A stretch of DNA of 64,000 nucleotides. Source: Rhizodiscina lignyota. Its lineage: Eukaryota. The position numbers were made by a program, and so were the translations under genes. Positions 1 through 64,000 of the stretch are shown here, piece by piece. The notes under the pieces were generated by a model. The model did not search any database. It was not told the origin of the DNA and was given only the letters and a program-made list of their open reading frames with translations. The stretch lies in assembly GCA_010015805.1 (NCBI GenBank), contig ML978124.1, positions 1-64,000 on the forward strand, written 5' to 3'. Positions within the stretch are counted from its first letter, which is position 1. Every line of letters begins with the position of its first letter.

Positions 1-156
1 ACAGAATTCAACAGTCGACTAGCAGCCTTACAAACCGACTTGGATACACTCAAGGCAGAGGTCACAAAGCTGCAAACACAAGTGCTGGCACAAAGGGAGG
101 CAAAGGCTCAGGCACAGGCACAAGGAGGAAGGCAAGGCAGGGAGGCTAGAGAGTGA
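1..156 (+). CDS. Possible 3' end of a gene entering from outside the window (coiled-coil-like C-terminus)
   Basis: Frame +1 is open from base 1 (TEFNSRLAALQTDLDTLKAEVTKLQTQVLAQREAKAQAQ...) to TGA at 154-156, with heptad-like Leu/Val spacing. No family recognised. Confidence 0.3.
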   Translation, partial: TEFNSRLAALQTDLDTLKAEVTKLQTQVLAQREAKAQAQAQGGRQGREARE

Positions 157-327
157 AGGAACAGATGGAACAGGCCTGAAGCACACTGTTTAAGGCCTGA
201 ATACTTGAAAGGAGCCAAAGCTTTCATAAAAAGTGTTTATTTTAAAGAGATTATAAGGCATATTGTATGATTAGTCAGGCAGGAACCCCCACGTGGGCCA
301 GAAATGGCCTAAAAGGGCGAATGAAAA

Positions 328-347
328 TCTCTCTCTCTCTCTCTCTC
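328..347. repeat. (TC)n microsatellite
   Basis: About 10 TC units directly visible, downstream of the 412..951 gene. Confidence 0.9.
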
Positions 348-411
348 CCGTCCATTCCACCCTTCTTTTCACGTGATTGTATATCGCCAATTCCAGCTCG
401 GTCTGAACGAT

Positions 412-951
412 TTATTCTGCAACTCTTGGACATGGGCTTTGATCTTGTTGCCCACTCGCTGCTTCGCCATCTTCCTCCTTGCTTTCAGCGGGCGCAGCGT
501 CTTTGAACACCGCAAAGCTCGACGGCATTTCCCCCAGGACAGGAAAATGAAAGCCGCACTTGGGACATTGCTCGTGCAACACGGCCTGCTCCTGCGCGAG
601 ATCGTACTTCTTGTCCTGCGTCTCGTTGCACACGGGGCACACGCGGAGCAGTCGGGTGCCGACGAGCTCGAAGTTGGTGATGATGTCCTCCATGATGGCG
701 CCGTTAGCGGCCCACGTTTTGCAAAACTTGTGGTAAGTGTCCTTGTGCCAGTCATACAGCGCACCGCGGCTCGTCCAGAAGCTGCATTCGTTGTACCAGC
801 TTCGGTCGTCCGGGTGCTCCCACCACGTCAGGTGGAGGAAGCCCGGGAGTTTCATCAGGTGCCGACGCGTGTCGGCGAAGAGGACTTTGAACTTCTCGTA
901 CGCGTCCGGGCTAGAGAAGCGCACACGTTGCATGCTGAGATAGATCGTCAT
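412..951 (-). CDS. ABM-like (dimeric alpha+beta barrel) protein with C-terminal zinc ribbon; intronless, bacterial-looking
   Basis: 179-aa ORF with LPGFLHLTWW...SFWTSRGALYDWHKDTYHK (ABM-type PGF...W-x-S...W...H pattern), then CPVC-x20-CPKC. Fungal-style start context CAGCATG with a C/T-rich leader. Confidence 0.7.
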   Translation of the reverse strand: MTIYLSMQRVRFSSPDAYEKFKVLFADTRRHLMKLPGFLHLTWWEHPDDRSWYNECSFWTSRGALYDWHKDTYHKFCKTWAANGAIMEDIITNFELVGTRLLRVCPVCNETQDKKYDLAQEQAVLHEQCPKCGFHFPVLGEMPSSFAVFKDAAPAESKEEDGEAASGQQDQSPCPRVAE

Positions 952-2062
952 GCTGTATTTGCGAGGGAGGTTTGTGAGGGAAGCTTCAATCGAAATAACT
1001 ATCCTATGTTTCTGGAAGTGGTGCTGTGCGTGTGAGGAGAGCGACAGAAAGAAAGCGTTTAATACCTAAAGTACTTATGGGTTGGACGACGTATATGGCC
1101 AAACAACCCGAGCGACCAGAGGATCAGCCAAACTCACTAAGATAGCAGAAATGGGCTGGACGCGATATCAGTAAAGTCGATTCGATCGACATGATTGAGA
1201 AGCATGGTTTTGCGGACCACGCCGCTCACAACAGTCTCCGTGTCTTATACGCAGTAAGGAGTCCAATAAGCCACCAGTACAATCGTCTCTGAGTAAAGAG
1301 TTCTCTGTGACTCGCTATCTTTCGAAACTATAACGTAGATGGTCGATTCCCACGTGAGCGCGCGGGACGTAGTGGGATTAGTGTACAATATGCAGATTGC
1401 AGGGTATATTGCGCTAGTCGAATCAGGCGCAACGACTCATGGAACATAAGGGTAAGAATGTCAACGTCTCGTTTTGTTCAACTACGATCCATTACCTCGC
1501 TATCGACACCTTCACAGTGTCCAAGCCTCATATCCCTTTCCCATGAGCATTCACTCCCGCCCCATCACAGCTTCACTACTAAAAAGTCGCTCAAATCTCT
1601 CTGTGGGGTCATTAAAAACTCATCCGAACTGATTGGCACCATGCTGAAGCTTCGGCTGGTCACCGTCGTCGATTAGCAAGATGAGACGTGATCAGATTAC
1701 CATTTGCTATCGATCCGAATGAAATACACAGGCTAAAATTTATGCAGCGATGTTGTCATAAGAGAAGCTGAGTTCGGTAGCATCTAAGAGACATACATGA
1801 AAATCGATTCGCACTGGAACGAGTACGCGCTGTGTCCGCTCAACTACAAGCAATCCTATGAACAATCACTCCAACGCCGGAACCTTCTTAGCATGAGCGT
1901 ACCGCTCAGCGCTAGCCACACAAACGGCAGACTGCTATTCTGCTTTGGACAAACATCATCCCTTCACATTAATGTCATTCCTTCCAGTCCCAATTCGCCG
2001 ATCTGGAGCTTCCGCAACGCAACTTGCCCATTCTCGAGTTCTTGACACATCTGCACAACAAT

Positions 2063-2658
2063 CTAATTGCTGAAGAAATATGTGGCTGCGGCCACTGGCC
2101 CAAGCTTCGCCTGCTTCTCGAAATTCGAAAGATCCCATCTCATGCGATCCTTGATACCGTATCCACACGCTTTCGTAAACTGTCCTACATCACAGTCCTC
2201 CGGCTGTTGATAGAGAAGGAAGAGATATCGATGCGGACTGCTGATTGGTGGAGGACGTGGGGGCGCCCAGAAAGCGATCACAGGATCGGAGGAGGTCAGA
2301 ACACCACTTGATGCCTCAACCTCGAGGCCAGTCTGTAGCCAGTGTAGGGCGGGACTTAAAGGCGCAAAAGAAGGAAAGGGTGCATCGATGTCAAGACTGA
2401 TGACAATGAACTTCTGTCCCGAGAGCGCATTCCAGGTAAGTGTTGGGAGCCCATGAGCTTCTAACAAAGATCAGGTTAGCGAAAGAAGCGCACATTATGG
2501 TTTGCATCGTCGCGCAACGGATCCGTAACTAACTCACCTCCTTTGGGAATCTTCTCACCGGGTTTCACCTCGCGGGTCCCGAACTTCAAACCAATGACTT
2601 TCGAATCATCATTCTCAATTAGTGACAGCACCGCTTTGATGATCGGATTATCTCCCAT
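2063..2658 (-). CDS. PEBP/RKIP family protein (Tfs1-like), 2 exons, about 172 aa
   Basis: Exons 2658-2538 and 2460-2063; intron 2461-2537 (GTGAGT...GCTAAC...TAG). Motifs LDIDAP, LHWLQ and PPP-ISSPHRYLFLLYQQP are typical of PEBP. Confidence 0.88.
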
Positions 2659-3337
2659 GGTGAAGAAAGTAAAGCTCCGCAGTAATTTCGAATGCGGACT
2701 CCTTTCTGTATCTAAGATAAAGGGAGGAGTGATTTGTCAATGTCAGTCGTGTAAGAATATAGCCTGAAAAGGGATCGGCAGATGTTAAAAACCTTCTACG
2801 GAGTATGGGAGTAGGAATAAAAGAATTATAATCGCCACCGGTGATGGCTCTATTGCGACTACTGTGGTGATCCATCCATAATGGCTTTGGATGCCCGGTC
2901 CCGGGCCGGTTCCGGAAATGGGGCCGGAGTCGCTCCCAGCCTGGACTGTTTGTTGATCGAGCGATGCAACGAATAACGCGCGAAAACTTCTCAACGCCTG
3001 TATTTCACAGTCATTCGGCGTGCTCAGTCATTTAGCCCTCAATTCCTTCTAATTCCGATCCCTGAAAGCGGAAATACCCTACTTAAACGCCTTCGTACAC
3101 GCCTTGTTGTGAACATGGCATCTTTCTCTGCTTCAATTATCAAGACAGGCAACAGCAGAGAACTGTTTTTGGTAGCTAAACGGCGATAAACCGTCTCTGT
3201 TTTCTACTTTAATAGGTATTGCAATTCCCCAGTTATCAATATTTCGTGAATGGGCTGATGGTTTTGACACAGACACACGTTTCTCAGTAGACCCTGTCTA
3301 CTCATCGCCACGAACAGTTACCGTTCTCTCTTGTGAC

Positions 3338-5079
3338 ATGAACAGCGAAGAGAAAATAAGTGTCCTTCCCGATAGCGATGATGCCAAAGACACCAAAAAT
3401 ATCTCTGGGCCAGATGCTTCCGATCCACCAGCGTCAGAGCCAACGAAGAATTACATCGAAGCTCAAAATGCCGACTTGACGCTATCAAGGACCAAAAGCG
3501 AGAAGCCGTACACAGCCTTTTCCCCCGCTGCCAAATGGTTTATCGTAGTCATGACTGCCATGGCATCATTCTTCTCACCTCTATCCGGGCAGATTTACTT
3601 CCCTGTCCTGCCAATCCTGACAAAGTCCTATCATCTATCTGAGAGTCTCATCAATGTCTCTGTTACAACGTATATGATTTTCCAAGGTCTCGCACCGAGC
3701 TTCATGGGCACATTCTCCGATGCCAGTGGCCGAAGATTGGGATATATTCTTGCCTTCACCATCTACACAGGTGCGAATATTGGTCTTGCGCTACAGGATA
3801 ACTATGCGGCCTTACTCATACTGCGGTGCCTGCAGAGCGCGGGCAGTAGTGGCACAATTTCATTCGGTTACGGTGTTATTGCTGATATCGCCACTACCGG
3901 AGAGCGAGGGAAGTACTTTGGTCCGATGGCAGCAGGTGTCTTGACAGCGCCAGCCCTCGGACCAACCATTGGTGGTCTCTTGACGCAGTTCCTTGGATGG
4001 AGATCGGTCTTCTGGTTCCTGACAATTATCAGCGGGGGCTATCTTGTGCTGTATATCATCCTCATGCCGGAAACGCATCGCGGGATTGTAGACGACGGAA
4101 GCATTGTGCCGGATCAATGGTGGCGCCAGTCACTAGTGCAATATCTAGCCGCTCGACGTCGGCTGAAGAGAATGAATGTCGACGAAAAGGACGATTATGA
4201 GCGTTCGCAGCAAGCTCTTATAGAACGGCGGCAGGCTACGAAGATCCGTTTCCCAAATCCACTTGGATCCTTTGTCATCCTTACGAACCCGGACGCATTC
4301 TGTCTCATCATGTACTCGGGAATAATGATGTTCTGTAACTTAGTTCTGATGACAAGTACGGCAACCGTGTTTCCTGGTTTGTACGGCCTCGACGAGCTGC
4401 AAGTGGGACTGTGTTTCCTGTAAGTTGGACTTGTCTTCTCGCCAATTCAATGCATCGGTACTGACTGAGACATTAAAGACCGCTCGGCATTGCTGCCACA
4501 GTCGGCTCCTTCTGCAATGGACGTCTTCTCGACTGGAATTACCGCCGCACTGCACTCAGACTAGGACTCACAGTGGACAAGAAACGTGGCGACGATCTTC
4601 GCAATTTCCCCATTGAGCGGGCTCGCCTCCAGAACGTTTTCTTCTTCCAAATATTGCAGATGGCCGCTTATCTGCCTTACGGCTGGGCCCTCCAGAAGCA
4701 TGCTTCCCTCGCGGTGCCACTCGTCTTGCAAGGTATTTTGGGCCTCTGTTTGGTGATCACATCGAATTCGATAAGCACACTACTTTCCGATATTTACCCC
4801 AGGAATGTCTCAACTGCGTCAGCAGCGTCGAACCTCATCCGCTGCAGCTTGGGTGCCATTGGAGCGGCTGTCGTAAATGATATGTTAACCGCCATGGGAT
4901 TAGGTTGGGGTTTCACCTTCATCGGCTTGCTCATGGCGGCAGCGATTGGCTTCTTGTGGGTCGAAGTGGTATGGGGAATGGGATGGCGGCAGAAGCGTTG
5001 GCAGAAACTGGAAGCGAAGCAACAAGCCGAGAAAGAGAAAAAGGCCCAGGACGAAGCCACTAAGGAGCCTGCGGCATGA
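3338..5079 (+). CDS. MFS drug:H+ antiporter (DHA1/QDR-like), 2 exons
   Basis: Hydrophobic ORFs 3338-4423 and 4573-5079 are joined by an intron at about 4420-4478 (GTAAGT...CTGAC...AAG), giving ...LCFLPLGIAATVGSFCNGRLLDWNY. Motifs YFPVLP, SDASGRR, GPTIGG and AASNLIRC are present. Confidence 0.92.
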
Positions 5080-5708
5080 ATCTTTTAGAATGACTGCGTT
5101 TTTCTGTTTTGGGCTTGCATATTGACGTCTTCAACGTGAGCAATATCAAAGTCGAGGTGGGATTTGCTAGGAAAAGAGAGATGGCGGAGGACTCGCTTTT
5201 GTCGGCCGATTTGTGTGGGCGTACGTTTGGGCATCCAAGGCACCGAGATACCAAACTGTCGACAGTGAATTTACTCGTAAAATAGATGGAGTGGGTACTG
5301 TCCATGAGTGTAGAGACTGGGATTCTCTAGTAGATTTCACAGAGACAGAACAAACGAGAGGACTTTAAAGGATGCTAGAGTGTGTATGATACACTCACTA
5401 TCCCAATCAGTCCTCTGCTTCAACGGAATGCGATGTCTTCCTATTGCTCGCGCCCTCTTGTACACCGCTCCCACCTTCTGAATCTTAGCCATATTTTCCT
5501 TTTGCGCTCTTCTTTGCACTGCTTCGACTCCTCGCAGCTTAATTACCTCCTCTCCAGCGCTCTTCTTTGCTCCGATTCTACTCCTTGGCGATTCGCGGCC
5601 CTCTACTGTGAGATATGCTTGTTCCATGAGTGAGGCCCTCATCTCTTCCCATTTCTTCTTGATGGCCACAGCAAGGTCGCGTGCGGATGGTTCACGGTCT
5701 TAAAGAGC

Positions 5709-7586
5709 TTAGGCCTCATTCCTCTCTGCGTGCAGCACCTCCAACCATTTCCTAGGGAATATCTTGATCACGAACAGTAGCTCAATCGGGCCTAGATATT
5801 GGCCTCGGCTAATCTCACGCACTTGGCCGCACAGCACAGAAACCCAGTGATTTGGCAGAAGAAAGGAGCCGGCCGTATGTTTTGCGCCGGTATCAGTGGA
5901 CAACTGACCTTTCTCTGTTGCGCGAAAACAACCTGACAAGGACGGTTGGGACATCCAGCGCCTTTCGTGGATTTGTTTCTGGACCCAGAGATCAATCGAG
6001 AGGACTTCCTTTCCCGATTCCGAAAATGTTACACGACCACAGGTTTCCTGGCCCCATCGTACAGTCCAGCCAATCACTTGGCGCTCGTCAGAGGTCCTGT
6101 CAGTCACATATATAGTGTTGACATCCTCAACTCTGATCGAATCAGTCCGGCTAACGTCGTATTTACACGATAGGGATAAGCTAGTAAGCGCAGTTGGGAA
6201 ACGAATGTCTGGAGCAGGTTCTCCAAGCAGGATGGTGCGAGCAGTTGGGGGAAGGTCATCCAGGATGATGAATTGGTCAACATGGATTCGTTTCAGTTCT
6301 GCACCTCGGACGTACAAAAGAATCCCCAGGTAGTTCTGTGGGCGGCGGCCTCTCATTGCGGACTTCGACTTCAACTCCGACGACTCTGTTTCCATGTGGC
6401 AGTTCAAGGCCATTACACAAAGATTCTTGAAGTTCACGCTGACTCTGAAGCAGTAGGCTTTAACCTGTAGGCCTCTGTTCGTGACTGTAAACGGCTTGTC
6501 CATTGCCATCAGGAAATGATTTCTGAACTGAGAAGGTCGAACCATTGCTGACATTTTGAAGTCCCTGGGAGATTTCGCCAATGGCACATGGCTATAGGAG
6601 GGCGTTAATTCAAAATCTCGCCGCCAAGCAAGAATGGACATGTCGTTTGATATTTTCATGATTTCTTCTTGTAGACGATGGAATGCTTGCGTGCCTTCGC
6701 CATAGAGCATTGGCATATTAACAGCGAAAATACCCATAAGGCAGTAGGCCATATCCTCGGAGCGTGAAGTTTCACGTTGTGATGCCCATGACATCCGTTG
6801 CGCGATGCTTCGCTCATGTATGTGGCGAGAGTCTGAAAGAGCATCGCTATCGATTCCGGTAATCCGCTGCAGGATAGCCGTAAGGGTGTATTTAGTACCA
6901 ATCTTCTTCCAGCCTCCAGTGAAAAAGACCACGTGCTTTGGTGCAATCAACTCTTGCAGGGTCCACCCTCTCGTGAACCAGCGAGACTTTGCAAATTCTG
7001 AATTTTCGATTGCAAACGAGTCGACATTGATTTGGGTATGAGAGTCAAAATCTTCATTCGAATCGATGCCGTCATCCAAGTCAATATCGTCATCTGAGTT
7101 GATATCGTCATCTGAGTTGATATCGTCATCTGAGTAGACACCATCATCAGGGTCGACATTGTCTTCAGAGTCGACATCGACATCCATATCGGCATTCAAA
7201 TTGGAGACCGAATCAGAAAAGGAGGCCGACTCGAATAAGGGGTCGACATTGACGACGTCGGAAAGATACGCATAGCATACCTCTGATCTCTGGTACCATC
7301 TGAACATCGAGTTGAGCGCTTCTTGGAGTTCTGCGCTACTGCTTTTATCTATGCAGCAGGTATCGATCCAGCAATACTCTAAGCCATCGTCGCGAGCCTG
7401 ATCACACACAAATTTCACCTTGATGAATGAAGCCTTCAAAGCTGCTTGCTGAGGTCCCATGGCCATATCCTGAAATAGAATTTCATCTTCAGGTGCGCCC
7501 CACGTGTGCGATAGAATCGCATACGGTGGAGGATCATCAGACGAGACGTTTTCAAGCTTGAGCGAGGCTGTATGCAAAAGGCGCAT
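5709..7586 (-). CDS. HET-domain (heterokaryon incompatibility) protein with acidic repeat insertion
   Basis: MRLL...PPYAILSHTWG, WIDTCCIDKSSSAEL, NSMFRWY, SRWFTRGWTLQELIAP, SIAQRMSWASQRETSR-ED-AYCLMGIF-VNMPMLYGEG: canonical HET-E-type N-terminal HET motifs. No NACHT or WD40 domain follows. Confidence 0.93.
   Translation of the reverse strand: MRLLHTASLKLENVSSDDPPPYAILSHTWGAPEDEILFQDMAMGPQQAALKASFIKVKFVCDQARDDGLEYCWIDTCCIDKSSSAELQEALNSMFRWYQRSEVCYAYLSDVVNVDPLFESASFSDSVSNLNADMDVDVDSEDNVDPDDGVYSDDDINSDDDINSDDDIDLDDGIDSNEDFDSHTQINVDSFAIENSEFAKSRWFTRGWTLQELIAPKHVVFFTGGWKKIGTKYTLTAILQRITGIDSDALSDSRHIHERSIAQRMSWASQRETSRSEDMAYCLMGIFAVNMPMLYGEGTQAFHRLQEEIMKISNDMSILAWRRDFELTPSYSHVPLAKSPRDFKMSAMVRPSQFRNHFLMAMDKPFTVTNRGLQVKAYCFRVSVNFKNLCVMALNCHMETESSELKSKSAMRGRRPQNYLGILLYVRGAELKRIHVDQFIILDDLPPTARTILLGEPAPDIRFPTALTSLSLSCKYDVSRTDSIRVEDVNTIYVTDRTSDERQVIGWTVRWGQETCGRVTFSESGKEVLSIDLWVQKQIHERRWMSQPSLSGCFRATEKGQLSTDTGAKHTAGSFLLPNHWVSVLCGQVREISRGQYLGPIELLFVIKIFPRKWLEVLHAERNEA
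7045..7195 (-). repeat. 18-bp tandem repeat inside the HET CDS, encoding [IV][DN]SDDD-like hexapeptides
   Basis: atatcgtcatctgagttg at 7084-7101 and 7102-7119, a partial copy at 7120-7135, and degenerate units on both sides. Confidence 0.9.
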
Positions 7587-7920
7587 TGCGAGCCGGTGCG
7601 AGGAGAATGATCAGAGTGATTTAGCGTTCTCGACGACGGAATTAAATCTGCGAAAAGGGAGAAATTCTGCAAGAGAAGAAATTCTCCGTGAGAAAGGACC
7701 GAAAAGTCTTACTTGAAGAGTCTCTTGTGTCCCTGTGAGACGCGTCACGCAGATGCGGCCGCCAATACAGCAGCTATGTTGGCGAAGTGTCATCGCGCCT
7801 AATTAGGACTCAGCTGTAGGCTCCTCACCACGCAACGGGGAGGGTATATGCGCTGAGCAGGCATTGTTTACGGAGTACGGATAGTAGTCGTACCGAAATG
7901 GAGAGGCATTTTCCCTGCGC

Positions 7921-8037
7921 GGACCACGCGATGTCGAGGATTCGGCATCGGATTTTCATTTTTTCCAGCCTTTCGAGGGTCGGAAAAATGGAAAAAGCAT
8001 TATCCGATACCGAATCCCCATCAATATCACGTGCTCC
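7921..8037. repeat. Imperfect palindrome of about 117 bp (MITE-like or cruciform)
   Basis: Left arm ggaccacgcgatgtcga-ggattcggcatcggat matches the reverse complement of the right arm, ggagcacgtgatattga...ggattcggtatcggat. Inner arms tttttcc / ggaaaaa flank a central tcga. Confidence 0.75.
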
Positions 8038-8807
8038 GGCGGCAGGTCACATTTCGATTTTCACGTGATTTCGCAACTGTCACCCCTGCTGAAGAATTGT
8101 TCTTGTATGGGCAGGGGAGAAAGAGCTCTTTCGATGCGCTACATCTCTACCTTGTCATTCGATCGTAGGGCCGCGGATGAAGTGGGAGTTGAAAAACTCT
8201 ACGGATTATTTACCAGCCTCTCATATTTCCTACGCAACACTTCCCCCTGCTCTACTTTTTCATAATCTCATAATGTCATAATCCCACCAATGCCAGGGCG
8301 CCCAAGATCCAAAAGATCGACAGCAGCGCTCGTCCCGTCACAAGACGCTTGCCGTGCCGCTCTCGAGATGGAGGCGGTGTCGTCTACTGGTCCAGACTTG
8401 CGGTGAGATGACGCGCCACCGTCTACGGAGCACAACCCGCCTGTCAGAATACGATAATGCGGGGATGGGAATTCCGCGAATCCCATCATTGGTCATGACG
8501 AACATGTAGATTTCGCCCATTTTCCATCACGCGCTGCAAATCTCGCTTGAGGTGCTCTGCTGCCTTACTTTGCATGCGGAGATGTAGACTGACGTATTGA
8601 GGGGGGAAGACGTAGGCAGCAACTGACGTATCGACGAGCTCGAAGGAGGGTAAGGGCATAAAACGGGGACTTTTAATAAATGTGCAGTGCGTAGTCGGTT
8701 CCAAATTTTCATTCGAATTTTCATCAAATCCAAATCGTCACGATTCAATAATTCACCTTTTTGTAAATTCCACGATCAATAAAAACTTTACCTCCGACTC
8801 TCAAATC

Positions 8808-11529
8808 ATGGACAAGGTTCAAGAATTCCACGACCAGCAGTTAAATGAGACCCAAAAAGGTCATGTTCAAACTGCTATCAACGCCGTACGTGTATTGATG
8901 TCCTCCAAGCTAATGTGGCCGTTAATTGACGTTTCAAAATAGGCGTCCCAGATGTTCGAGGCGGTAACGGGGATCATTACAGGCGGAGGTCAGTCAGGGA
9001 AAAACTCCACTGGAGCCCAGGGAGAGAATGCTACTGGAGATGGCAAGCAAGAAGCTCAAGGGGCAGAGGATCAGTCTCAAAATAAGGAGGGAGATGAGCC
9101 GAAGCCGGAGCAAACGAGCAATGACTCAGCCATCAGCGCTGATGAAGCCCAAGCAAAGGATAAGAGCCAGTCGAAAGATCAAGATGATGCGGCCGACACC
9201 AGCAAGCCAGAGCAGCAGAAAGACGTGACAGACTCCACCAATACTGAAACTCAAGAGCAGTCAAGCAAGGGTGACTCCTCTGAAGAGCCACAAGATACAT
9301 CAACGGGAGCGAAGGACGGGACGACTGCTGGCCCTTCCGATCCTGAAACGAGCAAAGACGATTCTCAGGCAGAGCCAAAAGAGCAACCTTCGGGAGCTGC
9401 CGAATTTACTGAGTCACAAGAACAACCAGAAGCTGACAAGTCTTCCGATGACAAGAAGGCCGAAAATGAAGGTGCTAGCCCCGAGGAGATGAAAGATGCC
9501 GGCATAACCAAGACAGAACCGGACCTTCTTGAAGCGTCAGAAGATAGTCAGCCCAGCAGGGAAGAAGCTCAGAAGAGGGCTGCGGAGAATGATCCAACCA
9601 GTGAAAATCAGGAGGAGACTGGCAGCCAACAAGAGTCTGAAAAGCCGGCGGAATCGAAGGATGACGATCGCGAGGAGGCGTCCAAGGATCAAACTGAAGG
9701 AGGAAACAATCAAGATGACGGCGCTAGTGGCTTGAAGGGTGCTGTCGCCGAAGCTACCCCGGAAAATAATCACGAGAATGAATCTAAAGATCGTTCTGAG
9801 GAGAGTGCCCAGGATACCTCTGAGGACAAGCCTGAACCAAAGCAGGATGAGAAGCTGAGCGGTCAGCCTGAAAGTGGAGAACAAACGTCTCAGCCCAGCG
9901 AAGAGACACCATCGCAATTCGAGGACGCTCAGGACAAGCCCGAAGAGAAGTCTGAGCAAACGCAGGCTGTGCTGGGTGAGAAGCCTGAAGAGGGAGAGCA
10001 GGCTAATCAGGACGATAAAGGAGACGAGCCTTTGACTCAAGAAGGTGGTCAAGAAAATGATAAGCCAGAGAGCGGTGAGAACAAAGTCGAGGACATCGGG
10101 ACACACAACACTGAAGGGAACCTGCCAGAAGCGTCAGAAAAGGAAGGACCCAGTGCGGACGATGCCGGTGAGAAGGCTGAGGATAATGGCCGTAAAGTGG
10201 AAAGCTCGGCGGATGCGCAGGCCGGTAAAGACGAACAACCGAGAAAAGATGAGGCAGAGGTGGGAGACCAACAGCAAGGAGATGAGGAGTCCAAGAGCGC
10301 TATGGAGTCGAGCAAACCCACCAATGCCGCCGATGCCACCGATTTGAATGATGCAAACGAACCCGATGAATCGAACGCACCCAACGATGCAAACAAAGGC
10401 AACCAGGCTAATGAAGACAATGAAACAAAGGCCGCTGGCATGAATGAAATAGAGCCAGGTCTCATAGAAGCGTCAGAGACTGAGCAGCCAAGTTCAGACG
10501 ATGCCCGACAGAAGGCCGAGGAGAACGCCCCTCAGCTCGAAGAGCCAAACAATGAGTTGGGCGGAGAGAAGCAAGATCCAGATGAAAGAGCCGGAGACGA
10601 CAAGCCAGAATCCGATAAGCAAGCCGGAGGTGACAAGTCAGAAACTGACAGACAGCCGAGTCAAGAAGATTCGAAGGCAGATGAGCAGGAAGATGTCAGT
10701 GAACCCAAACAAGTTGGTGAGACTGACAAACCCGACGATGCGAACAAAGCAAGCGACGCCAACGAAGTAAAAGACGCTGGTATGCACGAGACAGAGCCAG
10801 ACCTGTTAGAGGCGTCGCAGACTGAGCAACCGAGTTCTGACGAAGCGCGAGAGAAGGCGAAGGAGAATGCTCCAACCGTCGAAGGTTCAAGTGATCAGCA
10901 AGGCGAAGGCGACAAACTACAGGACGATGAGCCGAGAAATGAGTCCGCCCCGGGAGACCTGCAGCAGCAGGACGAGAGTTCTGCGGAAGTTAAGGAACCT
11001 GGCAGCGCAGAGTCCCAGGGCGACGGCATACCTGGAGCATATCAATCTGGAGAGAAGGAAACAATAAAGACTGATGACTCGGCTCCCGAAGCGGCCGACT
11101 CTCAAGATCCCGAAACGTCCAAGCCAGATGCTGATAACGTCGAACCAAAAACTGAAGACTCGCAATCGAAGGGAACAGATCCCAACTGGAATCGCCAGGA
11201 GTCCTTACTTGAAGCCGGCGAGTCTGCGCCACAAGGATCTGACCCCAGCAGCGCGCGCGAGTTACCCGATCGCTCTAACACCGGAGATACTGGAGACGCT
11301 ACAAACTTGAGCAAGGTAGATACACCGATGGCGGATCAGCAGCTCAATTCTGGTGATGGGATTTCTGCGGGAAACGATGTGGAGGAGGAAGATGATGGTA
11401 CCGCAGGTAAGCGAGCCTAAGTCTACATAAGATGCGTGCATGCTAATTGTCGGAGAAGATTCCTCTGGGAAGAAGGAGAAGTTCACGGACAAGATGAAGA
11501 GGAAGATCAAAGAAGTGCGCCAGCACTAA
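8808..11529 (+). CDS. Large acidic, hydrophilic, probably disordered protein with internal ~36-aa repeats (hydrophilin/dehydrin-like), 3 exons
   Basis: Exon 1 8808-8885 (MDKVQEFHDQQLNETQKGHVQTAINA); intron 8886-8942; long E/D/Q/S/K-rich exon; intron from 11407 (GTAAGC...GCTAAT...AG); last exon DSSGKKEKFTDKMKRKIKEVRQH*. Confidence 0.8.
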
Positions 11530-11798
11530 AGCAGGAAATGTAGTACTGAAACTGGATACCCATTTGCACTTGGATTGAAATTGTACGAGGAGGAGATGAA
11601 TTCCGAAGGCTGCGACTGTGGAGCACGTTCTCTTTTAGTTATCTTGATACATTCATGACGGTCATTAAATTATTACGGCACAGCTTAATATCGAGCGGGA
11701 CTGCTTGCTAAATGTAGCATAGCAGGGCAGTATTTCCATATAAATGAGGCTTTTCAAATGACTCCTATTGAACATTTTGCAGATTGCAAATGTTACAA

Positions 11799-13688
11799 CT
11801 ATGCGTGTTGCCACGTTAATCCCGAGAACGCAATGATAATGTTGAACAACTCGTCCTTCTTCTTCAATCCCTCCAGCTCTTCCGTGTTGCCATCCGCGAA
11901 CGTTAACTCCAAGTGGTCTTGGGTGTCCTTGATGATTGATGTTTCTCCATTCCCCTTTACGATTTCCGCCAACTCACGTAATGGGCGCCTCCACATCTCC
12001 TTCTTTGGGAAACTACGTACGAATCGGATATCGTCACAGCTGAGGACGATATTTCCGGCGTTCTTCCGCCAACGGCATCGGGTCGCAAAGACGTCGGAGC
12101 ACGGGGCTTCTGCCGAATCGGTAACGCTATCCTTCCTTTCCTCTGAGCTTATCGGAGATGATAAGATTCGTCCGTTCGTGTCATGGTCTGATGCAGAGGC
12201 CCAGCTGTTTTCTGGGGAATCTGATGTCTGCTCACAGGCAGCTTCCCGGATCACTTCGGCATGCGCTCGCATGTGTCTGAACGAGGTCTCTGAGTGACTT
12301 GGAATATCCCAGAAGATCCACTGGAAAGGCATAAGAACCTGAGCATATTTCGGATACCGGTTTGCAAGTGGTCGATCTAGGAAGAAGAGGAGAATTACAA
12401 GCAGTTCCGCGACCCTCACGCAGAATTCTGTACTCGAAAATGTAGCGAACACAATAGAAATTGCCAGGAATAAAAGCAATGCAGCGGTATTTCGAGGTGC
12501 TTTCCACTCGTAAAAGTTCTCGAACACCTCCATCCAGTCCGCCAAATTTGTGAGATGCGGTTGGATCACTGGCCCGACTGCCTCGAGCATCGGATCTAGC
12601 CAGTTGGCGGAACCGTGACGGCTGATCATCTCCCCTAGAGTATGAGTTGTCGCATCCTCATCACCAGCGCGGTCATGAGACTGTTGTAAGGCGGCCCTCC
12701 TCCCTGGTCCCCTTTTGTGGTAAATGATGTAGTATCCGACATAGCAATGAGCGACTGTGAGAACACGGTTGCAGTACCATACGGCTAGCCATACAGCAAA
12801 CCATGCTGCTGTCGTCCTCGTATCGTTCCAGTTCCATAGCTGTCGGATATGTGATAGCCATTCTTGCCAAGGGTTGGAAGCCCTCACGACACGTTCGATC
12901 TGTTGTAGCAAGAGCCCGCGACTCCAAATCGGCGCATCCTCATGATCATCGAGGAACGGCTCGGTCCAGAGATGGTGGACAAAGAGTTGCATGTGGTCAG
13001 ACCATTGAGACCAACGACATCCTTGTGGTTGGCCGTGAAGGTCCACCCAGCGGCAGGACGATAACACAGGAAACTTAAATCGGCCCGGTCCTATCACTCG
13101 TGCTCTTTGGATGTATCTGCTCGATGTCCACGCAGCCCGTTTGCTTTCACGACCTTCCTCGATGTCATCAACTGTAGCCTTCAGTTCGTTGATATGCTCT
13201 TCGTGCTCTGGATTGACCTCGTGAACCTCTTCAGCATGCTGCAGTTTTTCGTGGGCATCGATAAGCAGCTCGTCATCATCTCGCGAGAGGTATGGTTCTT
13301 TTGAAGTTGCCAGGGTCTGCGATGTCTTCTCGGTGGCAACTTCTCGGGGGTGTCGTATAACATGCGCAAGCTCATGCGCGGAATCGGGCAGATGGCCTTT
13401 GATTTGAGCAATTGTTGAAGATTCTACATGAAGGCTATTTGGAAGGTCGAAGCCTGCGTCGTTCTTAAGCTTGCTCATTACACCGTCTCGGGAGTCTTTA
13501 AGCCGGTCTTTCGTTTCGTCAATTCGAAGGGCCCTTTTGAACTTTGACTTTGTCCTTTTTCCGAAGCTCTTTACCCCTCCACCAGGATCCTCGAGATTGG
13601 TGTGCCCCCTACAGTCAGTACTATTGGGCTTTAGAGGATATGCGTCGTCGTTCAGCATAGAAGGCGAAAGCTGCTTGTTGTTAGTCAT
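11799..13688 (-). CDS. Uncharacterised fungal membrane protein, possible C-terminal GRAM/PH-like domain
   Basis: 629-aa uninterrupted ORF with two hydrophobic hairpin regions (TAAWFAVWLAVW; TAALLLFLAISIVFATF) and a beta-rich C-terminus ending DELFNIIIAFSGLTWQ. Confidence 0.7.
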   Translation of the reverse strand: MTNNKQLSPSMLNDDAYPLKPNSTDCRGHTNLEDPGGGVKSFGKRTKSKFKRALRIDETKDRLKDSRDGVMSKLKNDAGFDLPNSLHVESSTIAQIKGHLPDSAHELAHVIRHPREVATEKTSQTLATSKEPYLSRDDDELLIDAHEKLQHAEEVHEVNPEHEEHINELKATVDDIEEGRESKRAAWTSSRYIQRARVIGPGRFKFPVLSSCRWVDLHGQPQGCRWSQWSDHMQLFVHHLWTEPFLDDHEDAPIWSRGLLLQQIERVVRASNPWQEWLSHIRQLWNWNDTRTTAAWFAVWLAVWYCNRVLTVAHCYVGYYIIYHKRGPGRRAALQQSHDRAGDEDATTHTLGEMISRHGSANWLDPMLEAVGPVIQPHLTNLADWMEVFENFYEWKAPRNTAALLLFLAISIVFATFSSTEFCVRVAELLVILLFFLDRPLANRYPKYAQVLMPFQWIFWDIPSHSETSFRHMRAHAEVIREAACEQTSDSPENSWASASDHDTNGRILSSPISSEERKDSVTDSAEAPCSDVFATRCRWRKNAGNIVLSCDDIRFVRSFPKKEMWRRPLRELAEIVKGNGETSIIKDTQDHLELTFADGNTEELEGLKKKDELFNIIIAFSGLTWQHA

Positions 13689-14045
13689 CGTGGCATTAGT
13701 AGATGTGCCCAGGATTGCTTTTGTAAGCTGCGTTCTGTTGACTCTTAAAGGGTATGCTTTGTTCAGCGAGATGGCCGCTGGTGTTATATAATCTATGAGA
13801 GGCTGCCAAAATATTATTCAAAGAGCCTATGAAGAGGGGATGTTGACATCATCGTTGTCGCATGAGGTACTCGCACTCGCCTCGCTTAGAGGCCGTCACC
13901 CTTTCAAAGGTGTCACAAGACGCACATTGGACAGGGACTGGAAGAAAGATACACCTCTACATAATAATGGAAGCCCGCGCCTCATGGATTGGCTTAGAAA
14001 CGATAGGGGTTGAAGCCCAGTGCAGCAACCTCCTCTGCATTAACA

Positions 14046-15688
14046 CTAATCTTCCCGTACGCGCGCCTGGGCGAATACTTCGTCCAGTAAACGCGTTCTC
14101 CAGACCTTTAGGTCGAAAACCTGTCCATGATCAAGGTTATCGCAAAATACCACATTCAATCGGCTGTCATCGACTGAGTTTTCCAAGTACTTAATCATTT
14201 GCTGGCCTTTAGCACCGTCTTGTAGATATGCGCGTACAAGTGGCGCATTGATAATCGAATCGTTGCCGGAGAGGAATATGGTGACTTGGTGCCCGGTGAT
14301 ATCGCTCTTCCACAACACGTTCTCAGACCAGAAGAACGTGCGCGCCAGCGTATGTGCTACACCCATGTCTTTGGAGCCAAAGTACCACAGCAACCATTCA
14401 TTTGCGCCCTTGGGTTTTCGCGCGGTCTAGATACCTCGTAAGCATTTCCCATCGTGACATGCGAGCTGTCATCTTACAAAGTTGTACGCTACGTCAGGCT
14501 GATGCAGCAATACTGAGATGGGATCGACAAGGATAATGGACGAAATTAGGTTGGCAAAGTCTGGCGACTTCAGGAGATGGGTGGAGATCACCGAGCCATA
14601 TCTTGATATAAATTAGCAGGCCCTCACCGTATAGTCGTAAGGTGATACTTACGAGTGCGACACCAATACGAACTTCTGAAACCCATGATGACGAAGAATG
14701 TCCCGAAGTTGTTGACACATATCCTCTTTCTGAAGTAAAGGCGGCGCAATTCGAGAAGATATTGGCAGGATCTCAACTGCAAGAATCCCAATCATCCTAT
14801 CCTTTGGACGTCCCTCATTAAGCTCCCTCAGAAACTGCATGTAGGGCCACAGACCAACTCCAATGCCGTGAAGAAACAGTATCGGCAACTCCTTGTCAGA
14901 TGTATGAGGGTGGTACCAGTATGTCAGGTCTTTGGCGGGCGAACGGAGCGAATCGATGAGAGCATGTGGCCGCGGTGGAAGAATTCGAACAAAGTGCGCG
15001 ATGGATGGCCGATAGAACTCGAACCTGGAGAAGCGCATGTAGGCGTGCGTAATGATGTCGACCACGAAGATGCACTGTAGTAGGATAATCTGTTAGAGCT
15101 GCTCGACATCTAGGTTCGTTGATAAAGCGAGGCACTCACGGCGTACCATATCACACTCCGGTGGAGAGCATCGACTTTGTCCAAAGTCAGTCGTAGACAC
15201 TTCACATCACTTCGTCCAGGCTCGAAAGCCATCCCAATCTCAGCCTCAATCTTCCTGACATAGCCTTCCATTTCCTCATCGTAGGAGGGGTCGTTTATGT
15301 CGGTGTTGAAAAAGGCCCATCTGAGAAACTCTTTGATGTTGTCGAGCTTCACGTCGGCAAGGGGAGCACCTAGAAACCACATTGAGACGTATCGCCTGTA
15401 GTCCTGGACACTCTCATGACAGCGGTCGAAGAGGGCATTTCGCTCTTGTCTCGAGGGGAGAGGAGGGTGTAGAGCCGGGCGTTGGAGGTGGTATTTTTGG
15501 TAGACGTAGGTAAGGAAGTAGAACGCCGTCTCAACGGATGCCAAATATTCGAGGTACTTCGGGAGACGTAGAGACGAAGGCAGGACGGTAGTCAAGAAGC
15601 AGTAGGCTACGCAGAGAGGCGCAATCGAGTGTAGGATGGCCGCCCAGGTTCGCACCCAGATGTACTCTGCGGTTGAGGTTCCAATCAT
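14046..15688 (-). CDS. Membrane-anchored alpha/beta-hydrolase-fold protein, 4 exons
   Basis: ORF segments 15688-15140, about 15079-14652, a short third exon and about 14430-14046 are joined by GT-AG introns. Motifs PILFLHGIGVGL, nucleophile-like SHSYG across an intron, LVDPIS and LDHGQ; N-terminal TM segments. Confidence 0.8.
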
Positions 15689-16318
15689 GCCGACTGCATG
15701 GCTCGTGTGTGGGAATCGCAGCGAGTATGATGGTCAATAGATGCTTTCCAACATGCATCTTTAAGAAGGCAGCTTGAGCAATTTGTTGAGCACGTTTGTC
15801 CCCTGAGAGGAGCTAGAACACAACGCAGTGTTGCCATTTTCGTTGGGACATCCAAAAGTGCCGAGCATGAATCACATGTGATGTGCCATATCGTAGTTGC
15901 TGTGTGTACTCGAGTGGGGCCTTCGTGTTTAGGAGAGAACCGGCTCGGGCTCAGCTCCGCCAGTGGCAACCTATCCTACGGCTTACACGTGCCCTGGCGT
16001 CGCGAGCGCGACACGTTGCCGCCGCTCGCCTGCACCCGTGCCCTACTTACCCCGCTTTTATATGATTACGATCATGGTGCTGTTTGGAAATTCCATCTGT
16101 CCAACATCGTAATTCCCGTCTCTAATGGCCGTCATTGATATAGGATAAGCACCCCATGCTGTAGCCCCTGACTCTGCAGAGACTCCCGTCGAGACATTTA
16201 AGCCTCTCCGGCTCACCGTGCAACTCTGTTACGCTTTCCTTCACCTTTCTAGTTTTTGAGCAGTCAAAGGTTCCATTTCTCTCATACATCCTCGATCGTA
16301 TTCATCCCCGCTACAGCC

Positions 16319-17722
16319 ATGGCTGCTCCTTTGCTCGACGCTCCGCAGTCGCGGCATGCCTTGCGGCGGCTATCATCCAAGGACATCACCAAGGAAGATC
16401 TCATGAGTGTTATGGGTCCCGCCGTGGTCGTCCCTCCAACCGATCCTGAGGGAGACTCGGGCGCTCTTGAGATCGCTGCGTCAATGGAATTGGCTAGACG
16501 CGAGATTGACGGATTTCGATCTGCAACTGCCTCTCATACCACATCAACAGAGACTCTAGTGACCGACAAATTCGCTTTCGCCTTCGATATTGACGGGGTG
16601 CTCATCCGTGGAGGCAAGGTCATTCCCGCGGCGATAGATGCCATGAAGGTACTGAATGGTGACAATCGATACGGCATTAAGATGTACGCACGCGTGCTAT
16701 TTCTGCATATTCGTGGCTCTGCTAAGCCGGACCAGTCCTTATATCTTCGTCACTAATGGGGGAGGAAAGACTGAACAAGAGCGATGCATCCAGTTGAGCC
16801 AACAGCTCCAGATGGAGGTCTCCCCGGGCCAATTTATCTGTGGGCACACGCCAATGCGGGAACTGGTTCAAAAATACCACACCGTTCTCGTCGTGGGCGG
16901 CGAGGGTGAAAAATGTAGGGAAGTCGCGGAAGGGTACGGCTTCAAAGATGTAGTCACGCCTGGGGATATCATCAAAGATAACGAGGCTACTACACCATTC
17001 CGGACGCTGACTGAAGACGAATATAAGAATTCGAGGGCAAGGAACTTTGCCGAGGTGGATATCGAGGCTATCTTAGTGTTTGCTGACTCTAGAGACTGGG
17101 CGTCGGATCAGCAGATTATTCTTGACCTACTAATGTCGAAGAATCATCGCTTGGGAAGCCGCTCAGATACCTATCATGATGCTCCACCGGTTTTCTTCTC
17201 CCACAACGATGTCGTTTGGAGCGCGTCGCACGACCTGACACGTCTCGGAATGGGAGCGCTCCGAGTCTCATTAGAGGCTATGTACAAGGCTGTGACTGGA
17301 AGAGCACTTCAGACAAATGCATTTGGTAAACCCCAACTCGGGACTTTTCAATTCGCTACGCGCCTTCTCCGCCAATGGCGACTGGAGACCCATGGTATCG
17401 ACTCTGCGCCCGATACTGTGTACTTTGTCGGTAAGAACTCCTCCTGAAAGTTTGGAGCAACTTTCCCTGACGGTGTGAAGGCGATACTCCAGAGTCTGAC
17501 ATTCGCGGAACGAACGAGTTCGACAGCAGCGACAGCAGCGAGAACACGTGGTACTCCATTCTGGTTCGTACAGGCGTATATCAAGGTGGTACGACTCCCA
17601 CATTTGCTCCGAGGGCCACCGTCGACAATGTCCTCGACGCCGTTCGGCATGGCATCGAGCGCGAGTATCGTAATGCGTTGAAAAAGGCAGCCGCTGCGGA
17701 GGCAGAAGAGGCGGTAGCTTGA
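16319..17722 (+). CDS. HAD-superfamily class IIA hydrolase (CECR5/HDHD5-like), 3 exons
   Basis: FAFAFDIDGVLIRGG (motif I), IFVTNGGG, FGKP, and FVGDTPESDIRG reconstructed across the intron at about 17431-17480; ILVRTGVY; stop TGA at 17720-17722. Confidence 0.9.
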
Positions 17723-18765
17723 ATGGTCAAGTGGTTTCCATAAGGCTGTTGGTAACTTAGCCTGCTTCGCTCGAGAACGTCGCTTGGTGAAGCTGTAATA
17801 CAAACCAACTGGCTGCTTTTGAGAATCCAATTTTGGGCAAATCGGAGGCCTTCAACTAAAGGATGAAAGGGGCATCCTGAAACCTATGAGCTCTTTCCAA
17901 AAATCGTTCGACGTGTCTTCAGAGGACAGCTAAACTTCCCGTTCGGTGCTGGTAGAACAAGCCTGGATTTGAACGAGTCGCTTCGGAACCACTAGGTCTT
18001 TCCGAGTCGTCAACGCCTCTACTGGCTGCAAGCATCGCTTCAACGCTCTTTAACAGGGAGAGTCTTCTTTCGTGATATATTAGATGGAACAGTACGCGTT
18101 GTGGTCACGCCCATCTGGAAGCCGGTTTCATCGAAGTTGTATATATCTTTATCTTTGATACCGTATTTGTTGATCGTATTGAGTACAAAGCGGAATCATT
18201 CCTACATAACCTCTAGAAACCATTCAAGGCTCTTTAGTAGTCGTACTGGTCAATAATTACCTTCCCTTCTAGATCTGACAGAAGTTTCGATTTGGTTGAA
18301 CAATTGTGTCGGGGACGCCTTCCATTACGGCGGTCACGGAGGGTGCTTTCCCGGCCGTGGAAAGCCTTTGCAGCTTCATAAACCGATCGAACCTGATTTT
18401 TCTTCTTGGGTAGCTAGAAGAACCATCGTAATTCTAGCTCCTTCTAGAAGGGACCCAAAAAGTGGTTGTTGAGACATTGTTGGAAAATAAGATGATCACC
18501 GCAGTGGTGGGAAAGCGCGCGACTCGGTGGTTTGCGCGACTCGAGGCTCGCTACATTCGGCAATAGAGTCCGACTACGGAGTGGTACTTTACATATCCAA
18601 TTGAGCCTCCTCACCTTTCGAACAATATCTAAAGAGCCTCGTAGAAGAACGAGCACTTCAATTGTCCTTGGCTACTGCTAACCACTATTACTTCAATTAC
18701 TGCTTGTAATCGAACAAGCACACCACTGACGGCAGTGCTCCACACTAACCACCCAAAGCGTCGCC

Positions 18766-19674
18766 ATGGCATCCCTCCTCAAACAACCCGTCAAGCTCGC
18801 CCTCATCCAACTCGCCTCCGGCGCAGATAAAGCCGCCAACCTCTCACACGCCCGCACGCGCGTCCTCGAAGCCGCCTCGCGGGGTGCGCGCATCATCGTC
18901 TTACCTGAATGCTTCAACTCGCCGTACGGCGTGAAGTACTTCTCCAAATATGCCGAGCAACTCCTACCCTCTCCACCCTCGAAAGAACAGTCGCCCTCCT
19001 TCCATGCGCTGTCCGCGATGGCGAAGGAGGCGAAGGCATACCTCGTTGGAGGAAGCATACCGGAGCTCGACCCAGATGCGAAGACGCTCTACAATACCAA
19101 TCTGACGTTCAGCCCTACAGGCGAGCTGCTGGCGAGCCATCGGAAGGTGCATCTGTTTGACATTGACATCCCGGGGAAGATCAGCTTCCACGAGTCGGAT
19201 GCACTGAGTCCGGGGAATAAGTTGACGATGGTGGACTTTCCGGAGTACGGGAAGATCGCCATTGCGATATGCTACGATGTGCGATTCCCCGAGCTGGCGA
19301 CGATTGCAGCAAGACGCGGCGCGTTTCTGCTATTGTACCCAGGCGCATTCAATCTGACGACCGGCGCACTGCATTGGGAGCTGCAAGCAAGAGCGAGGGC
19401 GATGGATAATCAGGTGTATGTGGGCTTGTGCAGTCCGGCGAGGGATATGAGTGCGGACTACAATGCGTGGGGCCACAGTATGATCGTGGACCCAAATGCA
19501 GAGATATTGAGCGAGGCTGGGACGGGGGATGAGATGGTTGATGCGGAGTTGAAGGGCGAACGGATAGAGGAAGTGCGGAAAGGAATCCCAATCTATACAC
19601 AGAGAAGATTTGATGTATACCCAGATGTCAGCAAAGGGGACGTCAAGACGGAAGAGAATGGGCAGCCCAAATAA
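18766..19674 (+). CDS. NIT3: Nitrilase-family omega-amidase (yeast Nit3/human NIT2-like)
   Basis: Catalytic triad contexts LPECFNSPYG (E), HRKVHLFDIDIPG (K) and ICYDVRFPEL (C), plus AFNLTTGALHWELQARARAMDNQ. Confidence 0.92.
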   Translation: MASLLKQPVKLALIQLASGADKAANLSHARTRVLEAASRGARIIVLPECFNSPYGVKYFSKYAEQLLPSPPSKEQSPSFHALSAMAKEAKAYLVGGSIPELDPDAKTLYNTNLTFSPTGELLASHRKVHLFDIDIPGKISFHESDALSPGNKLTMVDFPEYGKIAIAICYDVRFPELATIAARRGAFLLLYPGAFNLTTGALHWELQARARAMDNQVYVGLCSPARDMSADYNAWGHSMIVDPNAEILSEAGTGDEMVDAELKGERIEEVRKGIPIYTQRRFDVYPDVSKGDVKTEENGQPK

Positions 19675-19718
19675 ATTGAAGAAGTTCGGATGGCAAAATT
19701 GCTGACTCTAATAGAATG

Positions 19719-20240
19719 GAAATGATACAGAAACACCGAGTCCCGCTATTCTCCACATGCGAGAGCGTCGGTGAGATTTAGACTTGACATGAGTAGGCCG
19801 TCCATCTTCTAGCTTCCCATATAATGATTGAAATGATACGGTATACTGGTCCCCCTATTCAGCACTATTATAGACGCGATGGCCGAGGGGCCATTAAACG
19901 TCACACTGAACAGTCGGAGGAAATATCTCAGATTTTGGATTCTTCGCGATGGTGGTTAGAAGTAAGTGCCTTCTATTTCTATTTCTGCAATTTGTTGTAT
20001 CGCAACGTTCAGGTTTCCAAGAGTGATTTCATCCAAGTTTATAGCCAGTGAAGCTTACAATTGGGATGCGTAGGAACGTGTTTATGTATAACTGGGCCGT
20101 GACGAGCTCGATTTGTATTGATTGAAGAAACAGAATATCCGATGTCCCGTATAATACCCGAAATGATACAGAAATACCACATCCATCTATTCTATGCTTG
20201 CAAGAGCATCAGTAAAGAGTCGACTTGCTATGTGTTGGCG
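19719..20240 (+). repeat. Diverged ~80-bp direct repeat (about 19719-19798 and 20160-20239)
   Basis: gaaatgatacagaaacaccgagtcccgctattct...gacttgacatgagtaggc aligns without gaps to gaaatgatacagaaataccacatccatctattct...gacttgctatgtgttggc. Confidence 0.7.
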
Positions 20241-21827
20241 CGCATTTACGCGTAGAACGGCGCTTTGATAAATTAGAGATTATGGTCTACATGGCTGAGG
20301 CTCCGACGATGGATAAAATGTCGTAGACACTAGTAAGTCTTCCTAATTGCAACGTGTGAGAGCATTGGCAGAGCGCTGAACTGATATATGCTGGAGCGTA
20401 TTTATGCGTAAGACCGGACTTTGAGGAATTGGACATACCTTATACAAAGAGACAGAACAGGTGGTCACTAGCAGAGCACCCAAAACGACACAGCTCTGCT
20501 CGCTTCTTCCAGATACATAGAATTTCTTGAAATCTCCCAACTTAAGCCCTTAACAGTAAGCTTAAACAGCCTCTCATCTTCGCCTAGAATCCACAGGAAT
20601 GTGAAGTGAATTTAGAAAGCGTCCGTTGGCTTGCAATGCCAATAGCAAGTCTAGGCCCATCGTCGGCTTAACTGCCGAATGGTCGATAGGCATGCAATGT
20701 GAGCCAGTCATTGGATCCGGGGTTGGTCGCAGGGGTCGTTGACGAGTTAAATTACAGTACAATTACTGCTCTCCGCCTCCTTATTCCTCTGTAAATTACG
20801 TCTAGAAAACACGGCTTCAGACCAATGAATGCCTCAAATCCTACCGGGCCGGGCCGTGCCCCGATTACTTGTGTGCGCCTTGACGCGCTAGTGGCTTTAA
20901 GAACGGTTCAGTCATGTACTTTAGACCACGCAATCATATAATACACAATATCACCGTCACCCTCTCTTAGAACCCCTGCTCTCAGCGAGCGCGCGGGCGG
21001 AGTGATTAGAGCTCCGGAAGTGGGCAGCGGTGGTAAGTGGGTAGCGTTGGTAATGGGGAGCAAGCCAGAAAGTGAGATCCAAAGGACTGGTGCGGCTAAG
21101 GAGCCGAAGCCTGAAGGGTCCTTAGTCCCTGCAGATGTTCACTTCTCAGCCAGCCAACTATTGGACTCGCGGACAAGACTCCGAAAGAGATCGACTCCGC
21201 GCAGATTTAGCTCCTCTACGGCGAATTGCAAAATCGGACGCCGCCATGACGTCACCAAGCTGATGCAGAGAAACCTGCTTGGGGTACGCCCTCTTAAGCA
21301 CTCAGACGCCTTTCCACTGTACAGATCCAAACCATGCCTGCGCGGGGTCCAATCGACGAGCGCGTACTACCTCTCTCATCTACGACAGGCTTAACATGAA
21401 TTATTGAATGTCTGTACAAGATGACAGCTACGTTACGGAGTAGCAACCACCTGATCCTAGAAAGAAAAGAGCTCTCACCTGAGACACTGCAGGCCGTGTC
21501 TTGAGCTAGTGAGTACTGCGTCGTATCTGAGGGCTTTCATGCGGCTACAGGGTCCCTCAGTCGCTTCGTCTCCCCTACGCCGTCCACTCGTTGTAGAGTA
21601 AAACTTGATTCTCACCACGCGTCCCAAAATGATTGTGACGCCCTGACGCCTCTTGAGGCACGGAGGGGCCTCCGTCATCTGCTTCACTCACTAGAAATAC
21701 TCGGCTACGTACTGACCATCGCTCATAACCCGAATTTTAACGCACGCTTTCAAAGTTCATCAATTTTCCCTCGTTCTGCAAAACGTCTCCCCCACACAAT
21801 ATCAAAAGGGTCGATTCTTTCGTCTTC

Positions 21828-22301
21828 ATGGCTGATTCGAACAGGTAGGCCTACAATTTTCCTTCCCTGCCCTTTCCTGGCTCCGAACTAACTGCCTCCA
21901 TTGCAGAAGCACCGATGTGCAGGGCGATTCGACAAGCACAAACGACGCCGTCAATAATGTAACCAAGACGAGGCCCAGAAAAATATCCGGGGCCCTCCAA
22001 AGACAAACAATTGAGGAACCCGATGACGAAAATGACGACGACATACTAGCAACAATGGGCCCCACCCGAAACCCGGCGTCGCGCCGCCGCATAGTGCCGG
22101 TACACCAGTCACGCATTTCAGACAGACCCCCAAAGGTCGGTGAGAAGGACAGCAGTTTAAAGATCAAGATCGAGCTGGATCTGGAAGTCGAGGTAGAGAT
22201 TTACGCGCGCGTCAAGGGCGATGTGACCATTGGGTTGATGTAGTGCCCAGGTCGAGATCTACGCACGAGTCAAAGGCGACGTCACCATTGGTTTATTGTG
22301 A
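21828..22301 (+). CDS. Small fungal protein with C-terminal LKIKIELDLEVEVEIYARVKGDVTIGL motif and two alternative C-termini
   Basis: Exon 1 MADSNR (21828-21844); intron 21845-21906 (GTAGGC...CTAAC...CAG); exon 2 ends at TAG 22241-22243, or at TGA 22299-22301 if 22193-22250 is spliced. The tail resembles the LRLDLNLDVEVxLKARIHGD-T-LL motif of small ascomycete proteins. Confidence 0.8.
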
Positions 22302-23069
22302 GATGTGAGTCGGACCTCGTTCGCCAGTCCTATCTTAGTAATATAAGAATAGTACGACTTAGCTCACTCTCAAAGCTCCTCTATGGCATCACAGCAATGC
22401 ATGTCTACTCTTGTTGTACTCGCGCCGATTTTCACCCGCCTGTGTATCTGTGGTTTGGAGCTGAAGGGTGCCAGGATGGGGGAAAGGGTCTTCGCAATGT
22501 ATCTAGTCCTTCATAACAGTAATTGAGGGAGTTTCTTCCGCAAGTGCACGACAAAGCACCAGTTCACTCAAAAGGATGAACAATTATCTAACACTTGGGA
22601 CTTTGGATCCTGCATAGACTGGCGCTATAAAATCTTAAATTGAGCTGCTGGAAACGAACTTCGCTCTGTTAAAATGGGTGCGCCTTCAACCATGATATCC
22701 GGCAAGCTGAGAAAACGTAATGCAAGGCTGGAAACTGGATTCGCCCCCAGCTCCCCGGTTCTCCATCTCTAGTCTTCCCGAAACGGAGTAGCGCATCTGA
22801 GCGGCCCCGCTATTTAGCGTCGACGAGAAAGAAAGAGGACCGCGACTTTGCGATCGAGCAGCTGAGTCTAGACTCTACATACTTCCAGCTACAAATCGCT
22901 TAATATACCAATCTTCGCAGAACATTGATCTTCCACTCTCCTCGACACCAAATTGATAAACAGAATATCTCGAGCTCTGATCCTGAGCTTACGGCCACGG
23001 CCTGGACAGTTGTCGGTCCCTTCGCGTTTCGCCCTCTGCCTGCGCTGGCGATCACCCAAGGAAAAAAAT

Positions 23070-23784
23070 ATGGTCCTCGGTATTTTAACTTCTATAGCAG
23101 CCTGCCCCGCGATCATTGGCACCACTGAGGCTGTCCGTCAGGGTCAAAAGACGAGCGCCAAAGAGAAGCACAGAGGTCTCAAGTCGAACCTGTTCGTTTC
23201 GTGCTCCACGACCACGCGAAGTGGCAGAGAAGTAAACGGCAGCGAAGTAGTCCTGCAGAACAATAAGGTGCGTTGTTCTCACAAAGCCTACTCTAAGCGA
23301 GCAGTTCGCTCGTCTTTAGATCCTGATAGCGACAATCCTGCAGCTGTACCTTTCGACGCCTTCGCCCGACTTCCCAGACGGGAGCGAAGGCGACCATCCT
23401 TTCGCAGGCTATTTCCTTCCCTACCCAGATCAGAACTGGGGCCGTCTGGGGGAGGGCTTCGTCTCCACCATCTCCGACGAACCGCCCCAGCTCAACTGGA
23501 TATATGTGGACGAGGATACCCACGAAGTCAAATATGGAAATCGAGAAGAGTCCGAACCTCACGTCATTGGGCCGTGGGATTGCACACCGGTGGATAAGAG
23601 GGTCACGCTAGAGGGCTGGGAAGGCTTTTTGGCTGTCAGAGATGCGCCGGGGGAATGGGCGCTTTATTTTGACAGAGATGATGATGGCTTAAAAGAAATT
23701 GTCTCTCATAGTAAGCGAAAGGTAGAAGTCGAATTAATACGAAAGGAGAGGAGACAGCGCAAACCGAAGCCAGAGGATGATTGA
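23070..23784 (+). CDS. Conserved uncharacterised ascomycete protein (MVLGILTSIAACPAIIG... family), 2 exons
   Basis: Exons 23070-23267 and 23344-23784 give HPFAGYFLPYP, GFVSTISDEPPQLNWIYVDEDTHEVKYG, GPWDCT, LEGWEGFLAV and WALYFDRDDDGL. Confidence 0.8.
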
Positions 23785-24710
23785 GTTGTTCGCTTTTAAG
23801 CTATTCTCTTTTGTATAACATGTACAACTGTTCCTCGTCCGCCATGAATCCTCAACGATTTTCATGTGATCTCAATACTGCCATGAATCTGAGCGTGATA
23901 AGCACAGTCAAGATAAACCTTAGCTGTTCGATGTACTTGAGGTTGTGAAACACCAAGAACTCTGTTGCGCATATTTCAACCGAGTAATGGTGGCTAGGGG
24001 GTTCCATTAACGAGTAATACGAGCTCCTAGTAGCTCGGAGCTAACTCAACATAGGTAAAGTGCTCGCCCCACGCTGCATGACATCTTCAGGGAAAAGTTG
24101 GAGCAACGTGCAAAACCAGAAACCGGACCTGAATATCAATGTAGTGGGCCCAAAACCGGGCCTCCTCGTAGTGTCTGAAAATAGGGCCCCAACATGTGCT
24201 CAACATGCTCACTTACTCTACTACAATACAAAGCCCGAACAGTTACCAAGAGCCAGCTATTATTGCACATCCCGGGCCTGAAATCGGGCCCATCAGTGTC
24301 ACGAGCATAATGAGTCCAGCATGGGACGAAGAGATGATTTTCACAGAATTTTATTAGTGTGATTGATTAACTATACATTTACTGTGCATCGCTCGAGCAT
24401 CCACGTCATTATCATCAGGGGGAAGCCTCCCCCAGCCAAATGTGGCGTGAGAGGGCTCACAAAGCAGAAAAGGAAAGGCGGAAAGCGTCCGCCGGCTGTG
24501 TGAGTACCTAGGTACAAAATCCAAAAAGGACCAAGACAAAACAAAATCCCACGCACTAGGCGTGATGTGGATGGAAGGTACGGATCGCTCCGTCATGTCC
24601 TTCCCGCTTGACCCATCTTTACATTCGCATATCAGCTCCAAACTCCATTAATCACCAGAATGCTGAGGGAACTCGAGCCCTCACTTGGTCAAGACGTTGA
24701 GGAAAATTCC

Positions 24711-27700
24711 TCAGTGAAAGATGACACCGAAGTGGAAGAGAACGACCAGGATAATTGCGAGGATCGGGAGAGCAGTGCAGAGAGTGATGCCCAAGTAGAG
24801 TGACAGCTGCTTCGGGACGCGGTTGACAGTCAAGATCTTCTCATCGGTCATCTTGGCGATCAGGGCGTCTCCTCCACCGAAGCGGTAGAGGATCAGGAGG
24901 GGTGGGAACACAGCGGCGCAGCCGAAGAGGAACCAGCTCAGAATCATGCGCCTGTTCTTCGTCTCGGCGTCGGTTATTGGGCCCAGCGGGATGTTGTACA
25001 GGTGCTGATCATGCTCGGAGGCCTGCTGGCGGAGCTGCTCGGTCACCGAGCGAACACCACTGGGAGTGTCGAAGAGAGGCGAACCCGTGTCGGAGCTGTC
25101 ACGACGGGCGGCGACAACAGGGGCAGGTCCGGCGAACTGGGAGAAGTGGGTGTTAACAGTCGACGTGCTGTGGTGATGCTTCCGGCTGATGGAAGGCGAA
25201 ATGGGTGAGACTTGCTTGTTGCGGACCAGCTGCATCTCGCGCAGCTCAGTTTGGCCGGACACGGAGGCACGCTTGCCGCTGTTGAGTGCAGTCTGGTGCC
25301 TGAGAGCGGCAAGACGGCGCTCCTCACGCTCACGACGCCTGATCTCGCGCAGCTCGACCAGGTTGCCAGTTTCGACGTTGCCGCGAGACGATGCCTTTGA
25401 TTTGGGCAGGAGAGGCGACGGAGCCTCGGCATGGGCGAGAGTTGGCGACTTTGGAGGAGGCGAAGACGGGAAGTACTTGGCCGTAACTGGAGATCCAGGA
25501 AAGGAACGCTGCGGAGACTCGAGAGGGGATACCGTGTAACCCTCTTGCTGGCCTTCTTCGTAGTATTGGCCATAGTCCACGTCTCTGCCATAGGCATCTT
25601 CTTCATCAGTAGGTGGCGAGGGCATCTGAACTAGCGGAGAGCTCTCGAATTGATGGACGGGCGTGCTGCTCCATTGAGCACCAGGAGTGCTGGAGTTGGC
25701 GAGACTGCTGCCGGCTTCGCGCATGCCAGTGCCGAGAGGTGTTCCAGTAAGATTCGCCTTTGGACCAAGAACCGTGAACTTCGAGAAGGAATCCTCGTGT
25801 GCGTGCTGGCTGACGGGAAGGGGGCTACTTGGGCCAGCCTCGGGCGAAACGGACATATCTCTCATGTTGCCGAGAACATTCGGGTCATTGTCGTAGATGA
25901 TGTCTTCGTTGGGTCCGGCCGTGAGAAGCTGGCTCATCGTGTGTGGTCCGCGTGTAGTGCCAACGAAGAAGTCATCAGTGTTCCAGGAAGTGTACTGTGG
26001 ACGCGTTCCAGTAGACTCGGTCGGCTCAGCTGCATGTGTTGGCTGCGCATTGTTTCCGATGATAGGTGAAGCCTGACGCGACCTTGGACTCTCTGCAAAC
26101 TCGACTGTAGGTGCACGTGTCGGAGTAGACTGTAAGTGTACTGAAGGAGTGCCTTGGAATGGGTGTTGGTAGCCTGGAGCCAATGGGGCAGGTTGATAGC
26201 GTGAAGAAGCAGCCAAGTCATGCAGGTGTTCCTGTTGTGCCGGAACAGTGGGGATAGCGTCTTCGCTGTAGTAACTGCTACGGTTATCTTGCAATTCACC
26301 AATGCCGTAGTTTGCGTGTGGCTGGAACATAGGCTGGGACACCATGAAAGACGCGTCGGAATAATCCGCCATGCTCGACATAGTTCCTTCCGGTTGGAGT
26401 GTCTGCTTGCTGTTGGATCCAACAGTCTCCCAATCGCCTTCACGGTATTCAACGCCTTCCTCTTCCTCGTCTTCAGTGTCCATGTCAGCATACGAGTGCT
26501 CACCAGGAGAGTCTTCTCTAGGCGGATGGCCCTCCATCGGAAACAGACGCGGCGAGTTGCCCGCCCACATCACTGGAACGCCCGAAGACTTGTAAGATCT
26601 GTGAGATAGGGGACTCGACAGAGGACTCGACGTGTTCGCAGCGCCGCGTGGGAACTCGATCTCAGCGCTATCTTCCTCATCGATGATCTGATTGAGCCTT
26701 CTTGGAGTCGTCGGCGTACGTCCATGAGCGAAATAGTCCTCAGGATACTCAGGAGCTAACTCGTATGCGTGGTTCGAGTGCGCGGTTGTCGGTCGGTTTG
26801 ACAGCATATCACCACTACGGCCACTTGCGCGGCTCAAGACTCGAGGAGTACTGGCAACAGCAGACGGTGAACGGATAGACGGCGAACCCAGAATCGGTGA
26901 ACGAGGATTCAGAGGCAGCGGCGACATGCGTATCATGGTATCCGGGCTCATTCGATCGATCTCGGCTTCATTATCATCTTGCACTCCCGGAAGAGTCTGT
27001 GATGAAGCTGTCGCTTGCTCGGACATGACATTCAAGCCAGATCCATTTCCACCGTTTCCTCCAGCAAACTGCTGAGACAAGAGCAGAAGCTGCCTTGTGT
27101 CACCATACGACTCGCCGGAAGTGATATCCGAAAGACCAGAGCCAGGGTTGAACTGAAACCTTGGTACGAAAGCTGGAAGCGAACCCATCAGTGGCAACGA
27201 AATTGGCGGCGGCACTCCAGATGAAGTGTGGAACACATGAGCACCAGGTACGAATGCGTGCATCTCTGGAGTCTTCGGGCTTGGAGATGAGCTGCTGTTC
27301 TGGCTGCTCATCGTTGTAGTGTTGGTGTTAAGAGAAGTGGCAGAGATCTGAGCCTCAGTTGGTGCATTACCGACCAGGTCGTGAGGCGAAATTTGAATGG
27401 CGTTCTCGTCATCATGGAGATCAATCAGCGAAGTATCCGTCACATCCGTGTCACCGTATTCATTGATGATGTTGTTGATGGTTGTGTCCTTCGTACTGGA
27501 CTCTCGATGCGCATGAAGCGGGAAAGAGGAATGGCGACTGTTACGACTGTTACGCTGGGGATCAAAGTCAAAGTCGAAACCGTGCACGCCGGCTTCGCTC
27601 GAGTAGTCGGTCTGGCCAGTGCGACGACCATACGGAACGCTATGACGCAGGTCGATGAGACTTTCGGGATACATCAATTCAGAGTCCTGTCGAAGATATG

Positions 27701-29363
27701 TCGAAGACGGATAGTGAGACTCGTAATCGCGTAGCGTATGCGCCATGCCAATATCTCCGAGTGATTCGGAGATACGGTTCGGATTGCCAGGGTCGAGATC
27801 GAACGGGTCATCGTCTGCATGAAAGCCATATGGAGCAGACTGGCTGGGAGCACCAATACCTGCGATGAGTTGCTGGCCTTGCAGATTTGTCACTTCACCT
27901 CCTTGCTGAGCAATAGCCTGGTTCATGACACGAAAGGTATCCATGCCTCTATGCCATGCCCTCGACAACCGATCTCTGATGCTCGTAGAACGCGCCGGGG
28001 TAAAGGCACCGCGATGGGGAGAAGTTGCAGGAAGGTCATCGTTCGAAGTAAGGGTCTGATACCCGACCGAGGTTGGAGTACGAGCTGGAGTACGAGCTGG
28101 AGTAGTACGCATGACGGGCTCCGGAATCTGAGGAAGATTGAAGTTGGACGGGGCAGGAACTTGGGGAAGATTGACGTTAGATTGGGTAGGGGATTTGCCA
28201 CTACGAATCGAACGCGTCGTAATTGACTCATGAGCCGAAGCAAAGTCATCGTACAGAGCACGACGAGATGGTGGTTGCATCTCGATGCCCTCAGCGTCGG
28301 TGTTACGACGCAAACGTGGCGCCATGTCGGCGCTCACTTCTGAGAGAGCAGCGGTGGCAGGATTGAAATAATCCGCGCTGTCCCTCTCGACGGGTTCTGG
28401 AGTTTCTATACATGATAAGAGTAGCGACTGATGCGGATTAACAAGGTCAAAGGACACACCACGATAGTGCAAGACAGTTGGGGGTGCCGAGTGTGGCTGT
28501 TGTTGTTGCGGAGCTGCCTCTTCACTCGAGCTTTGTTGTGGTTGAGTTGGACGCGTCAGCAACTCTGTTGTGGTCGCAAGAGGAGTTGGTTCGATTCTTC
28601 GAGGCGGCTGAGGAAATTTCGAAAGCGAAACAGTCGGTGAGCTTGTTGCAGGCCGTGCTTCAAGTGCAGGACTGCCACTGGCGCTGGCGGGCTGCGAAAA
28701 GGAAACGGTGGCAAACAGCTGCTCTGGCTGCGAAGCTTCCCGCCGCGGCAGGTGTTTGATCGACTTGAAATTCTTCGTGCGATCACGCAACCTGCTGCTG
28801 TCGAGAGCTGTAGCTGGAGTGCTGCTTGAGTTTGTAAAGAGCGAGGGTGTTCGTGAATGAGCGTGATGAGGTTGTGGTGGAGAGGCAGAAGCGAGGGAAG
28901 AGGGCGGCGGCGGGATGTGCGAAAAAAAAAAGGTTGGGCCGGCAATTTCCGCCGGAGGCAAAAGAGATTGCAGGCGACGCGTCGAGCGCGACTTTGAGGA
29001 TGACGATGGTTGCACAAGCGACCGCTGAGAAGGCACGCGTTCGATCACATTCAGCCCCGATGCGCCTCTCCTCCTCTTCAATCTTCTCTCACTGCTCACC
29101 GACGACCCGACCGAGCTTGGAGTCGCCTGTTGTTTTCGATATTCGTGCAGCGAAAGAGCTTGGCCGGGCGTGTGCGACCTCATCGAGCTCAGCGAGTGAT
29201 GCGGTGTGTGAATTGGAGTGATTGGAGTCGCGGCACGAACCGGAACGCCTTGATCGATCGTTGTCGGGATTGCTGTGTATCCAGTAGAAAACATCTTCAT
29301 TCGAACTCTGTCTCTTCTTCGGCTCGTAATTCCTATCTCCTTCTCAATCGTCTTTTCGTACAC
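24711..29363 (-). CDS. Very large Ser/Pro-rich, largely disordered protein with two C-terminal TM segments; start codon uncertain
   Basis: 1550-codon ORF with short conserved-looking islands (LSLHEYRK, HYRGVSFDLVNPH, GDWETV, LGPKANLTGTPLGTGMREAGSS) and a hydrophobic C-terminus (AVFPPLLILY; ILAIILVVLF). Confidence 0.75.
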   Translation of the reverse strand: MYEKTIEKEIGITSRRRDRVRMKMFSTGYTAIPTTIDQGVPVRAATPITPIHTPHHSLSSMRSHTPGQALSLHEYRKQQATPSSVGSSVSSERRLKRRRGASGLNVIERVPSQRSLVQPSSSSKSRSTRRLQSLLPPAEIAGPTFFFSHIPPPPSSLASASPPQPHHAHSRTPSLFTNSSSTPATALDSSRLRDRTKNFKSIKHLPRREASQPEQLFATVSFSQPASASGSPALEARPATSSPTVSLSKFPQPPRRIEPTPLATTTELLTRPTQPQQSSSEEAAPQQQQPHSAPPTVLHYRGVSFDLVNPHQSLLLSCIETPEPVERDSADYFNPATAALSEVSADMAPRLRRNTDAEGIEMQPPSRRALYDDFASAHESITTRSIRSGKSPTQSNVNLPQVPAPSNFNLPQIPEPVMRTTPARTPARTPTSVGYQTLTSNDDLPATSPHRGAFTPARSTSIRDRLSRAWHRGMDTFRVMNQAIAQQGGEVTNLQGQQLIAGIGAPSQSAPYGFHADDDPFDLDPGNPNRISESLGDIGMAHTLRDYESHYPSSTYLRQDSELMYPESLIDLRHSVPYGRRTGQTDYSSEAGVHGFDFDFDPQRNSRNSRHSSFPLHAHRESSTKDTTINNIINEYGDTDVTDTSLIDLHDDENAIQISPHDLVGNAPTEAQISATSLNTNTTTMSSQNSSSSPSPKTPEMHAFVPGAHVFHTSSGVPPPISLPLMGSLPAFVPRFQFNPGSGLSDITSGESYGDTRQLLLLSQQFAGGNGGNGSGLNVMSEQATASSQTLPGVQDDNEAEIDRMSPDTMIRMSPLPLNPRSPILGSPSIRSPSAVASTPRVLSRASGRSGDMLSNRPTTAHSNHAYELAPEYPEDYFAHGRTPTTPRRLNQIIDEEDSAEIEFPRGAANTSSPLSSPLSHRSYKSSGVPVMWAGNSPRLFPMEGHPPREDSPGEHSYADMDTEDEEEEGVEYREGDWETVGSNSKQTLQPEGTMSSMADYSDASFMVSQPMFQPHANYGIGELQDNRSSYYSEDAIPTVPAQQEHLHDLAASSRYQPAPLAPGYQHPFQGTPSVHLQSTPTRAPTVEFAESPRSRQASPIIGNNAQPTHAAEPTESTGTRPQYTSWNTDDFFVGTTRGPHTMSQLLTAGPNEDIIYDNDPNVLGNMRDMSVSPEAGPSSPLPVSQHAHEDSFSKFTVLGPKANLTGTPLGTGMREAGSSLANSSTPGAQWSSTPVHQFESSPLVQMPSPPTDEEDAYGRDVDYGQYYEEGQQEGYTVSPLESPQRSFPGSPVTAKYFPSSPPPKSPTLAHAEAPSPLLPKSKASSRGNVETGNLVELREIRRREREERRLAALRHQTALNSGKRASVSGQTELREMQLVRNKQVSPISPSISRKHHHSTSTVNTHFSQFAGPAPVVAARRDSSDTGSPLFDTPSGVRSVTEQLRQQASEHDQHLYNIPLGPITDAETKNRRMILSWFLFGCAAVFPPLLILYRFGGGDALIAKMTDEKILTVNRVPKQLSLYLGITLCTALPILAIILVVLFHFGVIFH

Positions 29364-31023
29364 CTTGTACCGTCTGTTGTGGCTCGTTCAACCGGGGATA
29401 TTATATACCACCGTGCATCGTCATCTAGCTCCTGTACATACAACGCAAGTCGAGCGGCACCTATATATTAAGGTTTAGCTGTCAATTCAGGGTACATCTT
29501 TGCATACTCTTACCAGAACCCCGTTTTCGTCTTGCACGCATTACGACATCCCAGTCCGGAGCTTTCGTCTGTTGTCGTGGACTTGCGATGAACTCGGCGC
29601 ACTGTAGCCGACTAAACGAGAGCAGTGACGTCGGCCGACCGCCGAGTCGTGAAATTAGCAATTACGGATGGGCCAACAGAGTCGCTGCGAGTCTTGTCCG
29701 GCAAAATCTCCCAGCGGCCAGCCACAGATGATCGAAATGCTTCGAGAAGAGAACGAGAAGGTCTTGGAAACTCCTACGAGGCTCGGGGCTCGATGTCCAG
29801 TGGAGACGAGAGGAAGGAGTGCGCAGCACGAGACTTCAGTAGGCACGACGCGTGCTTTCCTTCATCCGCAGCCGTTGGGATGGAATCGAGCAGGCGGAAG
29901 GAGCGTGGGAGAGCGATGGAGTTGGAAAGAGCCCCATCGTGCCTTTCCGGCGATGAAGAAGTTATCTGACATCCTTACCTAACTTAAGGCAAATGCAAAA
30001 GGTCCGAAGACACCGTCTTTTGGCTCTCTACACACCAAAACATGGGCCCGTCTCTTCAGCAGGACGAGTTTGCTGGACGTGAGAGGTTCGGCGAGTGGAG
30101 CCAGGGCTCCCAGGCTGACAACCAATCAGCGCGCAAAGGGCCAGATTTTCGCAACCCTTCGATGAGCGTTCCACACCACCGCATCCACATCACCGGCACA
30201 GCTGGCCAGTAGAACCCTCCAAGGCCAGCTAAGGAGCGGGCTTATGCTTGCCATTGAGACATAGCACCACGACCGTCCACGAGCTCGCCCAAGCTGTCTC
30301 CGCCAGCCACCAGGCCAATGTGGTGCCACGACGCCTTTGCCTCCCAAGAGAGCAGCAGGATCGGGTGACCTGGCCACTCACCAGCGGCCAGGAAGGCGTC
30401 CATGTCATTGGAAACAGATCTGCCGCTTGTGCAGGTTGCGGAGCCTCAAAACGCGTCAACGACGATGCATCTCGGGGCGACCGAACTCGTGGCGGCGGAG
30501 AAGACTCCTGGGGCGAACAATGACATGCACGACACCCTTCGGCCCGTTTTGCGCTGTGTGACCGCGCTTATGCAAGATCACGTCGTAAGGCTGAAGGAAA
30601 AGTCTCACTTTGCTACAAAGCCTTGAAGTACAAGCACTGCCGATGTCACCTCGTGAGCCCCGAGAGCTCGCGTACGAAGTCACTTTCTGTCCGCCATCGT
30701 ACACAGAGGATCTATTTCCGGGGCAGGAGTTGTGCGATACCGAGGCGATAACGACATTCAACGCTTTGGCCCTCTATAATCTCTGAAATATAGATTTGGG
30801 CCTCTTTAGGACATTTTTCATTTCTCGACATTACGAAGTTACGATATTAGTTTAGGGTAAAAACGGGATTTGCAGCAAAAGGACATTCAGCGCCCCCAGC
30901 GTCCCGGCGCATGAAATTGGATCGTATTCTCTTGGCGGATGAAAATATTCGAGAACATTGCCAATTCCAGTGCATCCACTATTTTTATCATGTCTTCTCT
31001 TTTGAAGTCCATCGCAAACACTA

Positions 31024-33765
31024 TCAATATACAAAGTACGTTTGCGTGAGTGGCAAAGATGTGGAAGGCTCGGCGGTGCACACCATCCCGTCCGCTTCAA
31101 CAGTCTAGCAAAGCATCGTTAGCATCGCCATTTCCCTTTTAAGGAAATTTCAGAAAACTCACATAGCTCTCCGGATCAACTTTCATCTTCGGTTGCAAGT
31201 CGTTAAACTTCATATCCTTCTTTCCAATCTTTCGACATTCCTTCACAGCCTCAATTCTCTTCCGTAAGCCGTACTTCTCCACAGCACCCGACTCAATACT
31301 CGCCTGCGACACAAAGGTGACGCTCATGCCCGGCACAAACGTCGCGAACATCGGCCTCATAATAATCGGCTCGACAGTCGGGATACTCGCGTTTGGATCG
31401 CCCATCTGCGCGTAGCTGATCATTCCGCTCTTCACCACCAGGCTCGGCTTCGTGCCGAAGTTCGCTGGATTCCAGATGACGAGATCCGCTAGTTTTCCGG
31501 GCTCAATGCTACCGATTAGATACCCCATGCCTTGCGTTATTGCCGGATTGATTGTGTATTTCGAAATGTACCGCTTCACCCTAAAATTATCCGCATCGGT
31601 GCCTTCATCTTCTTTCAGGGTACCACGCTGCACTTTGTTCTTGTGAGCGGTATTCCACGTCCGCAGGATGACTTCTCCGCATCGGCCCATAGCCTGTGAG
31701 TCGGACGACATCATGCTGATTGCGCCTAGGTCATGAAGAACATCCTCCGCAGCAATCGTCTCCGCTCTGATACGGCTCTCCGCAAACGCGACGTCCTCGG
31801 GAATATTTCTACTCAAGTGGTGGCACACCATCAGCATATCCAAATGCTCGTCTAGCGTATTTCTGGTATATGGCCTTGTCGGGTTGGTTGAGGATGGCAG
31901 CACATTGTCGTGTTCGACCACCGAGATGATGTCGGGGGCATGTCCGCCTCCGGCGCCTTCGGTATGATAAGTGTGAATGGCCCTGTTCTTGAACGCTTTG
32001 ATTGTCTGCTCAACGAAGCCAGACTCATTCAGCGTGTCAGTGTGAATGAGACATTGAACATCATACTCGTCGCACACTGAAAGACAGGTATCGATCGCAG
32101 CAGGTGTTGTACCCCAATCTTCATGAAGCTTCAGACCACAAACACCTGCTTCGCACTGCTCTTGCAGACCCTTCTTCATGCTATCATTGCCTTTTCCGGT
32201 AATGCCGAAGTTCAGCGGCAACTCATCACAAGCTTGCAGCATCTGCTTAATGTGGTTCGCGCCCGGCGTGCAAGTCGTCGCATTCGTGCCAGTACTCGGT
32301 CCAGTACCTCCTCCAAGCATCGTGGTGATGCCCGCAGCAATGGCTTCGTATGCTTGCTGTGGACAGATAAAGTGGATGTGGGTGTCGAATCCACCTGCTG
32401 TAACAATCTTGTGCTCGCCGGCAATCACATCTGTGCAGCTTCCCACAACCAACTTCGGATCTACACCATCCATTACATCTGGATTGCCTGCCTTGCCAAC
32501 ACCCGCGATGACGCCGTCCTTGATGCCAATGTCGGCTTTGTAGATACCACTCCAGTCCACGATCAGCGCATTCGTGATGACGGTGTCCAGGCACTCAGAA
32601 TCAGGTCGACCGGATGCTTGGCCCATGCCCTCACGAAGTGTCTTACCGCCGCCGAAGGAGCACTCGTCGCCGTAATGCGTGAAATCCTTTTCGACTTTGA
32701 TCCACAAGTCCGTCGCTCCCAAGCGCACGAGGTCGCCGGTCGTGGGGCCAAACATGCTGCAATAAGCTTCGCGGTCCATGGAAGCCGTGTCGATGTGCGC
32801 CGAGTCACCTGCTGGCTCTGGAGCGTGGAGGAAGCCACCCTGTTGCAGCTTTTCGACGATGCTCTCTGCGATGGATGTATCGAGAATATGACCCGGTGCA
32901 ATGCTATTGCCTCCATTGATGATCTGGTTCCCCCCAATCTGCACAAGCGTCACAGTCTTGCTGTCTCCAGGCTCGAAACGGACGGACGTGCCAGCTGGGA
33001 TGTCCAAACGGTATCCATGCGCTCTAATGCGGTCGAATTCAAGCTGCGGGTTAGTCTCGATGAAGTGGTAATGCGAGCCGACCTGGATTGGCCTGTCGCC
33101 CTTACTAACAACCTTCAACTGGATCCTCTTCCGTCCCTCGCTAAGCTTAATCCTCCCTTCCTTCACACAGACGACCGCTCCGGGTTGCTTCTTCGGCTCG
33201 TAGTCTGCTGGATCTGGGAGCGGGAATTTGTCCTGCGATGGGATAGGCAAGAAGCTACCATACAGTGCTTTCTCCAGATCCCCATCATCCGAGCTGACGG
33301 GATTGTGTACGGTGACAAGGTAGGTGCCGCTTGGAAACGTGCCCTCGATCATGAGCTCCGAAAGTGAACTCACGACTGATGGAAGAACATGTCGTCGGCC
33401 GAGCATTTGCTTGCCGATGGACATGAGATCGGCGACTGTGTGGTTGCCATCGCGGACGAGCTATTGAGGATGTTTAGTTGAATTTGTTGTTCAAGTGCTC
33501 GGACATGCGGAAGAAGGGATACCTCTTGCAGATTGTTCGCTATGAGTGCCTGTCCCTGTTAACACGGAAAGTCTCAAAATACGTTTATATTCATACCGTA
33601 GCTTCAGCATGATTTAATTTGACTCCTCTAGCCAGTCTTCTCTGTGCAAGAAGTCCCAATTGCGAAATCACGAACTTGTCAAGCTGTTGAACCTCTTATC
33701 AGCAAACGTTCGTTAAGGTCATTGCCTGGGAGTGGTTCGAATACCTCCTTTGGCACGAGATGCAT
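31024..33765 (-). CDS. URE1: Urease (single-chain eukaryotic gamma-beta-alpha fusion), 5 exons
   Basis: [17 protein letters not shown]...[81 protein letters not shown]. Last exon [26 protein letters not shown]. Confidence 0.98.
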
Positions 33766-34035
33766 ATTTGCACCACAATTGAGCGTCCTCGGTGTTACAG
33801 ACTTAGTTCCAAGCTCATGAAATTCCTTCAATTCCTTATTTGGACATATCCGGTGTGATGTTGGAGGTGAGCACGAGTAATGCGGGGCAGATAACCTTAA
33901 ATTCAGCCCCGCCAATGACGTCGCTGTAAAACCCCAGGCGCATCCTATTATTCGATTTAATCGAGTGATCTGGAATGCGGAGGCTAACATCACCGTTCGT
34001 CCAATGGTACATATTGAATCGAACAGTACATAAAT

Positions 34036-34326
34036 GTGGCATCATCATCCTCATCGCCCAGTTTTGGACTGGTTTTCGCGCCCGTGGGCTACGCCTCAGC
34101 TTCCGAGTTGGTATAAGATTTCTTCGAAGCATACCTCGCGGCTCCGATTATATTCGTCTTCTTCATCAACTTCAAGGCGTGGAAGCGCACGAGCTTCAAG
34201 CGCTTGAGGGACATTGATGTCACTAGCGGCAGGAGAGAGATGAAGCTGGCAGAGATCCTTACGGAGGAATGGGAGATTCAAGCGAGATGGCCGAAGTGGA
34301 AGAGGGTTTATAAGTTCTTCTGCTGA
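34036..34326 (+). pseudogene. C-terminal relic of a GAP1-like amino-acid permease
   Basis: IILIAQFWTGF, +1 frameshift at 34073-34076, then APVGYASASELV*DFFEAYLAAPIIFVFFINFKAWKRTSFKRLRDIDVTSGRRE...WPKWKRVYKFFC*. In-frame TAA at 34114; the 5' part of the gene is absent. Confidence 0.85.
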
Positions 34327-34940
34327 ATTAAATCATCAAGATGCAGAATGGGTGGGAAGGACATAAGGGCGGAAGTGGGGCAATAGCATTACACCCAGCC
34401 TTACGCTGGATGTGTCAAAGAAATTGCTGTGTCAGGAACTTGTTGCAAAGTATCTGGGCTCCTTATGTAAATATTGATCTTGGAAATATTCTTGTAAACT
34501 GCGCACTTGGCTCATTCATCAGAGGCGACTATATAAAAGGGAGTTGAAAGACTAACAATTCTATGTCTCAAACCGGCAGTGCTTTTTAGAACGAGCCCAT
34601 GGCTGCTGTCTTTTCACCTCTCCAAATTACTTTCGTTTCCGCAAGAAGTTCCCTCTGTGCGCTAAGCAGCATCAGCAGGTAATGATGCTCATCATCGGCA
34701 CTTCTCAATGGTGCACAACGACAACACAAACCAGCTTCTGAATGCCAGTCATTGCTTCCGGTGCTGCTGGGCTCCTCAGCGCCCTTTAAGTATGCAGCAT
34801 TATACTGAATTGTTTCAACGCCTTTGTTGTGCGCTAATGCGAGCTTGCCCAATAAATAGCACTCTGATTTATTTTTCTCCTTGGAGACATGTCTTGTATG
34901 AAACCATGTTGGGAATGGATTGGGGACGATAGTGTTGCAA

Positions 34941-35220
34941 CTAGCTCATAAAATCAGGTCGGCGGAAGTACCGTCTTCGGCAAATTTTCACCAATACCTG
35001 TTGAGTAGATGGCAATGGCAGCCAATTGAAATACTTTCGGCGATCTCCTCGGCATATTGGAAGGCTCAAGGCTGCTGCGACCAAGTCCTCAGACAGGCTG
35101 CCCGCATATTTCGAAGAGATATCTTGTTGATATTCACCCAACCAAACCAAAACTGAGGAAGCTTTGCTGTAGACTTCCCCATAATCTGCACCTGATGGCC
35201 TTGCTCCAAGCGTTCGAGGC
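34941..35220 (-). pseudogene. HET-domain relic
   Basis: EQGHQVQIMG, frameshift at about 35177-35180, then EVYSKASSVLVWLGE...LVKICRRRYFRR, matching the HET-6-type QVxxMxxIYxxAxxVxxWLG and YFxRxW motifs. Confidence 0.72.
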
Positions 35221-35664
35221 GAGAAGAAGATGGAGGGGAGCTCCGATTTCGGAGAATGGAGCGAAGACAATGCTGCAGCTGGGCTGTTCTGGCGAGAACA
35301 CGGCCTTGACGGTGAGATAGCTCTGCCAGTCGCGTTGTCGGTAACAAAAACTATAAAGCTATTAAGGTACTTAACTACCCATGCTTCCGGAAGCTAGCTT
35401 CCTTAGGGATGGGCTACCCGATCCATCGGACCATCTTATTATATAAGTCTAGTTATGGACTCGCGTTATTCCATAATGGATTACATCCCTGACCTTTTGG
35501 CTTAACTCAGCATGCCGAAGACCCGCCCCGACTCCCAAGACTCGTTAGAACCCTTCCGCAATTGCGTTAAAACACCAGTCCCCATTGGCACCTTTCTCCA
35601 CAGTCGATAATGACAATTCGAACATAGCAGCGTAGTCAAACTCTATACGATAGTCCTTGAAACA

Positions 35665-36953
35665 ATGTATCAGCAAACGGAAATCTTCCCCAGAGATGCA
35701 TCGACCAACACTGGAAATTTGTAAGACTCTCGCCAAGCGGCCAAGTTGAATAGCTAACACGAATTATCTGTAGTGGGAAAAATTATCCCCATAATCGACA
35801 GCTCCTGATACTGGTGTGTACGCTGAGCTGGCTCCGTCGACCAATCTAATTATCAAATAGGGCGGATTCATTGGAATAGCATGGATGTGTCAATTTCAAG
35901 TGATTGTGATTGGCTACACTACGTTCAAACGCTACTCTGGGCTGTACTTTTGGTCTATTTGCTCTGCTACTGTTTCACTGATAATATACACTCTTGGGGT
36001 TCTTTTGTATGACTTTATTCTTGGAGACACGCACGCCTGGATTCCCTCGGTACTGATAACGGCTGGATATCTTATTTTCATTCCCTCGGAATATCTGTTC
36101 ATCTTTTCACGGTATGCAAGTCACAATTCTATACGGGTAATAGAAACATCTGATCATTTTTGATAGGCTCCATTTACTACAGCCTAGCCGGAGGATGGCC
36201 AATTTCGTCAAATGGATGCTTCTGTCAGAGTATCTCCTCATAGAGATTCCGGCGACTACGCTCTATTTAGTAGTAGCCAATACTCCCTACAATCCACTCC
36301 TTGGAGATGTCGTGCAGGTCTATGTAGGCATAAGTGTTGTCCTACTTTCAGCAGTCTTAATGATTGTGTCAAGTCTTTATCTATACCTCGCATGGAGTAA
36401 GTCTACGCTGCCAACCTTCCCTGATCAGAGTTACTAATATACGGTCTTTAGAATTATTCGGACTAAATGCGAGCCCTGAAGTGAAGCGTATCTTTGTGTC
36501 CCTATTCGCTGGAACTACCTTCATCTTCATTCTTTACTGTATTAATATAATTATATGGTTTATCAGTACGTCACGCGATAGGCCTTCCATTATATGCTCT
36601 GAATACTAACGAATGCTATGTAGAAAAAGCAGTGATAAGAGGCTGTTGGCTCCCTTTCGAATTCTCTTGCGTAAGTAATCTCAGATTAATAAGGTTGTAA
36701 TTCCAATCAATACTAATACTAGCTTAGACACTGATAGTAGAGTTCTGGATTCTCAATCACCTTAGCCAGTTGGCGACATCAACATCTCGGGATCTTCAAA
36801 GGTATAGTCTATTACTGTACCAACTTCACACAAAGCAATCAAGACTAACTAAAAATAAGTATAAATATAGAACATGTAGAGACTCAACAACAAAGTGTCC
36901 AAATGGGTAGCACTAGTACAAGCGACGAAAGTCGTAGCTTCTATAGAAAATAA
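35665..36953 (+). CDS. Multi-exon polytopic integral membrane protein (fungal TFKRxSGLYFWS family, possibly receptor-like)
   Basis: Reconstructed MYQQTEIFPRDASTNTGNFGKNYPHNRQLLILGGFIGIAWMCQFQVIVIGYTTFKRYSGLYFWS...; about seven short GT-AG introns; several TM helices; last exon ...SDESRSFYRK*; visibly AT-rich. Confidence 0.7.
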
Positions 36954-39100
36954 ATAGCAGTTAGCCATTTTTACGTAAAATGGGTTTAGCTGATGGATCA
37001 GATGCGAATGGATACATGCTTACGAGTTCCTTTGGTCTATGGACTTCTTTGTTGTATAGACTTGAGTAAAGTGTTTTGATCTTCTTTTGCGTAGTTGCAG
37101 AGTGCTTGTGAATTCAGGGCAAATATGGGAGCCGAAGTACCTTTAAATACTCGGGATCTTCCCAAAGTCTGCACGCTTATATTTCCTTCGTGATGCTGAC
37201 AGTTCTATTACTACGCAGCTACGGATATGTTCCCATAATCAGCTTGCAGATTGCATCATCATCATTCGGCCACTGAGATTTAGAGTTCATCCCGTGTCTT
37301 CAGCTTCGACGCACGATAGACAGGATTATAAGCAGTCAGTGCTATTCGGCTATCTAGAATTGCTGGCCTTCAAGACAGGCAGATGGGCCAGTCTTTGAAG
37401 TTTTGGGTCGCTGAACTCGCGATAATCGTGCTTGTGGTTTCAGCAGTTGAGGCTAGAACCTACTAGCTCTATGTGGATTGTGTACCTTTCCAACGGCGTC
37501 ATTTCTTTCGTATACCATCAATCCAATGACGTGATGAATCGCCATTGTCTCGATGTTACATCTGTAGCTGCAATGCAGCAGCCGCAGCTACTTAGCAGGA
37601 TCGGCTCTTGCTCAGTTGTCAAGCTTCCCTCTCGGCGTCTTACTATTGCTTAAGTTGTATCCTCAGCCCGGCGCTTTTCCAATTACTGATCTTGGACTCT
37701 GTTGAGATCAAGAAGGTCTGCCTTCCTAGACCAGTTAGACCGCCTCCTTTAGATGCGTTCTCTTGCTATAGTCGTTGAACGAAGAAATGCCGAGAATATT
37801 GCAATGGACGAACTGAATGCAGCATGCTTTACCGCGAGAAGCGATTCATCGAATGACATTTTAAAGCAATTTTCGCATAAAAAACTGTGCAATACAGCTG
37901 TAAAATGAATCCTTAGTGTATTGGGTTAACTGATCAGAGCACCGAACAAGTTCGTTGTCTCTTTCGAAAATCGTTGAACAGCCCAGCCTTGGCAGCTAGC
38001 CACACACCTTAAGAAACGGCGCGCCCCGTATTACGGGACTCTCAATCCACAAACCCACGGGACACTCGTTTCCTGTCTGGGCCACGCAGGCCACGCGAGC
38101 CACGCGAGGCTAAACTCGAGCGCCTTTGAAGTGGGGAACACGCACATTCCTGGCCACTATCACTCCGTTTTGGCAATCGCTTAGGCTGGGCCTGGACACC
38201 TGAGTCTAGACTTTAACTTTGACGATATGCGACTTTCCGATAGTTGATATCGATGATGTAGAAGATGACGATGCGGATGGTGCACTCATCTTTCGCTAGA
38301 ATGGCAGCTTTGAGAAGTTCACCAATTGTATTCTGTTGCAGCGCCGAGGGTCGCCACGATCAGAATGGTATCGACGCAACTCTTCTTCCAGCTTTAATTG
38401 CCGTAACCTGTGCACAGTTGCATGGAGTGAACTGAAGATGTTCCAAGACTCCAGCAGCCAGCTTGGCATACGTGCCTCCCCACAAGACGAGTGTCTGCCA
38501 CTCTGCTACCTTGGCCGACTAGTAGCAGCGTGAAGAAAGAGCAGGATGAAAGGGTGACGAAAGGAAGAGTTCGTTGAAGTGCGAGTGAAAGAATGAGTGA
38601 GAGAAGTTAACGCATCAGACGCAAAGTCGAAGGATGGTTTCACTGTCCAACGACTATGCCATTTTCGAGCCTACTGCCTCACCTCATCTGATAACCGAGT
38701 GGGTAGTACAAACTTTCAATAGCTCTTCTGAATAATCAGCACACCACATCACCGATTCTCAGAGCATATGATAACATACACCGCCGGTTAATACACCATC
38801 GGTTCATATTGAGCACGTATTGGCTCCTAACGAGACGTAGTATTTACACCTCAACCCCAAATTTTGAGCCCATTGCATATCCTCTCAGAGCCATGCCTTG
38901 TACAAAACGGAAAAACCTAGTAGCAGTCGCTGCGTCTCAGTAGTGCTAAATTTCTCTTCATGAATTGATGCACCGCCTCAAGCGCCGTCGATTGAACAGC
39001 ACAGGCGCCAGGTCCGCATGTCCCATACCCGCAAAATGCAAAAAAGACCGCCAGCCCTAGAGAAGAGGCTTTGAAGAACGAAAGAAGAAACAGTGGCAAA

Positions 39101-41015
39101 TCAGCCGGAGCGAGGGAAGATGCGGCCCGCAACACCCTTCCACCATGTCTTCTCAACCCGCCTTGACGGCTCTGCCCCGCTTGCCACAGGCTCCAACGTG
39201 AGGGGCCTTGCAGCAGACGGGCCCTCTCTTACATCCTGCTCCGTGGGCTCGATATCTGCCTCTTCTGTCGTCGTCGTTGGTGGCTGACTCGGCGGCGCAA
39301 CGGCCGCAGGCCCCACGCCTGTGGTCTCACCCGTCACAGGCGCAGGACTCTCTGCAGTTGCTGCAGTTGGATGAATCTCCTGCATCTCACGCGCACCGCC
39401 CACTGCGGTCCTCTGCGTGGTGCCTGCAGGCGCGCTGAACACCCGTCGTCCATTGCTCAAGGCGGTGCGTATGCGCGGGGGAACAGGGACATGCAGTCCA
39501 CCATCGACTACTCTCTCCACAAGACTTCTCTCCTCTCTTCCATGCCCGTTCAGCACCGAAGCGCGCACAATATCCTCGCTGCCGCCATTCCGCACACGAA
39601 TACCTCGTCCGCGTAACCTGCGGACTTGCCGCTCACGGCGCACCATGGTGTTGGTGATGGTCTTCGGGACGTACCCGACGGGGAGCGAGGACTTCTTGCA
39701 CAGCGGGCAGAGCGAAGAGTGTGTGGTGAGGAAGGGGTCGACGCACTCGGCATGGAAGATGTGACCGCAGGGGAGTTCGCGGACCATTGATGGGGAGGGT
39801 TGAGATTCGGTAAAGTCGTCGAGGCAGATTGCGCAGGTCGTTTGCAGCTCGGTTTGCTGCCGGGATGCTCTGGGGGCGGAGAGCACGGAGACGCTGATGT
39901 TAGCGGTGGTCTTGGCCGCTTCGGAATTCGAGCGATTGTGGGTGGCGAGCGTGGCGGGAGCTGATGCTTGAGCGATGTTGTAGGGATAGAGAGGCATCTC
40001 GTCGAGGACTTCTCTCGGCACCATGAGGCGTTTGATACCAAGGGCTTCTAGGTCGATCTCGCCGTTGGCGATGCGTCGTCGGAGTATCGAGCGGCGCTGG
40101 CGTGCGACGAAGTGCATGAGGCCGGATGTGAAGGCGATGATGACGATGAGGAGCGCGAGAACGATAAGAAGGAATACCCATAGGGATGGGATATGTGAAC
40201 CTCCGCCTTTTGCACGTAGGGTCAACCGTTCAATATACAGGCATGCAGCGTGACGTAGGAAAGAAACAACACGAGAATAGACATGTCAAAATGACAAGTA
40301 GAAGTTGACACTCACCAGTACTAATGTCCGCCATCAACCGCACATAATCCGTCGGTCCCACCAGTCCCAAATCACCCAGCTCTTTCCCCTCCGGCACTTG
40401 CGTCATGTTCCCACTGTACGCCGCGAGCTGCTGCATCCACAGCACGCCCAGACTACTCGGCACTGCATACACCGGGAAATTGTACTTGCTCTTCCACGAT
40501 CCGCCATCACCCAAGTCCCAGACCGGATCGCTGTCCAAGGGTGGCGTCTCCGTGCCATTGCCACCACCATCTCTGCTGCTGTTCAGTGTCGAGGCGATAG
40601 AGGACACATTGCTCGACGGTGGAGGTATGTAGAACAGCATCGCAGCGAGGAGGTCAGCGGATGCAGCCTCCAGGAACGCCAACGTGCAGTTCTTGTTCAA
40701 CCACGGCACCAACGCAATCAACTCGTAATTCACCGGCAGGTCTGCCCTATGCGTCGCATTGTGTGGTATCCAGCTACTATTGCTTGCCTGAAGACACGCG
40801 ACCTGCTGCTGCGTGTTTAATGTCGGGACGTACAGCAAGCCGGAGATGTCGTCGTTGGAGGGCGCGCCGGTTGTTGACAAGGTGCGAATCGAGTCCTCGA
40901 GGTCGTACTGGAACGACACGTTGGCCGGCAGCTCGGTCCATCGGTCCTGGGAGGTATCGAAGAATTCGGGGTTCTGGATGGCGAGCGTGACGAGCTCGAT
41001 GCTTTCGGCACTCAT
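39101..41015 (-). CDS. Single-pass membrane RING-H2 E3 ubiquitin ligase (PA-RING-like), 2 exons
   Basis: Intron 40207-40315; TM segment PSLWVFLLIVLALLIVIIAFTS; RING-H2 CAICLDDF...RELPCGHIFHAECVDPFLTTHSSLCPLC. Confidence 0.88.
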
Positions 41016-41869
41016 CGTGGGCGCTGGGGCGCGCTACGGCGCGAGTGGATTGGGAGGAGGCGGGGGAAGCGGATGTGAGTTCAGAGATGGCGCGTCCGAG
41101 TATGTATAGCTCTGTGTGGTTGTAATTGCATGATTGAGCCAGCGAAAGCGAGGAAGCGAAGGTGGGAGGGTGCGTGAGGGTGCAAGGCGGGAGTTGGAGG
41201 AGTGTAAGTTGGATTGGGGGTGGTGGTGGTGCGAATTGGGGTTGGGTGGATCAGGATCAGGACCAGCCCCGGCCGTGCTTCGCTCCTCCCGCCGCCAGCC
41301 ACGTCTCGGCAAACGGTCAAGCTTTTTGGCAAAAGCTTAGTGCTGCACGCGTCGATGGAAAGCAATGCGATCGCGCGAGCTGCGCCCATTCGTGCCACCT
41401 CCAGCGGTATATCGCTGCGGGACATAATTCACGCGCGCACAATGCCGGGTGCAGCGATTGCGCTCGCATTGCGCGGGTGCAGCAGTCCACTCGACGGCCG
41501 CGCGTCCAAGTGGAATGGTCACGGAGCACGTGCGCTTGCATCACAAATAACAGCCCGGTTGATCAGCAACGCGATAAGCAATCCTGCCCATAATCCCGCT
41601 GCTTCCACAGCGTCGTGCACCATACTCAGACATCCAATTCTAGCAATTCAAACCCTTCCTCCTGCTCCGTAGAGCATCCGCTGATTCTAAACATTCCAAA
41701 GTTCTGATGCATCCCCAAACGAGATAAAACGCCTTCTGATGCAAAACACCCACGTACGCCTCGATCATCTCCATGTCCCATTTGAGACAGTTCGTGCCAG
41801 AGGCTTGGCATCAGATCTCATAAACGTCACAAGTTCGTCTGCCCTCTCCCCAGGTCTTCCCTCATAACC

Positions 41870-43912
41870 CTAACCCTCCACCTGCGTCTCCTCCCAATTC
41901 GGCGCCTCAGCCTTCTCCAGCTCACGCATAAGCTCCGACGGGAAGATTGATTCCTTCGGGATCTTGCTCAAGCCATCATCAACCACCGGGCCAATCCACC
42001 CATTCCACTTGGCCTTCCTCTCCAACAGATTCTTAATCGGATCACCCAGCGTCGTCCTCGCCACGCCTGCCGGCTCCACGCTGCCTTGGTGCTGCCCGCT
42101 GCTGGATTTCTTCGGCTGCTGTTTGCCCTTCTTGCTCATGTTCTTCGTGCGCTTCAGATACGCTTGGTTGAGCTGGTTGTCCAGGTCGTCCGCGATGCTC
42201 ATGTACTCCTGCATCGCCATGCGGCCCTGCGTGAGCTCCAAGACACGCTCTTTTCGCGCGCCGTTGATGATGCCCTGGCGGCGGAGTTCGCGCTGCAGAT
42301 AGCGGAGTCGTGCAGCGACATTGTCGTCTTCGGCCGCGTTGTATTGCGACTCGTTAATGGTGACGTCCTCCGGCAAGAAGCCGATGTGCTTGAGCTCCAT
42401 GACGAGTCGCTCGTCGATATTCGGTGGAGGGTCGCCAGCTGCGGATCCGAATGCGTTCTTCCATGCAGCAGTTGTTGATTCGGGCATGAATGTCGCTGGT
42501 TGTTGATATTGATGGTGGCTCGTGTCCCCATTTGTCATCGGCATATCACCATCGCCGTCGACATCTCCATTCGTGATACCGTTAACCATCGTCGCATCTC
42601 CATTCGTTTCTGCGCCATGGCTGCCCTTTGGAGGTCTGCCGGGACGTAAGGTTTGCAAGACACGTGAGAGGACAGGGCCACATGAAATATCATCACCTTC
42701 GGCAGTCATATCATTCATGTCCTCCATACTGCCGCGTGCTTGGTTCTGTGGGAGGCCTGGCCCTTCGATATTGTCAATAGCCATCGCACCATCTTCTTCT
42801 GCCCATTTAAGTTTGTATGACTTCTTGTCACGTGGTGGTGTCTGGAACGGCTCCACACGGTCCCCTCGCTCACGGAGAAAGGCGACATCCTCATCGTTGA
42901 GAGGTCGGATAAAAGGCTCAACAAAGTTGGCAAACTGCTGCGCCGAGACGCTCTGCTTCTGCCCCTCCTTTGCCTTGCTGAAGTCCTGGTCCGGAGGTGT
43001 GCCAGCAGTTAACCTGACTAGATCATCGTGAGGGTAACTTTTGACACTGAATATCTCAAGCTTCTCCGCTTCGCTCATACCTGGCGTGACATCTCTGATA
43101 TGGTATATCGTAGGATCTGGGAATTTATTCGGGTCTTCGCCAAACAACTGGAAATGGTTGATTGCCGGTGCCGGTGTGGGCTGATGCGGACTGGTTGGTG
43201 AAGAGCCATCGGACTTTGGTGACTTTACACCCTCAGCAGTTCCAATTAGCGAAGGCGGCGCAGGCGAGGCAGGCGAAGAGATCTCAGACGAATTGTCCTG
43301 ATCCATACCATCTTGCCTCGCAGGTTGATGAGCGCCAACCGCCAACGGTCTGCTCGAGTCCTCTTCCCTCCCCCTCTTCTTGGATACCTTCCCCTCCTTT
43401 GCTTGCCTCTCTTTCTCCTTTACGCGCCGCCTCTCCTCGGCCTCCTTCTCGCTTGCTATTCTTGCCTGCTCTTGTTGCTCCCGCTCCCTGTGCGTCTTGC
43501 TGAGCTCGCGCATCAATCGGTCGTACTTGTCACCCCTTGTCTTGACACCATCCATCAAGGTCTGCAGTCCATCTCTGATTCCTTGAAGCTGCGTAGCGGA
43601 GGGTATCGTATTCGCGCTCCCTCCGCCGCTTGCGGTGAAGATATCACTGAAAGTGCGAGAGTTACCAAGCGGGGAGAGCGTCGTGTTGAAGAAGCTGATG
43701 GCTGGAGACGTTGTGGGGGATTTGGCGACAGCAGAGATGGGAGTTGTGTTGCGGCTGCGAGAACGTCGTGCATCGCGGTTGGCAAGCTTCCCACTTTTGC
43801 TGGCGGAAGTACCGCTTTTACCACCGGCGGAAGGCATTGTGTAGTTGTTGTGATTGCCGTTGGTGGACGGATGCGGTCGCGGGGTGACTGTAGCGGAATT
43901 GGAATGCTGCAC
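41870..43912 (-). CDS. ADA3: SAGA/ADA complex subunit Ada3/Ngg1 (start may be MPSAGG at about 43837)
   Basis: FPDPTIYHIRDVTPGM, GTPPDQDFSKAK, RGDRVEPF, IDERLVMELKHIGFL, DDNVAARLRYLQRELRRQ and IADDLDNQLNQAYLKR. Confidence 0.88.
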   Translation of the reverse strand: MQHSNSATVTPRPHPSTNGNHNNYTMPSAGGKSGTSASKSGKLANRDARRSRSRNTTPISAVAKSPTTSPAISFFNTTLSPLGNSRTFSDIFTASGGGSANTIPSATQLQGIRDGLQTLMDGVKTRGDKYDRLMRELSKTHREREQQEQARIASEKEAEERRRVKEKERQAKEGKVSKKRGREEDSSRPLAVGAHQPARQDGMDQDNSSEISSPASPAPPSLIGTAEGVKSPKSDGSSPTSPHQPTPAPAINHFQLFGEDPNKFPDPTIYHIRDVTPGMSEAEKLEIFSVKSYPHDDLVRLTAGTPPDQDFSKAKEGQKQSVSAQQFANFVEPFIRPLNDEDVAFLRERGDRVEPFQTPPRDKKSYKLKWAEEDGAMAIDNIEGPGLPQNQARGSMEDMNDMTAEGDDISCGPVLSRVLQTLRPGRPPKGSHGAETNGDATMVNGITNGDVDGDGDMPMTNGDTSHHQYQQPATFMPESTTAAWKNAFGSAAGDPPPNIDERLVMELKHIGFLPEDVTINESQYNAAEDDNVAARLRYLQRELRRQGIINGARKERVLELTQGRMAMQEYMSIADDLDNQLNQAYLKRTKNMSKKGKQQPKKSSSGQHQGSVEPAGVARTTLGDPIKNLLERKAKWNGWIGPVVDDGLSKIPKESIFPSELMRELEKAEAPNWEETQVEG

Positions 43913-44482
43913 ACGCGGAGATAGGTCCGCAGTGGGAGATCTAACTCGGCGCCGATGGATGCAAGAGGTCTAAAGGCTGCGAATGCTCATGCGACTTTGA
44001 TGAAGCGGCAAGGTGTTTGATGGAAAGTTGATGGTGGAAGTTGAATGGCGCTTCTTGGCGATTGCGCTGCAGCCTTATGATCCGCAGTCCGCGCGCTAAG
44101 CCAAGCTAAGCTCCGAAAACGCCGAAGATCACGTGCAGTGCTCCAGTCCTCTGCGATTCCCATATAGCTTGTTCGAACCATAGTAACAGACACAGTGTTT
44201 ATTCGCAACTGCTATCGAGATTGTACAGTGTCAATGCGTGGAACTATATTGTGAGAAGAAGTAACTCAATAACGAAGGCCCATGAAATCCAAACACAGCA
44301 GTAGCAACTGGGTTTACTCTTCTACACTTGCGAGAGCATCAGTTAAGCCTTGGTTGAAGACACCTTAGACTATATGTGTTAGAACTTCACAGCTTCAGCG
44401 TGCATGACATGTACGTGTTAAAGAGTATATGTTGCATGAACGGTATTCAATTCGTTCCTTGAAATCAAGTTACTGCTGCTAT

Positions 44483-46137
44483 TTACTTGCTTATGAGAAC
44501 TACGTCGCCGTACGCGGCCTTCATCTTCGCCAGCACCTCCTTCTCACTCATCTCCAGCTCCGTGCAGATCTCATCGAAGCAGTGCTGCCCGTCCAAGTAC
44601 TTCGCTAGTGGCAGGTCCGGCATCTCCTTGCCCTTGCCGATATCTGCCCACGCGTAGCGATGTACGCGGTACAGGAAGCCTTTGATGATGCCGAACGTGA
44701 TGAAGCGGCGTACGTCGATCCCGGCGAGTAGCGTCTCGTTCTCCACACACCATGCCCTCAGCGGCAGTCCTTGCTTCAAGCTTGTGTACAGCTGCACGAC
44801 CTGTACGCGGTTGAGCGATGTAGAGGCTGGATTCCACTCCCATCGGCCGGAAGGGCTTGGCTTCGGGGTTCCGCTGAAGTTGATATCAGGGTTGGACGAA
44901 GGATTGGAGGCGGGTCTGGACTGCATGCCGGCTCCGGTCGGGGTTGATGAGAGTTCGATAATAGATGACGGTTTCTTTGCATGCGACGCATGAGATGAGC
45001 AAAGCGTTGGTGCTTCGGTGGCTGTGATCGGCATGTACTGTCCCACGCTGATGTAGTTGATCGCCTCGTCCTGTGCTTCTTCATCGACAACGAACTGTCT
45101 AATCTCTGGCGTAGGCGCATAGACGGCCGCGAACTGGAAGATGTCGAGGAGGATGATGCAGTTGTAGTACAGCAAGTGCTGAATGGCCTTGCGTGCAAGA
45201 CTCAGGTCTACATCCGCGCTTTTCGCAATCCTGGCGATAGAACGGATGCCGTCGATAAACGGGACAATGCGCTTCAGCGTGAGATCTGAAGTTGACTCGT
45301 CTCCGAGGAGAGAGGGCTGAATGGTGAGAAGTGGGACATGCCATGCGTGAACTGGAGCCGGAGGAGGACGCGTCGGGAAGAGCTTGAGTTGGACCGTATT
45401 CGCATCATCTGGTGGACCTGGTTACCATCGACTTCATAGATATGTTAAAGGTGGCAAAATAGACATACCGATGGGTATCATGCATTCGCCGTAGTTATTC
45501 AAGTCCTCCAATATCATCTCACACAGAGCGTAGACCTTCTCTCCTTTCTGTGAGGCCATAGTAGCCGAAGGGCTGTCACCTTCGAGGCTCAAGCTGTTCA
45601 TTCCCTCCGAAATATCTTCTTTCTCAAACTGCAAGCCAGATCCTTCCAATCGATCCCAGAGTCGCTCGTCCTCCTCGTTGCTCAGGAAACTGCTCTGCTC
45701 TTCCAAGTTCTTCAACAGTCTTGCCAACTTCTGCACTACGCTCTTATGCGCGGACATGTCTGCTCGCTCATCCAGCACAATCGCCAAGTTGAAGATGAAC
45801 TGGTTTCGGTCATAGCGCTTTGAATCTTCGATGCAGACCGGATAACCGATAACGCGGTACTCGCCGATGCGGACAGTGAGGAGTCTGTCGAAGAATTCAG
45901 CATGTGGGATGATGAAGTCGGAAATGTCAGCGAAGTTGAAGAGAGGAGTAGGATAGGTATTCGAGGAGGAGGCAGGAGCTGGCGTGATCGAGTATTCTGG
46001 GACTTGATGAAGCACGCGCGAGCCTTCAACAGTAGTTAGCCAGTGCCTTTGGAGAGGCTGAATGCGTTCAGCTTACCTTTCTTCGGGTGGAAGCGCGTGA
46101 AGAAGATGGCGCGCATCTTCGGAGTCGAGGGCTCCAT
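44483..46137 (-). CDS. NPR2: Nitrogen permease regulator 2 (SEACIT/GATOR1 subunit), 3 exons
   Basis: MRAIFFTRFHPKKG|SRVLHQVP, YDRNQFIFNLAIV, ILEDLNNYGECMIPI, LKLFPTRPPP, IQHLLYYNCIILLDIFQF, DVRRFITFGIIKGFLYRVH and LDGQHCFDEICTEL. Confidence 0.95.
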
Positions 46138-46959
46138 AATGGGGGTAGAGTACTGAAAGGGAAGTCGAGAAAGAGACTACATCGTCAAGAGTAGAGAACT
46201 TTGTCGAAGGTGAACTTCGGGGAGGAGAGAGAGGAGATTTAGCTCGAAGGTTGCAGAGCGCGGTGGGAAATTAGGCAGAAACTGGTCGCCTGACCTCATA
46301 GTGAGGAGAGATGTGCGCGTCGCGTCTGTATTCTAGCAATGCGGCTACAAGCGGAGAGTTGTCACAGTTGTGAGCTCGACTTTGGCCTTTGGCGTTGACT
46401 GACGGGTTATGCCAATTGTGGACGCTGATTGGTCAATGGGCCCTGAACTGACTCAAGCTCTCGAACTTTGTTTCGACCACTTTCGACCACTTAACAAATC
46501 ATATACCTTGAGAGCCCGAGTCGCATAGTGCCCTAACAAAGTATTATATACCGTAGATTGCCTCTCTTCGCTATGATGCTGGAAGTCTTCCACTTGCCTC
46601 AAGGTCTCACTCGTCGGAGCTTCGAAGCGCGAGCACCGAGCTTGTCCTTCGACATCGCAAAGAAAGATCATCATGTGAACTTATACTGGAATATTATTGA
46701 GGCGTTTTCAACCTCTTACTGATCACAGCCCAAAAATCTATAATCCTTTCAGTCAATCTAATCTTCCTTTCATATATATATTCAGAGTGAAGGCTTTGGA
46801 TGTCTTCATTTCATTCGTCCGCTTGAGTGGATAAATGGCTTTGAATGGGTGCTGCATGACGGCGCTTTAGGACAGCTTCCCTCGTGAGCTCCACTGTGGC
46901 GACTGAAATTCCCATGCGGTCTATGCCGTCCCTCTCTCAACACTCAATTTCATTCCATC

Positions 46960-48549
46960 ATGACATTGGTCGGCGAATTGACCCTTGGGACTGGTGCGGG
47001 AGTGCTTGCGGGATGTATTGCAGTCTATCTAGTCTGCATGAGCATCTATCGGCTGTACTTTTGCCCAATCGCTCACATTCCAGGACCCAAGTTAGCCGCT
47101 TTGACTTTCTGGTATGAATTCTATTATGATGTTGTCAAGCGAGGGAAATATACGTTCCGGATTGCAGAGATGCATGAGCAGTATGGTCAGTAGTGGTTTT
47201 CACCTTGCAGTACTCAGAAACAACGCTAACCGTTCGCAGGTCCAATAATACAAGTCAACCCATACGAGGTCCATATCAACGATCCAGAGTTTCACGAAGA
47301 GATCTACACCGGTCCAGGACGTCGGCGAGACAAGTGGGCCTGGTCAGCGAAGATGTTCGGCATCCCGGGTTCCATGTTCTCGACCGTCGCAGCAGACCAT
47401 CATCGCATCCGCAGAGCCCCCGTTAACCCATTCTTTTCTCGTCAAGCAATAACCCGATTCGAACCGCGCCTGCATCACTTCGTTGAGGAACTTTGCGTAC
47501 GCTTCGAAGAGCGCAGAAGCACCGGCCAGCCAGTTGAACTTGAAGCTGCCTTTTATGGTCTCACGATTGACAACATTTCGGACTATGCTTTCGGAGAGCC
47601 ATTTGGCAGCTTGAAGAAGCCCGAGTATGGTAAAGACTGGTTGAATTTGTTCATGGCATTGAGCGAGATGACGCACATGAACAAACAGTTTGGCTGGCTG
47701 GCCCCTCTTATGCGTTCTCTGCCTCACTGGCTCACGGAGAAGGCGTACCCCGAGATGATGCTGCTGATCAACTATGAGAAATGGCTTATGAAGAAGGTGC
47801 AAAGTGTCATAGATGAGCATGACAGCTACTCAAATAAAGAAAAGGAAGCAGACACTGGACATCCGACTATGTTCCACGAGTTCCTAGCATCGCCAAGCTT
47901 GCCGCCGGAAGAGAAAGAGCTCCAGCGACTAGTCGACGAGGCTGGGACGATCCTCGGCGCCGGAGGAAATACAGTTGCTTGGTATCTGAAAAGCACATTC
48001 TTCCACATCCTCGACAATCCCTCTATCCGTAAACAACTAAAGGACGAGCTGCAGAGCGCCATGCCCGATCCTAGCATCATACCTTCGCTGAACGAACTTG
48101 AGCGCCTACCGTACCTCGCAGCTATAATCAAAGAAGGATTCCGCATCTCATTTGGCTTGACGCAACGCCTCCAACGTGTCGCACCTTATGACGCGCTATA
48201 CTACGGAGGATATACGATTCCTCCAGGCACACCAGTCAGCATGACCTCTGTACTTTCCCACACGAATCCAAAGAACTTCCCAAATCCAATGTCGTTCGAG
48301 CCGGAGCGATGGTTGCAGCCAGACTCGAAGCAGAAAGAGAAATACCTTGTGAATTTCAGTCGCGGGACTAGAGCGTGTATTGGCAAGAACCTTGCCATTG
48401 GCGAAATACACGCGACCATAGCGGCGCTATTTCGTAGATTTGATTTTGAATTGTATGAAACGGATAGGAGTGACGTTGATTTTGCGCACGATTTCTTTAA
48501 TCCGAGTGCCCGGGTGGATTCAAAGGGCATGAGGGTCTTGATCAAATGA
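46960..48549 (+). CDS. Cytochrome P450 (CYP58/trichodiene-oxygenase-like clan), 2 exons
   Basis: N-terminal [28 protein letters not shown]-helix AGGNTV, EGFR (ExxR), PERW and heme motif [10 protein letters not shown]. Confidence 0.95.
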
Positions 48550-48612
48550 CAAATTTCTTTAGGACCAGGATCGGATGAGCTTGCTGCTCCTGTATACTCT
48601 TTCCTTTACAAT

Positions 48613-50145
48613 TTAAGGATAATACAAGAAATGCGGATTCTTGTCCTTCAGCTCCGGCCGATCAGGCGCACCAGCCGCGATTCTAGCTCTCCTCTTCGTA
48701 TTTGCCTTTCTCAAGTAAAAGCTTAGTCCGGCTGTCAAAATCAATGACATGCAGGTCATGCCGATGGCAAAGTAGAACCCTTCCAAATATCTCGGCGCGC
48801 TCTGAACTGTAAATATGAAGCCGATCGCCGCACCAGCGGAGTTCCCGACAAGTTGTACGAACCCCGTAGCAAAGGCGCGCTTGAAATAGCCAGCGTGGTT
48901 CGTTGCCGCCCACACGATGTTTAGCGACGTCGAGACGTACAGACCAATGGCGACCATGAAAACGCCCCAGAAACGCACACCGACAACTGGAGATGCGGCG
49001 AGGATTATATACCCGATGAGGCATGAAGTGAGCGCCGCCAGCAGAAATGGTGAGCGGACTTTGAGGCGATCGGAGAAATAACCCATAATCATGTATGATA
49101 CCGCAGCCACGAAGTAAACTGGGACGGTCAAGAGCTGCGAGTTAATCTTTGACGTGAAACCCAGCCCGGCGATGATAGTCGGCATAAACGTCGTCACGCA
49201 GTACAGCGTCGTATCGATACCAAAGTGGCTGACAGATTGCACGTACAACTTCCAGTCCTTGAGACAGCGCCAGATCTCGCTCCAAGAGAATTGCTCTTCG
49301 GGGTCATACTGAGTCTTATTGAGTTCGATGCGTAAGGCTACGAGTCTCCGTTCGTCTTCGGTAAGCCATTTCGCTTCAGCCGCGGAATTTGGCAGCCAGA
49401 AAAAAACTACAGGTGCGAGGCAGAAACTGATGATTCCTTCGACAATGTACATCCACTGCCACCCGTGCATTCCAGCTGCGTTGATTTGAGTGAGTCCGTA
49501 GGCCAATAGGCCACCGAATGCTCCAGACAAGGCGGAAGCTGCGAATATGTACGTGTTGCGGACGGCGTATTCATCTCGATTGTACGTCATTGTGATATAC
49601 ATCAAGATGCACGGAATGATGGCCGCCTCTGTTGCACCTAGCAAAATGCGCACAGCAATGAGCTGATTGAAGGTTTTGACGAATGCGGTTCCGATGGTGA
49701 GTGCTGACCAACACAATGTTGAGCATGTCATGAGATACTTGGGTGTAATGATCTTCAGAAGTACCGTCCAAAAAGGCTCGAAGACGACATAGGTTGCGTA
49801 TACAACTGAAACTGCTGCTCCATACTCATTGTTAACGAGACCAAGGTCAGTACTAAAGCCTGTGAGATTTGCGTTTCCGATATTCGATCGATCTGTTCCT
49901 TGTCAATGCCGCGATTCTTCTTGAGTATAGCAGTTGATTGAAGTACCAAGAAAGCTCATAAGATACAGTGCGCCGAAGAGAGTGATGATGTTGAGATCGA
50001 GTTTTCGGAGGAGCTTCTTCTCGGCGACAGGGTCTATCGCCGCTATTAGATCGCCGGTTTCTGTATCGTGCTTCGAAGGCGAGGTCTTCTCATCGAACCC
50101 TTTAGAGTCCATGTCGAGCTCTTGTACCTCTTTTGGTGCATCCAT
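48613..50145 (-). CDS. MFS anion:cation symporter (Dal5/Tna1-like allantoate/nicotinate family), 2 exons
   Basis: EKKLLRKLD, FL|DRSNIGNA, GAFGGLLAYG, GWQWMYIVEG, LTVPVY, SDRLKVR and APRYLEG. Confidence 0.92.
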
Positions 50146-51118
50146 GCTGAGGGCCGTAGACAACCGGGCGGAAAATAGAGGAACTCAAGATGGCAGAGTG
50201 CGAATTTCCAGCCTTTCTGGATGTGACGTTTGTCCAACAGTGCAATGTAATGGTGACTACGCAATGAAGCAATGGTACGACCTGAGACGACTTCTGCTGT
50301 ACAACGAATCTCAAGGATCTCCTACCTCTACTTAAATAATCTACTTGGGGAATGATCGACATATCCCCTGATAGTTGCGATAAGAGACAATGGGAAGAAA
50401 CTGACTAGATAATCTGGAGACGACGGCTTACCGCGGCCATTGATCCTCACCTCCGCCAAAAGCTACCCGGGTAATATCCACGTTGATTGGATCAATAGCA
50501 TAACTGTATCCTGCGGCGACATGCTCAAGACATGCGGCTCCTTACTCCCGTCACGCGTTATCTCTAGGCAGTGGGTGTAACGATCCAGACAGTACATCGA
50601 TAAGAACAATAGATATGCGAACGTTTCGTATTCATGGTATTCGGCCAACTTTCAAGTAAGAAGCAGGTGTTTAACGTTGAGTGCGCTAGACTGTGGTGTT
50701 GTGCAGGAGCAATTCTCAGTCCCAAATCGTCCCGCTGGAATTTGCGCTACCCCGTACTCCAAGCCAATTTAACGCTAGCAGACCCACTTGGTTCCAGTGA
50801 ACCAATCAGCGTATGAAACCATGCCATAGCCGTAGCAGAAAGATTTTAGTACGGAGTACAAGTACAGTCCTCAAGATTCTTTCCACGAAATAAATTTAAT
50901 AAGCACTACAAGCACTAGGCTACCCTACGTCGAATATCTCCTCTTAGAGGAATCTGCGGTCTACATGGTGTCCTTCAACTGACCAAGGAAGCCTGAAGGG
51001 CAACCCGAAGAAAAGACTCCAATCATGCCAACAATACCTCCTTGATACTCATACTTCCGCCCCTCACACAGTACAATACTCCAAAGGCCTACCACGACCA
51101 AGGAAATGGCGACACAGC

Positions 51119-52836
51119 TTAAGCACCTGTCCCTTGGAACGGAAGAGCGTTTGGCTGACAAACTGTACCAGGAGAAGGCAGTTTGCCTTTCCAGTAGTCG
51201 TACACATGGCCCAAGGTACAATTTGATACTCCGGTGCTGCTGGTATGCCCAACCGAGTCCTGCTCCAAGAGCACTGATCCTGGGAACTTGGAAGCCATCG
51301 CGCGCGCGTTTGCCATTGGCGTTACGGGATCGATGGAGTTGGTGATGAAGAGCATGGGAAACGCCGTCTTGTTCTGGACTCCAAGACTAGCAGGAAATGT
51401 GCCACTAGGAGGCGGAGCTACATCCATATTCTGGCAACTTGCGACGACGATGGACCAAGCACCACCAGCGTACCTGCTTTGGGCATGTAGCAGCTCCGTG
51501 TATTGCTGGAAGCTTTCGAGCGAGTCTGTGGTGTTTGCTCTCCCGTGACTGTCAACGCAGCTAATAATGACCCCAGGAGTACTCGGATCCAGAGCCGGTA
51601 CCGTGGCTGGGTTGGAGCCTTGGATGAGCCCAGCGGCTATGAGCAAAGACGTGCCATTGCGATGCTCAAGATCAACGAGAATTTGCGCGAGCAATGGAAA
51701 CATCCGTTCGGGCGAATAGAGAGCATTTAGCAAGACATTCTCGAAGTCCGCATATGTGGCGATCCATGGTTCCTCCACATTCGGATCGTCGATGACCGGT
51801 ACCGGGTGTCCACGAAGATAACCAATGAGCAGTCGGAAGCGAGTTGAAATTGCCTCCGGAGAGTTCTCGTAGAAAGGACATGACTCTTCACCAGCCTCGA
51901 AACAATACTTGAAAAAGCTTTCAACTGCCTGGTCTGTCTGGACAAGTTCCGTGTCCCATCTGCCGCTGTAGTAGCTATCCATATTGCCGACACCGTCTAG
52001 AACGACCCTCCCAACTCGCTCTGGAAACAGAGAGGCGAAAGTCATTCCAAGCAATGTGCCGTAGCTGTATCCGTAATACCAGACTGTCGCGTTCTCCTTT
52101 GACTTTCCGTTTGACACGGCTTGTGCTTCGGCAAACGTGAGCATATCGTGTGCCACGGAAGGAGTGTTGATATATCGCGCCATCCCGTTGGGACCGCCTA
52201 CTGACTTGGCACACCACTCGCTCAAAGCTTTGCCCCAGTAGTACTGCTCAGAGACGGACGTGGAAGAATAATCAGAGACGAGATTTTGGTACATCGTGAT
52301 GAAGTTGTTGCGGATTGCAGGAGCATTGGGGAAGCAGTCGATGGCCGGCCCGCTGTAGTTGACGCCACGTGGGTCGAATGCCACAATATTGACCTTATCC
52401 TGCACACTGTCGTCAGCAACCTGAATCACGCAGTTCCAACATCACAGGGTAAGTAAGCATTAGAGAAAGGTTTACTCACGCCGTACCACAGCCTGAGACT
52501 CTCGGGAGCATCAAGTAGCGAATTTACGCCAGAATCGCCCGGCCCTCCAAAGTTCACCAGTACGTCCTCGGCAGGCTGCTGAACAGCATCGATCTTGATG
52601 AAGGCGATCGACGTGTTACCGACACTGGGGTTGTCGTAGTCCAAAGGGACTTGAAGTCGTGTACAGGTGAAATTGTCAAAGCAGTGGGTCCATTTTACCT
52701 CCGTTGAGGGTGCTAATTTGTTGAAGTCGTAGATCATGGTGCTGTTTTCTGTCGACTCAACTGGAGCAGCCTGGGCTCTCAAGACAGTAGAGAGATATAC
52801 GGCCACAAGGACCTTAAGACTCATGCCTAACAGCAT
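51119..52836 (-). CDS. Secreted TAP-like alpha/beta-hydrolase peptidase (S33-like), 2 exons
   Basis: Signal-peptide-like N-terminus, LQVPLDY, NFGGPGDSG, FDPRGVNYS, nucleophile GYSYGT, VVLDGV, DPVTP and GH; intron at about 52400-52479. Confidence 0.92.
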
Positions 52837-53616
52837 AGAGACCACAGACGAATGCTGATAAAATGGTTGATAATTGGACGGCAGGCTTCGATGATAGATG
52901 CGGATGAAGGGAGACGATGAAAGGAGCAATCGAAATAAACAACAGATTGAGAGATAAAGAAGGTGCACTTGAACTTCAGTAAACCTTGAGATGGTCCAAT
53001 CTCTAGCCGTCAATGCGGCCTTGCCCATATATATACTCTGAAATTTGCGCAGTGACGTCGCTAACGTCGCCCAACTCACGATCGCAAACGCTTCCTTTGC
53101 GTCCATCGAGCCAAGGGCTGAATTCAAAGGCGGTCAAATCAATGAAAATCCTTGACTACGTGATATTGTGATATCGGAGGTAGAAGCGATTTACAAGGCG
53201 TTCATGCTTCCTAAAGAAGGAAGGGCGACCCAAGCTTCTTCGCAAATCAAACGAATTAGGAAATGCTAACTACTGTCGGTAGTTGGCGGTGCAAGTTAAG
53301 CAGAACCTTGGTAAAGAACTTTGAGAACCACTCATCATTTTAATTTTAATCGGTGCTAAGTCAAGGCACTTCTGGACGCACGATGTAGCTGTCGACAAGG
53401 ATGTATTCCGCCGTCTGACAGGGTTTAAGGGTGCTCTTGCTTCAGCTCTGTTACTCACATGCCGCCTATCCCTTTTAGGTGCTGTTGCGATCTCATGAAG
53501 GAAAAGAGGCTGATTTACCAGAAATTACAATTCGGACAATGCGCCTCAATGTATTTCTTGTTTGGTCGTCTGCTTCCTTGGGCTTGTCCTCCATTCCTTA
53601 GTTTTTTTTCTAAACG

Positions 53617-55713
53617 ATGACGCAGCTTTACAAGTGCGACACTTGCAGGTGAGCTTCCAGGAGTTCTTCTTCCACATTAAGCTTGCTGAGTCTTGCCTCC
53701 AGGCGACGAAAGATTAAGGTGTGTTGAATGCCTTATACTGGTTTCAAACCGGTTGACTTTGGCGTGGTATATTTGCTCACTTCATTTTTAGTGTGGTGAG
53801 CAAAGGCCGAAATGTCATGCTTGCATGAAGAAGAATCGGCCATGCACATACACAAACGGCAAGGCGCCTTCCGGATTTGTATACGAACATGCTAACTCTC
53901 GCTAGCTAACCGGGGATGATCTTAACAGGCCCACGAATTCTGATTCTGCCCGTGAGATTAGTATCCCACGCTTCCGTCGAGCTATGGAAACCCCCACAGT
54001 TCTCACTCCCCAAAAAACCAAAATCGCTGGATCTGGTGCTGGATTGTTCGTTACGTATGCACCATTGTACTTCATTCAAGATGTGGCACATGAATCATCC
54101 GTAAGACGTTCCGACGAAAGTCCAACGAGGCCATTCTCCAGCCCGGTGGCTTCGAGATCCAGCTCTCCATGCACATTTGCAAGGTTACCATCATGCGAAG
54201 AGTCGCGACTGATATCACGTTGGATATCAGTAGTAGGGAGAAACCATTATATGTATGAACATATGAGGATCTCCGGGCCCTGGGTCACCCTGATTCCCTC
54301 CCGTATCGGAACCAGCCACCTCGTGGATCTTGCTGCCAGCTACTTCATCGATGGTATCATTGCACATTCTTCTCGAACTAAGCAAAGTCTACGCTTAGCT
54401 CAGTCGTCAGGTGTAAAAGCCCTAAGCTGTTTGCGGCACTCCCTTGCCATCAGGCCAGCACAGGTCAAGATATCGAGTACCGTGCTTGCTATCAAAGCTA
54501 TTGCCGATACCGAAGTCTGATTTCACCATTACCTCACAAATACAGTACCATATTTAACCTGAACTAGATCTTCATCGCTGGTTACCCATCGAGATATATG
54601 CCGCATGTGTGCGGCCTTTCTACATTGCTCACTTCAATCCATCATAACGCTATTGATGAGGAGACGCAAAGTAGCTTGTACTATTCGATGTATCTGGAAG
54701 AAGTAAGCCACATTCGATTCTCAGTCTATTCCTTTCATGAGCTTATATGTCGTACTTGGAAGGTATCAGAAGCAATTATACACAATCGAGCGTCCCGCTT
54801 TAATGACCCATACGGGTTGGACATTTCTCCACCAATTGGTTTGTTTAGAGGAGACCTTGCTCTCGACCATGCGGCCAGTTACGTAATGCAGCAGAATATC
54901 CAACTACCTGGTCCGATGACTCTTGTCCGTCACTATTGTGAAGCGCCGAATGATGATGATACCTGGGCAAGTGTACATGAGCTGGCCGACGCCTTTGGTG
55001 CTCGAGACTCGCAAATCAACATGGTCGTGCAGCAGCATATCTACTACGGACACGAGATATCCGTTGAGCAATGTGTATGGCCACAATGCATACTGGGCCT
55101 CTTCAAATCTCAAGCGTATCGCATGGCATCTATTCAGACTTACAATTTGTGCATACAATATTGGACGACGAGAGTGTGGTTCTGTGGACTGATACAAACA
55201 ATCCACTCCGAGGACCTCCGCAACCATCGGGGCCGCGGCGCGCTCTTCTCGCAATCATCCTCGAGCACTGACGCTTCTACTCTTTACTTGGATGATATAG
55301 ATGCGGCCGTCAACCTTATCATGTGCATACCATTCGCTCTTGGGCTGCTTGACTCAACACCGGGAACAGTCTGTGAATTTGTTTTTCCAGATGAGATTCC
55401 ACACCAGGAACTACTCTTACTTCCCTTACGACTTGTGATCTGCTTGCAGATTTCGTTCGGCTCATGGCATCGCCTGGAAAAACGCCTCGGTCACGGGCCT
55501 TCGGGAATCCTCTCCTCCGCCCTCGATGCAGGAATTGGTCTGGACGTTGGTCAAGTCCAGCACATTAAGAAATGGCTGCTCAAGATCATCATTGAAATGC
55601 AGAACATGTGGCAAATTCGGCCTTCGGTGTATGAAGAGCTGGAACATAAAGTCGAGATGATGGCTGGTGGTACCTTTGATGAGTCGGTATGGGCACCATG
55701 GCAGTACAATTGA
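53617..55713 (+). CDS. Zn(II)2Cys6 transcription factor with one in-frame TAG (possible pseudogene)
   Basis: Two micro-exons plus the exon from 53792 give MTQLYKCDTCRRRKIKCGEQRPKCHACMKKNRPCTY. TAG at 53903-53905; the same frame continues into ORF 53984-54520 and, via further introns, to 55713. Confidence 0.75.
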
Positions 55714-55992
55714 GACAATAGAAATGAACTTTACTGAACGTCAGGTCCAGTACACTTAGTTGACTCTGCGATGGATGACATAAGAATTCTTCATCTCGAT
55801 CGACATGACTCGTGATATTTTCGGCAACATGCTTACCTAGCTAAGCGAGATTATGCTGCGTGATGAAACAGGACATCTTCTATTTTGGGTATAGACGTCA
55901 TCTTCACTAAGTTAACTTCATCTGCGCACGACGCTTTAGATTTTACCAATCTTCCAATTCACGAGCATCTTTCCGCGAACCACTTTCCTGAA

Positions 55993-57252
55993 ATGACAGC
56001 CAAACCGAGAGCAAGTTCGTACTCGGATGAATATACCAAAAATGTGTGCAAACTCCTCAGTCTGCCACGCGAGCTACGCGACGAGATCTGGAGTTTTGTG
56101 GTGGCTGAGTATGTCACATCCGCAACAGCTTCTCCGCGAGACCGCGTTGCACTGTCTCTTCTGCGTGTAAATAAGCAGATTCGGAAAGAGATCACGACAG
56201 TATTCCGCGAAAGGCCATTTTGCTTCAATAGCGGTCACCACGCTGCCCTGCTACTGGGACACCGGTGGTACAATCAGTATGGAGTCTCACTCGAGTATCG
56301 ACCTCAACCTCGCATATTCCTCAAAATGGGGCACCTCCGCATTCTGCCAGGAAAAATGACACTTAGCGGTGAAGTCGAACTAAAGACCTGGCTCCACGTT
56401 GTATTCAGCAACCGTATCTTGCACTGCAGCAGTACTTCTTCAATGGGTTGGGATGATGTCGAAAAAAGAATAGTACCACTTCTGCAGACAATCCGGTTCC
56501 AGAGAATAGGTCTCCGCTCATTAGAGATCCCAGTAACATCTCTCTTCGATGTTTCAGTAGTCCGTTCCTTAAGACGACTGCGTGGAGTGAATGTCCACTT
56601 CACGTTTACGCCAGGTACTTCTGCTATTGAGACTTTCCTAAAAATGGGCCGAGAATCGCTGTCAAGCAGAAAGTGGGTAGGTGAAACGGGCGAGACAGAC
56701 ATCGTCGTTCCCGTCTACGCTTCGCCCTCCACCACAGAACCCGTCGCATTGGCGCCATTGGAGAATTTCGTCACCGCAGTCCGTCGTGAGGTGGCAAGCA
56801 CAATTCCCATTAAAATTACCATAGGCAATGCTCAAAAAGATATACCAATTTGGATCGAATCCCAAAACCACAAGGAAGGTGACACTCGAAACCTGTCTCC
56901 ACCAGACTCGGGCTGGTATAAGTACGTGGCGCGTGATCCGGGAATCTGCTGCCTTGAACGAGCGTCTGCACCGGATCCGAGAACAACCCCCGGAAGGAAA
57001 CAGTCGCGTAACTGTCGAAGATGTGTGACGAAGATGCAGCGGAAAGCCCTATTGTGCACATGCTGGACATGTACCACTCGGCGTGACAGAAGCAGAGATA
57101 AGGAAAGAGTGATTTGGATCCAAGATGCGGGCATCGAAGGAGTTGTGATAAAGAACAGAATCACATTGGCAGAGAATCCCGTCATCGGTAATGGATGCAT
57201 GGCAGATCATCGACACTCACCCCGGCGCTGGCAAACATACCCCCTGCTGTGA
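55993..57252 (+). CDS. Hypothetical protein with F-box-like N-terminal motif and Cys-rich C-terminus
   Basis: LLSLPRELRDEIWSFVV...LLRVNKQIRKEI is the pattern of fungal F-box-like proteins; CRRC...CTCWTC near the C-terminus. Confidence 0.6.
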   Translation: MTAKPRASSYSDEYTKNVCKLLSLPRELRDEIWSFVVAEYVTSATASPRDRVALSLLRVNKQIRKEITTVFRERPFCFNSGHHAALLLGHRWYNQYGVSLEYRPQPRIFLKMGHLRILPGKMTLSGEVELKTWLHVVFSNRILHCSSTSSMGWDDVEKRIVPLLQTIRFQRIGLRSLEIPVTSLFDVSVVRSLRRLRGVNVHFTFTPGTSAIETFLKMGRESLSSRKWVGETGETDIVVPVYASPSTTEPVALAPLENFVTAVRREVASTIPIKITIGNAQKDIPIWIESQNHKEGDTRNLSPPDSGWYKYVARDPGICCLERASAPDPRTTPGRKQSRNCRRCVTKMQRKALLCTCWTCTTRRDRSRDKERVIWIQDAGIEGVVIKNRITLAENPVIGNGCMADHRHSPRRWQTYPLL

Positions 57253-58295
57253 TGAGGTTCCATGGATTGCCGAATGGATGATCTGTTATTCCTGCGTGTA
57301 ATGGTTGGAGATAGTCTCGATATGTTCTGCTTGCTCGGAGACGTTACGGTTTGCCGGACGCGAAGCACTGAGATAGTCGCCCTGGTTCACATCCTTACTA
57401 GCAGCTCTCAGCTACACGCCTTGAGCAATGCTTGTGATATGCAGAGGTATTTGTAAGTCAGGTTATCCCGAGCAGGCCAAGTAGGGGGCTTTTCTCGAGC
57501 GAGAACGTGAACTGATGCGAGTATCCTCTGTATTCTGTCGCCCTTGAAAGCAGATAGCAACGGATTAGGCTATTGAGCTCATTTGAAGCAGGGTGAACTT
57601 GATTGTTAATATTTGCGTTTCAGAAAGTTCAGCGCCGAGCTACAGTGCGTGTTAACTTTTTCGATTCTCGATTTTCAAACTGTCAGTCTCTCGCGGGGAG
57701 CTGAGTAGGATGCATAGGAGGTTTACTAAGGCACGCCTAGCTAATGCTAATCTGGCTAGACACTTATTATTAATTCAATTAAATATAGCTTAAGCTTAGC
57801 CCCGACGTAGACCGGGGGGAGCGGAGATTCGAAGATTCGAAAGTCGGGAAACGAAAAATCAAGGACGAAGGAGTTGACATGCGCTGTAGCATCTTTAGCG
57901 AAGGGAATTTAAAGGAAGCAGTTTGCACGTCGAAGAGATATGCAAGGCTGTTGAAAAGGGTTAGCTGCCACGTACTAGAGCGTGCGGCGTTTCGAAAGAA
58001 GATGGCGGCGGCTGATGTAATGCGGCAATCCTTGTCGGCTCCAGCGGAAAAGCCAAGAAGTGGAATGAGATAGATCGCTCTTCAGGCCAAGAACGGCAGA
58101 AGGTGGCGGGAATAATCATCAAAGCCACGGGCCAGGAGGCAAGAACTGGACGAGATCACGGACATCTCAGAGAGCGAACGACGCGAGTATAAAGGAACGC
58201 TCGGGGAACATCATACGTCCTCGCCGATCACAATGATATCTGTCGAGGCTCTGCAGAGCGTGCTCGCTGCCGGAAAGGCCAGCACAGACGACAAT

Positions 58296-60426
58296 ATGAA
58301 TAACAGCTCGCCGAGTGACGGCGGCGGCACAGGTACTGCAAGAGAAACGGCAAATTTCAACAGAGTCACGATTCCTCTCGCTTGTACCACATGCCGGAGC
58401 CGACACTTGAAGTGCGACGGGAAGATGCCGTGCTCACGATGCAAGGTTGACAGCGTCGAATGTCTGTACGTGAAGAGCCGACGAGGTTACAAAGGACCAC
58501 GGAAATCGAAGATTGGGGTGACTGAAGATGGAAAAGGCCCGAACGGTATGTACATGATTCTTTCGTTCTATGTCTTTTCACGAGCCTCCATTTCAGACAA
58601 CTCGTCTTGGCGGCTGTCGGCTTGGCCCTTGATGCACTGAATTGTCGCTGCGATCGGTATTATCGTCCAGATGGGTCGCTTCCTCTTCACTATATCGCCG
58701 AATCGTCGTATTTCTTGCGCCGACTTGCTGACCGGAATCAAGAGAAAAATATGTCTCCGCCACAGTCGACGACTGCTGTTGATTTTACGGCACCGATAAC
58801 CGCGCCACTCGATCTGTACATCCCACCTGTATCAAGCGCCATTACTACTACTCCGTCAAATCCGATGGGAATGATAGGTCATCCAAGCCACCCTTCATCA
58901 ACTCCAAGCTTCGAAGACGTCGAAATTTCAAACGCGTTGTCATCTACGAAGCTGCCATCGGAGCTGATGGTAAACAGCTGGCCGGCTCCACTGTTTGTCA
59001 ATGCTTATTACGAGCACTTCCACAGGTGTCATCCTTTCTTACTTCCACGGCCTCGGATGTTGGAACTGTTGCGGAATCGGAGCATACCGCATCTGGTACT
59101 CGCGGTGCAATATGTCGGATCTTTCTACTTCCCATCCGCCTCTACTCAGCTAGCACAGGACGCATTAAGCCAAGCCCTCCATCAGATCCCGGCAAAAGAT
59201 GGCTATTATGTCCAGGCGATGCTGCTACTTACTATTGGTCTGCAGATGGCAAATCGCGTGGAGCAGGCAAATGCAGTACTTTGTTCGACGAGCGATCTTG
59301 CCTTACAACTTGGCATGCATAGACGAGAGTATGCTTGGTCGCACGGAAATGGCTCGAGAGAGTTGGAGGAGAGCTGGAGACGCACGTGGTGGGAGTTGTA
59401 CATGATAAACGCGCTGATGGCAGGGATGAATCAGATCGAGTTTCATCTCTGGCCTGTCGAGGCGGATTGTCTTCTTCCGTGTGAGGAACATGAATATCAG
59501 AGTGGAGTAAGTTGCCTCATACATTTTTGATTGGCGATGCTTTACTGACAGATCTACCTTACGAACAGCAAATTCCTCCATCCAAGTCTCTCGAAGACAT
59601 GGAAGACTCGGACTTCGTCTCTCATAACGACACATTCTCATCGGCCGCTTATCGAATTGATGCAGCTCGGCGGTGTGGCGCTGTACTAGCTGCCGTTCGT
59701 TCTGATCCTATCTGCTTCAACAAACTCGGTGCCGCGGAAATGGGGCTCGCAAATTGGGCACTTCAACTCCCAGAGTCTAAGCGTGATCCGATTGACCGCA
59801 ATGGTACCGTCGATGAACTGATGTTTCAGGCACACATGATCGCTGCTGCTGCCGGCGTCTTGCTGAATAGACCGAGATCGGACTTGAATCTCGAGGATGT
59901 CATAGATATCCGCACTTGCGTTGGGGCTGGTTCCTGCGTCTTGCCTGGCGACCAACGACAAATCTACACCGCAAAAGCCGTCCAGGCCGCAAACGACATT
60001 GCTCGACTGATGACCCTACCAGTGCCACTACTCAAACATACCCCGTTCTTCACCTGTATCACCACCATGGCTGCCACCATCTACCTCTCATATTGGTCTT
60101 TCTGTGCCATTGATGGCAGTGACACCTTTACGAAAGAGCAGATCAGACTGACGATCGGCGTGCTGAAGAACTTGAGCGAACTCTGGCCTATCGCGAGAAA
60201 CACCCTCGCACAGGTTCGCGGCGTGGCACGGGAGCTGTATGCTGCACGGAAGGCCATTAACAGTGCGAACTGGGATGCTGTGACGACAGGAGAGATCCTC
60301 CGAGGACTGATCGAGCAAAACGTTGGAGGCAGTGCAGGGCTACCAATCGACCCGGCCATTGCGGCCATTGCTCCCCTTCCTGAGAGGTGGAGTGTGAGCG
60401 ATGCGTCGATGGACATGCAACAATGA
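58296..60426 (+). CDS. Zn(II)2Cys6 transcription factor with fungal-specific TF domain, 3 exons (alternative start at 58233)
   Basis: ACTTCRSRHLKCDGKMPCSRCKVDSVECLYVKSRRG; YYEHFHRCHPFLLP; EESWRRTWWELY; HTPFFTC. Confidence 0.92.
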
Positions 60427-60691
60427 CAAGACTAAAAATGGGCGTAGTAATAACAGCAAAGGACACAAAGGAAAGGTGCACAAGCGCTGAATGCTGACTC
60501 AACTCAGCATTTTACGATCAACATGATGTAACGACTTGGCAATGACCTGTAAGATAATGGATCTTTTTTAAATGTGTTTCAATTGCTATTCCTGTTTTCA
60601 CCCGTAACCATTATAAGGCACTCGACCTTGAAGATACTATCCTACCAAACGCAGCTCCAGTACTTGTGATTTCTCAGCCTATTTCTAGCGC

Positions 60692-61753
60692 TTACTCCTT
60701 TCCAGCTTCCAGGAACTCGAGGTAGTGTCCAATAACGCTCTCCACCTGATCCTCAAGAGTCTTGTACTTGAAGCCAAACACCCTCTCCGACTTCCTCCCG
60801 TCAACCTTCAGTGGCACAGTGTTCGCTTTTCCGGTCGCTGGCAGGATGCCCTTCTCAACAGCCTCAGGGAAGAGCTTCTTCACAGCAGCGCGAACATCAT
60901 TCCAATCGGTTCCCTTCACCTCGCCCTCATCGGGCGTCCAGTCCAGGACGTACGTGCCGGCAGGGACGTGCTCATCCAGAGCCTGCACATGCGATCGTGC
61001 AACGTCTTCAAGGTGAACGGTGGCGCCAAGCATTGGGCCCTCCAAGTCCTTGCCAAGAGCGATGTTGATGAACTGGGAATTTGTACCGCGGATGCTACCA
61101 GAGGCGCTAGTGTCAAGGTCATCCTTGCCCATGACGAAGGAGGGAGCAAGGTTCACCACGTCGAAGCTGGGCTTGTTCTTCTCGATCCAGTCATGGGTCG
61201 CGTTGTACGCTGCGGCCTTTGATGCGGAGTACGCCTGGAACTCGACGGCGTACGGGCCCTCGTCGAGAGGAATACGGCTGTCGTCATTGTAGAGCGTCAG
61301 GGTGGGCTTGAAGGCCTCGCTGATCGGGAGAATCGCGACGACGGAGGTTGTGATGGCGACACGCTTGACGGAGGGCGACTTGGCGGCCGACTCGAGCATG
61401 CCGACAGTACCCTGGACGGCGGGCTTGATGAAGTACTCCTTGTACTCATCCGTGCTGAGCTGACCGCCAGTAGTGATCGGGCTGGCGATGTGGATCACGT
61501 AGTCGACGCCCTTAACAGCATTGTCGAATGCTCCTGGTGTGGTAATGTCTTCAACCGTGGTAAATGTGATGGCATTGGGAGCAAGTTTGGATGCGATGGC
61601 CTTGAAAGTCGGTGCTGAGAGAACAGCGTCGGCGCGCTTTTGCGAGCGGACTGAGAGGCGGACACGATAGCCAGCTTCGAGGGCGAGGATGGTGGTGCGG
61701 AAACCGATGTGGCCGGTACCGCCAGTAATAAGGACGAGGTCGCCTTTGCCCAT
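60692..61753 (-). CDS. NAD(P)-dependent extended SDR (Gre2/aldehyde reductase II/dihydroflavonol reductase-like)
   Basis: LITGGTGHIG Rossmann motif, VIHIASP, TTSVVA, YSASK (YxxxK) and VHLEDVARSHV. Confidence 0.93.
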   Translation of the reverse strand: MGKGDLVLITGGTGHIGFRTTILALEAGYRVRLSVRSQKRADAVLSAPTFKAIASKLAPNAITFTTVEDITTPGAFDNAVKGVDYVIHIASPITTGGQLSTDEYKEYFIKPAVQGTVGMLESAAKSPSVKRVAITTSVVAILPISEAFKPTLTLYNDDSRIPLDEGPYAVEFQAYSASKAAAYNATHDWIEKNKPSFDVVNLAPSFVMGKDDLDTSASGSIRGTNSQFINIALGKDLEGPMLGATVHLEDVARSHVQALDEHVPAGTYVLDWTPDEGEVKGTDWNDVRAAVKKLFPEAVEKGILPATGKANTVPLKVDGRKSERVFGFKYKTLEDQVESVIGHYLEFLEAGKE

Positions 61754-63042
61754 CGTGATTATTGGATCTCAAGGGTTTGCTCGAGAGTAAAAGGGTTCGG
61801 AGTTGGGTGAGGTAGAGGTAAGTTTGAGAAGTCTGAAGAGTGTTGGAATTGAGCTGGAGATGCAATTGGAATATGTGCTAAGTCTGAGGCAGATACGATC
61901 GAGCTCTGGGTCTTTTGAGCCTTTGAAGTGAAGTGTGTTCAGAAGCTTGTGTCTGGAGATGAATCTTGGAGGCGCGATCGCACGAACTTTATAGTTTCTT
62001 CACGATCAGTCGTGTCACAGATGCCATACTTCTAAAACATTCCAGCTTCTGTGAAACTTCCCTTCAAGTCTTTGAATTTTCAATCACAGTTAGCTTACGA
62101 AAGGCATGCAATTGTCGCCTACCCCATTCGGGAATTGAGCCCTTCCGTGGCGTTTCGCCGGACGAAGGCATGGAGATAGGAGTCCTTCTCACGAGAGGTA
62201 ACAGTCTGCCAAGGCAACCGAGGTGGCGTATAACTCATCTTCACTCACAGCTCTGGGTGTTCTCATTGTGCAGCTTTGATACGCCGGCCAAACTTTGCGT
62301 CGTCGTAGAGTGCTAGCCGCATCGGTCCATCCCTGATGGATTTCCAATACAATTATACCACGGCCTTCTCCACACGTTGAGTAACCAAAGCTCGAATAAC
62401 GTTTCCTAAATGAGTTACTTGAACTCTTCTGCTCTGTATTCGTCTGTGAAACCAAAATTAAGCTTAATTCGACGGTGATGCCCGGGGCTGCAGGAAGTGT
62501 GATTACTCACGCAAGCCCGATTACTTAGCAGCGTGGCTTGCTTCCCAGCCAAGCCCGCATTACCTCGATAAAGTAACTTCAGGATATTTCGTCATTTGGC
62601 TGCTTGATAATTTGCTTAGTTGGTAAATTCCTTCATATGCTACGTTCACCCCCGTGTGTGAGGAATCCTCGACCAAGTGCTTGAAAATGATACCATAGCC
62701 CGGACCCAGAACTTTGTCCCGAGCAACATTACTTTATGCCGCATTGTCGCTTGCAAATGCAAAAGAATTGATGAGCTCATTAATGACAACAGGGCGTGCG
62801 TGCGTGCAAAATGATGCGCTGCATTATGACGGCGGAGAGGCATTCTCCGTCTTCTCTCGTTCACGCCTCGGCCAATAGCGGGACGTAGATCAGTGAGATA
62901 CCAAGCAAGCAATCAGCTTACCCGGAGACTTCTATTTTTCAATAATTTGCACTGACAAGACAGTTCCGACGGAATCGGGTTACTGCGGCAAACAATCGTT
63001 GATGCTTTACTCTGTACGGCCCGACCGAAACACGATCGCACA

Positions 63043-63963
63043 ATGACCGGTTGGCCCGTGGTTAAGGATACTACAGCTCCTCCGAATCTTGAAGAGTTGG
63101 TGCCAATAATCCAAGCTGGTCTGGATCAAAATTTCAAAGAGGCATCTGTTTCGGTTGCAGAATGTCCAGACCTCTCATCTCCTCCGTTCAACCTGGCAGG
63201 GCAGGGTCTCTGCGGAAATGAGCGAATCGCAGATATTGGAGGCCAGCCTTACCTCTCACCGGTGCCACAGCTTGACAAGAAGTATTTGTTGTTAGACATG
63301 GCAAGGTTGATGGAGATGCCGAAAGAGCAAGGTTTCCTTTTGGGTGCTGGTGCAGGACCATGCCATGAATTGGGCTACAACTCTGAATTGGTGCCGAATA
63401 TATCTTGGAAGGGCGACAAGATCAACTCAGGCTGCACTCGATATGTCAAAATTCAAGATTCCGGAGACCCTCGCTGTGACAAACTGGACTCTACGGGCTT
63501 TGCGCTGATGTGTAACCTCTTTGGTAGCGACGGTCTTCCAGGCCCTGTGCTGAAGATCACGGCAAAATCGCGAACAGGTCCACTGAACTTTCCAGCGACA
63601 GTCCAGAAAGCCCTCCGAGAGCAGTACAAGGACCATCGTATCTCCTTGGGCGGTGTGTTTCTTCTCAAGTCTGGCAAGGCTAGGATGCACGTCATGCCGG
63701 ACTTCGCAGGGAAGCCACTAAAGACAACCGAAGAGAAGCTGCAATGGCTGCGCTTCTTCGAAATGAACGCTCCGTTGGTTTGCTTGAGCGTGTTCCATTC
63801 GCATGATCCTGGTTTGAGCCTCCGCATGGAGCATACGCATTGCTTCTCGGATCATGGAGATGGAGGACATTATCACTTCGACACAACGCCAGACGAGGTG
63901 GAGTATGAAGGATACTTCCAGGCCAGCAAAGTGCTGTACAGAATTGATCGACCGCCTTCGTAG
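63043..63963 (+). CDS. DUF1907 / C11orf54 (PTD012)-like zinc protein
   Basis: CPDLSSPPFNLA, DIGGQPYL, GAGAGP, HVMPDF and EHTHCFSDHGDGGHYHFDTTPDEVEYEGYF (HxH...H metal site). Confidence 0.92.
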   Translation: MTGWPVVKDTTAPPNLEELVPIIQAGLDQNFKEASVSVAECPDLSSPPFNLAGQGLCGNERIADIGGQPYLSPVPQLDKKYLLLDMARLMEMPKEQGFLLGAGAGPCHELGYNSELVPNISWKGDKINSGCTRYVKIQDSGDPRCDKLDSTGFALMCNLFGSDGLPGPVLKITAKSRTGPLNFPATVQKALREQYKDHRISLGGVFLLKSGKARMHVMPDFAGKPLKTTEEKLQWLRFFEMNAPLVCLSVFHSHDPGLSLRMEHTHCFSDHGDGGHYHFDTTPDEVEYEGYFQASKVLYRIDRPPS

Positions 63964-64000
63964 CCCGTTATCAACAATAGCATTGCTGTTGAACTGCACC

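Follow-up and report, generated by a model that had tools for sequence, protein, structure and literature searches.

An ABM-Cys4 gene of very probable bacterial origin in the fungus Rhizodiscina lignyota, with a likely role in amine catabolism

Introduction

What does a small intronless gene encoding an ABM domain and a four-cysteine ribbon do in a filamentous fungus, and how did it arrive there? The question is raised by a locus near the start of contig ML978124.1 of Rhizodiscina lignyota (assembly GCA_010015805.1), of which we analysed positions 1 to 64,000, referred to here as the window. An initial annotation had proposed that the gene was acquired from bacteria, and had named IsdG-type heme enzymes and sulfur oxygenase reductase as relatives of its ABM domain. 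The movement of bacterial catabolic genes into fungi is a known kind of event.

Results

An intact gene in fungal DNA

We identified an uninterrupted, intronless open reading frame (ORF) of 179 amino acids at 412–951, as initially annotated, and assigned it to the minus strand, which had not been specified before. The product comprises an ABM, or ferredoxin-like, half-barrel (residues 1–98; 658–951, minus), a Cys4 ribbon (residues 100–137; 541–654, minus), a short conserved C-terminal motif visible in the alignment and modelled with low confidence (residues 138–151; 499–540, minus), and a variable tail that the model suggests is probably disordered (415–498, minus). Residues 14–75 matched Pfam ABM (PF03992) at E 4.9e-6, with a score of 27.1 bits where the gathering cut-off is 23.1. 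The first 100 residues contain six Trp and five His, and the four cysteines are spaced Cys105-x2-Cys108-x20-Cys129-x2-Cys132; in these respects our reading coincides with the earlier one. A search of the 33.4-Mb genome turned up a single copy.

The homologue search gave 368 of 397 candidates at E ≤ 0.001. Relative to four low-GC, probably fungal, loci, codon position 3 was far more divergent than positions 1 and 2 (0.48–0.71 versus 0.90–0.96). The homologue count and this codon-position pattern indicate a conserved gene rather than a chance frame; the ORF is real, intact, and conserved. The abundance of C- and G-ending codons pointed out previously is borne out by a GC3 of 0.74 (0.82 in codons 1–152), which exceeds that of all 22 window ORFs of at least 200 amino acids (0.50–0.71). 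The high GC3 is not a bacterial relic, because four probable fungal copies range from 0.55 to 0.70. The flanks, earlier described as AT-rich, are not notably so (46–47% GC versus 50.9% for the window) and lie close to the genome-wide mean.

A microsatellite does lie alongside, as had been noted, but it is the tail of a dispersed repeat and not a feature of the gene. The repeat end occupies 1–347 (no strand assigned) and finishes in (CT)n at ~328–347, ~65 bp beyond the stop codon. It has 11 matches in the genome (76–100% identity). The copies share a common end, followed in the four copies read by (CT)n of differing length, while the other end varies. One common and one varying end suggest that the repeat is a retroelement tail, probably a non-LTR 3′ end. 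Copies occur on G000 contigs C11, C25, C16, C15, C23, C10, and C1, several of them at contig ends.

On the other side lies a PEBP-family gene (2063–2658, minus) with a 77-nt GT-AG intron (2461–2537), which anchors the ABM-Cys4 gene in eukaryotic DNA. It is followed by an MFS transporter gene recognised by its ORFs and family match (3338–5079, plus; open frames 3338–4423 and 4573–5079, probably split by an intron) and by an intronless HET-domain gene encoding 625 amino acids with an internal Asp-rich repeat (5709–7586, minus). A contig from a public sequencing run, with a depth of 158, spans 359–7113 and joins the ABM-Cys4 gene to the PEBP, MFS, and HET genes, which supplies the continuity with the PEBP gene that the initial annotation had put forward as a check; the assembly may have been built from this run, in which case the two are not independent. 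The depth is uniform along the contig and higher in the repeat alone. Since one uniform-depth contig carries the ABM-Cys4 gene together with intron-bearing fungal genes, the gene is not a contaminant, nor does the contig look chimeric. At a second fungal locus (L083), the gene is likewise physically located in eukaryotic DNA.

Elsewhere in the window, an 822-amino-acid ORF (8952–11417, plus) is strongly A-skewed and purine-rich (AT skew ~0.5 at 9–11 kb) and probably low-complexity or repetitive. A 414-codon open frame (32123–33364, plus) runs antisense to a 761-codon ORF (31142–33424, minus) that appears urease-like by eye.

Distribution and bacterial origin

The nearest named proteins come from two Exophiala species (96.7% identity over 152 amino acids). 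Named fungal homologues occur in Fusarium, Clonostachys, Diaporthe, Sarocladium, Exophiala, Fonsecaea, Knufia, Paecilomyces, Aspergillus alliaceus, Cercospora, Pyrenochaeta, Kalmusia, Paraphoma, Trypethelium, and others, and cover the Sordariomycetes, Eurotiomycetes, and Dothideomycetes. Among the named matches listed, the eukaryotic ones belong to the Pezizomycotina alone; most matches are unnamed. The bacterial family is rare but wide: two search patterns found 223 stretches in 185,579 species genomes, and the gene was found in none of the 250 members sampled from a single actinomycete order. Both Actinomycetota and Proteobacteria include carriers, and the two-domain layout is the same in every one. 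The architecture earlier regarded as unusual for a fungus is bacterial and no fungal fusion, since it exists already in bacteria. One metagenome homologue (P0014) carries an in-frame insert of 16 residues resembling an intron left unspliced. Both longer matches considered as Rosetta-stone fusions (two of 122 candidates) look artefactual; the linker of P0624 appears out of frame, and P0625 includes only part of the domain.

All 29 fungal rows formed one clade in two maximum-likelihood trees (SH-aLRT 99 in the first, from which four duplicates were dropped; 100/99 in the second, which has 72 rows and omits six long outgroup rows, Pseudocercospora, and about half of the bacterial loci). The clade lay inside the Actinomycetota in both trees and was nested in an actinobacterial clade in the second (97/90). 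AU tests on 44 rows and 153 columns rejected neither a monophyletic Actinomycetota without fungi (p 0.33) nor a placement of the fungi outside the bacterial ingroup (p 0.39), which leaves the donor likely rather than proven. The case for transfer also rests on amino acid identity and on depth of diversity. The fungal core is 82–86% identical to six of the seven named actinomycete proteins compared, with Pseudonocardia, Rhodococcus, and Microbacterium proteins in this range, and 77% identical to the seventh; non-fungal relatives extend down to 20–45% identity, a much deeper diversity than within the fungi. These data suggest that the gene is very probably of bacterial origin, as first proposed, with an actinomycete as the most likely donor.

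The best explanation of the fungal distribution is one old transfer, kept in many Pezizomycotina. Broad vertical spread across fungi had been named as an observation that would count against acquisition; three classes do share the gene, and in both trees the fungal copies nest within bacteria. Within the fungal subtree resolution is poor and the branching does not track the classes, which leaves room for duplication, loss, and fungus-to-fungus movement. The intronless frame, the high GC3, and the position at a contig end could instead reflect contaminating bacterial DNA, a chimeric contig, or vertical descent within eukaryotes. Such readings are already largely refuted and, in our judgement, very improbable, given the uniform-depth contig over the gene and its intron-bearing neighbours (subject to the origin of the run), the near-identity to the Exophiala proteins, the presence of the gene in many independent fungal assemblies, and the restriction of the named eukaryotic matches listed to the Pezizomycotina.

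Fold and conserved residues

The predicted model, of middling confidence (pLDDT 70.5, pTM 0.51), contains a ferredoxin-like domain (residues 1–98), a small β-ribbon, and a low-confidence tail. The monomer has the ferredoxin-like βαββαβ topology. Fold searches, which barely cover the ribbon, returned dimeric α+β barrels only, at 5–21% identity (Foldseek best E ~1e-5; VIA Z up to 11.8 over ~100 residues), in agreement with the fold initially assigned. By analogy with other ABM barrels, the protein would be expected to dimerise.

SnoaB was the top Foldseek match (E 1.2e-5, 17% identity), and one of the Rhodococcus jostii RHA1 copies lies ~10 kb from aromatic ring-cleavage-type genes, as we read these unannotated ORFs. 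Both would fit a cofactor-free oxygenase or cyclase of the SnoaB or ActVA-Orf6 kind, with an aromatic compound or secondary metabolite as substrate. However, the fold matches are near-tied across many functions, and the bacterial neighbourhoods show no recurring polyketide or NRPS genes. SnoaB, ActVA-Orf6, LsrG, YgiN, and PA0709 all share the fold with the ABM-Cys4 protein but are 5–21% identical to it, have no metal ribbon, and occur in other contexts. We consider such an activity improbable.

The best PDB profile match was YqjZ-like (E 8e-5 and 4e-5, both weak scores), and 4NPO heads the structural list (Z 11.8, rmsd 2.8, 101 residues aligned), with about a dozen others within 1 Z. The YqjZ-like proteins (Bacillus subtilis YqjZ, 2GO8; 4NPO; 2FB0) have an S-x-W...W-x5-H helix pattern in common with the ABM-Cys4 protein but lack its ribbon and conserved C-terminal motif; they are also uncharacterised. 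The accessible part of one study groups YqjZ, 4NPO, and 2FB0 together as non-heme proteins whose packing (Type-2) resembles that of the heme enzyme OxdA (PMC4835899).

Within the half-barrel, Phe12, Gly37, Trp68, and His74 are invariant, and Gln8, His46, Glu55, Ser57, Trp59, His69, and Glu88 nearly so. His74 (730–732, minus) is the sole His invariant across the widest family alignment; its conservation makes it the candidate ligand, which probably binds heme or a metal. The IsdI triad is Asn6/Trp66/His76 (PMC4835899), and an Asn/Trp/His triad is treated as defining the IsdG type (PMC5557675), in the portions of these papers available to us. A match of equal length to IsdI (residues 2–80 in both), combined with the published numbering, would place Gln8, Trp68, and Lys78 at the triad positions, with the invariant His at Trp+6 rather than Trp+10. 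Membership in the IsdG type therefore fails. The monomer fold, the Trp at the Trp66/67 position, and an amide residue at the Asn position resemble IsdG, IsdI, MhuD, and HmoB; the His one helical turn away, Gln in place of Asn, the extra ribbon, and an amine rather than iron gene context set the ABM-Cys4 protein apart.

The four ribbon cysteines are invariant in 19 diverse sequences. Among 121 sequences, Cys105 and Cys108 are invariant, and Cys129 and Cys132 are present in at least 90%, which accords with the metal-type ribbon proposed earlier. Ribbon families matched residues 101–138 weakly, with sub-cut-off matches to both zinc-ribbon and rubredoxin-like kinds. In the tail, a Cys-Pro dipeptide (427–432 in R. 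lignyota) occurs in 10 of 42 fungal and none of 77 bacterial sequences; the fungal tails are otherwise unalignable. The Cys-Pro dipeptide is a heme-regulatory motif, and the tails may give a hint, only a hint, of a link to heme.

These tails, the automatic annotation name of family members (HmoA), a weak HmuQ match (21.9 bits, where the cut-off is 130), the presence of IsdG and IsdI among the Foldseek matches, and a dmmA-like gene in 15 of 30 carrier genomes might be attributable to an IsdG-like protein that degrades or handles heme, either for iron uptake or for heme enzymes such as dimethylamine monooxygenase. The altered triad and the His six rather than ten residues past Trp (PMC4835899, PMC5557675, as available) argue against this reading, as do the bacterial loci, which show no recurring heme-uptake neighbours beyond a TonB receptor in some sphingomonad loci. 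We regard it as unlikely.

The two remaining barrel families with defined chemistry were also considered. Sulfur oxygenase reductase has a 2-His-1-carboxylate Fe site and an essential Cys. The ABM-Cys4 protein has one invariant His, its Cys56 and Cys77 vary, and no match to this family was found at E ≤ 1; a function of this type is not supported, and the gene context points to amine catabolism. For aldoxime dehydratase, no PF13816 match appeared at E ≤ 1, and the protein has a single barrel domain. OxdA and sulfur oxygenase reductase are not among the 50 structural matches listed, which is no evidence against either.

Bacterial gene neighbourhoods

We compared the best-scoring 80 of the 223 bacterial loci; many are from related Acidimicrobiales and Solirubrobacterales, so that the counts are not independent and overstate independence. 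Methylamine-utilisation genes were present in 39 of the 80 loci (gmaS 29, mgsA-like 31, mgsC-like 29, dmmA 7, dmmD 6, MADH-type mauB 1); gmaS and the MocR model scored above curated cut-offs, whereas mgsA/C and several other names are best matches below them. Bicupin (17), aldehyde dehydrogenase (9), or acyl-CoA ligase (6) genes marked another 18 loci, with no overlap between the two sets. An APC permease was found in 36 loci, a PNPOx-like flavoprotein gene in 20, a Mo-oxidoreductase in nine, and an amidase, formamidase, or urea/amide binding protein in four. Eight loci, four of them under 7 kb, contained none of the four main neighbour groups. In 65 mostly short metagenome loci we observed the same neighbour families, with 38 having any. 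The comparison of neighbourhoods suggested in the initial annotation thus led to amine catabolism, not to an IsdG or sulfur oxygenase reductase function.

A MocR regulator occurred in 30 of the 80 loci, in 28 of them divergently oriented within 146–294 bp, and 22 of 27 MocR proteins retained the PLP-lysine motif. An inverted repeat preceded 24 of the 28 MocR-linked genes compared with 10 of 52 other loci (shuffle mean 1.5), by an operator pattern written after the sequences had been seen. The ABM gene often stands alone beside MocR, and no common pattern includes a reductase partner. The mutually exclusive methylamine- and aldehyde-consuming contexts, the amine-sensing regulator, and the stand-alone MocR-ABM arrangement together would be accounted for most easily by an enzyme that splits a C–N bond with no partner reductase.

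gmaS scored above the cut-off in 21 of 30 carrier genomes, hand-chosen in part for their neighbours, and not in the other nine, compared with 23 of the 250 sampled order members without the ABM gene. Among seven actinomycete carriers in which gmaS does not adjoin the ABM gene, presumably all members of the sampled order, five have gmaS elsewhere in the genome, against the same 23 of 250. As the bacterial relatives lie among amine-breakdown genes, the fungal gene probably helps to release nitrogen from amines.

In genome G001, the ABM gene lies within a cluster that already holds Gma/Mgs, Mgd-like, and Dmm genes, and so does not replace them. This cluster, a MADH-type system at locus L068, and other complete, unrelated amine-oxidising systems beside the ABM gene would make one more amine oxidase redundant. 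The protein might then be accessory or detoxifying, handling aldehydes, imines, or PLP adducts rather than making the first cut, and the glyoxal-modified ABM protein PA0709 among its structural neighbours and the 20 loci with a PNPOx-like flavoprotein gene would fit. Conversely, the annotated cupin, aldehyde dehydrogenase, and acyl-CoA ligase loci show no amine-oxidising enzyme to supply an aldehyde, and a permease or regulator of its own suggests that the protein acts on a specific substrate. We assign this accessory role a minor but appreciable probability.

A small non-homologous stand-in for trimethylamine N-oxide (TMAO) demethylase, which converts TMAO to dimethylamine and formaldehyde, was also weighed. 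The best NCBIfam match of the permease is a TMAO permease, at a score far below the cut-off (166 versus 690); dmm genes adjoin the ABM gene in seven of the 80 loci, and genome G020 has Tmm and Dmm with no DUF1989 match. Tmm, however, occurs in just three of the 30 carriers, two of which carry a Tdm-length DUF1989 frame, and the aldehyde dehydrogenase and acyl-CoA ligase loci would be left unexplained. This substitution therefore seems quite improbable.

Several arrangements were recorded in passing. A Pyridox_ox_2 (PF12900) gene at L071 (3414–4115, minus) and at 19 other loci heads the mgs operon in many Acidimicrobiales and adjoins the ABM gene in two Proteobacteria. An unassigned single-subunit molybdopterin oxidoreductase recurs in several lineages, either adjoining the ABM gene or immediately following it (L025, 1847–3868; L040, L135, L136, and L144). 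Sphingomonas formosensis (G024) has a tmm-tdm-permease-dmm cluster (L161, 13000–19999) ~160 kb from its ABM-bicupin locus. Plasmid pRHL1 of R. jostii RHA1 carries two near-identical ABM copies (L082, 7661–8350 and 11863–12513), each followed by a different bicupin, and Rhodococcus sp. WS4 has four ABM loci.

A bicupin partner in both kingdoms

At the second fungal locus, the ABM gene stands head-to-head with an intronless EutQ-like DUF861 bicupin gene (L083, 2278–3123, minus), a protein common to Pezizomycotina and bacteria at 65–76% identity. Consecutive locus tags or accessions pair the two genes in ten fungal species (Kalmusia sp., Exophiala mesophila, E. bonariae, Trypethelium subeluteriae, Cercospora kikuchii, Paecilomyces lecythidis, Fusarium oxysporum, F. 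xylarioides, F. musae, and F. proliferatum) and probably also in F. verticillioides. In Sarocladium strictum and Fusarium sp. NRRL 66182 the tags are far apart, and two protein queries and a family model found no bicupin in the R. lignyota genome. The link is conserved, not obligatory.

Unlike the ABM gene, the fungal bicupins cluster with sequences from sphingomonads and not with those of actinomycetes (100/98), and the bicupin, closest to sphingomonad sequences, was probably itself acquired by transfer. Co-transfer of both genes from one donor is unsupported by this grouping; the alternatives are a donor not yet sampled or reassembly of the pair within fungi.

Discussion

Taken as a whole, the best explanation is a transferred bacterial gene for a small self-sufficient C–N-cleaving enzyme of amine catabolism, a combination to which we give an even chance. 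Its parts differ in strength. A role in amine catabolism is likely; catalysis of C–N cleavage falls a little short of an even chance, and heme as the cofactor is plausible at a somewhat lower level of confidence. The description of YqjZ-like structures as non-heme (PMC4835899) counts against the explanation.

In the mechanism we propose, His74 would bind heme or a metal in a cleft lined by Gln8, Glu55, Ser57, Trp68, and Glu88, and the Cys4 ribbon would bind Zn in a structural role or else a rubredoxin-like Fe serving to keep the centre reduced. The C–N bond of a small N-alkyl compound would be cleaved without a dedicated reductase, yielding an aldehyde and an amine or ammonia. The chemistry might be oxidative N-dealkylation, or an OxdA-like redox-neutral N–O or amino-alcohol lyase reaction. 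Bacteria would then consume the amine through GmaS/Mgs, Dmm, or a TTQ amine dehydrogenase, or otherwise the aldehyde through aldehyde dehydrogenase and acyl-CoA ligase. For the fungus, a single gene would open a route to nitrogen or to detoxification.

Known systems offer partial models. OxdA works without a reductase partner, and its related barrel provides the mechanistic model for this explanation; it is a fused two-domain enzyme of ~350 amino acids, whereas the ABM-Cys4 protein has one barrel domain in 179. Tdm and Dmm resemble the proposed enzyme in cleaving C–N bonds of methylated amines to formaldehyde and in their gene neighbourhoods. The folds of Tdm (DUF1989-GcvT) and Dmm (a PAS-type heme multicomponent system) are unrelated to ABM. 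Synephrine and octopamine dehydratase are orphan activities that would fit the product pattern, though apparently not in subunit size. In the accessible part of its description, OxdA cleaves N–O bonds with ferrous heme, a helix His, and a distal Ser (PMC4835899).

A bolder and rather doubtful proposal is that the family represents an undescribed enzyme class: a 17-kDa YqjZ/OxdA-type barrel with a His74-bound heme and a fused rubredoxin-like Fe as an internal redox buffer, cleaving C–N (or N–O, then C–N) bonds of small alkylamines, N-oxides, or amino alcohols without a partner reductase. In soil bacteria it would supply an unrecognised first step in the breakdown of methylamine and alkylamines, and it would have been adopted together with the bicupin by three fungal classes, possibly from two donors, to give the head-to-head pair.

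Our full-text literature search, which covered main texts in a library with few subscription journals, returned no paper on the ABM-Cys4 family, whose members bear automatic names only, and none on its amine link or the cross-kingdom bicupin pairing; the accessible text of PMC5023235 and PMC13390433 has no bearing on the protein. The amine gene context and the bicupin pairing are what is new here, and the pairing in both kingdoms offers a handle on the uncharacterised DUF861 bicupins. If the amine reading is right, the cycling of nitrogen from methylated amines in soils and peat would acquire a further entry enzyme and the ABM fold a new reaction, and a bacterial nitrogen-scavenging chemistry would have been kept in filamentous fungi under strong selection.

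Follow-up and report, generated by a model that had tools for sequence, protein, structure and literature searches.

A duplicated C-terminal tail, kept coding in both copies, as a probable fail-safe terminal intron in Rhizodiscina lignyota and related fungi

The window, a stretch of 64,000 nucleotides from the Dothideomycete Rhizodiscina lignyota, carries on its plus strand a small gene whose C-terminal tail, together with its stop codon, is present twice in succession. The features of the gene are as follows, where a slash within a sequence motif marks a splice boundary.

21828-21844, plus strand: exon 1, with the ATG at 21828, five codons and two bases; spliced to exon 2 it reads MADSNR..., the start of the deposited protein P0001, and it lies under an identical metatranscriptome contig
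21845-21906, plus strand: intron 1, 62 nt, GTAGGC...CTAAC...TGCAG, skipped by one RNA-library contig without differences
21907-22192, plus strand: exon 2, the common coding part, ending ...KIKIELDLEVE, from the alignment of homologues
22193-22243, plus strand: tail copy 1, VEIYARVKGDVTIGLM and a TAG stop (22241-22243); the deposited model P0001 ends so
22193-22250, plus strand: candidate intron 2, 58 nt, phase 0, which contains tail copy 1 and is coding if retained
22235-22239, plus strand: TTGAT branch-like motif, spelled by the adjacent Leu and Met codons in copy 1, its A at 22238
22244-22250, plus strand: non-coding spacer tgcccag, the last three bases of which are the acceptor CAG
22251-22301, plus strand: tail copy 2 (exon 3), VEIYARVKGDVTIGLL and a TGA stop (22299-22301)
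22305-22352, plus strand: probable 3'UTR intron, 48 nt, GTGAGT...TAGTAAT...ATAG/TAC, predicted from sequence motifs

A wood-decay metatranscriptome provided one contig that agrees with the window at every base from 21739 to 22131 except that it lacks exactly the 62 nt of intron 1, which shows that the gene is transcribed and that intron 1 is real (the gap in the contig was placed at 21841/21904, has GT..AG ends and, shifted by +3, is 21844/21907). Translation through tail copy 1, i.e. the reading in which candidate intron 2 is retained, gives a protein of 117 residues that is identical to the NCBI record 'hypothetical protein NA57DRAFT_73787 [Rhizodiscina lignyota]' (P0001), so that the deposited model of the gene is the retained form, ending GLM. 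In 25 aligned homologues the C-terminal half, ...RRIVPVHQSRIxDRPxKVGEKDSSLKIKIELDLEVEVEIYARVKGDVTIGL-M/L, is nearly invariant. This small protein is conserved in Dikarya, and the C-terminal tail is its most conserved part. No Pfam family came at or near threshold for the seven members of the protein family that were tested, the protein atlas held no named look-alike but only unnamed clusters of Ascomycota, and AlphaFold2 run with the 25-sequence alignment gave a mean pLDDT of 57, with no secondary structure and no confident fold.

Since the identical metatranscriptome contig ends at 22131, it stops 61 nt before candidate intron 2. A second RNA library yielded 87 contigs, all from relatives, and no 22192/22251 joint was listed among them at the 88% threshold, at which a spliced contig, being about 80% like copy 1, may escape joint detection. 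One of these contigs from a relative is continuous over 22166-22278 and represents the unspliced form, for which DNA carry-over is possible. That candidate intron 2 is spliced in R. lignyota is what we infer from the anatomy of the unit and from its relatives.

The two tails form a 51-nt direct repeat of 80% identity with a spacing of 58 nt. Over the 16 sense codons there are nine synonymous differences and one non-synonymous difference (Nei-Gojobori; S=11.8 and N=36.2 sites), the latter being the conservative exchange of Met for Leu, and the stop codon changes from TAG in copy 1 to TGA in copy 2. If ten differences were placed at random, as under neutrality, at least nine would be synonymous with a probability of 2.6e-5. 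The boundaries of the candidate intron, GAG/GTAGAG on the 5' side and CCCAG/GTCGAG on the 3' side, obey the GT-AG rule, its length of 58 nt fits that of the RNA-confirmed intron 1 of the same gene (62 nt), and the A of the weak TTGAT motif (22238) lies 12 nt from the last base of the intron (22250). The preliminary description had reported both tails, the spacer, the nine plus one differences and the change of stop, as well as a phase-0 GT..AG unit of 58 nt with the TTGAT adenine 12 nt from its end; re-reading of the window found all of these correct and in place. We also agree with its caution that GTAGAG is a weak donor. No other similar repeat was found by TRF elsewhere in the 64,000 nt, no Rfam match was obtained in 21000-23200, and the predicted RNA fold of 22150-22360 is unremarkable (z = -1.3).

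How widely the double tail occurs was seen from metagenome contigs scanned with the family alignment, which gave 390 pattern matches, of which 93 were confirmed and the best 80 analysed. Two intact tails are found in 57 of these 80 loci, in which copy 1 always ends in GLM and a stop and copy 2 always in GLL and a stop; the question raised earlier, whether orthologues share the double tail, is thus answered for the best 80 of the 93 loci. Eight further loci (L060 and L070-L076) have both tails with extra introns inside them, and one (L025) has a copy 2 with two amino-acid changes. A single GLM tail without copy 2 is present in seven loci and a single GLL tail in three (L068, L077, L078), while two are a single-tailed paralogue of Aureobasidium that ends GLL (L079, L080). 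In the outgroup-type DNA of L077, L078, L079 and L080, there is one GLL tail and the intron is absent. The start-to-start length of the double-tail unit ranges from 50 to 91 nt, and among 41 distinct sequences, the window included, it is divisible by three in nine and not divisible in 32.

Compared with named proteins by blastx, double-tail loci match Alternaria (96-100% identity), Aureobasidium pullulans (100%) and Cenococcum (97-99%) among Dothideomycetes, and Hyaloscypha (94%) and Pseudogymnoascus (90%) among Leotiomycetes. Others are nearest to Exophiala of the Eurotiomycetes at 54-70%, or to Nemania of the Sordariomycetes at 69-73%, the least certain of these placements. Judged by these matches, the double tail is common to Dothideomycetes, Eurotiomycetes and Leotiomycetes and is probably found in Sordariomycetes too; all the double-tail matches fall within the clade leotiomyceta. 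The tail motif itself extends to Basidiomycota, where proteins of Cryptococcus and Cutaneotrichosporon (compared as proteins) end in ...LDLDVEVHLTARIKGDITIGLL. As these proteins and the Aureobasidium paralogue end GLL, we take GLL to be the ancestral ending and the Met of copy 1 to be derived.

Selection on the two copies was compared in 40 distinct double-tail sequences, L034 and L035 being omitted as their boundaries differ. The pN/pS ratio is 0.065 for the 16 codons upstream of the tail, 0.082 for copy 1 and 0.067 for copy 2, and synonymous differences among loci are near saturation (pS about 0.65-0.70). Purifying selection has thus acted on either copy with the same strength as on the upstream exon. 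The preliminary description had proposed protein-level constraint on both copies, with neutral decay of copy 2 in orthologues as part of what would refute its reading; the constraint is borne out in these 40 loci, and the ratio for copy 2 contradicts such decay. Copy 1 always shares the frame of exon 2 and always has its stop at codon 17, while the frame of copy 2 relative to copy 1 can be any of the three. Because this relative frame varies, copy 2 can be read only after splicing. Readthrough from copy 1 into copy 2 was considered and rejected on the same difference of frames.

Within one locus, a median of nine of the 16 codons are synonymously different between the copies. The pS between copies is 0.79 within loci and 0.82 between loci, and the share of identical synonymous codons is 0.42 within loci compared with 0.375 between them. 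As the copies of one locus are about as divergent at synonymous sites as copies taken from different loci, the duplication must be old and free of recent gene conversion, and gene conversion was rejected as the cause of the likeness of the two copies. The suggestion that an intron birth has been caught mid-way cannot be upheld: with several fungal classes of leotiomyceta having the arrangement and with synonymous sites between the copies saturated, the double tail is an old and stable state.

The signals that splicing of the unit would use are conserved together with its coding capacity. The Val codon that opens copy 1 is GTA in all 40 sequences, while the first codon of copy 2 can be GTC, GTT, GTG or GTA and is GTA in two of the 40 (Fisher's test, 1.6e-20). 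A YAG precedes copy 2 in 40 of 40 (TAG in 28, CAG in 12). Hence the earlier proposal that the unit carries splice signals finds support in the relatives at both of its ends. An independent use for the spliced form would explain the conservation of YAG just as well. The same Val codon reads GTG, GTG, GTA, GTG and GTT in five distinct sequences that have a single GLM tail and lack copy 2, and the GTA constraint, as far as these sequences go, is one that accompanies the intron.

The Leu codon near the end of copy 1 is CTG, TTG or TTA and is followed by ATG in all 40 sequences, which creates YTRATG and with it a branch-like YTRAT. About half of the distinct sequences have a spacer of just 5-8 nt, and inspection by eye revealed no other branch candidate there; in loci with longer spacers an extra TAAC or TAAT often comes right after the stop. 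It is plausible that the YTRAT contributed by the Met codon of copy 1 serves as the branch site. The idea that this Met codon creates a branch-like site was already part of the preliminary description, and it gains weight from the short-spacer loci, where it is the only such motif. We would add that the Met of copy 1 is also kept in single-tail lineages.

Natural variants of the unit provide controls. In one of the 80 loci (L069), an in-frame TGA lies inside copy 1 while copy 2 is intact; since copy 1 is broken, GTAGAG must act as a donor in this locus. At precisely this position of the gene, another locus (L042) carries a non-coding intron of the ordinary kind (gtaatt...aacag). In L034 and L035, the intron has moved by 8 nt to TT/GTATGC...TAG/G and is 50 nt long; it still gives ...VDLYARVKGDVTIGLL, and the Val codon is GTC. 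A further intron splits copy 2 of L060 (gtcaag/gtacgt...aaatag/ggtgac) with the frame maintained. In L070-L076 a nested intron is present in both copies at the same phase-1 position, so that both read ...YARIKG/DV.IGL followed by M or L and a stop; these nested introns, of 57 and 50 nt, do not align with each other.

Evidence for both mRNA forms came from relatives. Two open reading frames of Cenococcum in unannotated Logan contigs, P0348 (...GLL) and P0350 (...GLM), are identical over 115 residues and differ in the last one. Both start with MGDVQEQ, and the near-identical locus L007 can give this start only if its intron 1 is taken out (ATGGG/gtaagt...cgacag/AGACGTG), as this intron has an in-frame stop and raw genomic open reading frames begin at VQEQ; it follows that P0348 and P0350 come from transcript-type contigs. 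The genomic, Cenococcum-like loci L007 and L009 carry the double-tail unit at 58 nt. On these reading frames, the tail intron of Cenococcum is retained in one transcript form and removed in the other.

Among annotated genes, PV04_05359 of Phialophora macrospora has two protein records, KIW69484.1 (GLM) and the 'variant' KIW69485.1 (GLL), which are identical but for the last residue and which presumably derive from RNA assemblies. For CLAIMM_15016 of Cladophialophora immunda, isoforms with GLM and with GLL endings have been deposited. The annotation of C. immunda is described as based on six RNA-seq runs, with Trinity and Cufflinks assemblies merged by PASA (PMC5595782), from which it would appear that the CLAIMM_15016 isoforms stem from RNA-seq assemblies. 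The preliminary description had suggested that retained and spliced mRNAs may give near-identical proteins; in Cenococcum, P. macrospora and C. immunda both do exist, and it is the last residue that differs.

Elsewhere either ending is found, depending on pipeline or strain, in Alternaria, Pyrenophora teres, Hyaloscypha variabilis and Pseudogymnoascus, and one model from Aureobasidium (P0033) has a chimaeric tail. Among the best 120 of 618 homologues, 105 end GLM, 12 GLL and three otherwise; in a search with Leotiomycetes the best 120 of 562 comprise 95, nine and 16, respectively, and within this second set, the 92 without an NCBI name include 23 with full-length starts (MS. or MAD), of which 17 end GLM, four GLL and two otherwise. 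These tallies mix genomic and transcript contigs, with many raw genomic open reading frames, and are not isoform ratios. A cDNA ending in poly(A), L068, carries a single GLL tail. It was considered as proof of splicing and set aside, as its closest relative, P0138, is a raw genomic open reading frame that ends directly in GLL, and the lineage may have lost the intron.

How could such a unit arise and persist? The origin that had been proposed, tandem duplication of a segment bounded by AG/GT, is in our judgement the obvious one, given the 51-nt repeat with AG/GT at both boundaries. As in the AGGT model, the intron opens on sequence that is homologous to the beginning of exon 3, and the spliced product restores the ancestral GLL. 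We therefore infer that intron 2 arose by tandem duplication of the tail and its stop. In the ancestor of leotiomyceta, the last 16 codons and the stop would have been duplicated in tandem with AG/GT at both ends, and the upstream copy together with a short spacer would have become a GT..AG intron of about 56-90 nt. The donor GAG/GTAGAN would be forced to stay weak, for the same bases encode Val-Glu/Asp, and as these residues must be encoded it cannot come near GTRAGT, the donor consensus. In genes with short spacers, the branch signal would be the YTRAT of the Leu-Met codons. With a weak donor and such a branch signal, splicing is probably incomplete.

When the intron is retained, translation would run through copy 1 and end at its own stop, giving ...GLM; when it is removed, exon 2 would be joined in phase 0 to copy 2, giving ...GLL. 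As the duplicated piece includes the stop, the unspliced mRNA can encode a complete protein at any length of the unit. Translation of both mRNAs would let selection preserve the coding of both copies, and it is because both are made and translated that we think both copies have been kept coding. The coding constraint on copy 1 would in turn hold the donor weak, so that the loop would stabilise itself. We argue that the double tail is a fail-safe, i.e. retention-proof, terminal intron, and we put the probability of this reading, which comprises the anatomy and the translation of both forms, at about 0.75. It is most likely that the fail-safe is also what maintains the arrangement, as a self-stabilising state and not a transient stage; of this we are less certain as regards the reason than as regards the anatomy. 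Resolution has taken place both ways in a few lineages, to a plain intron in L042 and L069 and to loss of copy 2 in seven loci, and most have the dual state.

The same facts have to be weighed against other readings. If splicing were constitutive, copy 1 would be untranslated and conserved for some non-coding reason, and the unit is indeed a plain intron in the L069 and L042 lineages. Yet a pN/pS of 0.082 with saturated synonymous sites, a frame shared with exon 2 and a stop fixed at codon 17 are what translation would leave behind in copy 1; moreover, L070-L076 preserve both frame and stop of copy 1 across a nested intron, and GLM transcripts from which intron 1 has been removed exist. We consider constitutive splicing highly improbable. 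Nearly as hard to sustain is the opposite proposal, that the unit is never spliced in R. lignyota and copy 2 is a relic or an unrelated element of the 3'UTR. It would account for the lack of a listed junction among the RNA contigs, of which the identical one ends at 22131, for a deposited model (P0001) that ends GLM, and for the loss of copy 2 in seven loci. It does not account for the intact copy 2 of the window with its open reading frame, stop and CAG acceptor, for the pN/pS of 0.067 of this copy across loci, for a copy-2 frame that varies relative to copy 1 and can be read only if spliced, or for L060, where an extra intron within copy 2 preserves the frame; it too is very unlikely. An assembly artefact, in which haplotypes or paralogues have been merged, is a general possibility, and the single DNA run with the whole stretch may be the source of the assembly itself. 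The chance that the pair arose in this way is close to negligible, since the double tail recurs in 57 of 80 independently assembled loci with spacers specific to each lineage, and this recurrence answers the caveat raised earlier: the pair is real.

A weightier alternative is that the same anatomy is kept as a regulatory switch, in which the two mRNAs differ in fate or the Met and Leu proteoforms differ in function. Of 47 distinct downstream regions, 28 have a GTRAGT 2-16 nt past the stop of copy 2, and all of these but one (27) fit a full donor, branch and acceptor model of 47-69 nt, so that the predicted 3'UTR intron is conserved directly after copy 2. From the donor of this intron the stop of copy 1 is 61 nt away in the window and 58-88 nt in relatives, while the stop of the spliced form is 3 nt away. 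Removal of the predicted intron could make the retained form, through the position of its stop, a target of decay that depends on the exon junction complex (EJC): a junction that lies 50 nt or more past a stop can bring about nonsense-mediated decay (NMD), and the EJC participates in NMD in Neurospora crassa (PMC6173133). Also in favour of a switch, Met ends copy 1 in 40 of 40 sequences and Leu ends copy 2 in 40 of 40, though one base change interconverts them, and the YAG acceptor is kept in all 40 within non-coding sequence. Against it, the 3'UTR intron is a prediction from sequence, a copy of 51 nt leaves little room for a distance below 58 nt, the GTRAGT just past the stop is absent from the Leotiomycete loci, and the wider family has M, L and I endings. 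A switch would also be dispensable, since single-tail lineages exist. We regard this reading as possible but doubtful. With the same reserve, the double tail could be viewed as a selected and ancient post-transcriptional device, in which splice choice tunes the fate of the mRNA (its sensitivity to NMD, its 3'UTR content or its export) or the Met/Leu proteoforms without the risk of truncation.

The fail-safe terminal intron that we favour has relatives among known systems. Mutually exclusive exons are adjacent, tandem and homologous coding segments of which one is used in the protein; the double tail is alike in having two neighbouring homologous coding segments of which one reaches the protein, but here copy 1 runs on directly from exon 2 and lacks an acceptor, and the products are near-identical instead of diversified. 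Exitrons are introns that lie within coding exons and are translated if they stay in the mRNA; they are internal, typically have a length divisible by three and, when spliced, take residues out of the protein. Translation through the retained intron and the coexistence of both forms are features shared with exitrons. Unlike them, the 58-nt unit contains a stop, the unit length is not divisible by three in 32 of 41 sequences, so that the double tail falls outside the class, and splicing swaps the tail and stop for equivalents with the last residue alone being changed. Fungi are also known to make alternative C-termini by alternative splicing or readthrough, e.g. cryptic peroxisomal targeting signals. 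There, as here, a terminal splice choice sets the C-terminus, but those systems add a different signal, while in the double tail the same 16 residues are supplied and GLM and GLL are not of the PTS1 type.

The closest parallel is with introns born by duplication. That an intron can be gained when an exonic segment with an AGGT is duplicated in tandem in the genome is known (Hellsten et al. 2011, PMC3265369; reviewed by Yenerall & Zhou 2012, PMC3443670; Lehmann et al. 2010, PMC2891723), and the duplication also allows the intron to be retained as an alternative, either for a time or permanently (Lehmann et al. 2010, PMC2891723). In these papers, the expectation is that the copy within the intron decays or that NMD clears the mRNA which has not been spliced (PMC3265369, PMC3443670, PMC2891723). 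The double tail agrees with such introns in that the intron opens with a copy of the next exon, AG/GT stands at both junctions and splicing restores the ancestral coding. It differs in that the stop codon has been duplicated too, so that retention yields a complete protein, and in that the intronic copy is undecayed, coding and under purifying selection across several fungal classes. Within the literature searched (the main texts of open papers), no case of a stop-inclusive duplicated tail that is coding in both copies was found, and the motif words of the protein did not occur in the paper library searched. As far as these open papers go, the mechanism is known, and what is new is the stop-inclusive duplicated tail kept coding in both copies.

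In Leotiomycetes, a like principle may operate again at the last codons of the gene. In this class, a donor overlaps the last Leu codon and the stop, and the next exon starts with an A and a stop.

To our knowledge, most of what is known about introns born by tandem duplication comes from a handful of cases that were inferred or reconstructed. The natural and deeply sampled series of states found among these fungi, i.e. dual-coding units, plain introns, loci in which the intron or copy 2 has been lost, slid boundaries and nested introns, provides material for the study of the birth, fixation and loss of introns. The double tail is also a clear case of selection on the translation product of a retained intron. 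For annotation it is a warning, as pipelines pick either ending and can produce a chimaeric tail such as that of P0033. Lastly, the gene lends itself to simple experiments on whether a choice between splice forms can exert regulation while the protein stays the same.

The exon that encodes copy 2 of the C-terminal tail in Rhizodiscina lignyota is followed by two further features, listed here with slashes at predicted splice boundaries.

22305-22352, + strand: predicted 3'UTR intron of 48 nt, GTGAGT...TAGTAAT...ATAG/TAC
22353-22526: open frame of 57 codons, opening exactly at the acceptor predicted for that intron

The predicted intron begins 3 nt past the copy-2 stop in the window. Of 28 relatives with GTRAGT past the stop, 27 share this layout, their introns measuring 47-69 nt in the prediction. 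Judged from sequence, 22305-22352 is a probable 3'UTR intron. Skipping of exon 3 would bring the open frame beyond this intron into frame. The open frame is probably a chance occurrence, because its counterparts in two related fungal loci, L005 and L007, read by eye, close after ~10 codons. Short tandem repeats also occur in the window: at 21018-21061, ~770 nt 5' of the gene, a 17-nt unit is repeated 2.6 times, and at 7072-7176 an 18/36-nt unit is repeated ~3-5 times.

The tail motif (...LDLDVEVHLTARIKGDITIGLL) marks an unnamed family without a covering Pfam model, whose members include the homologous proteins or ORFs P0281, P0282, P0285, P0286, P0260 and P0272. The family extends to Basidiomycota, with members in Cryptococcus and Cutaneotrichosporon, and Aureobasidium carries a second paralogue with one tail only. 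Gene predictors are confused by the double tail: the deposited Aureobasidium model P0033 fuses a segment of copy 1 with copy 2 (..KGDVEIYARVKGDVTIGLL), the deposited Plenodomus model P0028 continues beyond GLL, and both tails look wrong.

The duplicated unit itself varies among related loci. In L034 and L035, both ends of the intron are shifted by 8 nt; the donor TT/GTATGC is built from Leu-Tyr-Ala codons and the acceptor is TAG/G; the unit is 50 nt, and the duplication covers only 13 codons plus the stop. In L070-L076, at about 1650-1900, each tail copy carries a nested intron at the identical phase-1 position, with donors AAGGGTG/gtaagt.. and AAGGGTG/gtgagt... One of these introns is 57 nt and the other 50 nt long, and their sequences do not align. 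Possible origins are an intron present before the unit was duplicated, gene conversion, or a second duplication.

By-eye reading of Leotiomycete loci (L050, L053, L057, L059, L058, L063, L051 and L064) found a strong donor, CT/GTGAGT, CT/GTGAGA or CT/GTGAGG, overlapping the last Leu codon and stop of copy 2. It is followed 3' by a CTGAT- or TTGAT-like motif, a YAG, and then A plus TGA, TAA or TAG. Removal of the predicted intron in these eight loci would restore ...L-stop, a second arrangement in which the protein would be the same with or without splicing. The predicted spliced products, also read by eye, would end in LR-stop in L046 and L047 and in LRP-stop in L066 and L067.
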